A stretch of DNA of 63,483 nucleotides, the filler included, from Reticulomyxa filosa (taxonomy: Eukaryota > Protista > Foraminifera), in the NCBI GenBank assembly GCA_000512085.1. It is 24 parts of 24 records of this genome, joined end to end, with 100 filler letters (N's around TTAATTAATTAA, not from the genome) between each part and the next. Parts side by side here need not be neighbours in the genome. Positions count along the whole stretch, not along the records: positions 1 to 6,334 come from ASPP01020569.1; 23 more parts are not named here. The stretch is one strand, 5' to 3'. The position numbers and the translations under genes are program-made. The notes under the pieces were generated by a model. It did no database searches and was not told the origin of the DNA. It saw only the letters and a program-made list of their open reading frames with translations. This document shows, piece after piece, positions 1-63,483 of this stretch; the first letter of the stretch is position 1, and the number at the start of each line of letters is the position of its first letter.

Positions 1-88
1 TTTTTTTTTTTTTAAAATATATATATATATATATAAATATATATATATGTATATGTGTGTTATGCATGGATTGTATATAATAATATTA

Positions 89-896
89 CGGCAACTGTGT
101 GAAGGCAAGGAATCCAACAAATGATGAAGGACTTTGGCACATCGCTCAAAGCGGACTTGCATGGCGGTAAAGACGGCATCTTGAGCGATCAACGCGCGGG
201 TGTGCTCGATGAATTTGACAGGCTTTTGAAACCACTTCCAGGAGGAAATATCAGCTTCAGACACAACGGCGACGACGGGGTTATTGGCAAGACGAAACGA
301 CATGTCCGTCTCCAGCATGGACTTGCGAATACCGTCGTAGTCGGAAGCAGAAGAGAACAAGTGCGACCAATACACACTGTTCCAAATAATGTGTTTCCAG
401 AGATGGCGACTCTGAGAGTGGATGGGGATGCACACGCCAGTGTTCGATAGGGTCGTCAGCCATTGCACAACTGCGCGATCGTGCATCAAGTCTTTTTTTT
501 GGACAAATAACAGAGCAAAGCGCAATCAATCTTGCGATATGTGGGATATACATACTGCAGACAGTACAAAAAAAAAAAACCTGAAATGGTGCCCGGTTTG
601 ACTTGCCACGTCGGTGAGGAGTGTCGAACAAAGCAAAGGAAGGACCCTTTGGGATAGACAACTCTGCCCCAATCCGTGGTCCACACGTGGTCAAGCACAT
701 CGAGGACCGAGCTGTGTCCGCCCAAAGGCTCTCTGCCGGGCCCGTCTTTCCACAAATAGCTATCAAACAAATGTCTCCACACCGAGTAGTGAACCGCCTC
801 CGCAAACAGCTCTTCCAGCACCGACGACAGCTCCAATCCTGACTTTGGAGTCAATGATTGCCACCATTGGCGAATGTTTACTATCATTGCTATAAC

Positions 897-933
<37 letters not shown>

Positions 934-1918
934 TACTTGCTTGTAAATAAACTACTGAACGTTGCAAATGTTGATCTAAGAAAGGGATGGTTGTGACAAA
1001 ATAGATGTTGGAGAGAGAGCGATTGTAGTGTGAGTAAAAATGAGAGACATTGGCGTCGTGACGAAGAATGATGAATTGGACCCACGCATGCAAGTGGTCA
1101 TGAGGACGCATTATGTCGCCATGATACTCTTGCAAATGTAATAGCTTTGCGTTGATACTATTTGTCAACACACGGCAGCTTTCGGTCCATTCTGACAACG
1201 CGTCCATCACGCGTATCTCCTCGTTGTCCGTTTTCGTTGTCATTCCTTCCTCCTCCTCTTCGACTGTCTTGATCAACCATGTCTGATATCGCCGCTGGTT
1301 CAACACGTCCAAAAAATCGCAGTCCACTTTGAACTTTACTACATTTTTTTTTTTTTAAAAAAAAAAGGTAAAAAAAAAAAAAAAAAAGGGGGACAAGAAA
1401 GTTAGAAAATGAAAAGAACATTTTTAACAATCGTCCAACAATAGGTCGACAGGAATATTCGGACGCAAAGAGAAGAAAATCCCGTCCAACAACAAATTAG
1501 GCATGTTTAAGTCATAATAAAATTTCAGCGCATAACACATAACAATGACAAAGAGGAGGTAAAGGAAACAGCTCAATGAACATAACGAGTCTTCATCCTT
1601 TCCTTGCAACTTATGCTTCCTATCAAATTTCCTTCGAAACTCGGCGTCGTTCTCATATTTTTTTCCCAAGTATTCGAAAATGTCATACGTCGTTGCATTT
1701 GGGTGAGACTTTTTAAACTCGTCCACTTCTGTTTTGTGCTCGGCTATCCACTGATCTGCTATGCCACGCATGAAGTTACGCACTTTGGCTTTCGTGTCAG
1801 TACCACCATCTGTCGAGGTCGATGAAGAGGTGGAAGGATTGGGCGTTGAGCTTGTTGAGTCGGCTTTTGTGGATAAATCTACCGATTTAGATGCCGTATC
1901 TTTCGAAGTCATCGACAT
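89..1918 (-). CDS. Multi-exon hypothetical protein with one predicted TM helix (3' end runs off the window); exons 1918-1429, 1326-937, 889-581, 491-~89
   Basis: GT-AG introns 1428-1327, 936-890 and 580-492 join ORFs 1424..1993, 890..1327, 486..1085 and an open frame DLMHDRAVVQW... with consistent phase. Hydrophobic stretch FLYLLFVIVMCYALKFYY. Confidence 0.6.
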
Positions 1919-2108
1919 TTTCGAGACCCTTGAACGTTTGATTTTTTTTTTTTTTTTGCTGTTGTTGATTTGTTTTCTGTTCTTGAGAGCCAAAATATGA
2001 ATTGTTGTTTGTAAAAAAACTCAAATCATACTCATTTTTTTAATATGTAAGAAAAAAGGTCACGAAAAATCCTCTGCTCTTCTTAAAAAAAAAAAAAAAC
2101 TGGAAATT

Positions 2109-2966
2109 ATGCACCCAGCCGAAAATGTAACATATAGCGAAAACGAAAAAGTGTTGTTATTGCCCGATGGTAAGAGTCTGTGGGGACAGGGTTTTGTAAA
2201 AAACGTATTGGAAGATAATACCTACCGCGTGAGTTTCACCACGTTCATATCTGGCGAATTCAGGGAGCACATAGTGGACGTATCAGTAGGGGCAATAATG
2301 AAGCCACCTTCATTGAAAAAAAGTAAGGAGGACCTAACGAAGCCATTGTTGCACATACTTTTCAACGGTAGTGACGAGACCCGTTTGGAAGAGATATTTG
2401 AAGCGTTGAGCACAACCTTGCTTGGCAAATATTTAGACGTACTGCGAAGCTATGATGGAAAGAACTACTTTGAACACAATATGTGCGAAAATACTGCCAA
2501 TATGATAGCCTTACAAATCTTGCCGTTTGTAAGCATGCCAACATACATATGGAAAGTGCCATGTTTGTTTTGTTGGCAACCGATCAAAAGCGTACACGCA
2601 AGGCAAAGTGTGTTGCTTGTAAGGTTTACCCGCCAATGGGTATTCGAACGAATCCGATCTTATCGTCATGAATTGTTGTATGACACTTCATGGCACGGTA
2701 AAATGGCTTGCGTGTTATGCTTTCGGTTTGTGTGCGACAATGAATTGGTTGTTTCTTGCAGTTTGCGACGACACGGGTTATGTTTTGAATGTTACCATGG
2801 CATTGTCTGTTATTTTACTTCTATCAACACTTTGTTGCACTCTTTGCTCAGCCAATGGCTGAATAAAGATTGCATTGTTTCTATTGTCACTTTTGTTGCA
2901 GGAGATATCAGACTTCTTAAAAATGTTTCCAATTGTATTCCTTGGACTGAAACTTTTGCTACATGA
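2109..2966 (+). CDS. Hypothetical protein: N-terminal Tudor/SH3-like barrel, C-terminal Cys/His Zn-finger
   Basis: 285-aa intronless ATG ORF. N-terminal pattern EKVLLL..LWGQGFVKNVLEDNTYRVSF. Cys motifs CLFC, CVLC, CSLRRHGLCFEC. Confidence 0.6.
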   Translation: MHPAENVTYSENEKVLLLPDGKSLWGQGFVKNVLEDNTYRVSFTTFISGEFREHIVDVSVGAIMKPPSLKKSKEDLTKPLLHILFNGSDETRLEEIFEALSTTLLGKYLDVLRSYDGKNYFEHNMCENTANMIALQILPFVSMPTYIWKVPCLFCWQPIKSVHARQSVLLVRFTRQWVFERIRSYRHELLYDTSWHGKMACVLCFRFVCDNELVVSCSLRRHGLCFECYHGIVCYFTSINTLLHSLLSQWLNKDCIVSIVTFVAGDIRLLKNVSNCIPWTETFAT

Positions 2967-3184
2967 GTCCTTCTTTTTTTTTTTTTCTTCCTTTTTTTTT
3001 TTTACACAACAAAAATCTTTCTTCTCATAGTTTGCATAAAATTTTATTTCGTTTAACTTAGTGATAAACATACTTTCTTTTTCTTACGCCATCTCACTGT
3101 CCACCTTCTTCAATCGTTTCACATTTTTTGTTTTAAGAGAAAAGGGACAAAATAGAGTGTAAACAAATTCTATCCATTTCAAAT

Positions 3185-4918
3185 ATGACTTGGGAGAAAA
3201 ATAGAAATGTGAAACAAAAAGAGTCAAAACGGAAAAAAAAAATAACAATATTAAACGAATTTTCCACCTTTGAAAGAAGATACGATGAAACAAAAGAGCA
3301 GCTAGAAGCAATCGAAGCATTGGACAAGAAATGGACACACATTTGTCAACATAAATATGACAACATGCGCAAAGTGTACGAAAAAGGTAATGCAATAATT
3401 GAATTGCTAAGAATTGAATGTAAGAGAGTGTGTAAAAACGGCTGTAAATGCAGTTTCAAAAGTATATATGGAGCAGTTCTTGGCGGGAGTGTACAAAAAA
3501 CAGTGTCAATTACGGAAAATATGGAGTCGGATTTGATATTCCTTTATAAATTGAGACGAAAGACTTTAATAAAAGAGAATTTGCCCAGCATTGAAAAACA
3601 GCAACAAGATATGATGCAATGGATCAAGGATTGTTTGGTAAGACGACATCAACAAGTGGGAAGGGAAAAACAGAGTAAGCCCGAATTTGGAGTCCATTCG
3701 TCTTCAAACAATAATTTACGTATTACTACAGAGGATATATCCTTCGACGTATTGGTGACATTTACGTATGACGTCCGACAGTATTGCATGTTTGATTATA
3801 AGACAAAATTTTGCACTGTGTATCCATTCACGCGTGAGGAGCTGCACATTGCTGCGCAGGATCTGTTGGAGTGCAGCGACGTATATCAACAAGATATTGC
3901 GACAATGGAGCAAGAAGCTCCAGAGTTTATACAATTTCTGAGCCAAAATATGAGTACCTCTTTTTCTCTATTAAGTGCGTATTACACGCAAGAGGCTTTG
4001 CTTGGAAACAATACGCGCAACGCCATTTTGTTTTTGAAGAAATGGAAGTATGAAGAGACAAAAGAGGGACTCGGAACTTTATGGCCAATGTCAAAGATCT
4101 TGGAACTGCTTTGTGTTAATGCTTACCACTCGCTTCAGCGCGAAAAATTTTCCCCCCTTTTATCCATTCGCATTGTTAAACGCGTTTTTGAAATGCTATC
4201 ATGGCTTGGAGAACATATTCACTCCGAACATGTCATCGTTATCTCGTGGCCATTGCTTCAATGTAGTCACCCGCTCCTAGTCCGCTGCACTAAAGGAGTC
4301 CAAAAAATGATTGCCCAAAACATATTTGGAGCCTGCGATGTTGTCGTACTGGACAATGTTGTTCTGAGTTACGCATACTCTACGGATTTTTATTATTATT
4401 ATTTTCTTTAAAAAAACGAAGGCAATTTTTTCCAAAAAAAAAAAAAAAAAGAAAATTTGGAGAACTTTGGCAAGTGGAAAGATTTAGCATGTGTTTGTGA
4501 AGCTGCATTAATTGATTTTCCACTTGGGAGAGTGAGTGAATTCATTGAAACCTGTACCAAGACATTGAAAGATCCGAGAGCCCCACAGAAAGAAAAAGAG
4601 AGCTCGTCTGAAAAGGAGTACGTATCTGTCAAAAAAATCATTGAGCACTGCTTTACAAGAGTGACTGAAGCCAACGTTGTGACAATTACCAACATATGGA
4701 AGAGCATACAGCGTACGTACAACTTACCAAATAAATACTTTTTCACACAAGGTGTCATTTCGAGAGAACTGTATGAACTGTGGAAGAGTAACTGTGTGCA
4801 AAAGTGTGATAATGATGGGAAAGATGGCAATGGCTTTAATCTAAATACTAACTTTCGTTGGGTTGGAACACCCAGTCATGCCATGCAGTCCATTATTAAT
4901 CGATACACCACAACTTAA
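3185..4918 (+). CDS. 2'-5'-oligoadenylate synthetase (OAS)/cGAS-like nucleotidyltransferase with C-terminal Z-alpha-like winged helix; exons 3185-4367 and 4452-4918 (549 aa)
   Basis: Motifs collinear with OAS1: VLGGSVQK..MESDLIF, SFDVL, NAILFLKKWK, PMSKILELLCVNAY, VISW, VVVLD..KNL, KWKDLA. GT-AG intron 4368-4451 keeps frame. Confidence 0.8.
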
Positions 4919-5365
4919 ATTTTTTTCAAGCGTCATTCATATTCGCACAACAAAATTTCACTTGCTTCCTTTTGTTTTTTCCTCCCTCTGTGCGTGTAGA
5001 TCCACAGTCTTCATTTTAATAAAAAAAATCACTCTAAAATTTTTGTTTTGCTTTCTGTTGTTTTTTTTTTAATGTGCAATTTTTTTTTTTGGGACTATAT
5101 TAATATAGTTCAAATATTATTTCCATTTCGTTTGCTAGCTTTCTTTCGAAATTATGACATAAAAGAGCTCTAGCAAACAAAAAAAATCTCGTGATTAATT
5201 TTTTGTTGTACTCTTTATGTCAATTACTGTAATGGGTGTACTTGTTTTTTTGAATCTGACTCAATTTATTTAAAGTGAATGCTAAACCCTGGACAAATTT
5301 AAAAAAGATCAAAATTTTGGATTGACGAATTACAATTTTTTTTTTTTTAAAAAAAAAGCTGATTA

Positions 5366-6292
5366 TCAATGTAGCTGAGTAATGCCAAAGAGAATGGCAG
5401 CACAACCAATGGCAAGCTGTGTCAAGACAATGGAATAACCGACATGTGGAGACCATTCAATTTTTGGACTTTTATTGAAAAAATCGATGACTTGTCGATC
5501 CAAGCCATTGGAACTTTGGAGCGGATGGATCGATTTTTTATTGCTATTGCTCTCCGTGATCGCAAGGAATACATTGTTCTTCGGGTTTGGATATACGTGT
5601 TCATATGGACGTTCGGATCTCCATTTTTGTATATTTTCCTGTGTTTGTGTTTGTGTTTGCGTTGTTGTTGCTTGCATTGTCTCGGGTGATACTTTTGGAG
5701 ACAAATCAGGCTGTCCTGGAGACCGGTGCACTTGAAAGGGATGAGTTTTTTTTTGGGAGGGGTCACTATGCTCATTCGAATTTGAACTTTTATTTTGTGC
5801 TTGATCCTGGATCGTTTCATGCCCATGTGAATTCACATCTTTTTTGTTGTCAGCAACAGGACGAACAGGTTTATGAGTTAAATGGGCATTGATATTTGTG
5901 TGTGTCATATTCAAACGACTGCTATCATCCAATCCATTGCTTTCACGAAATGCCTTTGTTTAATTTGTTTATCGAAAATGAAAGTATGACTTTGTATACA
6001 GACAACCAATCATTCACACTATTAACTTGCATTTTGGCATTTAATCTCGCTTTCCACTTTTCATAGTCCAAGTTATTTTGGCGACGAATTTTTTGTTCGA
6101 ACGTTTCCATATGCGTTTGATAGGCGTCCTCTTCATCCGACCGCTTTGCAAAGAAGAGATCGAAATACTTTTCCTGTTGCGTTTTCGCTCGGTCCGTAAA
6201 GCTTACGCCAACCCCAGCCTGTTGTTTATATTGGCGGAACTCCTCTTGGTCCTTCCATCCCGTTCCATAGCTTCCACTTGCCACAGTTTCGT
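5366..6292 (-). CDS. Hypothetical protein, 3' part (5' end missing), with C-terminal hydrophobic anchor; 37-nt intron 5954-5990
   Basis: ORFs 5943..6311 and 5366..5932 join in phase 0 (YK|AFRESNG). The protein ends in VGYSIVLTQLAIGCAAILFGI. Confidence 0.5.
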
Positions 6293-6334
6293 CTTTTTTT
6301 TTTTTAACCAAAAAAAAAAAAAAAAAAAAAAAAA

Positions 6335-6434
6335 NNNNNNNNNNNNNNNNNNNNNNNNNNNNNNNNNNNNNNNNNNNNTTAATTAATTAANNNNNNNNNN
6401 NNNNNNNNNNNNNNNNNNNNNNNNNNNNNNNNNN
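6335..6434. other. Artificial contig spacer (44N-TTAATTAATTAA-44N). Identical spacers start at 10636, 13713, 14967, 16663, 20736, 22057, 23174, 26592, 28101, 29974, 31477, 32918, 34337, 46453, 49128, 50364, 51956, 53138, 54239, 57913, 59013, 60133
   Basis: Invariant 100-bp structure with stops in all six frames. Confidence 0.99.
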
Positions 6435-6890
6435 TCATCATCATCATCATCATCATCGTCGTCTCGTGATGTGTATGTCGCAGTAAGCGGACATGAATCA
6501 CACAGCGCCAACAGTGGAGTGGCGAATCATGTCCGTCGCGTGGACAAGATGGATATGAAGCCTGCGAAATTTTTCCGAATGGTCGAGCAGGGACAAACTC
6601 AGCAAGTGCAGCAAGGACGCGACAATGCAAGCCATCATGGCGACGCCGCGGCGAAACGAAAGGAAAGAGGACACAAGTCGGATGTGGCGAATGGGGAAAG
6701 GGCCAAAGAACACAAAGTAGCCAGTGCGGATGTGCTGATAAGGAGTCGGGGCGAAAAGAGGAGTAAAGACTCGAATGACTTTGAGTCCAATGTCAAAAGC
6801 AATGACAATATCGTTGTCGTCGTTGCCTCCGCTGCTGTCTCTGCGGTGATGGATATGTCATCGAATAATAATAATAACAATAACAATAAC

Positions 6891-6932
<42 letters not shown>

Positions 6933-7377
6933 AACAATCATGGCACACGCAATGACAATGAGTATGTAATAACGATAACTCCGAGTCGACATGACACTGC
7001 ACAAGCTCTTGCATCTGCCAATAATGACAAAGAGACCAATGCATCGTCCAACCTCTTGAACTTGCTCCCTTCTCCCGCATCCACCGCCACCGCCACCGTC
7101 GCCACTGGTTCACAGAGCAGTCGCACCAACTTCCCATTCCAAGCCAAACATGCCTGCAATGACTTTGTCGTAAGAGACTCCCACGCAGACGTCGCACCTC
7201 GAACCCCGACCATGATCGACCACGTGTTGGGCCGCGTGTGTGCATTTGCAAAAACACAAAGGTCTGTCAAATGAGAGAAGGGAATCGTTACATATGTTCA
7301 GAGGAAAGATTTGGATGAATTTATATTCATATAACATATATGCTATGTATATATATATATATATATAACATATATGC

Positions 7378-7411
<34 letters not shown>

Positions 7412-8822
7412 GTATATATGTATATGTGCATATATGTTATATAAAACGCAACGGTAATGCTTGTATGTATTATATGCCGAATGAACCGCAATCGATGAAT
7501 TCAACCAGTGGAAGCCGCTTTGTGCAGGAAAAGCTGTGTGAGACAAAGTACTTTGAAATGTTCTTCGATGAGCTGAAAGAGCAAGTGGCGGAACTGATGA
7601 TGGACAACTTTGGACATTACGCGGTGGAGGCGCTGTTCAATCACTGCAACGACGAGGAGCGCACCATTTTGATGGCCAATTTGCGTGACGACATGGATAC
7701 AGTGGCGTGTCACAAGCAAGGCTCTTTCAGCATCCAGGCCATGATGGACACGGTATCGACGAGCGAACAAAAGCAATATCTGATCCAAGGTCTGCAAAAA
7801 GACATTAAAAAATCATCTTGAACCACTCTGGACATTACGTCATTCTAAGGTTTTTGACCAAGTTTACATACCCTGAAACCAAATTCATTTACAAAGCCAT
7901 CATTCAATACTCGTTGGAATTGGCCACTGACCACTATGGATTGCGAGTACTCAAAGATGTTGTCGAGCAAGTTTTGTAAGGGGTTTTTTTTTTTACTAAA
8001 CATTACAAGTATACATATAATATAATAATAATAATATATATATATATATACATATTATTATTATATTATATGTATACTTGTAATGTTTGTTACAAAATAT
8101 ATACCATTTACGAAATGATGAAAGAGTCAAACACAAGTCCCATCCCAGGAATTGCTGGCAGTGTTTATGTCAATTGTAAAGCACACGAATCCATTGGTGG
8201 AAAACCAGTACGGGAATTATATAGTCCAACATTTGTTGGATGTGGCTCCTCGCGAAGTGACAGACATAATCAAAGAGAAGATGCACGGTAAGTTTGTAAG
8301 ATACAGTAAACAGAAATTTTCTTCGAATGTTGTCGAAAAGTGTTTGAGACATTCCGATCTGGAGATGAAAGCAGGCGTTGCAAACAAAGATTGGCGGCGT
8401 ATTATCATCAAAGAATTGTTAAATAAAGTCGGTGATTTAATTAGTGACAAATATGCCAATTACTGTCTGCAAACTGCATTACAAACTGCCTCCTCTGATC
8501 CACTCCTTTTGTCCGAATTTTATCAAACCACCAAACCTCATTTGGAAAACTTGGTTAGCATTTCAACATATACATATACACATATATATATTTTTTTATC
8601 ATTTTCTATACATTTTTGTGTATACGTATGCACGTTGTACTCTTGCAACGTGCGCTGCATGTTCATTCTTTTCGATCTTTTTTTTTTTTTTTTTTTGGAT
8701 ATGGTAAGAGAGAAAATGTAAAGGCCAAATGGATAAAACTGATTGACGCGGCATGTTGTAAACATAAAATGGTATGTCCAATGTCAATTTCAATGAATTT
8801 TCGATGCAAATGGAAGAGATGA
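6435..8822 (+). CDS. Pumilio/PUF RNA-binding protein (5' partial, multi-exon, apparent frameshift at A-run 7807-7812)
   Basis: PUF repeats KTQSGSRFVQ (across intron 7262-7508), DNFGHYAVE, HKQGSFSIQ, NHSGHYVIL, DHYGLRVLK, NQYGNYIVQ, QKFSSNVVE, DKYANYCLQ. Poly-Asn N-terminal region. Confidence 0.9.
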
Positions 8823-10286
8823 TGGAACCCAGTGGTAGATACTCATATTCCAACCAGCATCAATCTGTGGGGTCGCTACTTACCAAGCATCCAATTGATG
8901 CATCTCGAGTGGCCAAAGCTTAGGCTAAAACCGCCTTTACGCTTATGTTTATACTTAGGCCTGAGCTGATCTCCCGAAATGCTTGTCTTTGTTTTTGATA
9001 CTCGTTACTGTTTATCACATTGTCAAAGAAAAAATAAATCCAAATCAAATGGAACATAATAATAAAAATAAAACACAAGTACATAAAATTTTTTGTAATA
9101 AATAAATAAATAAAAAAAGAAGGAAAATATACAGTCACTAAAAACTCAACTTCAAAGGTTCAGTTTTTCTTTTTCTTTTTTTTTTTTTTTTTAAAAAAAA
9201 ACAAACTTTCTTCCTAAAAATTGTGACTTTGTGCAAATGTTCAATGTTTCAAAAATAAAAACAGCACACTTTTTTTTTTTTGTTTGTCTTTTTATTTTTT
9301 ATCATTTTTTTAAAAATTGGTGCGGAAGAAATTTGTTTGTTTTCAAACTTTATTTTTTCTTTGATACACTTGGTTTGTTTAGAGAGATATAAAACAGCAA
9401 GAAGTGCTGCGTCTTTGAAATCTTGGTTTTTGTATGCTTTGAATGAGATTTTGTGCTTGTCTGTAATGTGCTCAAACATTTTTCAATCACGTAATCTTTC
9501 ATTCCTGTTCCAACTGAATACATCTTTTTTGCAATTATTTTGTTTTTGTTCGAATGTCTTTTTTTTTTTAAGTGCAATCGCGTTTAAGCGTCTAGATAAA
9601 ACAATAAAAACCCAAACCCATTAAACTTTGTATGTTCAATAGCTTTGGCTCTAGTTATCTGGTGATTTGAGGAGATAATCCACTTCTGAAAAAGCTGTTT
9701 CATTTGTTTGAAGAGTTGTTGTACGTCTTTGGAAAGGAAAATCTTGAAACAGTCTTAGAATAATTGTGGCACACAAACTGTTGTTTTCTCAACAAATAAA
9801 AAAAAGATATAAATTTGCAAACAATTATAATTTATAGTATTCATTCAGATTAAGTTTTCAGTTAAAAATAAACACAAAAACAACCACTAAAAATTATATC
9901 TAAAACAAAAATTAATAACCAATCGAATATCAACGCAAGATTTTAAATTAATTACAGTAGTTTATATTAAACGTAGATAGATTGAACAATTAGAGTGATT
10001 GTTTAATTTTTATACAAAAAATCAACAATAAAGTGTGCGAATGCTCAAATGTTTCGCTCTTAAACAAATTTTCAACAAAAGGCGAATAAATTAAAAAAGA
10101 TACAATTCTATTTCCTGCTTTATTTAGATTCTTTTTATTTGCTGAAAGATAATAAGATTCATCCACTCTTTAATTTATTTTAATCCTATGTCGTTTGGAG
10201 GCTACAACGTTGACACTTTAAAAAAAAAGAAAAAAAAGGGAGGCTTACATTGTATTTTTTTAGTTTACTAAATGGTATAACGGAGC

Positions 10287-10635
10287 ATGGCAACGAACTC
10301 GAGTGCGACATTATTGGCATTGGATTCGGGTGCGCCCCAACAGCATTTTTTGGTGTTGCAAAAGCAGCGACATGTAAGTTGGGACGAGACGGCAGTGAAC
10401 AATGAGTTTATGGCAAAAAAAAGTCGAAAAAGTGTTGCATTTACCACAAGCCAAGGGGATGGAATGAGAGCGACTCTGAGAGTGGCAAAGACAGTAATGG
10501 TGAAAAGAGTTCAGGCAATGACGAAGACGTAACAAGTTCAAGCGACAGCGACGAGATCATGAAAGCCTCAAACGACGATAAGCAAAGCGCCATCAAGTCA
10601 AATACTGGACATGCTTGTCATCACGATCACGATCA
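10287..10635 (+). CDS. PPP1R11: Protein phosphatase 1 inhibitor-3 (PPP1R11/Ypi1 family), 3' partial, frameshift at A-run 10415-10422
   Basis: RHVSWDETAVNNEFM (RVxW PP1-docking motif). After adding one A, the frame continues KKKSKKCCIYHKPRGWNESDSES, the family signature. Confidence 0.85.
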
Positions 10636-10735
10636 NNNNNNNNNNNNNNNNNNNNNNNNNNNNNNNNNNNNNNNNNNNNTTAATTAATTAANNNNNNNNN
10701 NNNNNNNNNNNNNNNNNNNNNNNNNNNNNNNNNNN

Positions 10736-10774
<39 letters not shown>

Positions 10775-10846
10775 AGAGGGGGGGGGGGGGGGGGGGGTGT
10801 AAAATAGATAAATATTGTATTATACGTATATCGTCGTGATTTAATA

Positions 10847-12958
10847 TCACACAAGTATTAAAAAAAATTGAAACGTAACAAAGATTAGCTTCTTGGTCAA
10901 ATCAACAATGACACGTTTCCTAGGATGATTTGCTTTTTGGTTCAAGTGACCCCCTAAGAGTTTCAACAACAACTCAGCAGCTTTTTGATACGCACCGGCC
11001 AAGATGAGCAAGAGAATGGCACGCTCTTCATTGCCTTGAGCAAAAGCGACTTTCGCAGCTTGCTTGGCGACAGTGCGTGCGCGAATGTCGCCCGAGCATT
11101 GATAGATGAGACCATTGACACGAACGACGTCATTGATATTGACAGTGCCCAAGTACAAGCTGACAGTGGAGATGGGAGAGGTTTGAGCAAGTATGTCCAT
11201 CAGTACTTGACAGCCTTTGTTCATTTGGACGTACTTGTTCGTGTCGAGTTCCTTGCCGATTTCACTTTCGAGATCAAGATCGAGATCGAGATCGGCATCC
11301 ATATCAGCATCGACATCGACATTGACGACATCGATATCGACGATACCAGCATCGGCATCGACGTCCATGCCACTTTCCAAAGCTTGCAAAGAGGATCTGT
11401 GTTTGTGTTTTCTTTTGTGTTTTTTTTTTTCTTCATTTTTCTGACGATAATAAGGTGCCATGTATTGGTCGTCGAGCATTTGCAAGTACCAAAAGCAATA
11501 AGCTGGAAAGGACGGCGACAAATGTAAAGCGACAGTTTGGACAATATCCTCCAGCGGTGCTACTTTGCCTTGGACAGAGTCTTGAAGAACATTGAGAAGA
11601 CCATAGTATCGCAAGCCAAGTCCCAAATGAACCGCTTCCAAGGGATGATCCGGCCAGAGCGAGTTCACAGCCAATTCGAATTGCTGCGTTTGCAAAAGCC
11701 ATAGAGGATACAGAAACGGGTTGTTGGATTGCTTGGCGATGGACGGACCTTCATCCACAATGAGCTCTTGCAAGGCAGGAAGAGAGCAGGGCATGTAGCG
11801 ATTTCGCGCGAGGGCGGCTTTGGAAGTGGTGCCAGCATTGGAAGCGTGGAGCAATGACGAAATGGAATCATTGGAGTCTTTCTGTTCGTGCGGAAGCAAA
11901 GATCGAGCACGACTTCGAGGTACGAGCCATTCGGGCAAAGGATTCAAATCGTCAAACAGAATGCTCAACTTGAACCAGATGAAATCCTCAATGGTTTCCA
12001 TGACTGCGGATATGCGTAGGCGATCTACTTCGGCATCGCCAGCGCACTCGTTGGTACGATTGAGAAGCCAATAGATGATGATTTCAAATGGATCCATGCG
12101 TTTTCGTTGCTTCCTCTTGTACAAGTATATATCATTCAATTTTTTCCAAATGTGATCCGGGAGTCGCATCGGGCGATTCGCATACATGTCAACCAATACC
12201 ATGGCACTAGGAATGGACGAATATTTATTACCAATACTTGTGACATTTGGATTAATGTTGTCGATATGACTTGGATCAGCAGCAGTAATGGTAGTTGTGT
12301 CCATATTGTAACTGGTTTGAATTGCTGTCTTCCATTCGTTCTTTGGTCAAACAAACTCTTCAATGCCAACTTAATTAGAATTGCTCTTTTTCATCCAATG
12401 ACGCAAAGTCAATAGCCAATTGCAGGTCTCCCATTCGGATGGCGTAATAAATCAAAGGATACAACGGCAGCTCCTCCGAGCTTTTCAAGGTCACTCGATG
12501 ATACTCGGACAAGTGGTCAAATGAACCATTCTTCTCGCGATTTCGCACAAACGCAATGACCAAAGCCTCATTGCTCAACTGTCCGCCGATGCCAGATACA
12601 TTCGGTGCATTGTCCACCTCCAGCATCATTTGCTTGGCAAACATTCTGGAAAAGTATTGCAACGTCCCCATTTGCAAGTATCGTTGCAAACCAATCTTTA
12701 GTTTCATGTCATTGCCAAAGTAAGCCGGATAAAATTCGTACGGTCGCAACAGACATTCGTCTTTCAATTGTTGGAACAGTCCTTGGATTGGCTGTTCATG
12801 CATCATCAATGTAGCGCAATTCCACAAGTCCGACAGCGAATGCAACTGCTGAATCTCGTCCGCTGTCAATGCTCTCGTCGCTTGCTCTTTTTTCATCAAT
12901 TCGTTGTGTGTCGCCAAAAACTGCAAAAAAATTAACCCGTTTGTCGCTGCTGTTGTCA

Positions 12959-12989
<31 letters not shown>

Positions 12990-13448
12990 TGCAATGTTTG
13001 TGTTCATCATCGATGCCACGTCCACGTCATTCGCAAAGTGCCGCAAAGACCTCCCTTTTGATATCTTTTCTATCACTTGCGCAAAACGGATTTCCCACAC
13101 TTTGTATTCCGACGCAAACGACGATGGACTGGTGCCGTCGTCTTTTGCCTTCTTCTTCTTCTTCACACTCGCGTCTTGCCTCTGCAACGAAAATAGTATC
13201 GATTCATCAAAGTTTGACACTCCTGACAAAAACATATCCATCTCTGCATCTTTCCCGATTCCTCTCTTTTCTATTGTTCCTACTATTCCTCCTCCTAGTT
13301 CTTCTTCTTCTTCTTCTTCTTCTTTTCCTTCTCCTCCTCTTGCTTCATTCCCGTTGTTCACCGTAAAGTGTATCGTGTTGTCATTCAACAGCGTCAGCTC
13401 ATTCATCTTTTTTTCTTTCTCGCGTCGACCAAAGTCCAACGACTTCAT
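10847..13448 (-). CDS. NUP93: Nucleoporin Nup93/Nic96 (internal part; frame break near 12340-12392)
   Basis: LYPLIYYAIRMGDL, TIEDFIWFKL and LLQTQQFELAV...EAVHLGLGLRYYGLL match the Nic96 family pattern. Confidence 0.85.
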
Positions 13449-13454
13449 TATATA

Positions 13455-13485
<31 letters not shown>

Positions 13486-15143
13486 GCATATACATATATC
13501 CATTATTTTATTTTTGTTTGTATTTATTTATAATTTATTTCATATGCCTTTGTTTTTTTTTTTCATCCTCTTTAAAATCTCATTGTTTGCATAGTTTTGA
13601 TAATATACTATGCTTCCTCATATGCATACTGATATATACATATACATATATGTGCATACACACACACACACCACTACCGCACAAGATTGGATAATACAAT
13701 TGACAAAACTAANNNNNNNNNNNNNNNNNNNNNNNNNNNNNNNNNNNNNNNNNNNNTTAATTAATTAANNNNNNNNNNNNNNNNNNNNNNNNNNNNNNNN
13801 NNNNNNNNNNNNAAAAAAAAAAATACAAACCATTGCTTTTTCTTTTGTACACTGGATAGATTTCAACCCCATTTTTTTATATGTTTTTTTTGTGTGAAGG
13901 GGGAAATAAATGGAACGTTATTTGGTGGGCGGGGGAACTCCTATTACAAACACAAAACAGGTTATTATGGTTTAAAAAAAGAAAAATAAAGCAAACCTTG
14001 TTTGCTCCTTTCGGAGACAGGGGTGACATTCTACCCCGTGGTATCTTTTTTTTCCATCACAGTATGGCCTACACACATATCATTATATCACATTTTATTT
14101 ATGTATTTATCTTTTTTAAAAAATCCAACAAAAACAAAATACGTACATATATTTATTTACACAGATATACTTCTAAAAATTGATCATTCACACAAAAAAA
14201 AGAACAATCTATACCTGGAAGAAATGCAAGTTGTGGAAGTAACTGACGGTATTTTGATGCGGCAACATATAAAATGGCTTGCCTTGGTGGCTTGGCGCTG
14301 CTCGAGATTGGGGGGTCTCAACACTATGATATATTGTTGTGGAGACATGTAATGTAGCCTCGTATTCCAATTGCCAAATGAAATGGTTTTGCATTGGCAT
14401 GTTTTCTTTGTCCATCTTATTAGTCGCGTCCTCCACCAATTGCCCAACGCTTTGCGCCATATCTTCAACAAGCGGATTATATTCAATTACTCAAACCGAC
14501 ATTAGTCTATTGTATGTTTTAAAACCAAGATCATCATTTTTTAAATAATAAACCTAAAAGAAATTTATTTTTTTTGCTACTAACTGGACATTTGATTTGC
14601 CGACACCATTGTTATACCGCAAAAGATTATGTCGTTTTCGCTTGCACGCCAACAACGAGCACTATAATTCTTTTTTGATGTCGATTCTTGCAAACTTTGT
14701 CTATGCATTTCTATCAATGTATCGACATGTACGCTATCCCGTCGTTGTAATGCTTTGTCTATTTTAAGATAATTGTTTTCGTGTTAATTCTTTTTTATAT
14801 GAAAAGATGAATTGTAGTGATAAAATTGAAAAAGTGGATGTTATTGAGAAAATGAAAAAATGATTATTTTTTTAATTACTCGAGCCAGTCCAATGATAAA
14901 TGAATTGAAGCCATTACGTTGCCTTTTTTGGTGCCAATTATATCCAACAATCGCCCTCCAGTAATTNNNNNNNNNNNNNNNNNNNNNNNNNNNNNNNNNN
15001 NNNNNNNNNNTTAATTAATTAANNNNNNNNNNNNNNNNNNNNNNNNNNNNNNNNNNNNNNNNNNNNTGTTATGTATATGTGTATGTATGTCATTTACTTA
15101 TTCATTTCCAAAAAAAAAAAAAAACAAACAAACAAACAAAAAA

Positions 15144-15806
15144 GGTGTAACGGTGCCAAAATTTGGAGTGCCTAATCAGCCATTGTTCTTGTCCCCTGGT
15201 GGAGGGAGCGAATATTCCTCCGTGCTCTCCGCCGGCTCGACGTCGTTTGTGAACATAGCTCCTTCCACGGTGTCAACCAACAAAGTGCCGACCATGGCGC
15301 CCCCGAATGCAAGTAGCAAAACCCAACGATATTTGTCTCCGGGCTCTCAACAAGTGTTGGATTTGCAAACGCAACTGCCCCCAAGTTCAGGACAGGTCTT
15401 GGGGTTCAATCAAAACGGAAACTCCATTAAATTGTTTGACCCAATGGTTATCAATCAAGCCCATGTCAATAACGTCAACAGCATTAAAAGCGCCAATGAC
15501 GTCGATTGGACTTTGACCGTCCCACTTGAGACACTTTATATTTCGAGCAACAACGGGAATAATAACAACAACAATAGCAATAACAATAACAATGACAATA
15601 ATAATAATTCTTATAATTACAATAACAACATTGATCCAAAAATTGGTGACAAAGTATTTGCCTCTGTATACAAATACTACCCGAGCAACGCTGACAAAAT
15701 CACGGGACAAGTATTAAGTCGTTTTAGCATGGATGCTTGTTTGAAAATGCTTGAAAATGCAACTGATTTCAAAGTCAAAGTCGATCAAATTGCCTCAGTT
15801 TTGTAA
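15144..15806 (+). CDS. Last exon of a protein ending in an MLLE (PABC) domain
   Basis: KIGDKVFASVYKYYPSNADKITGQVLSRFSMDACLKMLENATDFKVKVDQIASVL aligns with MLLE LGERLF..AGKITGMLLE..LL.MLE....L..KVDEA..VL. Confidence 0.75.
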   Translation, partial: GVTVPKFGVPNQPLFLSPGGGSEYSSVLSAGSTSFVNIAPSTVSTNKVPTMAPPNASSKTQRYLSPGSQQVLDLQTQLPPSSGQVLGFNQNGNSIKLFDPMVINQAHVNNVNSIKSANDVDWTLTVPLETLYISSNNGNNNNNNSNNNNNDNNNNSYNYNNNIDPKIGDKVFASVYKYYPSNADKITGQVLSRFSMDACLKMLENATDFKVKVDQIASVL

Positions 15807-17699
15807 TCATAATCTCCATTCTTCGGCTTATTGTTGTTACAAAAAATATATATACAAGTGTTTCATTACTCATAATGTTTTGTGTTTGTACTTGTTTCAA
15901 ATCACTAGCAACTCAATACTCGCGAAGCGCAACAACAATAAGTTGTTTTGTTTTTTTTGTTTCCTTCTTCTTCTTCCACTAAATTCTCAACCCACAAAAA
16001 AAAAAATGAATAAATAAGTTAATTAAAAAAAAAAAAGCAATAATAAGGTGAGTTAAGTTTTCATTTGTTTTTCAAAAGAGAGAGGAACAAAAACCAATTG
16101 TTTGGGGGAAAAAGGGAAGGAAATCACTACATGCGACGTATTTGTTGCTTTTTTTTTTCTGTAAATATGTTTTATTTGAGTCACACACATGCTGGTGATT
16201 AAAAACAAACGTATTACAATAATAAATAATGGCCGCATATTCTAGTTTCATTTTAATACATTTGTTTTTTTTAATGAGGTTTCTTGAACTTTTTTTTGTG
16301 TATTTTACTCTAGATTTATGTTGTCAGGATTTTATATGTTTTGTTTGGAACTGTTTTGTTTGTTTTTATTTTGTGGAGGAGGGAAAAGGCCAGATTGTGT
16401 TTTGTTTCTTAGTTTGGCTTCAAGAAAGCAAACATCACACCAAACATTGCATACAATGTCTTGATAAAGGCTTCATTTTAAAATTTGCGCGTTGAATGGC
16501 AAACAACATTCTATGGCTGAAATCTTGTCTTTTTATGCTCAACGATCATTTTTTTTCTCAAACGGGAGATGATCTTCGATAGCCAAATGGGCCAAAAGAT
16601 TATTGCTCTTGTAAAAATTTCATAAAAACGAAATACAGTAAGATAAAAAAGAAAGTTGACACNNNNNNNNNNNNNNNNNNNNNNNNNNNNNNNNNNNNNN
16701 NNNNNNTTAATTAATTAANNNNNNNNNNNNNNNNNNNNNNNNNNNNNNNNNNNNNNNNNNNNTTTTTCTCTTCATTAAGACGTAATTTACAACTCATAAA
16801 TATTTATTTCAAAAAATGCGAAAGTTGTTTTTGGAGCCACAATTGCACAAGCACAAATAAAATGCTTTTTAATTTTTTGCTTTTTTCAAGTTGTTTTGTC
16901 AAAATATTCCAAAAATTACAACTTAATTAAAACTTATAATTGTTTTTGAAATGAATCCTTAATTAAATATTCACTTTTTCTTGAGTAATGATTTTCCTCT
17001 GGAAGAGAAAAAGTTCTCATGGCTTAACTAAATGAAGTAATAGTATAATTTGTTAAAATTTCTTGATCAAGTTATAGTTGTTAAAAAAATTGAACACAAG
17101 TTTCAGGTTCACATAGGGATATTGTTAGCTGTAATTAAGATAAGATATTTTATAATCCAACAAGAGACACCTTGGTTGTCCCAACAACTTCGAAATCATA
17201 TTCTAGATATGCAACATGGAGTTGTTGAACATCCTTGGTCTGTTGTTGCTGTTGTCTAATCGCCTCACTCTGCATCCAATTTTAATAACAAAAAAGTTTA
17301 TTTTCAATAAAATTAATAGTAATAATTTTTGTTTGAAGAACTTATTTCTTATCATTTTTCTCGTTTAACAAAAGTTTTAATTTTTTTTGACATCAATAAA
17401 TTTCAGCAAGGGCTTCTAAAAACGTTTGACCACAATTAGTAGCGAAAGTTTGAGTTTTGGAATAGTTGCAAAAGTTTTACTTATTTTCATAAAATTGCTG
17501 ATTCAACAAGAATTTTTTAATAAAAAAATTAACGACGAAAGTTGCGACAAATGCTGCTTATTTTTTTGTAAAAACTAAAAAAACGCAAAAGCGCAAGAAA
17601 AACAAAAAGAGCTGTTTTAAAGCATTATTTGATCATTGTAATCAATCACAAATAATCAAATAAAGATTTAGAGAAAAAGGATTCTCATGTTTCGATCAG

Positions 17700-20600
17700 A
17701 ACTCTTTTTACAATTGGTAAGCCTTGTGAAAATATGAAATGTCGAGATCTTGTAGATTTATGCCACTTGATATTCAAAATAACATGTTTTCTTTCGCTAC
17801 CTTAAAAAGTACACTCAGACATTGCTCTTATATATTAAATTTCTAAATCAATTATTATATTGTGATGTTAATCCACTTTCTAAAGATTAAATAGTAAAAG
17901 GCATTCGTCAGGTATAAGAAGTCATCATGGAAAAAATCAAAAACGAGCATTAATTTTTAGTTGTTTTTGGCTAATATTGAAGAAAAAAAGCAATAAAACC
18001 AAATTAATAATTTATATGATCAAAGATGCGCCATAAGGCACCCACATGTTTTACAAGTAGCCTAACATCATTTTCTTCCTTGAACAAATCACAGTCTTTT
18101 TGGTTAAAATTCATTTCCTTCATCCAAGTCGATATAGTCTCATTCCTATCAAATAGATGTCAAGTGTGTAAAAGAAATTACATAAAACTCCAAAAGCTGT
18201 CTAGTGTGAAGTCTTAACAAATTAATTTTGTGAATATCATGACTGAGCAACACAACCAATTGCGAAAGAATTTCAAATGCATGCTGTATCTGTTGTGGAT
18301 CATCAAAAAGCGCTTGAACAGACTCTAATTCATTTGCGTCAAAGTATGCATTTTTGATATCTGGATGATAGCGTTCAAGTGTCTCCAAGCAGTGTTTGAT
18401 GGTTAATTCATCTGCAAATTCAAATAATGGAATAGAAATATCAATTTTATGGCCCCGAAAAGTTTGATTATAGATCTCATTTTCAATGAACTGAAAGCCA
18501 ATCTGTTGATCATCTTTTTTATTGCCATAGTTAAATGTTGGATAATAACAAGATTGAATAATAGCATTCAATGTATTTTCATCGATTGAAATAACATCAA
18601 GAGGAGTAATATCAAACAAAGATTTGGAAATGACGTCGTTATTGTTATTGTATACACTATTATCGTGCATCTTCCTTTCTTCTTGGTTTGGCCTTATGTT
18701 CGATTTGGAATGAACATTTTGCAAAAAATCATTATGAATAGATTGCAAAGTTTCAATCATTGCCACAACCCTCAAATCAGGATTATCTGGATGAGCGATG
18801 CTATATACAATAGCTGCTTTCTCCAAAGGTATGGGCTTATCAAAATTACCCCATTTTGTTTCTATTGTTTGTCCAGCAAATGTATTCCAACATTTGACAA
18901 AATCTTCCCACATTTGAATGAGGTTTGTCTCTTTACAACTATCGCGAATGATATCGTCAGCAAATATTTTTTGGATCTGATATTTAGTTAACTTTCCAGA
19001 GTATTCCATGTGGCAATACTTCATCCATTGTGCAATGGAAGGTAACAATTTGACACATTCAAGTTTATCAATCCATTTTAATGTATGAAATAGCAATGGA
19101 TATCTATGTTGTAATTCAGTGTCGTTGTAAAATTGATTAGTTAAATTTGATGCAGAGAGATGGCGAGTAACCAAAAATAAATGAGGGATATGTTGTCTTT
19201 TAAATGATTCATCATCCAACAATTGACTTTCTTTTATCTCACAAAGAATCTTATTCATTTCCTTTGATTCAATAGGTATCTTTATCTCATTATATAAATT
19301 TTTAAATTTAATAAAAAATGGAGAATAATAACTTCCAATTCTCCTTTCAAAATCTAATACGTTTTGATAATCACTGCTTTCCAATTGATCAGGATATGCT
19401 TCATTCCACCATTGCGGAAACTTTGACATCCAACAATGTAAGGCAACGCAAAGTTGCTCTTCATTCAGTTCTGTCATTTGTGATAACTGTTCAAATTTTA
19501 TCTTGGCATTTCTCCATAAATAATTAGTCACCTTTGTCTTTTCCTCATTCAATAGTATTCCAAGTTCTGTACAATTTTCCATACAACTTATATCTCTCAA
19601 TAGCAATGTCAAATTAGACAATAATTGCAACAATGTATAAATCACTGGAGATATTTCCTTATTTTCGTCTTCTTCGTTGTCTTCTTTTTTCATTGTTGAT
19701 TTTTGATTCTGATTCATTCTCATTTGTTCCGGTAATGGTTTGATCACACCAAGGATCTCCACACTGGGCTGAATTTGGAAAACATTGCCGATTGCTCAAA
19801 AAGGAACGATGTCCATTTCGACAGTGGCTAAGAATAAGTGTACCAATTTTTTTGACCTTTCTTGTTGACACATTGCCTGGAATGTGTGTGCTAGTAAATA
19901 TTTCGGGCTGTAATAATAACAACTTGTATGGATTCCCTTGTGATGTGTATGTAGGTAGATTGTATGTAAAATGATAAAGAAAATATCAAACATAATGGGA
20001 AAAATTATCCCTAAGTCAAAAAGATTCCACGGAATAACTTTCAGTAATTTGAAGAATAGCGAACCAATGAAAGCAAAGTCTGACAAGAATCTCATGGTTT
20101 ATGTCTTTGCAATTTGACAAGGAAAACATTGTCCTCTTTGTACTAGAAGGCATACTGGAAAGCAAGTTTCGAATACAGTTGGACTCAATGTTGGAAGTTA
20201 TGTATCGATTTTTCAGCAAATTTGCTTGAATTTCTATAGTTTTATAAATCAGATATCTTATTTCCATTTATTTTACAAACAAACAGTGGAATTCAAAACT
20301 TGGCAAAAGAGTACCGAATTTCAAAGAAGCGTTCGACAAGTTGAATGTACATAATACAGTGGTTAACAAACAGGCAAAATCGTGTTTCTCATACATTTGA
20401 GAAGTGGAAATTTCTCCATCCACTAAACGTTTATTAAAACTTATATATTTAGTACCAAAATCTTTGTCACATGTACTGATAATCCATTCAATATCAGCTT
20501 GATGTCGGAATTGAGAAATAGGATTGAGAGGATCCTGACACAATTGACTTTTGACATATGGTTGTAAGACGAACATTTGTGTCCAAATGAAGCCTTTAGA

Positions 20601-20735
20601 CATACAGCATTGTTTCAAAAACCATATATGGAAGCTATGTTGATAGGTCTTCCAAGCATCACCAAAGAGCTTTTGATGGCTTTGGAAATAAGACAAACAT
20701 TGACAAATTGTCCATATACCATCATTCATATCTGT
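17700..20735 (-). pseudogene. RNF213 (mysterin)-like C-terminal E3/RZ-finger region, disrupted by several frameshifts/stops (pseudogene or assembly errors)
   Basis: Collinear RNF213-like blocks QPEIFTSTHIPG, CRNGH..C..C..C..ITG, ISPVIYTLLQLLSNLTLLL, YPLLFHTL..LECVKLLPSI, FVKCWN, MIETLQSIHNDFL, FQFIENEI. Confidence 0.7.
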
Positions 20736-23700
20736 NNNNNNNNNNNNNNNNNNNNNNNNNNNNNNNNNNNNNNNNNNNNTTAATTAATTAANNNNNNNNN
20801 NNNNNNNNNNNNNNNNNNNNNNNNNNNNNNNNNNNATTATGACCTCCACAAATGAGGAGTTCATGTTTGTGTAGCACACATTGAGAATGAGAAAGAGGAG
20901 GGAACTCCTTCAAATTTTGAAAGTTAGTTGTATTTCGATTACACATTTCGTTAATGTTATTGAATTTTTTTTTAGCTTTTTTAAAAAGGGACGTGGTATA
21001 ACCCTTTTGAAAAAAAACAAATAAGCTGTTTTACGTGGCAATATGTAATACATAAAAAAAACACATTTAGTGTTGAATTGATGTATTTACTGTTTTTTGT
21101 AAGGAAGACAAAGATGTGAGACGTACTTGCCTACTTGTTATTCAGCGACTTAAATAAAAGACAATGAAGTATCTTAATAACAAATTTACAGTTTAAAAAG
21201 TTGAAAAAGGGGGAAAAAAAGAAAAAGGAAAGAAACTGGAAAACGTTAAAGTTTTTTTGTTTGAAGCTGCAAATTTTTGTTTTATTTCCAGATTTAAAAA
21301 ATTCACTAAATTACACGCATTATTAAAAAAATTGGAATTTTGATTGTTATTTTCTTGAAATGTATTGCCTTTTTAAAAAACAAAATAAATGACAAATATC
21401 TTTCCTTCAAAACACAAATGTTATTGTAAATCAACTATGCCCAGCACAATACAATCTTTTTGTTGTTTAAACAAAAAATCTTTTAACTGAGTTTTTTTTT
21501 GTCCGACTGATCAATGGAAAAAAAAGTATAATGTTAAAGAAAGTATATGTTCCATTATTACCTAAAAAAATGTTTTTTGGAGTAAAGAAAAACTATCAAT
21601 TATTGCTTAAAAAATTAGTTTTATTGACTTTTTTTAAAAGAAGTTATTAGAACGAATAATCATTATCAGTATTTCAAACAATATTGAAAAAGTTTGTCAC
21701 AATTTGTTCTTTCATGTCAGTTATCTCCATCTTGATATATGTAGCAAGTGATCTGATTTAGTTTTTATTTGTTCAAATAAAAATAATGCGTTCCAAAATT
21801 CTTTTTGATTACGTTTGCCTGATATACTAGTATTAGTTGTGGCCGATAACAAAAATGCAAAAGTTGAAACTTCGATTTTGTCATCTTAGTTTTTATGTAC
21901 GGATTATAAGTGTCAACTCTTTTCTTTTTGAATTGCTATTGATTATTTGTTTAAATATTATATCCCTTTTTTCTTTGTTAATCTGAAGAGTTTTTATTAT
22001 TATTTAACTGTACATTTTTTTGTTATGGTTTCACTGCTGGAATTACATTGCGAATTNNNNNNNNNNNNNNNNNNNNNNNNNNNNNNNNNNNNNNNNNNNN
22101 TTAATTAATTAANNNNNNNNNNNNNNNNNNNNNNNNNNNNNNNNNNNNNNNNNNNNAGCTTTGACTGTTGTGTAGACCAATAGCTTACGACAACTGGAGA
22201 TAGGACACTTCAAAGTTAAGAGGTGGTGTGAAGACGCCATTGATTTCAATGGTCAATAAAACAAACCAAGTAGATATTCGCGATCAGGACCGAAAAAGAA
22301 AACTTGTAGTAGCACTTGCAATGTGCGAAAGCCACTTTTGGCTACGGTTATCGAAACATTTATTAAAAAAAAAATTTTTTTTTTTTTTTTTACTAAATAA
22401 ACAAAAAGTTAATTTTGTCATTTAATGCATTAAAGAAAATGATAAGCATAACCAATTTTCTATTTGCTGTGCACATTCATTTTAAGGCATCGATCTTTGC
22501 TAAAAGTCATTTTCTAATAATCCTAGATATTGTTAATTGGACGAATAATAAAAAAAAAAATAAATAAAATTATTCTATATCAACGATGCTAAAGTGACAA
22601 AAAAGTGGCAAGTGTCCTGTGAATATCCAACAATTGTAAGCTCAATTAGTTGAATTCTTAAAAGATTGAAGGTTTTTCTGAAACATCATTATTTAACGCA
22701 GCTGCAGAAAACAAGCTCGTGCACTTTAGCAAATATCGGTCATTGATCGACCAATGAAAAATAATTTAAAGAAAAAGGAAAATCTAAAATTGTATTTAAA
22801 TAAGAACAATAGGGAATATGTCCACCTTATTGCAAAACACAGGAAAAACAGATTCGAAAATACAACATAAAAATAATACCAGCAAACGTACAAAATAGCA
22901 CATTATCCAAACAAAACAACATGATATCACTATATATACAAAGAAAACCAAATAAAAGAAGAAGACATGTAGATAGTGATGATGAAAGCATAAATGGTAA
23001 TGTACCACCATTGGAAAAAATAAACACAAATATAAAAGATCAAAATTTGATTCTATATAATAACAACGGAAAGTGTAGTGATGAAAAACACGATCAAACG
23101 GAAAAAAAAAAGAAATAACAGAGAAAAACATTTGGCAACAAAATAGGGAAAACCAGGAGACAATTTTTCTGTTNNNNNNNNNNNNNNNNNNNNNNNNNNN
23201 NNNNNNNNNNNNNNNNNTTAATTAATTAANNNNNNNNNNNNNNNNNNNNNNNNNNNNNNNNNNNNNNNNNNNNAGATGAAAATAATCAAAAAGTACATTG
23301 AACTAAAATGTTAATAAAACATTCAAAAATGTATTTACGTAGTTGATAATTTTGAAAATGAAATAGATTATAAATTATCAATCTGAAAAATCAAAAAATT
23401 GCATATTTCTAGAGTATAAATGTAAGATATAACTCATATAAATTTTCAAAAAATTATCTTTTTTCATTATAGAGACATTTGCATTTAAGTAAAAAAACGA
23501 ATGAAAATTCGCAACATATGAACACTTTTGACCGCAACTGTAGCTTAATGATATACATTGTAATTCTAATTTAATTAATTATCATAATGAATATTATTTG
23601 TATCTATACGATAAACGAGTAAAAAATCAAATATCAAAGAAATGACAAAAAAAAACATTGGATATTTTCTTCCAATTAACAAACTGTACACAGTTTTAGT

Positions 23701-24159
23701 AGTTTTTTTATTACAAAAAAAATCCTTTTTTAGATTTTGATCTACCTTTCATCTTTATTTACTTGTAGATGCGACCAGATTTTGAAAATTTTAAATTTAA
23801 CATCAGTGACATTTGTAGATGCACAAGAGGAATGCACATTAAAGTTTAGATAAAATGCATTTGACGCAAATACATTGTTCTTTGTCAATAAATCAACTGT
23901 CAAACTTGCAGGAGGCGTGCAAGATGAATCAAAGACAGGAAAATATGAAGTGGAAATAAAGGTATTGGTAAAATTATATGGTAATATGATTAAAGAAGAT
24001 ATACTGAGGAAAAAGCTCGAACAGGACAATGGATGATAGGTGAATACAATAATTAGCAAATCGTTACAAATCACATTTAGATATTGAAATATTGAAACCA
24101 CTATAGCTGTTGAAAAATGAATTGAAAATGGCACCATTTGTGTCTGAACAATTGTGTAA

Positions 24160-25250
24160 ATTCAATCCAGAGAAAATGAAAGGAAAAGCTATTTATGTAA
24201 TTTTATATGAATATCATAAAAATATATAATTGGAGAAAAAAATCCAGCAAGTTTTGTTGATTGTATTAATATTACAAGAATCAAGAAAACAAGAAATGGA
24301 AGAAGATATTGCCCTAGCACAAGCGCCGGAAATGTATATTCCATTACAAATAAACAATTATCCACATGCGGATAGTGATGATAATAAAAAAATGATACAT
24401 TTGATTGCCACAAACATATGTTATCGAATTTTTAGGAGAAAAAGAAACACTAGAAGAAAAAAAATTGAACAAAAAAAAAAGTAATGGTAATACAAGGGAA
24501 ATCAGGATCAGAAAAAAGTATATTTTGTCAATTTGGAAGAAATATTATGGAGTAATTATATAAATGATTTAAGACAATATATTCCCATTTATATTTCTTT
24601 TCCAATTTTAGATCGTGCATTTCTTGAAGGAACTAATTTTAGTAATACTAATTTGAATCATATGCGTTTTCGTCAAGCTTGCTTAACCGAGGTTAATTTC
24701 ATAAATGCATCAATGAATGGTATCTACTTTGGAGAATATGCAAAGGCATTCAGATGGGACAAAAATAGTATATTATTCAGATGAAACAATTCGAATAATC
24801 AAAAAGACAACTTCAATTATAGGATGATGCATTTGACGCAAAATATTTGTCAGATGGGTATAGAATTATATTTAATTCATTTAATGATACAGTCAAATTG
24901 TGGAATATGTTATCTAATAGACAAGTTAAAATATTTGTAGGATGTGTAGATAAGGTACGTAAGATACAAATTTCACCGATTATTCTGAATTTATATCGTA
25001 CATGTAATGATATAATACGAATATGGGATATAATCTGGAAAGCAACTTTTTTCATATGAAGTAAGCGAATATGTGAGAACAAATCCAAATATTAAATGAA
25101 CATTTTGATGACATGTGTGGAATAAAATTTTTATTGGCTGGCTCTAAAATTATTTCATATTCAAATGACAAAATCATTCGAATATGGGGCAATGATGATG
25201 GCAAAATTGTTGATTTAACTGAAGCTAGCGTGGTAGATTATATTTAAAAA
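24160..25250 (+). pseudogene. Degraded NACHT/STAND NTPase - pentapeptide repeat - WD40 gene
   Basis: Degenerate Walker A VMVIQGKSGSEKS (24481-24520), YIPIYISFP, pentapeptides AFLEGTNFSNTNLNHMRFRQACLTEVNFINASM, WD remnants DTVKLWN and DIIRIWD. Many stops. Confidence 0.7.
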
Positions 25251-25831
25251 GTATGCACTCAAACTGGTTTATCAATGAAAGGAAGTATTTGGAAAAACTC
25301 AAAGTGTTTGGAAGACGAACAAAACACGCTTGTGAAACATAGTAGTGATAATTTATGTCTTACTTCAGGAAAAAATATTGCTTTTGATGATGTGCACTGT
25401 TGTCCTTTAACTTTATCCTGTTCGATATTATACAAAAAACAATAGCAAATAGACAAAAAAGACTATCTAAAAATTAGTAGATTTGCAATGAAGAAAACAC
25501 AACACTTGAAATATCTTGCAATTTATTTTGATATTTGGATACAATTTTCATTAATTACGCTTTTGAATGCTTTAAAAAACATTGGACGCAACTTTTTTAA
25601 TATTTAAACAACGAAGTAAGATAGAACAAATCTTTCAATGTTTTCATTCAATCAAATCAAACAAGCTTAATATCACGCTATTTTCTTTTAATCAAACTTT
25701 TCAAACAAAAATACTTTCATTTTTTATTCGACAAAAAAAAGTCAATTATCCCCAAATACGAATGAGACCTTTCAATGAACCATAACACAAATTCAAATTA
25801 TATGTAGCATTCTTTGAATTCTCTTTCTTTT

Positions 25832-26591
25832 TCAATCCAATAAATGTAAAACAATATATTCCATTATCTTCTTTCTCATCTCCTTGATCACATATAATTC
25901 TTCCTTATTTGATCGAATATCCCAAAAACGAGTTGTATTATCAAATGATCCAGAACATATCACATTTGAATTACTAGTACTATTCTTTATTACAAATGGT
26001 GGATATTCAACAGAATACACAATACTTATGTGCCCATTGAATACTTGAATTTGTTCACCAGATCGAATATCCCACAAACGAAAACTTTTATCATCTGATC
26101 CAGATAATATTGTATTTACTGATTCACTTGATCCATATTTTACACTATTCACATAACTTGTATGTCCTTTGAATATATTGAATTGTTTTGCTGTTTCAAT
26201 ATCCCATATTCGAATAGTTTTATCACCTGATCCAGAACAAATTGTATATCCATTTCCACCAATCACACCAATATTATTCATTTTATTATCATTATCGTTG
26301 TCACTATTACTTTGTAATAGTGAAATATCGAGGCAACAAACACAAGCATTATGTCCATTGAAAACATATAATGATTTGGATGTTTCAACACCCATAAACG
26401 AATTGTTTTATCCCATGATCCAGAACACAAATATCTACCACCATTAAATGGTGAAAATTCAATACCACAAATACCATCAGTGTGCCCATTGAATATTTGT
26501 AATTGCTTATTATGTTTGAAATCCCAAAAACGAATGGTTTTGTCAAATGATGAAGAACAAATGATATTTTGATGATGATTATGATAATGAT
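25832..26591 (-). CDS. WD40-repeat protein (partial, frameshifted)
   Basis: Repeated GH...SGSxDKTIRIWD motifs. Confidence 0.85.
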
Positions 26592-26691
26592 NNNNNNNNN
26601 NNNNNNNNNNNNNNNNNNNNNNNNNNNNNNNNNNNTTAATTAATTAANNNNNNNNNNNNNNNNNNNNNNNNNNNNNNNNNNNNNNNNNNNN

Positions 26692-26997
26692 AAACATTTA
26701 CATTGTTGAAAAGTTTGCAAGGACATTCCGCTGAAGTAAGATGCGTTAGATTTTCAGCAGACGATAGTAAAATAGTTTCGTCATCAGATGATAAAACAAT
26801 TCGCATATGGGACGTTGCATCTGGAAAACAAATTCAAAATTTCAGAGGACATAGTGCGTTCATCTTTTATGCAGAATTTTCACCAGATGGAAATACTACT
26901 ATTGTTTCGTGTTCTTATGATAAAACTATATTCGATTGTGGGATGTAAGATCATGAAGGAAATAATGCAATTAAAGGGAATAAATTTTGATTGGTAA
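26692..26997 (+). pseudogene. WD40-repeat fragment
   Basis: LQGHSAEVRCVRFSADDSKIVSSSDDKTIRIWD, then a frameshift. Confidence 0.75.
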
Positions 26998-27344
26998 AGA
27001 GGCACAGTTATGCCTTTTAATGTAAATCTTTTCTATGATACAACAACTCGTAGACACGTAAGAAGGAAAAACGTTCAGTTTTTAAACATGTACAACGCTC
27101 TTTATTATTTTTTTGTAAAGGGGCAAATTTCAATGCTTTTGAGATTAACATTTATTTTTTTTTATGTTATATTGAAATGGCAATACGCTTTACTTTATTC
27201 AGGGCTTGTTTCTGCAGATGTTAACTTTGAAGTTTTTGTCGCAAAGAGAAAACAAACAAGTAATTTTTTTTCTTGACTATTGTAAGAAAACTCTACATCA
27301 TTTCAAAAAATACTGCCATTTTCTGAGCAATTTGTTTCTTTTAG

Positions 27345-27899
27345 TTGGATATTTCTTTTTCAAAAGGTCAGCTGCAACTGGTAGCGAAAAACAAACAATC
27401 CCCACAAATCTGTCACTTGCTGGAAAAAACCAAGTGCTTTCTTCAAGATGTGGATACTTTGACCTCGTTTATGGACAAAGGTCAACACCATAGTATCACC
27501 ACCAAATTAATGGACTTTGCAACTCGTACATGGACTGTTGGGGAGTTGGATCAATCTGATTGTACGTTGTTTATGCATTTGTTTGCATTGTTTATGGGGG
27601 AACATTCTAGTGTCTCATTTCAGGGCACACATCATTTGCGGATTCCCTTGTACAAGGTCAATCAGTTGGATAAGTATCAAAGTGATTTTGAATACGTTGC
27701 AATTACTTGTGTGGACGACTTTCAAGTTGATCACAATGAAGATGTTATTGCTCATTCACCGAATGCCAAGTTTCCGTATTATTTTGTTATTTTCCAACAA
27801 TCACTACTTCAAAAAAAATACTCTGTTTGGAATAATAAAGAAAATGTTTGCATTGAGTATATAAGTACTTTATCAAAAACACCTAGATGTACGTATTAA
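27345..27899 (+). CDS. Hypothetical protein
   Basis: 184-aa open frame with coding-like composition. No family recognised. Confidence 0.35.
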   Translation: MDISFSKGQLQLVAKNKQSPQICHLLEKTKCFLQDVDTLTSFMDKGQHHSITTKLMDFATRTWTVGELDQSDCTLFMHLFALFMGEHSSVSFQGTHHLRIPLYKVNQLDKYQSDFEYVAITCVDDFQVDHNEDVIAHSPNAKFPYYFVIFQQSLLQKKYSVWNNKENVCIEYISTLSKTPRCTY

Positions 27900-28689
27900 C
27901 AATCTTAAATAAGGAAACAAAAACTCTAATTTCGCGCCCACAAATAAAATGTATTTAAAAAGCTGGTGTCTCGTATGCATGGCAAATAATATTGTTCAAA
28001 ATCCTAATTAGATAAAACACAAATCAGACAAACATTTTTTTAAAAGACACAAGTACAAAATTGTTTCTTTTTAAGTGTTGAACATACTTATAAAAAAAAA
28101 NNNNNNNNNNNNNNNNNNNNNNNNNNNNNNNNNNNNNNNNNNNNTTAATTAATTAANNNNNNNNNNNNNNNNNNNNNNNNNNNNNNNNNNNNNNNNNNNN
28201 ATATTGATTTTTGTTATTTTGATTATTTTATTGCAGAAATATTGTTTGACAATTATTAGATGGAAGTTCCATAACAAGAAGAGAAAAATTTGGTGATAGA
28301 AGCATTTTAGTCTGGTCAATTGCACCAATGATGTATATTCATTCCTGGCTGTAAATTCATTCTTATGTCATCTTTAATCGCGTTAAACGCGTCTTTTATT
28401 GTGTCATATTCATCTATGCGCATTTCCATTTGGTTAAATACTTTTTCTAATCCATTCGCCAATTCTATCTCTAAATTTATTTGTAAATGTACAATTGATG
28501 TCAATTCATTCAATAATGATCCTTTTTTCTCCAAACGTATACTCAATGGAGTAAACGCATAAATTTTGAGATAAACTGTTATTGTTTAGAATATTGGCCA
28601 TTACGGTTCACGGGAGTATATTCAGATCCTTTTTTTAAAAAAAATAAAAGGTTCAACATTCTACAATATCACAACTTGAATTATTTATA

Positions 28690-28933
28690 CAGTAGGTTGC
28701 AAGAAAACTGAACGCCTAAAACGATATCTTATGATGATAATTGATTTTCTCCATGAAAAATAAACATTTAGACTTAATTTTTTTTTTATTTTAAAAAAAA
28801 TATCTACAAATCTTGTAGTTTTTAAATATGAAATTGGTTTTTTAATAACTTTTTTTTTTGTTGGATAAAATTATTTGAAAGAATGGTAATTTCATCCAAC
28901 AAAAAAAAAAGTTATTAAAAAACCAACATACTG
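28690..28933. mobile_element. MITE-like derivative of the local Tc1/mariner family
   Basis: Ends CAGTAGGTTG / CAACATACTG, both flanked by TA. Internal sequence resembles the sub-terminal region of 39903-40060. Confidence 0.6.
28834..28926. repeat. Perfect 33-bp inverted repeat (hairpin)
   Basis: 28834-28866 is the exact reverse complement of 28894-28926. Confidence 0.95.
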
Positions 28934-29472
28934 TATTAAGAAAAATTTATTTTAGAATAAACTGACAAAATAAAATAAATAACTGTTTGTACAATCTTCG
29001 ATTATAAACTAAGCTATTTATTTATTATAAATATTTTATTATTTCTACAGCAGCAAATACAAACTATATTTTATTTATTATTTGTCCTTTTGTGTTTAAC
29101 TTTGACTGTCATAATTTATCTTCATACTATTCGGTCAGAGGCAATTGCAGCAATCTTTGCAAGCAGCAATAGAATTTCTAATATAAACATCAAACAGTAT
29201 ATTGCCCAAAAATCTTTGATATACGAAAAAATGTACTGTAGTTTTTTATGTCAATTTGCATACGCTTTGTTTATTAATTTTGTGTATTGATTTGATTTAA
29301 CAACAATAACAAAAACAAAAACTAACTGGTAAAATAAGTTTTAAAGTTGTATACGCTTGCTTGTCACAAGCGATCAAAAGCTCCAACATTTACATTTTAT
29401 AAGTATCTAAATATTCTTTTCATTGCAGTTGGGATACAGTTTATAGCAATATTTATTTATTTACATATTTGT

Positions 29473-29924
29473 TTATTGTCTAATTTGCGTCTCCACCATT
29501 TTGTCATGATCACTATCAGAACAAACAAAAGATTGTGGTAACATTATGAATAACTTTGTATAATTGAAAACACAGCATATGACGAACAGATCAATAAAAA
29601 TCATTAAAACGAAGATAACAACGGAAACGGCGTTGGACCTTTCCAGATAAATGAACAAGCAGCGCATGGCACTAAGCAAAACGTATAAGCGGCTAAATAC
29701 GAGCGGTTCAACGTCTTTGCACCATAGTAACCAGCCAGTGCCAACAAGGTCATAGTCAAAAATAAAAAAGACAATGTCAAGCCAAATAACAACAAAAATA
29801 TGAAATCTATTATCGTAAATATTCTCACAAAACGGCACCGTCGCACCATTTGTAACACATCCACATCGTACACTGCTTCGTCATTCCCTACCTGATTGTA
29901 CGCATACGGGTTTTGATTGAACAC
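29473..29924 (-). CDS. Small multi-pass membrane protein (partial, probable frameshift)
   Basis: Overlapping hydrophobic ORFs, e.g. IFTIIDFIFLLLFGLTLSFLFLTMTLLALAGYYGAK. Confidence 0.4.
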
Positions 29925-30073
29925 TCTTCCTGCGTTGTTTCTATTTCATTCGATGAGTAATTTAAAAAAAAAANNNNNNNNNNNNNNNNNNNNNNNNNNN
30001 NNNNNNNNNNNNNNNNNTTAATTAATTAANNNNNNNNNNNNNNNNNNNNNNNNNNNNNNNNNNNNNNNNNNNN

Positions 30074-30358
30074 TTTCTGAAAATGCTTTAAAAAAAGTTG
30101 TCAAATTTCATGTTTACGACACAGTCACAATTGTAAATTTTTTCGAAAATTTTCAAATCAATAAAATATTACAATTTTTTAAACAATTATGAAAAATGTA
30201 ATAAAAAATTAAATTCAAAATGATATTTAAAAATTACACGATTTGTATATATTTTTTTCAAATAAAAAAGAAATTATGTCTGAATGTTGTTTTTTCATGA
30301 AGAAAATCATCTCTATAATGTGCCGTTTTATGTGTCAACTTTATTTTGTATTCTACTG
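30074..30358. mobile_element. Terminal fragment of the Tc1/mariner family (inverted relative to 39903-40180)
   Basis: Reverse-complement similarity to 39903-40180. Ends GTGTCAACTTTATTTTGTATTCTACTG-TA. Confidence 0.8.
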
Positions 30359-31576
30359 TATATAAGATTAACTGTCATCGAAAGATTCATTAATCAAAAT
30401 TTTTCTTTGAACAGTCATGAATATGACGTGTAAACAATAGATGTTAAAGTATTTGATTATATTAACTTACTTTGCTCTGGATCATTCGATAAACAGATTG
30501 TGATTTTTTTTGCATATAATACAAACTAATTATCATTGGAGTGGAACCAAGAATCACCAAACCTAAAAATACCGAAATGTTGTAGAAAAGTGACGTGAAA
30601 ACACATAAACAACGAGAAATCGCAGAAAAAATTCATAAAGATATCGAAACGGCAAGATGTGGCAGTAAAATGCAAACATCACCAAGAAATTGAAAAGTGG
30701 TTCGAGATTGCACTCAGATTCGAAGAAACGAAAGGCCATAGCCAACAACAAACACCTACAAATTCGCACAATATAGTTAACTCAATTTTACAACTCTTTT
30801 AAAATTTTTCATGCATTAGGAAGGCAAGAGTTTAAAAGCTTAGCCACATCAGGATGAAGAGATGCAGGACATCATATACTAGCACATATTGTGATATTCA
30901 CATAGATGATGCTACTTGACAATTTTGCTCTTATCTATATTGATTTTTTTTTAGTTTTGTTTAATTAGTTTGTCTATCTTATTCATTAAATGTAACTTCT
31001 GTAGTGTGATTGCAAATTGTTTTAATTTTCTTTTTAAAAGCGCTATATCCTTTTGGATAAGGCGGGCTAACTTGGTTACAAGTTTAGCGCAAGTTGCGCT
31101 TGCTTCTTTAAAAAAAATATTTTATTAAATTTTCACACTTATAATTTCCATCATCGCATACTCAGAAAAATTTATCACACGTGGTCTTGGGTACAAAAAT
31201 CGGATTTTAAAGTAGTGGAAAAATTTGAAGATGGTAAGATTTATTGTAAAGTCAGTCTGAGTTCTTTTTCTTTGTTTAAATCTGTATCTCCAGCTACAAA
31301 ATGAAGATAAAATCATTTAAAATTATTTTTTGTTATAACTTCATTTAAACAAATTTCAATAAGTAAAACTTAAGTTTAATAAATGTGTATGTTGTGCAAA
31401 TACTTTTAATTTTAAAAACAAAAAAAAAGCATACATGTTCACTAGGGGTGGACCCTTTCGATAATTAGTGATGTCANNNNNNNNNNNNNNNNNNNNNNNN
31501 NNNNNNNNNNNNNNNNNNNNTTAATTAATTAANNNNNNNNNNNNNNNNNNNNNNNNNNNNNNNNNNNNNNNNNNNN

Positions 31577-32917
31577 CCACCATGGAATCTGTGATGGTCA
31601 CTGACATACGTCAATCTCAGATCCAATATAGTCGTAATACCATTGATCGAATATTCCAATTCCAACCATTTTGGCATATTTGGATCTTGAATTACAAGTC
31701 CTACGCCTCCAATGCCAGGATTGGGATATGTGCTTTCTGATGTTGGTTCATTGAAGATTGCAAAAGGTGATTTGTTCGATTGTGGCATCATTACAATTTG
31801 CATTGATGGAGTATTTGGGATTGTATATGAATCAGGTTCAACTATCAGTACTTCAGCCTCAGATGCATGGATATATCCACAGGATAATGTCGATAGTTTG
31901 CCAATCCATGATATAATTTAAATTTGTCTTTGGTCTTGATTCATTCCAAATTTTGTATGCCAATACAAGATTATGGCCATTGGAATCGACCTGACCATCT
32001 GATACACTTGTGGTACAACTTCACTTCATTGTCTTCGTCGCCATTCGATAGGAGGAAGTTGGGAAATAACATTTACTGCCTGGTTCATCACACCAAGAAT
32101 TCGACACATTGCAATCCTTTGTATACGCTCCAATAGTCTCTTATGAGTGTCTGCTGCACCATTCCAAAATGCTTCCAAGATACTTCACGTGATCGCATTC
32201 TTTCAGTTTTGATTGCTGTAATATCAATTTCATCTTTGGGAAATTCTTTTTATTCTGATGTCTGAATGTGATGCATTGCGTCTTATCAGCTGCCAGCAAC
32301 ATCTTCCATTTACTGGACCAAATGGATACTTCATCCAGACTATCAATCCGCCAATACAATCTTCCATTGTGTTTGATGTAATAACTGTTGCTCATTCAAC
32401 CACATTAATCTCCTTGTGATAATTCTTTCCATCAATTTACCAACACTTGATAACAATGCAACTGTCAGGCTTGGGAATAGGTACAATATTTGCCTTTTTC
32501 CATTCAATTGGCATATCCCATTCGGAAACTCCATCCAAATAGGAATATCAACGAATCAATCATTGCATTGCCACCATCCTTAAGCATTTGATTATGGATG
32601 TTACCAGGACCTTATGCTTTATATGGAGACAAATGTCTCAGTGACTCAATAACCTCCTTTGTAATGTCACTTTGATGGATATCAAATGACCAAATACAAC
32701 TTTCATCCAATTCCAATGGCTTGGATATCGTCACTTTGAATTTAATATCTTTTTCTACCATCTCATAATGCTTCTCATTCACATCTTTGGGGGCTCTGCA
32801 AATGTCTTTGCCAACAGATACATTTATCTGCATCTGATTTCGCCACTGAATTGGTCTCCTTGTTCACCAATGCTGGAATAATACATATTTTATTGGTGTT
32901 CAATGCCTTAAATTGTG
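31577..32917 (-). mobile_element. Degraded non-LTR retrotransposon (RT + RNase H remnant)
   Basis: SPYKA-GP..IHNQMLK, LLSSVGKLMERIITRRL, WSSKWKMLLAADKTQCITF, VKYLG, RNase H-like PNPGIGGVGLVI. Many stops and deletions. Confidence 0.85.
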
Positions 32918-34460
32918 NNNNNNNNNNNNNNNNNNNNNNNNNNNNNNNNNNNNNNNNNNNNTTAATTAATTAANNNNNNNNNNNNNNNNNNNNNNNNNNN
33001 NNNNNNNNNNNNNNNNNTTGCTTTGGATCACCTATCAATTTGTTCCATTTTTGTTATTGCATGATACCATAGTTTGGTAATCTGGAGAAAATTTCAAATT
33101 GTGGATATTATCAATTTTTTAATCTCTGTTTGTGACGCTGTATCCATATTCGAATTATGACAGTTCCTTTCCTTTCTTGAATTGGTATTTCACTATCGAA
33201 TTATTTGATCGAACAACACAATCATTTTTGCCATCGTGCATTATTGACGATATATAATGTCCATAGACTTTAGATGTGCATCTATTTTAATCTCTTATTA
33301 TTATTAGAAATATATTTAAATGATAACAAAAAAATAAATTATATGTAACTTTCAAACACTCAGCAGCTGCTATGCTTCATCGTTTTCGGCACAAATCAAA
33401 ATAATACAATATATCTGCGCGTGCTTATATTAAACACATCAATCGGCTTGAAATACGTAATAGACAGTAAATTGCTATTGTGTCCTCTAACCTTTGCATG
33501 TGATACAAATTTGCTATCTATTACGAGACACCGTTGTACACTTGTTTCTTTTTCCAAACGCTTGCGTATTTCATCATCTTCAATTCTCTGTGATAGCATT
33601 CAAACATTCGTAATATAGTCTCTTTTGCCATTCGCATGCTGCATAGTCTTCTGGTAACTTGCATACCCATTTGTATTAGTTACTTCGAGTGTGGTAGAAT
33701 AACAGTTTACTTGGTAGAGGTATCGAAAATTAACAATTCCTGTTTCAGAGTGTTGCACTGAGCTTGAGAAAAAGGAAAATATGATTTGAAATGTAGATAA
33801 TGATACTATCACATTTGTTTTTTTCTTTTTTGCTATATACAAATTATAATTATTTGCCGAAATAATTTGAGCTTGGAGGGGCCTAAGAAAAAAAATTAAA
33901 TAGGAACCCGTGTCTTCACGCCAGTTTTTTACCTTTGGTAGTAGCGAAATTGTGCTAAAGCTTAAGTATCGATAAAATTCTAGGATGACGCGAGAACATC
34001 ATAATATTCTTTCTTTTTTTAACTGTACCTAACTTACTGGACGGATTTTCTTTGGAATAAATCCATTTCGTGCAATGTTTATTTATGCATGGATGCATAA
34101 ATATAAAAGCATTGCAAAAATTTTTTTGACGACTTTTTTTAGACCAATGTTTAGTAAAAATTTCTTATTCATGAGCAAAAATTCAAACGTGGGAATAGTC
34201 CAGCAATTTTTTTTGTTTAGTTCAACTTTTGAAGGTCAAAAAAAAGTCATTTTTGTAATAAAATCTCCGAAAATTATTCAAGGACAAAAATTTTTTAAAT
34301 AACATTTTTGATGCCGCAAGTCATGTTTGTACTTTCNNNNNNNNNNNNNNNNNNNNNNNNNNNNNNNNNNNNNNNNNNNNTTAATTAATTAANNNNNNNN
34401 NNNNNNNNNNNNNNNNNNNNNNNNNNNNNNNNNNNNTTTTTTTTTTTTTTTTTTGTGCAG

Positions 34461-35649
34461 GTAGATTTAGAACCAAATGTAATTGAGAGCGAAATCTGGA
34501 CCACTTGGAGCACTATTTGATAGCAAGTTTTTGTTTTCAGGAAACGAAGATGCAGCAAACAACTTTGCGCGAGGTCATTACACAATTGGGAAGCAAATAA
34601 TTGACAAAGTGAATGATCGGTTGCGAAAATTGGCAGACTGTTGTGACAATGTAATGGGGTTTATTATGACGCATAGTGTTGGAGGAGGAACAGGTTCTGG
34701 TTTGGGTGCATTGATTTTGGAACGATTGGCAGTAGATTATAGGAAGAAGCCAAAAGTGGGGTTTCCGATATATCCATCGAATACCTTGTCGACCTCGGTA
34801 GTCGAACCTTACAATGCTCTGTTAGTAACGCACTGGTTGTTGGATCACACCGAAGTTGCGTTAATATTGGATAACGAAGGTACCTACAATCTCTGCCAAA
34901 GGAAACTGCATATTACAAAACCGGATGTGACCAATGTCAATCGATTGTTTGCAAAAGTGATATCATCGATGACTGCGTCTTTGCGGTTCAGTGGAGAATT
35001 AAATGTCGACTTGAATGAGTATCAAACCGGCCTCGTCCCTTTTCCGAGATTGCATTTCATGACCACAGGCATAAGCCCAATTGTTTCGAAGATGGATGTA
35101 AACACGGCCCCTTACGACGTGCAGACCATCACAGACGAATGCTTCAAACCTACCAATTGGCTGATCCAATATGACACTTTTGATCCCAAAGAGGACAAAT
35201 ATATGTCCATCACGCTCAACTATCGTGGAAATGTCACTAGCAAAGAGGCAAATACCACTGTTCAGTGGCTGAAAAAAAATGACAAAGTGCGCTTGGTGGA
35301 GTGGTGTCCAACTGGTTTCAAAATTGGATTGAATGATGTTCCTGCCGCCATTTTGGAACAGGATGACATGGGCGCTTTCAGCAAAAATGCTATTATGATC
35401 GCCAACAATACTGGTATTTCTCGCGTGTTCTCCAAACGAATCGCACAAAAATACGACCTCATGTACTCACAACGTGCCTTTGTTCACTGGTACGTCGGAG
35501 AGGGAATGGAGGAGGGAGAATTTGCTGAGGCTCGTGAAGACTTGGGATTTTTAGAAAAAGACTATTTGGACGTTTTGAGCGAGCAACCAGCAGATGATAT
35601 TGCTGATGATGATGATGCTGATGCTGATGCTGGTGGCGACTATTTTTAA
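34461..35649 (+). CDS. Divergent alpha-tubulin (Retaria alpha2-type), exon 2; exon 1 missing; apparent 2-nt deletion at ~34484-34489
   Basis: VDLEPNVI, EDAANNFARGHYT, GGGTGSG, RAFVHWYVGEGMEEGEF. The acceptor falls at the same position as in the paralog. Confidence 0.93.
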
Positions 35650-36837
35650 ATGACAAATCAATTACAATCTCATATTTTATTTGTCATGAATAAAAATAAT
35701 CAACGAGTTTAACTTGTATTGTTATGTCAGTATGTGTTTTTTGTTTGTTTTCATTCCCCTCAATGCAAAATAAAAAGGCGTTGATTTGGGTGAGTTTATC
35801 TTTTTTTAGTACGGTTGAGCATAAACAAAACTTGTTCAGTTCTAAGATCACAAATTATTCATCTCATATTTTCAAAATGCTAGTCTATTACAAAAGAATA
35901 TTAGGTAGAGATCAACGTATTTGATTTCGGTTTTGTTAAATTGAAATTTGAACAGAAAAGTCATTCCGCTAGTTATCATTTTGTTAATTTTTCATTGTAT
36001 ACACTGAATAAAATGCCGATAGTAGGCCCTATAAAAAGACATATGTACGCATTTTTAACTTGGAGCAGACTAGTCACAAGCAAAAAACACATAAAGTCAA
36101 TCTTTTTAGCATTTTAATTCTTCACCGAAGCAAATCGATTTTTTTTTTCAGTTTGATCACGCCCTGTTTTGCCACAAAGTAAAACCGTTCTCAGTTAAAT
36201 TAATTGAACGTCAATTATTTTTTAAAATAATTTGGTTTCACAATTCGTAACTAAAAAATATACATACTTACGCTAATTCTTTATAAGCATTTTTTGGCAG
36301 ACAAAAAAAATTGTATTTTCCAAAAAGAAATAAATGGAAGCACGCAAAATGACGCGTGAGTTTGAAAAAGATTCACTTTTTGCTGAAAAAATCGACAACA
36401 AGTTCAGTGAACATTCCAGTTTTTATTAAAAAAAATATACAACATCAAGATTTTTTAATTTCCAAAATCTAAAAAATTCATAAAATAAAATTAGGGATAA
36501 GCAAATCCCTCAAAAGCAAAACATCCAAAATAAAAAAATATATGTTAAGCATAGATATTTTCAAAAAGAAAATTTTAATAATCGTCGCCATTCCCTCCGG
36601 CATTGTCATCACCAGCCTCAGCGTCCCCATCGCCATCTGCTGGTTGCTCGCTCAAAACGTCCAAATAGTCTTTTTCTAAAAATCCCAAGTCTTCACGAGC
36701 CTCAGCAAATTCTCCCTCCTCCATTCCCTCTCCGACGTACCAGTGAACAAAGGCACGTTGTGAGTACATGAGGTCGTATTTTTGTGCGATTCGTTTGGAG
36801 AACACGCGAGAAATACCAGTATTGTTGGCGATCATAA
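35393..36837. repeat. Perfect 204-bp inverted repeat (35393-35596 / 36634-36837) formed by the 3' coding ends of the two tubulins
   Basis: Base-by-base identity from TTATGATCGCC to CCAGCAGATG. Confidence 0.92.
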
Positions 36838-38054
36838 CAGCATTTTTGTTGAACGGACCAATGTCATCATGTTCCAAAACAGCAGCAGGGACTTCGTTCA
36901 ATCCAATTTTGAAACCAGTTGGACACCATTCCACCAAAAAGACTTTGTTGTTTGTTTTCAGCCATTGAACGGTGTTGTTAGCCTCTTTGGATTTGATATC
37001 TCCACGATAGTTAAGCGAAATGGCCATGTATTTGTCTTCGGCAGGGTCAAATTCGGTATATTTGACAAACCAATTGGCAGGTTTGAAGCAGTCATCCGTA
37101 ATTTTTTGCACATCATTGGGGGCCGTGGCTATGTCGGCTTTGGGGATGATTGGACTCATTCCCGTGGTCATAAAATGCAATCTCGGGAAAGGGACCAAGT
37201 TCGTTTGGAACTCATTCAAGTCAACGTTCAATTCTCCGGCGAATCGCAAAGACGCAGTCATCGATGATATCACTTTCGAAATTAATCGATTCAAGTTATC
37301 CACGTCCGGCTTTGCAATACGTAACTGTTTTTGACAAATGCCGTATATTGCTTCATTATCCAACAACAGCGACACTTCCGTGTGATCCAACAGCCAGTGG
37401 GTGGCCAACAACGCATTGTAAGGTTCAACCACACAAGTCGACAAATTAGGCGATGGATAAATTTCAAAACCTAATTTTGGCTTTTTTCTGTGGTCAACCG
37501 CAATGCGTTCCAAAATCAACGCACCTAAACCAGAACCTGTTCCTCCTCCCACACTGTGTCCAATTACAAAGCCCATTATGTTATCGCAATTGTCCACTAA
37601 TTTTCGCAATCGATCATTCACTTTGTCAATTATTTGTTTCCCAATCGTGTAATGGCCTCGTGCAAAATTATTTGCCGCATCTTCTTTTCCTGCCAACAAA
37701 AACTCAGGATGGAAGATTGCTGCAAATGGCCCGTTTTTTACGTCGTCAATTACATTTGGTTCTAAGTCTACCTGCATTTTTTTTACGATACTGTTTTTAA
37801 AAATAATCATTAACTTTTTCTAAAAAAAAAAAAAAAAGAAAAATGCAGGGTTTTTAGTTAACTGCCAAGTTTCTTGGCACAAATTGACCACTGCTCGTTT
37901 CTTCAAAAAATACTTTAAACGAATCATCTTTAGAATTTCCATCTTTTCGTTTACCTGCATTGTCAATACCATGCTCGGCACAGTATTGCTCCCATACTGC
38001 GTTTCCAAGTTGAATTCCTGCTTGACCAATTTCTACTGTTATCACTTCTCTCAT
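36575..38054 (-). CDS. Divergent alpha-tubulin (Retaria alpha2-type), complete; exons 38054-37863 and 37771-36575
   Basis: MREVITVEIGQAGIQLGNAVWE...VPRNLA|VDLEP across phase-0 intron 37772-37862. All alpha-tubulin signatures present. The alpha2 assignment is inference. Confidence 0.96.
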
Positions 38055-38759
38055 TTTTCTGGATAGCAAACGTGTTACACAAAAGAAAAAGTATTGACGA
38101 TAATAACTGACAAAACAGACGACAAAAACAGCACTACTGAAACTAGCGAAAAAAGTTTTTTTTTAAGTTGGGGAGCTCGACGCAACTTAAAAAAAGAAGC
38201 TGCACCCGTTTTACTAACAAACTGTCTAGTTTGTTCTTCTACGGATTCATCGCTGTTTGTATTTAAGTAGAATTATCCTTTTGTGCAACATTTTCCCGAA
38301 ATAAAGATTGTTGTCTTCTGACCCACATACAAAGTCTAAGTTTTGCTACTTTTCTTTAATAATTTACTTTAAGTTAATAACTATTTCTTCGACAAGCTTA
38401 CACATTTTCTTGTAAGTATTTTTAATCACTTTCAAATTGGTCTTAAGAGAAAAAAGTTTAAGGATTTGTTTCACTTACATAATCTAAGATTAGCTCAAGA
38501 GAAAAAAAGATAGAAAGAACAAAGAGAATAAATTGGATAACATGAAACCTTTTACAAAGACGCAAAGAGAAAATCCTTTTTTGTTTAAATCTCACATTTT
38601 CTATCTTTTAAATTTAATTTCTCTTGAAATTTTCATACTGCATCATTTTCAATACAATTTTTGATCAACTTTTTGTTTTAATAGTTTCCCCCTTTTAGAG
38701 CAAAGATTTTTTTTTGTTACAAACTAATTTGAGCAAATAATCGCTTATCAAAAAGGGTA

Positions 38760-39752
38760 ATGGCAAAGGTTGCAACTATACAAACTACATTAACTGGCAA
38801 CGGAGACTCAGAAAAGCCGAAAACTGGAAAGAAAGTAAAAAAGAAAAGTCAAAAAAGAAAATACTGTGACATAAAGACTTGTGGGACAATGTACAATTGG
38901 TTAATTTCAGCAGATCGTATAAAACCAAAACTAAAAAATGGAGTTGATTACTTATTAGTGACTGAACCAAACAAACGTATTGAACTTGAAAGCGACAAAT
39001 GGCATCATTTTAAGTTTGGAATATATTTATTGGGGGAAAAAACAACATTGACAGTGAGACAAGATAGTGATGATTTGGGTCATTTAAAAATTAAAACGAG
39101 TCATTTATGGATTGGAAAGGAGTGCAGAATATCATGTGACGGCTTAGGATACAGAAAACACAGCGGACCTGGAAAAGGTCAAAGTGCCTCTAAACACTTT
39201 CAAACAGGTGGAGGTGCAAGTTATGGCTCCAAAGGGCGAGTATTCAATTCTGTGAACGGACGTGGGAAAAATGGAGTCATATATGGTGATAAGACTTTGT
39301 TAAAGGAAATCTATTTTGGAAGTGGGGGTGGTTCTGCGAGGTTTCCGTATTTTAAATTAGAAGGAGGACGTGGAGGTGGAATCATTGAAATTATTGTTGA
39401 ACAACAAATCATCAATAAAGGATTTATCGAATGTAATGGCTTGCGTGGGAACGAACTGAGAAATTATAGAGGGCTAATAAGTCTTGGAGTTGGTGGAGGA
39501 AGTGGTGGAGGAAGTGGTGGCTCCATTCTTGTTGTGTTGCAAGCTCCTTCTCATATTTATCAAAATTTTGGATGTATTCAATGCATTGATAGAGATAATT
39601 ATTGTTGTGTAAACAGAGGTGGTTGTGGAAGAATTGCCATTTATAGTAGATATTTTCTTTCAAATAAGAATTTGTTTGAAAATTTTTCGTATATTTATAC
39701 TTCGAGTTTAATCCCAAAAGAAGAGTTTATTATGAAACGATCTGTTTCTTAA
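38760..39752 (+). CDS. Glycine-rich hypothetical protein
   Basis: 330-aa ATG ORF with GGGASYG, FGSGGG, GGRGGGII, GGGSGGSI and GGCGRI motifs. Confidence 0.7.
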   Translation: MAKVATIQTTLTGNGDSEKPKTGKKVKKKSQKRKYCDIKTCGTMYNWLISADRIKPKLKNGVDYLLVTEPNKRIELESDKWHHFKFGIYLLGEKTTLTVRQDSDDLGHLKIKTSHLWIGKECRISCDGLGYRKHSGPGKGQSASKHFQTGGGASYGSKGRVFNSVNGRGKNGVIYGDKTLLKEIYFGSGGGSARFPYFKLEGGRGGGIIEIIVEQQIINKGFIECNGLRGNELRNYRGLISLGVGGGSGGGSGGSILVVLQAPSHIYQNFGCIQCIDRDNYCCVNRGGCGRIAIYSRYFLSNKNLFENFSYIYTSSLIPKEEFIMKRSVS

Positions 39753-39902
39753 AAAAAAAGATCGTTGTCAAAACTTGATCTTTTTATTATGAAAGGTTTT
39801 TGTTGATGTAATTTTTCTTTTTTTAAATTTACTATTTTATAAATGCTGTTAAAGCAAAAAATTTTTTGAAATGATTAAAATAGATAATTGCTTTTTAATA
39901 TA

Positions 39903-40946
39903 CAGTAGAATGCAAAGTAAAGTTGACACTTAAAATAGCACCTTATAGAGATAATTGATTTTCTTCATGAAAAAACAACACTCAGACATAATTTTTTTTA
40001 TAGAAAATATCTACAAATCGTGTAGTTTTTAAATATGATTTTGGTTTCTTATTAAATCTTTTCTAATTGTTTAAAAAATTTGTCAACTTTTTCTTGAAAA
40101 TTCTCAAAAATCAATAAAATATTCAATCGTGACTTTGTCGTAACATGAAATTTGACAACTTTTTTTAAAGCATTTTCAGAAAGTGCTAAATGCGTATATA
40201 TTTGTAAAAAAAAATTAGTCTTCTACGTTATGCAATTTTTGAAAAAACTCAATTTCTTGTTATCAAAAAAATATTTTTTGCAAAATTTAATATTATTTTC
40301 AAAGTTTGTGCATTGTAAATGCATGAGAGTTTTTGACTACTTTTTGCTTTGTTTTCAGTCATTATTTGTTTTTTTACCTTTTTTTTGTCAATTTTTTCAC
40401 ATTATAATTCAAATTGTTTACAAAATTCTTCTTTTGGTATAAATGGCCCATTTTTGTTATTTTTGTTTTAATATTTGTTCAAAACATTCTTTTACTGTAA
40501 TTGCAGTGTGGCTGAGGATATTATCTTGCTGAAATATACTATCTTCATCATATTCTAAACACCAATAAACGTTTTTGAGCATTTCATCAAATAGAATTTC
40601 TTTGTAAATATCTGAATTTACACCTTCATTAATTTTACATTTATAACAATGTCATAATACTACAAATCAAGACCACACGAAATTCATTCTGGTGCTTTTA
40701 ATGAACGTCCTTTTGTTGGTTTCTTCTTGGTAAGTTTTTCAGTCTTGAACGTCAGCTTTAATTTACGCACATATTCATGATTTACACGAAATTTTTTGCA
40801 ACTTTGCGCGAAGTCCAGCACTGACGCAACAGCTCAACAGCATCTCATTTGCTAAAATTCTAAACTCCTTTGGCCATTTAAAAAATAATTAAAACGCGCA
40901 AATATCGAACTATACTGAAGTGTCAACTTTACTTTGCATTCTACTG
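39903..40946 (-). mobile_element. Internally deleted Tc1/mariner DNA transposon (1044 bp)
   Basis: Perfect 29-bp TIRs CAGTAGAATGCAAAGTAAAGTTGACACTT (39903-39931 / 40918-40946) with TA on both sides. Minus-strand HTH remnant DAVELLRQCWTSRKVAK and DDE remnant YKEILFDEML...IFQQDNILSHTA. Confidence 0.93.
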
Positions 40947-41712
40947 TATTTAAAAAAAAATTTGAAAATATTGAAAAATTGTATTAACAATAATCTATTT
41001 TTTGCAGTTGATTTTTATTCGAGATCATATGTTAATTTACATTGATCAATAAAATTAATAAATAAAATAAAGCATATTGCAAAAAAAAAAAAAACTGCAT
41101 ACTAAATGGCGCCCTTATGAAGAGAATTGATTTTCTTCATTAAAATAAACATTGAATAATAAATAATTTTTTAAAATATTTACAAATCTTGTAGTTTTAA
41201 AATTTTTTTTATGCGTTTTGATTGTTATTTAAAAATTTAACTTTTCGAAATGGCTTAATTGAATCGACTAAAAAAAAGCTAAACTTGAAGATAGTCATTA
41301 ACGAGTACCTTGAATTTTAGATACAAATATCAGATCGTAGATTATTGTGACAAGGATATCTTTTAAATAAAGATTAATTTGTGTGAAAATAGCTGAAGTA
41401 AATACACTTAAAAAAGATTAAATCAATACTTAAAAAACGGTATTTAGTTTTAAAAAAATCAATAGCTAGAAAGGTAGTATCATAATTTGTGCTTGTTTTG
41501 GCTCAAAAGGAGTTAGCATACATGCAAGATATGCTAAAGTAAAATATAAAGGGTACCATTTACGTATATCGTTTTTTTGCAATATACTACTTTTTTTTCA
41601 AATGTTCAAAAATTTCAAAGCACGAAAATAACAAGTTAACAGTAGCATTGGCATAAATGTTAGATTGTAAAAAAAAGGCACTTTACAATGTTTTTAACAA
41701 TATGATTGATAT

Positions 41713-42021
41713 AATAGAATGCAGAAAGTTAACATCTGAACTGTATCTTGTAGAAATGGTAGATTTTCTCCTTAAAGAAACAATATTTATGCATAATTGT
41801 TTTTCTTGAAAAAAATATATACGATTGTGTAGTTTTAAAGTGATTTTGAATTTTTATTAAATCTTCACTAATTGTTTGAAAAATTTGAATATTTTATTAA
41901 TTTTTCAAAATTTTTGGGAACAAGTTGACAATAGTGCATGTATTATAATGTTGTTCTTCAAAGAAATCAAATATCTTTATAAAGTAACGTTTATGTGTTA
42001 ACTTTCTTTTTATTCCACTAT
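41713..42021. mobile_element. Degenerate short Tc1-family derivative
   Basis: Decayed TIR-like ends (atagaatgcagaaagttaaca / tgttaactttctttttattccactat) and shared sub-terminal sequence. Confidence 0.5.
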
Positions 42022-42299
42022 ACTACAGTATATGTCATTTTCATAATTTGAACAATAGGGCACATGTTCATAATGTAATTTTTTAATATTTCTTTATAAA
42101 TTTTATAATTTCATTTCTGTCTTGATGTCATCACAAACACTTTCTGAATCAAAACAAGGTCAAATTATGATAAATAAATTTCGAAATTAAAAATATTTTA
42201 AAAATTATATTTATCTAACAATAATGTCAGATGATATTGTATTTGTTCATTGTTTTCTACTACTTACACGGTAAATATGTTTATTAAATATAAATTGTT

Positions 42300-42700
42300 T
42301 TGTTATTTTAATATATAGCGTGCAAATTGCATTATCTCCTTATCGAACAGTGATGCTATTACTTTCATTGTCATTGCTATGTACTTGTAGAATATACGAA
42401 TAAAAAATATGTTTTTCATGACTTTAAAAGTATTTAATGATTTGTATATTTTAACATCACATAAGCGAATAATACTGTCATATGATCTAAAATACAAATA
42501 TAGATTCTATTAAATGGTAAAAATTAAATTCTATAAACACCATTTTCGTGCTTATTTAATTCTTTCAATTGTCTTTATATTCGATATTCAAAAACGAATA
42601 ATTTTGTCAATTGCTACATGTCTAGCGACATTACAACAACGATAGTGATAATGATATTCTGAAAATTTTGCAACGTACACATTATCTGAATGTCGTTGGA
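42300..42700 (-). pseudogene. Highly degraded WD40 remnant
   Basis: RSYDSIIRLCDVK-type motif, heavily interrupted. Confidence 0.4.
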
Positions 42701-43391
42701 ATAATAAAAATAGTTGATTAGTATCTATATCCAATTTATAGATTTTTTTATTATAAAAATATGGATTATCATTTAGTGATTAAGTGTGTTAAATAAATAT
42801 TGTAATTTGAATGAAAAAACAAGTTAATAAAAACATAACGTTGTTGGAAACAAGTATGTGAAAATTGGACAATGATTTTGGTCTTTTTTTAACTAGTTGA
42901 CAGTAAAAAACTAAAAAGCCGAAAGTTTGAAATAGTTTTCTTTCGTTATTGTGTAAAAACGAAAAATTTTTTTTTTTGCGTAAAAAAGCGAAACTTTGAT
43001 GACGTCAACAAAAAAAAAAGATTGAAATAAGAAAACGCTAAGACAATGCATTTACATAAGTAATTTTTGGAATGAATAAACTTATAAAATGATTGACAGA
43101 GGTTGATTTTTGTTGTGAATGCGAAATTTCGGATTGGAAGCAAAAGGTGATTTAAAAATAGTTTTTGATTAGGAATGTATAAAATTGTGTATAATACGAA
43201 GAAGAAGATTTTTATTATTCGTTTTTGAAGAATAAGGATAAAAGATGTATTTTTGATTTAGAATATTCTTTTTTTTTTTTTTAATAAGTTGCGCATATAC
43301 GCGCAAGGAAAATGTTTTTTTTTTTTTTAAAATTTCCAAATTGAACAAGACAAGAGAGAGAGAGAGAGAGAGAACACAAATTATTATTTTT

Positions 43392-45028
43392 TTAAAAAAA
43401 GATTTTAATTTTTTTTTTAAAGTTTTGCTTATTTTGTCCTTCTCTTCCTTCTCCTCCTCCATTAACATAATGAAAAGCAGATCTTCCTGCAACTCTTCCA
43501 TAAACAACACAATCAACTAAAGAATTACCAGCTAATCTATTCTTTCCATGAACACCTCCAGTAGTTTCACCAGAAGCATATAATCCAGGAATAGGTGCTT
43601 TATTAGTAGTAAGAACTTGAGCAAGAGGATTAATAGCAATACCACCCATAACATAATGTAAAACAGGTGTAACAAAACCAACCATTAAAGGTTGATCAAT
43701 AGTATAAGGTGTACCAGGAAATCTTTTTTTACCAGAAGGACACCAATTTTTTCTAGCACTTTCATTATACATATTAAAAGTATCCCATAGATTATCAATA
43801 GGAATATTCATTTCTTTAGCTAAAGATTGTGCATTATCATAACGTTTTAATACTTTAAAATGTTTTTCATACATATTAACATGTGGTACAACTTCAGAAA
43901 CAGCAACAGGATTTAAGATTAATCTAATAGGACCTTTTTGTCCACGTTCTGCAGCAGTAACATCATCACGATGTCCTAATTCATCAACAAATCTACGTCC
44001 ATTAGAATTAATTAATAAAGCACCAGCAGCACGTAAACATTCTGCAGCTAATATTTTTTCATGTGCATTAGGATCTTTAGGATCAATAAATCCTGTAGGA
44101 TGTACTTGAACACATTCCATATCTAATAATTCAGCACCTGCTTTTTGTGCTACTAACATACCTTCACCATTTGTCCAAGGACCATTAGTAGTAGGTAAAT
44201 TAGCATAAAATGGTGTATATTTTTTTAATAAATCTTTATTATAACAAAATCCACCAGTTGATATAATAACAGCACCACCATTTAATTCATATTTTTTATT
44301 ATTATTTTGTAATGATTCATATTCTATTCCTATTACATTACCTTTTTCATTTTTTAATAATTTTGTTAATTTTGCTTGTTTTATTACTTTACATTGTCCA
44401 TTTTCTTCATATTTACGAACAGATCGTAATAATCCTAATGTTATATAACCACCTGCTGCACCACTTATTGGACGATGTGTTCTAGATGCTGAATGACCAC
44501 CATTTTGAGATAATACTGGAATATTTAATTCATGTGCTTCTAACCAATCTACAGCTTCTGCACTATTTTCGCAAAGTGTCTATTATTATTATTTTTTTTT
44601 TATGCGCTTATGCGATTATACGATATTAAAATAAAATAAATTATCCACCTGCACTAATGGTGTTGGCTTTGCATTCACATCTTTAAACATTGAATATGCT
44701 GTATCTTTTGCAAATAATTCTACTGAATCATTTATTCCTTGTTCTTTTTGATGCTTTGTATGTGCTGCATTTATTCCACTTGATGCACGAACACTGTTTC
44801 CACCAAATCTTTTTTCTTTTTCTATTAATATTACTTTTCCTCCTGCTTCTAATACTGTTAATGCTGCTGATCCTCCACTTAATCCAGCACCAACTACAAT
44901 TACTGCTTTACTCCACTTTTTTTTATTAATTTTTTTATTTTTTATTGCATTTATGCTTTCTTTTTGTGTACGTGTTTCTTTTTTTTTTTTTTTAAAAAAA
45001 AAAGCTTAACATCTTGATCTTTAGACAT
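43392..45028 (-). CDS. Soluble flavocytochrome-c-type fumarate reductase (Osm1/Frd1-like); exons 45028-45011, 44915-44649, 44579-43392
   Basis: MSKDQD|WSKAVIVVGAGLSG (FAD-binding), GGNSVRASSGINAA, GGHSASRTH, VQVHPTG, AECLR, DELGHRD, HYVMGG, HGKNRLAGNSL. Both introns are GT-AG, phase 0. Confidence 0.93.
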
Positions 45029-45534
45029 TTTCTTCAAAGTTTGAGTCTAAAAAAAAATTTATTTCTAAAAAAATAGTTTTTCAATTAAAAAAAAACAAAC
45101 AAAACAAAACAGTTTTTAATTTAATAGTCACCCCCTTTTTTAAATATATACATTATTTTTGCAAAAAAAGATAAATAACAACAAACTTTTTATTATTATC
45201 ATTTAGTCAATCAAATCTTTACTAATTGCTTTTTTTTTTTGTAAAATACCAAAATATTATCAAATACTAAGGAAAAACTCTCTTCACAACACAACTCACT
45301 TTTGTGTTCCTTTTACTGAATTTGCTTTTTCCTTTCATATTACACTTAGTCGTCTCATTATTCATATAATTATACTACATTAAATCAAATATATATACAT
45401 ATATATCATTTTAAGAAATATTTCCATTGTTTTAACTTGTTCAAAAATATTATCATTCCATTTTGGTATTTGTTTATATGTTAATATTATTTAATTAATT
45501 AAAATGCTATCTATATTCATATTAAAAATATTAA

Positions 45535-46230
45535 AGTATAATACAAAGTAAAATTGAAAACATAAAATGTTATATTATAGAGATTATCGATTTTATTTAT
45601 GAAAAAAACAACATTCAGACTTAATTTTTTTTTTAATATATATAAATCGTGTACTTTTTAAATATCATATTTTATTGATTTTTTAAAAATTTTTTTAAGA
45701 AAAAGTTGACAATAGTGCATATGTCATAACAATGAAACTTGAATTTTTTTTAATACTCTTTGCTTTGTCTAAAATCATCATTGATTTTTTCGTATAATCA
45801 TAAATAAATTAAGTTAATTCAAAATCATTAGAACTGATTTTTTTAGTGAAAATTACAATTTTGTTAAATCATTTTTTTCATTGTATAATGCTTGTATTTG
45901 CTATAGCATTGATTTTATTAAATTTATTCATCTTTCTTTATCAATTTTTTCACATTATAATTTAAATTATTTATAAATGTTCTTCTTTTGACATGAATAG
46001 TATATCAATAACTATTTTTTTTTATTGTGATAACATTTTGTTTAAACTATTTTAATATAATTACTTTTGTAACTGATTGCATTATCTTGATAAAATATAC
46101 AATCTTTATTACATTCTAAACACTAATCAATGCTTTTAAGAATTTTATCAAATAGAATTTCTTTGTATATATTTGCATTGACAGGTCATAACATTACAAA
46201 GCAAGACCACACTATTATACTTCCACCAAC
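45535..46230 (-). mobile_element. Older degenerate copy of the Tc1/mariner element
   Basis: Collinear with 39903-40680. Minus-strand remnants GGSIIVWSCF and IYKEILFDKILK..IFYQDNA. Confidence 0.75.
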
Positions 46231-46552
46231 AAATTTTTATGTTTTTATGATTGTATTTTAGGTAAGTGATGATCAAAATATGACATATTCAATAACTATA
46301 TCTTAAATTAATTTTTCTTTTATCAGAAAAAGGAAATTTTTTCCAATTATTGAATGCTTATTTATTACAGTAGATTGCAAAAGGAAAATTTATCAGTTTT
46401 ATTATTTACTTTAAACTAATCCATTATTTCTTCAACTTTATGACATGATGAANNNNNNNNNNNNNNNNNNNNNNNNNNNNNNNNNNNNNNNNNNNNTTAA
46501 TTAATTAANNNNNNNNNNNNNNNNNNNNNNNNNNNNNNNNNNNNNNNNNNNN

Positions 46553-46815
46553 CAAAAGTACCAGCAATCACAGCCAAAGAAATAAAAGATTACACACAAA
46601 AACTTTCCCGAACATCACCTGGTGGAATCGATTTATTCGCCGCTCAATTCCTGCACGATATCGAGCCGTATAAACTCAAAATAGAAGCAATGATAAATTG
46701 GGTCAAAGTCGCACACATAATAGCCAGTGGAAACGTTTGCGAAGAAGCCCGACCAATTACATAAGGCGCTAGATTGATAAAGGTATCAAAATCCGACGAT
46801 TCTCCTTCAAATAAT
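46553..46815 (+). mobile_element. Non-LTR (CRE/R2-like) reverse transcriptase N-terminal fragment
   Basis: + frame reads SRTSPGGIDLFAAQFL...IASGNVCEEARPIT*GARLIKVSK, resembling RT domains 0-1. Confidence 0.4.
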
Positions 46816-48259
46816 GTCCTTGTGTCCATGTGCTGCTATATTATTCTTATATCCTTTTCATATTCAATTGTATATATCGTTTTCTCTATGTGATTCTTCC
46901 ACTAATGTTTGGATATTTGTGCCAATAATGGAATAAACCGTTGCATGCTAGTGCTTGCAATATCCCCACATTGAATGATGATGCTAATTTCTTCTTTTAT
47001 GCTATCTTTGCCAGATAGTATGTATTCGTATTTTTCAACTACCATTCAGTAAATACATAAATATTTTTTTAATAACAATGAAACATTCTGTAACAAAATA
47101 AGTTATGTTGCAATTGTTTGCAACAGTCCTTTTACAAATAATTAAATGCATTTGTCAATCAATATATCACCCTCACTATATGTAAGAGATTGTGTATTAA
47201 TAATAACGAACTGGCTAGAGATAATAAAAAAGAATACTAGCAACAAAATTGATATTTTCAAAGAAGCATCAGTAATGAATTAGACACTACTTTTATTGCA
47301 AATTAGAGAATTTGTCATAGTCTATTGTATTTTATTTTGATTGCCAGTAAAATTGATACAGATACAAAAATTATTGAAACGCTTACAATCAATATATTAA
47401 CTTAGTCAAGAATGATGAAAAACTCAAATGGTTGGATAAAATAAATGCATATTTAAGAACCCAAAGCAAAGATTGAAAGAAAAAGTAAAACAATTAGAAA
47501 GACAACAAGATAACTTTGAAGAAGAACGTTTTCAAAGCCAAAAAAAATTTGATGAAGAAAGAAAATGAGCGGACAATATTCGATTAAAGTATGAACAAGA
47601 AATAAAAATATCACACAAAACAATATAATCATTAAGAACAGAACTTATTGCAATATCTACGAAAGAAGCAGCATTATCAGCACATGTAAATTATTTAAAG
47701 AAACGGCAGTAGCAGCAATCCAAATAGATACAAAAAATAGATCACTTGTTTCAAAGTCATTGAAAAAGGGTTTAATGATTCTTTGTATGTCCCTCTGAAT
47801 CTTTCCAAATGACATGAAAAGAGTTTAACTCCTGTGTTCATATGTAAGTATATACTTTAACAATTTATTATTAAAAAGAAACTAAACTTAAATGACAAAA
47901 ATATTTGTCTATTTTAAGATTAATTAACTGAACAAAAATTGGATAAATGTTTTCTATCCATCCAATCAAATGTAGGAAAAATGCCAAGTATTATTAAGGA
48001 TAAGGCAAGCCCATTTGGAATATTTATTTTCGGTATCAGGTATGTCATTGTAATATTGTATTTGAATGTTGAATTCTAATGATAATTTTTATTTTATTTC
48101 CAACTTGAAGTAATTTTATTTTTGAATTATATTTTACTCAACAATATAATTGTTCGGTGTTGATAATCAAAGTCAATCATATAATTACTCCATTTTCCAT
48201 TTTTCAACATACACACTTCTCTTGGAATTCCAGATCTTATTTTGTACCTGTTATTTTTA

Positions 48260-48788
48260 TCAACAAAGAAATTTTATTTTGTCATGTCTTTCCCATTCCA
48301 ACATCCTCTGACTTGTATAATTGAATAAACGGCTTTTGATCCGATGATTGTAATGGTTCTTTATTTCGCAATGAAAGACAATCTTTTTTCCATTTGTCCA
48401 ATCTATCAATCCAATCTCTTCTGTTATTTTCAAATGTCTCAATCGAATCTTTGGCTTGTAATATCAACTTTTCCTTTTTGTCACGTCCACCTCTTTCCCA
48501 ATAGTCAATTCGAATTGCATAAATATCTTTGCAAATTTCATATTGCAAGACTATCTCTTCAATTTATTTTTTTTCTTCATTCGCCAAGCCAAGCTTCAAT
48601 CGATCGAGTGTATTCTCGATTGAATCACAATTCAAAGAAATTGTTCCAAATTGCAAAGTCAATTCTTCATATTCATCCACTTTTGGCTTGATCTTTGCAG
48701 AAAAATTTGAAAAGATATTTAATTGATGAAGACAAAACATTGTTTCATAATCATTCAATACCATTTCCCTTTTTCCATCAACAATCAA
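48260..48788 (-). pseudogene. Fragmented hypothetical coding sequence
   Basis: Three adjacent short ORFs with coding-like composition. Confidence 0.3.
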
Positions 48789-50728
48789 TTAAATAATTAT
48801 AAATAGGAAAAAACTCCCCCCTATTTATAATCAAAAAATTAATTGTGTTTTGGTTTGTTTTTGTTTTGAAGTTTTTTTTAATATGTGTAAAAAAAAAAAA
48901 AAAAAAAACTTTTTAGCTTCCGCTTCCATCTGCTTGATCTATGTGCAGCAGCTTGGAGTGCATCACAATGGCATCGATGAATACTTTTGCAGTTTGACGA
49001 TACATGACGGATGGTGACGGATGATTGATGATGATGTTGGAATTCCCATGATTAAAAAAAAAATGTTCACTTTGACGAATTCCTTTTTCTAAATTAAATA
49101 GATGCTATTATTATATTTGATATGATTNNNNNNNNNNNNNNNNNNNNNNNNNNNNNNNNNNNNNNNNNNNNTTAATTAATTAANNNNNNNNNNNNNNNNN
49201 NNNNNNNNNNNNNNNNNNNNNNNNNNNAAATCAATTGAGTGGACATATCAAAGAATTGCAAAATGTGGTTAAAGATTCACAATTGCAGTTACAAACAAAA
49301 ATATTCACAAATTACAAAAAAGGAGAAGCTGAAACATTTAAAAGAAGATTTATTGAAGAAACATCAACGAGCAATTGAACTAAGTTAAGTGATTGTCGAT
49401 TTAAAAAGATATCAAAATGAGTAAAACTAACAATAGCAAATCAAGATCCCTTTTGTAATAAAATGATATATTGATTGTATTTTTAAAATTAAAAAAAATG
49501 AAAGTAAATTATATGTTGTGCTAAATGAAGTAACGCATAATTTGTTATTTATTTTTAATTTTAAAACATAATTTGCAAATTATTTATAAATTTGTTAAGT
49601 AGTTGTAACTTTTTTTAGGTTATTATTTTGTTTCTGATATGTTTAAAATAATTCAGTATAATTATTATTTGTTATCTTTAGTTTTAATGGTCATGAACTA
49701 AAATTTGATTTAACTACAATTACATTGGAGTTCTGTATTTGCGTACTCAGTACTGAGAATTACGCAGCTATGCGTCCAAGTCGTCCTTCGTCACCAACAA
49801 AGTTGCGCATGTGCAAATCAGCTTTTACTTTAGCAAATACTATTTGTCATAGACTCTCTATAAGATAGTGTTTGTTACAAATGTTTATATGTGTATATAT
49901 GGCATTAGAAGTGTAAAATACAAGTCAAATGAATGAGTGATTTATGGTGGTGCAAATACAATATTATCAGAATCAGATAGTCAACAAATTCAAATGTTTA
50001 ATGATCAGTAATGAATAATACTTTCAGTCAGAAAGTTTTTACAACGTTTTAACTGTTGTGACAATATAGTTGGTTGTGTTTTGATGGAATAATGAAATAT
50101 GTGCTGCTTCCAATGTTTGACTATGCGTTAATTGATGCATTTGCCACTGTTGAGTAAATGATTAAAAAAATATTATTGTCTCAAAATAGGAGTGGTTATT
50201 CGTTTAAGAAAGTGCTGCCTTCGACAAATCTTTCAAATATACTAAATGTTGAAAAAATCTAACAGAATTAATGGATCAATTTTCATATATGTTTCGAAAA
50301 AAGAGCGTAGAGGGAGGACACTTTTCAAAAATCCTATTATGCACTTACATTTTCACATAATTGNNNNNNNNNNNNNNNNNNNNNNNNNNNNNNNNNNNNN
50401 NNNNNNNTTAATTAATTAANNNNNNNNNNNNNNNNNNNNNNNNNNNNNNNNNNNNNNNNNNNNTGCTTGTTGACCAACGTTTTCCTTTCGTTTCGTTTGT
50501 ACTTTATACATATATATATATATGTATATATATATATTATATATATAATATATATATATAATATATATATAATATATATAATATATATAATATATATAAT
50601 ATATATATTATATACATATATATATATGTACATATACATGTATATTTATATGTATATGTGTATTACGTTACACACTGTCGATCTGAATGTGAATGGCAAA
50701 CATATACTCTTCCTCCTTCCCAAAATAG

Positions 50729-50927
50729 GGCATAAGCGAAAAAAGACAACAAGATATAATTGACAAATTCCGACAAGGAAAGGTCCAATGTTTGGTGACA
50801 ACCCCCGCCGTCAACGGCGAACTGTGCATCCCGCACTGTAGTCTTATCATCCGTTTCGATTGGGCTCAAACAACGCAACAGCACACGCATTTGAAGAGAC
50901 AAGCATGCACCAACCTCCATCAGTTTC

Positions 50928-50958
<31 letters not shown>

Positions 50959-51878
50959 TATATAAAAAGGGGCCAAAACATGAAAAGAGCCACAAGTTAA
51001 AAAAAATTGGCAATCATCCAAACAGACACGTGCTGTTTGCGAGAGTGCGTAAGACAAGCGCTGTTGCGGTTGCGTCAACGGACGAAAAGACGACAGAGAC
51101 AGAACAGAACATAAATGGAAGTGTCCAAGACGAAAAATTGGCAGATGCAAAACAAGAAAAAGCCCCAGAAGTGTCTCAGCGCAATGGCAGTGCGATAACG
51201 ATCTCTAGCCTTACAGCCGCAACGCTGTTGGCCAACGATGCGAACAAAGCGTCCAAGAATGCGAACCAATTGCCCAACAAACTCACACCCAAACAAATAG
51301 TACTGCAGTTTTGCTCTCTGAAGCAATTCAAGCCGCCCGAAGAGGAGGTGCATCACAATCCAAATGACAAGGAGCGCATGTTTAGCTGTAAAATTACATT
51401 GTCCGATCTTTTTCCATTGGAAAAGAAAGTGTGGATTACTACCAATGCGGAAATGCAAGATGGACTTGTTAACTTGTATGTTCAAGTGCTGTGGAAATTA
51501 TATCAAGTTTTGTTTGTCATAGAATTCTATTTCTCTGTTTCCTTTTGCTTTCTTCACAAAACTGTTTTTTTTCCTTTCCCCCTCTCAATCTCTTTTCCAA
51601 AGGAAAACAAAATCGAAAGAATGCCAAAACAAGAATGCAACAAAGAGATTAAAATTGAGACAGACACAGACACAGACACAGACACAGACAAACATTCTTG
51701 GAGAAGGGCCGCACATGTTATACCCAGACTTCATATCCCAACTGCTTTTCAAGGGTCGTTCACTCAAAGCGCGTGCTATTGCTATGCAATTACCATTTCC
51801 GACTATCGCACTAATGTATTTGGCATTGTCACGCCTCGTCCCATCGCTCCTCATTTTCTCACAAATATTCAATTTGAT
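50729..51878 (+). CDS. Dicer-like protein, internal fragment (HELICc - DUF283/dsRBD-like - platform start); exons 50729-50922, 51026-51506, 51603-~51878
   Basis: Exon missed by the ORF track: GISEKRQQDIIDKFRQGKVQCLVTTPAVNGELCIPHCSLIIRFD. Then PKQIVLQFC..PP..FSCKITLSDLFP..LWKLY and CYCYAI..FGIVTPRPIAPHF. Intron phases are consistent. Confidence 0.72.
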
Positions 51879-52055
51879 GTTTCGGACTTTTAATTAAATT
51901 TTTTATAAAAAAAAAAAAAAAATTAATTGGAGGGGGGGAATATGTATACGTACATNNNNNNNNNNNNNNNNNNNNNNNNNNNNNNNNNNNNNNNNNNNNT
52001 TAATTAATTAANNNNNNNNNNNNNNNNNNNNNNNNNNNNNNNNNNNNNNNNNNNN

Positions 52056-52091
<36 letters not shown>

Positions 52092-52106
52092 GTTATTTAA
52101 AAAAAA

Positions 52107-53101
52107 TCATGCCTGTGTTCGAGCCAACACAAACTTCAAAGCTTCTGACCACGTTTGTATGGTATTGAGCTGTTCTTTTGTGAGAACGAGATTCAGACTG
52201 TTGATTGATAGCATCGACTCGGTTCGTGGCTTTTGTGGTGATGGCACTACGCTGTCCTTTTCTCTGGGTGCAGTGTTATCATTAGCCTTTGAAGGTGAAT
52301 TGGAGTGAACATCTTCTGGCTCGATGATGCTTCCATTTAAGTGCACCATGAATTCCAAGGACATGGGGGATAGAACCAGGTCGTAGTCGGGGTTGGAATG
52401 ATCGTGACTTGGGAGTGTCTCCAGCAACTTTGCCATTTGCTCTTCCGACAATGTCTCGTCGCTCCAGTACACCTTTCGATCTTCTTTCAGCATTTCACTT
52501 ATCGACTTTCGACGTTGCATGTTTGGATTGTTATGACTCGGACTGTGATTGGCAGATTGATATACACGGACACATTGTGGATATTGATTTGCTTGCCTAT
52601 TGTAGGTGGATTCTCTTCGCGTTTGGATTCATTCTCCTTTTCCGAGGTTTGTCTTTCCTTGTCGTCGTCATCGTCATCGTCGTCGTCGTCGTCGTTATCG
52701 CCGTCTTCATTGTTGTCGTTCTCATTTTTATCATTGCCTATTCCAAACACACAAGATGCCAGCCCATTGAAATGGAGTCCTCGTTATTCCAATACGAGAG
52801 TTGAATATTCTCAAAACATATCCTTTTTTTTTTTTTTTTTGTGAGTAAACAGAAAACTCTTGTTTTTAGCATTATTATCGATCGCATCGACGTTCACGAC
52901 GGACAGCTTTTCGACGGTCACTCCGACAGCAAAAGGGTGGAAAGGGACTGTTGTGAAATCTTGGTATCGAATGTGGACATGAGTAACAGTCAATTCAAAG
53001 TTGTTGACAAAGCGCTTCAACAGCGACTCGATTACATGTTGACTCGATGACTTTCCCTCATTCAAAAATTTCCATTCAACATTTTTCATTCGACGCTCTG
53101 C
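52107..53101 (-). CDS. VPS13: VPS13/chorein-N family lipid transfer protein, N-terminal fragment (frame breaks present)
   Basis: SLLKRFVNNFELTVTHVHIRYQD...PFAVGVTVEKLSV. Further on, LVLSPMS and SLNLVLTKEQL. Confidence 0.75.
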
Positions 53102-54363
53102 CTTTTTATTTATTATTATTGTTATTATTGTTATTATNNNNNNNNNNNNNNNNNNNNNNNNNNNNNNNNNNNNNNNNNNNNTTAATTAATTAANNNNNNN
53201 NNNNNNNNNNNNNNNNNNNNNNNNNNNNNNNNNNNNNACCAGTGTGACCTTCTAAAATTCTTAACAATTTAAAGAGTTTAACCTATATTCATTATATATA
53301 CATTTATATTAAAATGCAAAATGTAAACAGAAAAAAAAGACTTAACATATTTGAAGACAATTTTATCAAATTCATTAATCCAACCTAATTTAATATCCAA
53401 AAATCGAGTCCAATTTTGAATAATTATTTGGATTTGTTTTTCTGTCTGTTTTTGTTAATTGAGAATGTTGTTAATACATTACTATTCTATGGAAGACTTA
53501 CCAAATGTACTTTTGTTGTCTTTTCGTTGTCAGCAGTGCTCATTCCTTCAACTTTTTTCTTTTTTAGAAAAATGATTAATTATTCTGAACTTTCGAACTC
53601 TCCTTTTCTTTGTAGAACTAGTTCAAAATCGGTTATAGTCTTTTTTTAAATATATCTTTAGAAGAAAAAAAGAAATTCGTATTAAAAAAATTAAATTATT
53701 TTCTTCAATTAGCGATTTTATTTTAAAAAAGGATATTCGAGAAATGAAATAGTATCACATTCACATAAATTTCATATAATATCTTTTCCAACTGTGATAA
53801 ATTATCCTATTTTACATCAAGAAAACATGTACACATTCATGATTAAACTTTGATTATTAACAAGGTGAAAATTTTGTTTTTCAAACTTTACGTAACGTTG
53901 TAGTTTTTGGCCAAATCCCTTCAATTAGAAAAAAAGTTCCAAGTTTGTTTACGTCCTTTCAAAAGAAAGAACAACTGAGTTAAATGGGCAATCCTATCAG
54001 TAGAACAGTGACTTCAACACAACTATCAACAGTAAGTTTCATTTCAATACACACTTCAGAAAACTAGCTGTTAAACTTGGTTACGTGTAATTTAAGATAA
54101 ATCAGAAGAAAAAATTAAATCAATTGTTAAATATTGGATTCGAAGATCAAATATTAAATTAGGATGGATTAACGATTTTGACGAAATTGTCGCCAATTAT
54201 GTTATGATTATTTGCTCTTTTCATTTTAATCGCAAACGNNNNNNNNNNNNNNNNNNNNNNNNNNNNNNNNNNNNNNNNNNNNTTAATTAATTAANNNNNN
54301 NNNNNNNNNNNNNNNNNNNNNNNNNNNNNNNNNNNNNNCAATGACAATGACAATGACAATGAC

Positions 54364-55005
54364 ATGGACAGCGATAGCCACGATCGTTATGGCGGATGCG
54401 TGTATATGGACAATGCTTATCGCGTCGTCCGACTCACTTACGCTGGATATTGCTTTGGCGTTCATGACAAGCGGTTCGATACCATGGCCGTCAAATGTTT
54501 GTCCAGTCTGTGGCTGCGTTTGTGCGTGGACATGACCAGTGTCAGTGGCATTTGGTTCGTTCCAGATACTTTGGCTCCGATTCATCGTCATCCTTTGAAA
54601 GTACTTACTCAATCGTGTATTACTAATACTATCAATAATTATTGTTATGTCAAAGATCAAATGTGTTTTTTACGACAGTTGCTTTGTTCGTTATGTTCCT
54701 TAACGAAGCACGCTTTTGCACGCTTGTGCAAGGAGAGAGACAGAGACAACTATCGTCGTCGCAATTGCTACACTCCTATGCAAAGCAAGTCCCGTGTCCA
54801 TGGTGCTTCCGCTGCAAAGGTTCCATTTGCATCTACGTCTACGTCTACGCCTACGCTTACAGTTGTGAATGTGGCTATGGCCAAGAACAAGACAGATGTC
54901 AATGCAAACAGCAAGACGAGTAGACAAGCAAGCGATGATACTTGCAAAAACATTGTAATGAAGAAGAGTCCATATGTAATAATAAAAGAAGATGAAGAAG
55001 AAGAA

Positions 55006-55042
<37 letters not shown>

Positions 55043-55563
55043 GTGATGATGATAACGATGATGATAAAGAAGAAGAGAAAAAAGCCGAGGAATCGTTTCC
55101 TGAAACCTCCAATCAAACAAAATCAAAAAACAACTTACACGAAAAGTGTCATGAAATGTGGCAAATATGGCACACGTTTGTGTGGAAATACATAATGTTC
55201 TTCTATCCGACAGTGCAAAGTCTGAGCAAAGATCATGCGATTATGCAGGCGTGGAAGGCCTCGTTTCCCCGTGAAGGGACTCTGACTCGGGAACGTTTGG
55301 TCGATTTGGTCACCGAATTCATGTTCGATACCATTGTCTCCAAACATTACATTTTGAAACATCTTCTCGAGTGCATGGTGCAGTATCACTCGCAACAATC
55401 CAATCCCACTTTGTGCACCTTCTCCTTGACAGATCGCTCCAAACGAGAATACTTGAACATGTATTGCATGTTGCAAATGATCCAAAACCAGCTAGCTCAG
55501 CTTTTTGTTGACACTTCTTCCATTGCTCGTTTTACCACGTCGCTACTCCAGCATTATGTTTGA
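54364..55563 (+). CDS. Lipoxygenase-fold-like protein (probably lacking iron ligands), 5' partial
   Basis: HPLKVL..TINNY, MWQIWHTFVWKYIMFFYP..SKDHAIMQAW, TRERLVDLVTEFMF..SKH. Acidic poly-Asp insert. Confidence 0.5.
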
Positions 55564-56262
55564 TCAATATATCTATATGTGTTTTCTTTCTTATTTATAT
55601 ACATGTGCATATATGAATGTATGTATATGTTAATAGGGCTCCAATGAGACAATCCAGAGCATTTGCCGAGAATTACATTCTCGTATCTCCTTGGTGCTGT
55701 AATTTATTTTACCTTTTTTTTTTCTTCGTTTATTGTAGTATTTCTTTTTTTCTCTTAAAAAGAAAAAATCTCATGATTGTACGCAGCTTTTATTATTGTT
55801 TATTTTTCATTTGTAAGAACTTCAAAGACTTCGGGTTCCGGTGAACAACTGAATATCTTTTATTTGTTTTTGTGTGTGTGGTTTTGTTGATTATTGGGTT
55901 TTTTCTTTGTTGCTTCTTTTGTTGGTATTTTCCTTCACCGTTTCATTTCGTCCTATTGAGAACGGTTTGTTTATTCGTTTCTTTATGTATGCCATAAGAA
56001 CATATCTTTTTTCTCAAATTCCATTGTAACTATTAGAAGTAAAACCGGAACGTATTTAATTATATGTTGTGCGTAAAATATATTGATATTGCAATCTGTC
56101 AACACCTCACACTATACAAATTCATTCATAAATAATGTTGTTTTTCAAACATATAGATAGCTTAAAGTTTTTGAAAAAAAGTGATCTTCTTTGTTGAAAA
56201 TACAAAGTTTGAATTTAAAGTTATGAGTTTTAATTTTTTTTTTCTTAAAAAAAACTTCAAGC

Positions 56263-57669
56263 ATGGCAAACATATCACTCTCACATTTGCCAGCGCATTC
56301 ACATGTTCATGTATATCCAACCTCTCACAGTCTCTTGTTATTACTTTTTCTGTTGCTGGCCTCGCAAGTCCTCACTTTTGAAATCTATGCTTCTCACTTG
56401 CCTTTTTCGTCTTTTTAAAAAAGAAAACAACGGCACAGCCCAACCTTTTTTGAAAAACGAAGAAAAATCAAAAATGTTAGGCGGGTATTGTGTATTGGAA
56501 AAAAAAACACGAGCAATCGTATTTTGTGGTAACGTTGATCGGATTATGGCTGTTTCCGTTCTTGTGGAGTGTATATTCAAGGTTCTATCGGATGATATTT
56601 GTTTGGTGCATATTTTCATCGATTATGTATTTCTTGTATCGGTTGGCCAATAGCAGACCGATGGGAAGTAAAACACCGCGCTACGTGTATCAATGGTTTT
56701 ATTCGTGTTACAAAATATGTAATATCCTCACAATCAGTGGGTATATTCTTTTAATTTTGGAACTTTTCGGTTTGTTCTTTTTTTTTTTTTTGTGATTTAA
56801 AAAAAAGGGGAGATCATTTTTGAACTGAACACACAAAAAAAAGGTCTTGTTTTTTTTGTATCTCTCTTCTTTCCTCTTTCCTCTTTCCTCTTTCCTGTTC
56901 AAGGTGTCCCGTTGGTGATAACCGAGCAAAGCGCAGTAGAACTGGGTTTAATGTTGCTATTTTATGGCTTGTATTATGGTGTATTATCTCGTGACACAGC
57001 ACAACTGTGCACGAAAGAAATAGCGAATACGTTAGGATTTTTTGTTGAGGACGGATTGGCAAGGAAGAATATTCCAAGTCATATATGCGCGGTCTGTAAT
57101 GAATTGCTCACCTATCGTGATGAGGTGTCTTCACAACGAACCACAGAACGAAGAGGACATTTATTGAGACATTTACAGCAAAGAGGTCATCCTACAGCGG
57201 CGTCTGTTGATACAAAAAGTGATAACAATACTAGTACTACTATGCAGGTGGCAGAGCAAATGGTTGAAAAAGTTGCTAGCAAATTAGGTTTGTCCAAAAA
57301 GAAATGTTATTTGAAAAAAATAAATAAAATAAAAAAATTAATACATAAATATAATAAATGATTAAAGGAGAAAATGAGAACGAAATGCGTTTGTCTTGTG
57401 GACATCATTTCCACGACTTTTGCATACGTGGTTGGGTGATGATTGGAAAAAAATCAATATGTCCAGTTTGTCAAGATAAGGTAAACATGTCTGAAGTATT
57501 CGCAAATCCATGGCATAAACAGGATCGAATGTGGTCACAACTATTGGATGTGTTAAGATATTTCATTGTTTGGAATCCTATTGTTTTTGCCATGGCTCAA
57601 CTTATATTTTTTATCACTGGCATCCAAACTCAACAAACTGTTGTTCATCAAAACATTAATCCCATCTAA
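56263..57669 (+). CDS. RNF121: RNF121/RNF175-family transmembrane RING-H2 E3 ligase (4 exons; intron 1 56368-56480)
   Basis: VTLIGLWLFP, TPRYVYQWF, LLFYGLYYGVLSRD, ICAVC, LSCGHHFHDFCIRGWVMIGKKSICPVC, NPW...LLDVLRY. Confidence 0.92.
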
Positions 57670-58329
57670 TTTATCATATATTATGTAACATTATTTTTTA
57701 TTATCAAATTTAGTTTTGTAAGTCCACAAGCTGCTGTTACGTTTTTTCAAAAAAGATGATTGACTAATTTTCTGTTTTCAAAAATGAATTAGTTGAAACT
57801 TATTAAAAATCTCTAAAATATGTTCCAAAAAAAAAAGTTGTTCAAATAAGGTTTTTGATGTAAAGTTCAGGTAGGGAAGACACAAGAGTTGTTTTAAGAT
57901 TGAACCTAGAACNNNNNNNNNNNNNNNNNNNNNNNNNNNNNNNNNNNNNNNNNNNNTTAATTAATTAANNNNNNNNNNNNNNNNNNNNNNNNNNNNNNNN
58001 NNNNNNNNNNNNTTTTTTTTACAAAAATAGCTTACTTATTCATTTTACTCGCCTTTTAGTTCATACGATTATGACGTGTAGAAATAATTTTTTTTGTTGA
58101 ACAACTTAATTTTACAATATATACGCCTACAACATCAGTGGTCAATTTGTGTGTTATAATGTGTGTTTTGTTCCTGCTACTTAAATTGATTAATGATGTG
58201 TGGTTTTCCAAAGTTTGATTATCTGAATCAAGTCTTCAGATAAGATACGAAGACATATATAAGTTTCCAAACTTAAACGCCTTACTAGTAGAGTTAACTT
58301 TGACATTCCGCGTAGATGTGACTGCATGT

Positions 58330-58913
58330 ATTGCATCATCGAGTTATTTCTTAAGGCTTGAGCATTCATAATTCTTTCAATATTCGCCGACCATCGATAT
58401 TACAATGTAACCAAAGAACAATGCGAATAAGTCATTCGATATATGACAATGACTTTTTCCACCTTGTGCACCAGGATTTCAATTTTTTTCGTCAGCGATT
58501 CATAAGTCACTTTTTCGTCATCTTGTTTCTATAAAAACACACAAAAACTAATTATACGTAATGTTTTTAGTTTTTTTTAAAGAAGTATACTACTTTTTAA
58601 AAAACTAACTTTTTCTTCTTCGGTTAATGGTATATCCAAACATTCTTTGGTAACGCAAACCGATTTCTTTCCATCATATTCTCGCAATGGTTGGGCCGCG
58701 GATACGTCGATATGCTCTAAAAATAAAACTTCTAAGTCTATCTTCTTCAATGCTTCCAAAAAACGGCGACAATTCTACATTTGCTCTCGATTCACATGTA
58801 ATGTAGTAAGTGTGCTTTTGGTTTTCCTTCAGTTTGCAAACATATTCTTTGAACGACGTGAGTTATTCACTAGATTTGATCGAGTGATATCTCGCTTTCT
58901 TTGGAACAAATAA
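58330..58913 (-). pseudogene. HSP90: HSP90 middle/C-domain pseudogene fragment
   Basis: LEALKKIDLEVLFLEHIDVSAAQPLREYDGKKSVCVTKECL and KVEKVIVIS, with stops and frameshifts. Confidence 0.8.
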
Positions 58914-59321
58914 CAACTCAAACATCTTTTTTTTTTGTCTTAAAAAAAAAAAAAAAGGCAGCAACACTTCCACCCCCACCCGTATGTACGTATATCCAAA
59001 ATAAATAAAAAANNNNNNNNNNNNNNNNNNNNNNNNNNNNNNNNNNNNNNNNNNNNTTAATTAATTAANNNNNNNNNNNNNNNNNNNNNNNNNNNNNNNN
59101 NNNNNNNNNNNNCGAAAAAAATTTTCCCTAAAAAAAAAATTTGGTTTCCGGGCCTTCTTCTTGCTTTCCGAGCCTTTCCTCGCTCGGAGCATTCGGCTCC
59201 TCGCGTTGTGTCTCTGCGCATGTTAATCCGCCATTTGGGCATCTTGCCCTTCCCTTTTGTCCCGTGTCCCCGATTGTGATATTTTATTTTATTTTTTATT
59301 TTTTTTTAATTGCAATATTTG

Positions 59322-59860
59322 CGGACGGAAGTTGCAGGAGCAGGATTGGTCATCCAAGATCCATAAGCAATTCGACAAGCATTGGAAAAAGTTCAATTCC
59401 AGTACAGAGATGAAAGAGTGTAAATTTGCTGTGAATGCGATTCGCAACAAGTACAATTCAGAAACTTATAACTTCCCAACTGCAGAATGCCAAAGATTGA
59501 TGGAGACAATGGCGTTCCTGAATTTATTGGACATTCTGGCATTCCTGGAAATGAACGAGCAGATGCAGTGGCATCAGCCTGAATTATTTAGATAAATCGG
59601 CTCCATTTTTCACAGGAGAATGGAATTGACATTGGACAAATGATGGAAATGAAATGGAACCACACAAGTGTTCACATTATCAAGGACTTAGAGAAACATG
59701 GCAAGCAGCAATTAGGAATTTGTTGTCGCATTTTCAATTCAACACATCGAATCTGAGAAGTTTGGTGATTGGAGATAAGACATGGGAACCCGAAACAAGA
59801 ATAAAAATTGTCAAAGAACTTGTGAAGTTCATCGTGGCAACTGAAGAATTATTTAAGATA
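59322..59860 (+). other. Broken coding-like segment, possibly a retroelement C-terminal remnant
   Basis: Two ORFs. HKCSHYQGLRETW resembles the H-x-C-x-Y-R end of LINE ORF2 proteins. Weak. Confidence 0.25.
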
Positions 59861-62558
59861 TTTTTTTATCAAATTTTTTTAAGATTTTGGTACAAATGTT
59901 TCTTTTTAAATTATTGCAAAAAACGCCTAATTGGTTGTTTGGTTTTATACTTGTATTTTTCTTTTGTTTTTTTAGTGCCATGTCCTATTTTGGACCAGGT
60001 GTTTTTTACTCTGGGGATGTAGAAAGGGCTAAAACAGCGATGAATGGAGGATGAAGCAAGGAGTAGTCTGACACCTTCCTTTTCTGGTTGTTTCTCTTTT
60101 GGTTGTGCCAATGCATTATTGTAATTTTGATTNNNNNNNNNNNNNNNNNNNNNNNNNNNNNNNNNNNNNNNNNNNNTTAATTAATTAANNNNNNNNNNNN
60201 NNNNNNNNNNNNNNNNNNNNNNNNNNNNNNNNAGTTATCAAATGCCGGAGTTGTTCAATTACAACAATCTGACCACCTAGTTAAAAAAATGTCTTTACAA
60301 AAATAATGAACCACATAATGTGTTTTCCTTATATCAATTAAAGGGTATATAAAAAAAAAGAACCCAGCAGCAGAAGTGCCGACATATGTGAAAACGATGA
60401 TGCACGCAAACGAGGAATATCCACTGGCAGATAACATTGAAGTGAAATTTGAACTAGAGAAAAAGGAAGAGCACAATCGAAAGAGGAATACATTGGAATA
60501 TAGCAAGAAAAATACAGCCAGTCGAATCGTTTAATTAATCACAATAGCAATGATAATGATAACAATAAGTATGACTGTTATACTAGCAATAAAAATTAGA
60601 ACAATTTTTACCCGAGCGATTTGGAATTACAATCTACTCGTTCGAATCAGGCATTCGCAATTGGAGTACTTTCGAATGTACAACACAAGGTACACATTAA
60701 CTTGAATAAAAACGTCAGCACCACTGCAAACATCAAACATGAGACGACGTATTACCTGCAGCTGCTCTTGCAACTTCTACATGAAAATATAGTAACTTCC
60801 TTACATTTTTGATTCTCACATTGACTCTCGTTATTACCAATTTAATGCTTTTGTATAATTGGATCGTTGATTGCGTACGTCGAAATCAACCTTTGTATTT
60901 TATTGAATATAATATCCCCTTTATGAGTTGCTGTGCAACAGAGAGATGATAATCCGGCGCTAAGCATTTTTACCTCCAAATTGATGATAAGGAAGATTTA
61001 AATGAGATCATACGAAGATTCACTTTTGCTCTCTGTTTGCAGTTGTATTCATCACTGAAATCGGCAAAAGAAATAACAATATAAAAATTTCGTACTCAAG
61101 AAAACAGTTTTCAGCTGCAGTCGCATTTTTGATCCTTCTTATTATCATCACCATCTCAGCCACTATTGGATAGTGTGTTGGCCGTATAAAAATTCCAGAC
61201 TTTACTAGCGTTTTCTGCAGCTTTTGGATAATATTTGTATTTTTTTCTATCGCTATTGCTAACACTTCTAAGCATTTGTAAGAATGCAATTGGTGCAATA
61301 TATAGGCTGTTGATTACTGTGCTTGTTTTTTTTCTCTTCTCCAAGTGTATTTTTCCCTACACAATTCATAATAAACACTGTCATTTGTTATTGTCTTTCT
61401 ATTGATCACCTCTTTCAATCAGGAAACAAATTACACTACGTATACTGCATTCCTATCTTTCTTCTCCTTTTCTTGCTGGGTGTTGATGGTTACATCCTTT
61501 AATTTTGGGCAGAATGATTTGGAAGCAAAGAGTGAATGTTCTTCGTTTAGATTTCCTACACTTTGCTGTCACAATTTAAAAAAGTAAAATCAAATTGTTG
61601 AAACATTAACCGAAGTCATTTTTTTGTTTTATGCAGTTTTTCTTAATCGTCAATAAACTTTTTTTGACACATTATCTGGGAACATCTTTCAGAGATGATG
61701 AGTAGTAAAATTGGAAGTTGTTTAAGTCATGACACTCAAATTTTCTCAATCTCTTGTGGAATGTCTGCTGCTGAAAAGAACTGCGCAAAATGTAATACAA
61801 AAGGTTGATTAGGTCTCCTGAATAAACTTTCAACAAAATGAAATTTGATCTAGAATAAACAAGTAAAAGTAAGAAAAATAAAAGACTGATGAGTGAATTG
61901 AGTGTGAACCAGAATAAAGGGAGTTTTGAGGTTCACTTGGATTTCTGACAATGCTTAGTACTACACGTACTACGCTCTTGTTCAGTAGTTTTGGTGCTGT
62001 TATTGAAATACTATTATATTGAATACAATTTGTATGCGAGTTTTGACCTAAAAACGAATTGTTTCTGATAATATCCTTTTTCTCTTCACAGACAACAGTG
62101 AACGTTGAGCATTTTCACCCACTTACCCCGACATGGGAAAAAGCTCGCAAGAAGGTGAACCAACAATTTAAAGAAATTTTTTTTGAGGGAAAAAAATCAG
62201 CAAGAACAAAGCAACACACCAAACGTGCTTAACAAAAAAACCAAAAAAAATGAACAAACAAAATTATCATAACCTTCAAATTCACAAAGGGAAAAACATT
62301 GTCATTTCTGGGCACATTCAAGGAACCACAACACTCAACTAATTTCAAAAAAAATTGAGAGGGTTTAAAAAAAGAAAGGCAAAAAGTTCACGTCAACAAA
62401 AATAACAAATTGGTGCAATTGTTCAACAAATGAATAATAATAATAATAAAAAACAAATGACCAAACATTTTATTCAAAAAAAAAAAATTATAAAAAAAAA
62501 AAAAAACTGAGATATATTATTGAATAAATGAAGCTCGAACCGATTCCATAAAGAGATG

Positions 62559-63420
62559 TCATAAAGACAGGGAGTGCAGAACAAAATAGGGCAGAGGAGT
62601 TTTGTTGTTAGGATTGAGTTTTTGCAAGCAAGTGACAAGTCTGGTGGAGATGTTATCTTGACCAACAAAAACGCAATCTGCAACAGGCCAAGACTTGTAC
62701 GGTTGATCAGAGTCAGAAAAGGGAGTGAGACTTTTCCATTCTTCGGTTTTTTTTGAATTGGAATTAAACACTAATGTGACATAAGGCTGTTTGGATCGGA
62801 ACATATGATCTTCACTGCGACTCATAATCAAGTACGACATGCCATCGTTTGTCTTCACCGACAAAGTGGCGATCCAGTCTTTGCTATCGTTTCTGGGTTC
62901 AGTTATCGTGTTTAACTTTTTCAACTCGACAGGTTTATCCGTCAATTGATAGCAAGTCAATTTTCGACTGCAGACGTATAGACAATCATGCGCTTTATCC
63001 CATTCTAATAAAAACGATTCCAATTTGTCGCTGCGATGTCGCTTTAACGGCTGAAACACGAGGCTGTCTTTTCCACCTTCTTGCACTCGCTCGTGCAATG
63101 ACAACACGTCACTCAATAAACTGTAATACAAATTCTGACAATTGCCATTCGTCAATACAATATACTCGTTCCGACATACACATATGCTGTGCACCGGCGT
63201 CGGCTGTGCTGTCACACGAATGCTGTTGCATTGCGTCCATTTCTGACTCTTTCTCTCAAACACAACCAAGTTCGATTTGCAATCGCCCGCCAACAACACG
63301 TTGTTATCCGAGGCAAAGTGCAGTGATATCACCTTCGCGTACTCGCAAGATCGCACCATTCGGTGGCGCGACAACTGTCCTTTCGCGAGGGATTTGTTCA
63401 TTGTCAGCTTTGAACTGACA
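62559..63420 (-). CDS. Beta-propeller (WD40-like) protein, last exon (5' partial)
   Basis: 280-aa ORF. VISLHFASDNNVLLAGDCKSNLVVFE and PVHSICV..YIVLTNG. Confidence 0.55.
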
Positions 63421-63444
63421 AATCCTGCATTAAATGAGGGTTTT

Positions 63445-63483
<39 letters not shown>

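What the first reader, a model, noticed from the sequence alone, without database searches (positions are those of the whole stretch)
3185..4918. OAS/cGAS-like second-messenger synthase fused to a Z-alpha-like domain: candidate protist Z-nucleic-acid immune sensor
Seen: the ORF track splits this locus in two, but intron 4368-4451 (GT..A-run-AG) joins the parts in frame into 549 aa. The N-terminal part has the pol-beta NTase signature GGS + E-x-D (MESDLIF) + third Asp (FDVL) and the OAS1_C motifs in order. The extra C-terminal domain (~4625-4867) contains QGVISRELYELWKSNCVQK...FRW. This matches the ADAR1/ZBP1 Z-alpha recognition helix KKEINRVLYSLAKKGKLQK...W, with Arg, Tyr and Trp kept, Asn replaced by Ser and a longer wing. 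Established: OAS/cGAS/CD-NTases make nucleotide second messengers on sensing nucleic acid, and Z-alpha binds Z-RNA/Z-DNA. Inference: this is a sensor-synthase that could be gated by Z-form nucleic acid in a rhizarian. I do not know of a described example of this architecture.
Basis: partly seen in the sequence, partly recalled or inferred. Interest (0 to 1): 0.9.

Follow-up and report, generated by a model that had tools for sequence, protein, structure and literature searches.

The report
Foraminiferal OAS-like enzyme with winged helix
This Reticulomyxa filosa gene encodes a divergent relative of the antiviral enzyme OAS that carries a generic winged-helix domain at its end; that domain is shared by dozens of sister genes, and nothing specific supports the proposed Z-DNA/Z-RNA sensor.

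Summary
The window is Reticulomyxa filosa contig C20569 and the gene is RFI_23865, annotated as hypothetical. The two ORFs are real. The 84-nt GT..AG intron (4368-4451) is supported by a phase-1 intron at the same place in at least eight paralogs. No RNA data could be obtained.

The N-terminal part is an OAS-type nucleotidyltransferase:
- a profile of 21 paralogs hits human OAS2 (E 2.2e-4);
- GGS, E114-x-D116 and D188 sit on the expected structural elements.

The gene belongs to a family of at least 58 copies in this genome. Most copies have lost the catalytic acids; this copy is one of about three that keep all of them. Paralogs already appear as OAS-superfamily CD-NTases in the supplement of Culbertson & Levin 2023.

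The C-terminal domain is not an extra of this gene. About 32 genomic copies exist, in both family clades. It folds as a winged helix whose structural neighbours form a flat list (F-93, H1/H5, Fur, ORC4/Cdc6, with Z-alpha merely among them). No Pfam z-alpha signal was found. The supposed Z-alpha Tyr is unique to this copy, the Asn is Ser, and the wing prolines are absent.

Verdict: the OAS-like synthase is supported; the Z-alpha sensor reading is not.

The parts
3185..4367 (+). Exon 1 of RFI_23865 (aa 1-394 plus the first base of codon 395)
   Evidence: ORF; 100% match to G000:C20569; annotated protein P0001.
3185..3298 (+). N-terminal basic helical extension (aa 1-38), outside the OAS-like core
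   Evidence: The model has long helices at residues 2-54 and 57-84. Structural alignments to OAS1 start at model residue 39-40.
3299..4366 (+). OAS-like nucleotidyltransferase core (both lobes), aa 39-394
3482..3490 (+). G100-G101-S102 of the NTase G[GS] motif, with Lys at S+3
   Evidence: Read from the sequence. Aligns with the GGS of OAS2 in the profile alignment. Lies at the end of strand 94-101 of the model.
3524..3532 (+). E114-S115-D116, the first two catalytic acids, 12 residues after Ser102 as in OAS2 domain II
   Evidence: Lies in strand 112-122 of the model.
3746..3748 (+). D188, the third catalytic acid (F-D-V-L)
   Evidence: Lies in strand 185-194 of the model. His or Asn in most paralogs.
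3923..3976 (+). About 18 codons removed as an 'intron' in the annotated model but conserved across paralogs (F-L-x-x-N-M-S motif)
   Evidence: P0001 lacks them. F251, N255, M256 and L263 are nearly invariant in alignment A1.
4016..4129 (+). OAS1_C-type helices (L-K-K-W ... I-L-E-L-L-C)
   Evidence: Second aligned stretch with OAS2 residues 220-279. A280 and W287 are invariant, and L284 and K285 nearly so.
4368..4451 (+). Phase-1 intron, 84 nt, GT..AG, containing the in-frame TAA at 4409-4411 (alternative annotated acceptor at 4421)
   Evidence: Sequence; 21% GC; same position and phase in at least eight paralogs, with the acceptor two bases before N-[LM]-E. Not seen in RNA.
4452..4918 (+). Exon 2 (154 codons plus the TAA stop at 4916-4918)
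   Evidence: ORF; P0001.
4452..4558 (+). Last helix of the OAS-like core (N-L-E-N-F-G-K-W-K-D-L...), conserved in the second exon of paralogs
   Evidence: tblastn and ORF listing of paralog second exons.
4559..4627 (+). Charged, low-complexity linker
   Evidence: Residues 1-14 of the domain model have low pLDDT. Not aligned among paralogs.
4628..4915 (+). Family-wide C-terminal winged-helix domain (a1-b1-a2-a3-b2-long wing-b3-a4)
4748..4786 (+).
   Evidence: Helix 55-67 of the model. Net charge about +1, and the Tyr column varies among the 27 paralogous domains.
4859..4861 (+). Invariant Trp of strand b3 (wing)
   Evidence: One of two invariant columns in A3, with the Cys of the I-E-H-C-F motif.

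Best explanation
RFI_23865 is a two-exon gene of the foraminifer Reticulomyxa filosa. It encodes a roughly 549-aa, highly divergent member of the OAS superfamily of cGAS/DncV-like nucleotidyltransferases. The protein has four parts: a basic N-terminal helix, an OAS1-like two-lobed NTase core with an intact G-S / E-x-D / D active site, a charged linker, and a C-terminal winged-helix domain. It is one copy of a lineage-specific family of at least 58 core copies and about 32 detectable winged-helix copies. In that family the winged helix is the standard C-terminal module, and most members have lost the catalytic acids. Shown here: gene structure by comparison with paralogs, fold, homology to OAS, intact catalytic residues, and the family-wide nature of the winged helix. 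Inferred: the enzyme joins NTPs into a 2'-5'-linked or other oligonucleotide signal when a ligand, most likely a double-stranded nucleic acid, binds the core groove and/or the mostly basic winged helix, as part of cell-autonomous defence. The dead paralogs would then act as non-catalytic binders or regulators, as OASL and NF90/NF45 do in animals. The winged helix is a generic one and not a Z-alpha domain.
Against: No single-sequence hit to Pfam NTP_transf_2, OAS1_C or Mab-21, or to any PDB chain. The profile hit to OAS2 is modest. There is no expression evidence. No product, ligand or downstream receptor is known: a six-frame search for the RNase L KEN domain found nothing, although that search rang in no control genome either. 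Poly(A) polymerase scores only about 2 Z units lower. The query sits on a long branch (1.58), so its exact place in the family is unsure. Nucleic-acid binding by the winged helix is inferred from fold and charge only.
Confidence: 0.7

Rival explanations
1. One reading: the C-terminal domain is a true Z-alpha domain, and Z-DNA/Z-RNA binding gates the OAS-like synthase.
Against: Z-alpha is tied with many unrelated winged helices (F-93 8.6, H1 8.5, Fur, ORC4) and covers less of the domain than ORC4/Cdc6 WHDs do (84-94 residues). Pfam z-alpha is not hit at E<=10 in the exon, at E<=1 in 27 paralogous domains, or at E<=1 in the six-frame genome. The family profile finds no Z-alpha chain in PDB at E<=10. 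The Tyr column is variable and only Trp is invariant across paralogs. The Asn position is Ser, the two wing prolines are absent, the wing carries an insertion absent from all 26 paralogous domains (8 residues longer than in its nearest ones) and helix a3 has net charge about +1. PMC11298590 reports that Z-alpha-like domains lacking N173/Y177 neither bind Z-nucleic acids nor drive the B-to-Z change.
Confidence: 0.04
2. The protein is a template-independent RNA-tailing enzyme (poly(A)/poly(U) polymerase-like) and not a second-messenger synthase. The winged helix would recruit it to RNA or DNA.
Against: All eight best structural matches are OAS family, with higher identity (17-18% against 8-14%). 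The only significant PDB sequence hit of the family profile is OAS2. Paralogs fall in the OAS superfamily in a published phylogeny. No PAP_central, PAP_assoc or RNA-binding domain of PAPs was found.
Confidence: 0.08
3. Despite the intact triad, this copy works like most of its family: a non-catalytic OAS-fold scaffold (as OASL, NF45/NF90, MiD51) that binds nucleic acid or a partner through the core and the winged helix.
For: Most sampled paralogs lack the acids; at least 19 carry the conserved S-G-C / C-x-Y / H replacements. They still keep the fold and the winged helix, so the family's common function does not need catalysis. NF90/NF45 DZF domains are among the top fold matches.
Against: The query keeps GGS, the Lys at S+3, E114, D116 and D188 with OAS-like spacing after long divergence (branch 1.58), which suggests selection for catalysis.
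Confidence: 0.12

Closest known systems
Vertebrate OAS1 (porcine 4rwn/4rwp, human 4ig8), with OAS2, OAS3 domain I and OASL
   Different: Only 14-18% identity. Below the Pfam OAS1_C threshold. Has an extra basic N-terminal helix and a C-terminal winged helix, neither of which I know of in OAS1-3 (from memory); OASL carries ubiquitin-like domains instead. Product and activator are unknown.
Reticulomyxa filosa CD-NTases in the data set of Culbertson & Levin 2023 (PMC10732462)
   Same: EP00480_P025644 and P021013 are the paralogs on contigs C10504 and C15496 found here. They share the G-G-S / D-G-D / D triad and are placed with eukaryotic OAS-superfamily sequences.
   Different: RFI_23865 itself is not among the five R. 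filosa sequences listed. At least two of the gene models used there (P021013, P024262) stop before the winged-helix domain, and the main-text passages I read make no mention of Reticulomyxa or of such a domain.
Z-alpha domains (ADAR1, ZBP1, PKZ, E3L, I73R; Pfam PF02295)
   Different: No profile match. Ser in place of N173, no P192/P193, a wing lengthened by an insertion that no paralog has, and an extra C-terminal helix. The Tyr is not conserved in paralogs.
ORC4 / Cdc6-Orc1 C-terminal winged-helix domains; PadR/MarR/Fur-type and SSV1 F-93 winged helices
   Different: No sequence relationship. Different context: no AAA+ module and not a transcription factor.
NF90/NF45 DZF domains
   Same: An OAS-like fold that has lost catalysis and is joined to nucleic-acid-binding modules, a parallel to the dead majority of this family.
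   Different: DZF proteins heterodimerise and carry dsRBMs rather than a winged helix. The query keeps its catalytic acids.

Membership tests
OAS superfamily of CD-NTases | Pol-beta NTase N-lobe plus OAS1_C-type helical C-lobe | tested here: met
OAS superfamily of CD-NTases | G[GS] motif, [DE]x[DE] on strand 2 and a third acid on a later strand | tested here: met
   G100-G101-S102, E114/D116 and D188 align with the OAS2 motifs and lie on strands 94-101, 112-122 and 185-194.
OAS superfamily of CD-NTases | Significant sequence-profile similarity to OAS proteins | tested here: met
   The family profile A1 against PDB gives human OAS2 9h1z_A as the best hit at E 2.2e-4, with three collinear stretches.
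OAS superfamily of CD-NTases | Pfam OAS1_C (PF10421) at or above the gathering score | tested here: not met
   No hit in the protein at E<=10 and none over the cut-off in the six-frame genome. Only a transitive link exists: the metagenomic relative P0028 scores 19.1 bits against a 19.9-bit cut-off.
OAS superfamily of CD-NTases | Phylogenetic placement inside the OAS clade | tested here: inconclusive
   Not recomputed here. Paralogs from C10504 and C15496 sit with eukaryotic OAS-superfamily sequences in the supplementary trees of PMC10732462. The query is a long-branch member of the same family.
OAS superfamily of CD-NTases | Nucleic-acid-activated synthesis of 2'-5' oligoadenylate or another nucleotide signal | not testable with these tools
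   Needs biochemistry.
Z-alpha (PF02295) | Winged helix-turn-helix fold | tested here: met
Z-alpha (PF02295) | Match to the z-alpha sequence profile | tested here: not met
   No hit at E<=10 in exon 2, at E<=1 in 27 paralogous domains or at E<=1 in the six-frame genome. The family profile finds no Z-alpha chain in PDB at E<=10.
Z-alpha (PF02295) | Z-specific residues N173, Y177, P192, P193 and W195 (as listed in PMC11298590) | tested here: not met
Z-alpha (PF02295) | Z-alpha structures stand out as the nearest structural neighbours | tested here: not met
Z-alpha (PF02295) | Binding of Z-DNA/Z-RNA or B-to-Z conversion | not testable with these tools
   Needs CD and EMSA with the isolated domain.

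The most novel reading that the evidence does not exclude
The C-terminal winged helix, fused to every member of a foraminiferal OAS-like family, is the ligand-sensing module that gates the few catalytically live members, RFI_23865 among them. This would be a sensor architecture not described for OAS or cGAS enzymes. In the extreme version, this copy has convergently acquired a Z-alpha-like Tyr/Trp pair and reads Z-form nucleic acid.
Probability: 0.2. Interest if true: 0.7.

Novelty: new variant of a known kind. Interest (0 to 1): 0.4.

Why it matters
OAS-type enzymes are thought to be the most widespread and possibly the oldest eukaryotic CD-NTases (PMC10732462). Almost nothing is known about what they sense or signal outside animals. 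This foraminifer has expanded a very divergent OAS branch to dozens of copies, fused it to a family-specific winged helix, and inactivated most copies. RFI_23865 is one of about three copies that still look catalytic, which makes it a sensible candidate for biochemical tests of protist OAS signalling. The result also corrects the public gene model and removes a striking but unsupported Z-alpha claim.

Tried and rejected
- Single-sequence searches of both exons against Pfam, NCBIfam and PDB found nothing relevant.
- Word-indexed protein searches found only the gene's own annotated product for exon 1 and nothing for exon 2.
- A single-sequence search of the genome with exon 2 found only itself. 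The paralogous winged helices appeared only with tblastn and profiles.
- No RNA sequencing run was listed.
- The six-frame search for the RNase L KEN domain (PF06479) gave nothing, but it rang in no control genome, so it is uninformative.
- The language-model Atlas search of the winged helix gave only sub-threshold hits (0.76, DUF3849).
- hhalign of the winged-helix profile against the C-terminus of the Tara homolog P0020 found no relationship.
Exons were used by reference, and the annotated P0001 served only as a database record.
- I had no tool-supplied Z-alpha sequence, so no direct profile-profile comparison with Z-alpha was run.
- Stop-codon readthrough or two separate genes were considered and set aside. 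Paralogs have introns of non-multiple-of-three length at the same codon, and four annotated proteins join the core and the winged helix.

Full report
**What the locus is.** The window is contig C20569 of the Reticulomyxa filosa assembly. The exon-1 protein matches one database entry, hypothetical protein RFI_23865 (P0001, 542 aa). ORFs 3185-4411 and 4457-4918 share a frame and are separated by a single TAA at 4409-4411.

**The intron.** The segment 4368-4451 starts with GT, ends with AG, is 84 nt long and is 21% GC, against 39% in the flanking coding sequence. No RNA run was listed, so I tested the intron by comparison with paralogs.
- At least eight paralogs break their reading frame at the same codon, after the conserved D-N-[LIV]-[IV]-[LIV] motif.
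- They share a phase-1 donor (G-T-T-A) and an acceptor two bases before a conserved N-[LM]-E.
- Their intron lengths run from 66 to 86 nt. Several are not multiples of three, so the downstream conserved exon can only be read after splicing.
- The annotated model also cuts out about 18 codons (roughly 3923-3976) that hold a motif nearly invariant in the family.

All searches used the exons by reference.

**The N-terminal part.** Single-sequence searches were blank. The genome, however, holds at least 58 matches to exon 1 at 26-38% identity. The evidence for an OAS relationship is as follows.
- A profile of 21 paralogs (A1) has human OAS2 as its best PDB hit (E 2.2e-4). Three collinear stretches cover the G-G-S / acid-pair region of both OAS2 domains and the OAS1_C-type K-x-W and L-E-L-L helices.
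- An AlphaFold model built on A1 (pLDDT 80.6) matches OAS2 and OAS1 first in Foldseek.
- G100-G101-S102, E114, D116 and D188 lie at the end of strand 1, on strand 2 and on a later strand of the model. The spacing from the Ser to the first acid equals that of OAS2 domain II.

The margin over poly(A) polymerase is only about 2 Z units.

**The family.** Among about 40 informative copies, the full triad survives only in the query and in the copies on C15496 and C10504. Two partial copies may also keep it. At least 19 copies carry a conserved S-G-C / C-x-Y / H replacement and must be catalytically dead. The query is a long-branch singleton between the two main clades.

An exhaustive profile search of 1.84 billion proteins found only 31 proteins at E<=0.001. 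Of the ten I looked up, seven are R. filosa entries. The other three carry no name; two come from ENA metagenome assemblies.
- P0020 lies on 22-23% GC contigs, one a Tara scaffold of 19 kb, with densely packed ORFs.
- P0028 itself nearly reaches the Pfam OAS1_C threshold.

**Prior knowledge.** Culbertson & Levin 2023 report OAS-like proteins in 8 of 12 eukaryotic supergroups. Their supplementary trees and alignments contain five R. filosa sequences, including the C10504 and C15496 paralogs, placed with other eukaryotic OAS-superfamily proteins. RFI_23865 is not among them, but the existence of OAS-like CD-NTases in this organism is not new.

**The C-terminal part.** The first roughly 35 residues of exon 2 are the last helix of the OAS-like core and are conserved in the paralogs' second exons. 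After a charged linker comes a domain of about 95 residues.

This domain is not an extra of this gene. A profile of nine copies finds 32 places in the genome. Many lie on the same contigs as core matches, and those examined sit downstream of the core on the same strand, in both the live and the dead clades. Four annotated proteins contain both the core and the domain motifs. Across 27 copies, only the Cys of an I-E-[HQ]-C-F motif in helix 1 and a Trp in strand b3 are invariant.

An AlphaFold model (pLDDT 84.3) shows a winged helix with a long, less confident wing and an extra C-terminal helix. Its structural neighbours form a flat list of winged helices.
- SSV1 F-93 scores 8.6, linker histones 8.5-7.9, ASFV I73R 8.3, ORC4 8.3-8.0, Fur and MarR about 8, and PKZ Z-alpha 7.9.
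- In Foldseek, the Z-alpha-type entries are ranks 31 and 50.
- In the ESM Atlas, the nearest shapes are ORC4_C and Cdc6 winged helices and PadR, which cover 84-94 residues.
- In the viral library, the nearest are phage wHTH proteins.

**The Z-alpha test.**
- Pfam z-alpha is not hit in exon 2 at E<=10, in any of 27 paralogous domains at E<=1, or in the six-frame genome at E<=1.
- The family profile finds no Z-alpha chain in PDB at E<=10.
- PMC11298590 lists N173, Y177, P192, P193 and W195 as the residues that make a wHTH a Z-binder. It shows that Z-alpha-like domains with Ser and Asn at the first two positions bind no Z-form nucleic acid.
- The Tyr column reads Q, H, R, D, N or E in paralogs, and helix a3 has a net charge of about +1.
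- The one mildly positive sign is 23% identity in the structural alignment to PKZ Z-alpha.

I conclude that the likeness reflects the generic winged-helix pattern plus one chance Tyr. I put the Z-alpha reading at about 4%.

**Mechanism.** I take the protein to be a nucleic-acid-responsive oligonucleotide synthase of the OAS type. The mostly basic winged helix (query pI 9.0) would serve as an added nucleic-acid- or partner-binding module. The dead paralogs would act as non-catalytic binders, as OASL or NF90/NF45 do. Fold, homology, catalytic residues and architecture are shown here. Ligand, product, receptor and immune role are inferred. No effector was identified: the KEN-domain search was blank but uninformative.

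**Verdict.** The locus is a new variant (an OAS-like core plus a family-specific winged helix) of a known kind, of moderate interest.

Noticed in passing
window 3923-3976 and 4368-4451: The public gene model RFI_23865 (542 aa) removes about 18 codons that are conserved across paralogs. It also uses an acceptor (4421) that adds a poly-Lys stretch absent from paralogs. The 549-aa model fits the family better.
   Followed up: yes
L062 (Tara metagenome scaffold, gene at 8001-10028) and L063: The only clear non-Reticulomyxa homolog of the core (P0020, 675 aa, E 3e-32, G-G-S / N-G-D / D) is a single intronless ORF. It lies on 22-23% GC contigs packed with short ORFs that have no Pfam hits. The source could be a giant virus or an AT-rich protist.
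   Followed up: partly
G000 contigs C45437, C45, C12563, C45374, C3789, C4733, C28870, C26476 and others (L002-L004, L007-L009, L011, L012): The largest subfamily of the OAS-like family has replaced the catalytic residues by a strictly conserved S-G-C / C-G-Y / H set. It keeps the fold and the winged helix. This is a conserved pseudo-enzyme clade whose replacement residues look selected.
   Followed up: partly
PMC10732462 supplement (EP00480_P007837, P006249): R. filosa has a second, more canonical-looking OAS-like pair (G-G-S-V-Q-K-G-T, Y-D-x-D-L-V-F) that my searches with RFI_23865 did not bring up. The organism therefore holds at least two OAS-like lineages.
   Followed up: no
window 2109-2966 (+): The upstream 285-aa ORF has a Cys/His-rich C-terminal half that looks like a zinc-finger or RING-type region. 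It has no Pfam hit at E<=0.01.
   Followed up: partly
window 5366-5932 (-): This 188-aa ORF has a sub-threshold Pfam NUFIP1 match (E 0.0012, 19 bits against a 23.3-bit cut-off).
   Followed up: no
window about 880-1000 and 4434-4450: There is a TA-rich microsatellite (reads as I-Y-I-Y repeats in ORFs) and long A runs in intergenic and intron sequence, including A17 just before the acceptor.
   Followed up: no
P0028 (ENA metagenome, 321 aa): This distant relative of the family's C-lobe carries a near-threshold OAS1_C match together with a weak, sub-threshold match to the zf-C2H2_jaz dsRNA-binding zinc-finger family (E 0.011, 16.3 bits against a 22.6-bit cut-off). If real, it would be another way of attaching a nucleic-acid binder to an OAS-like core.
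   Followed up: no
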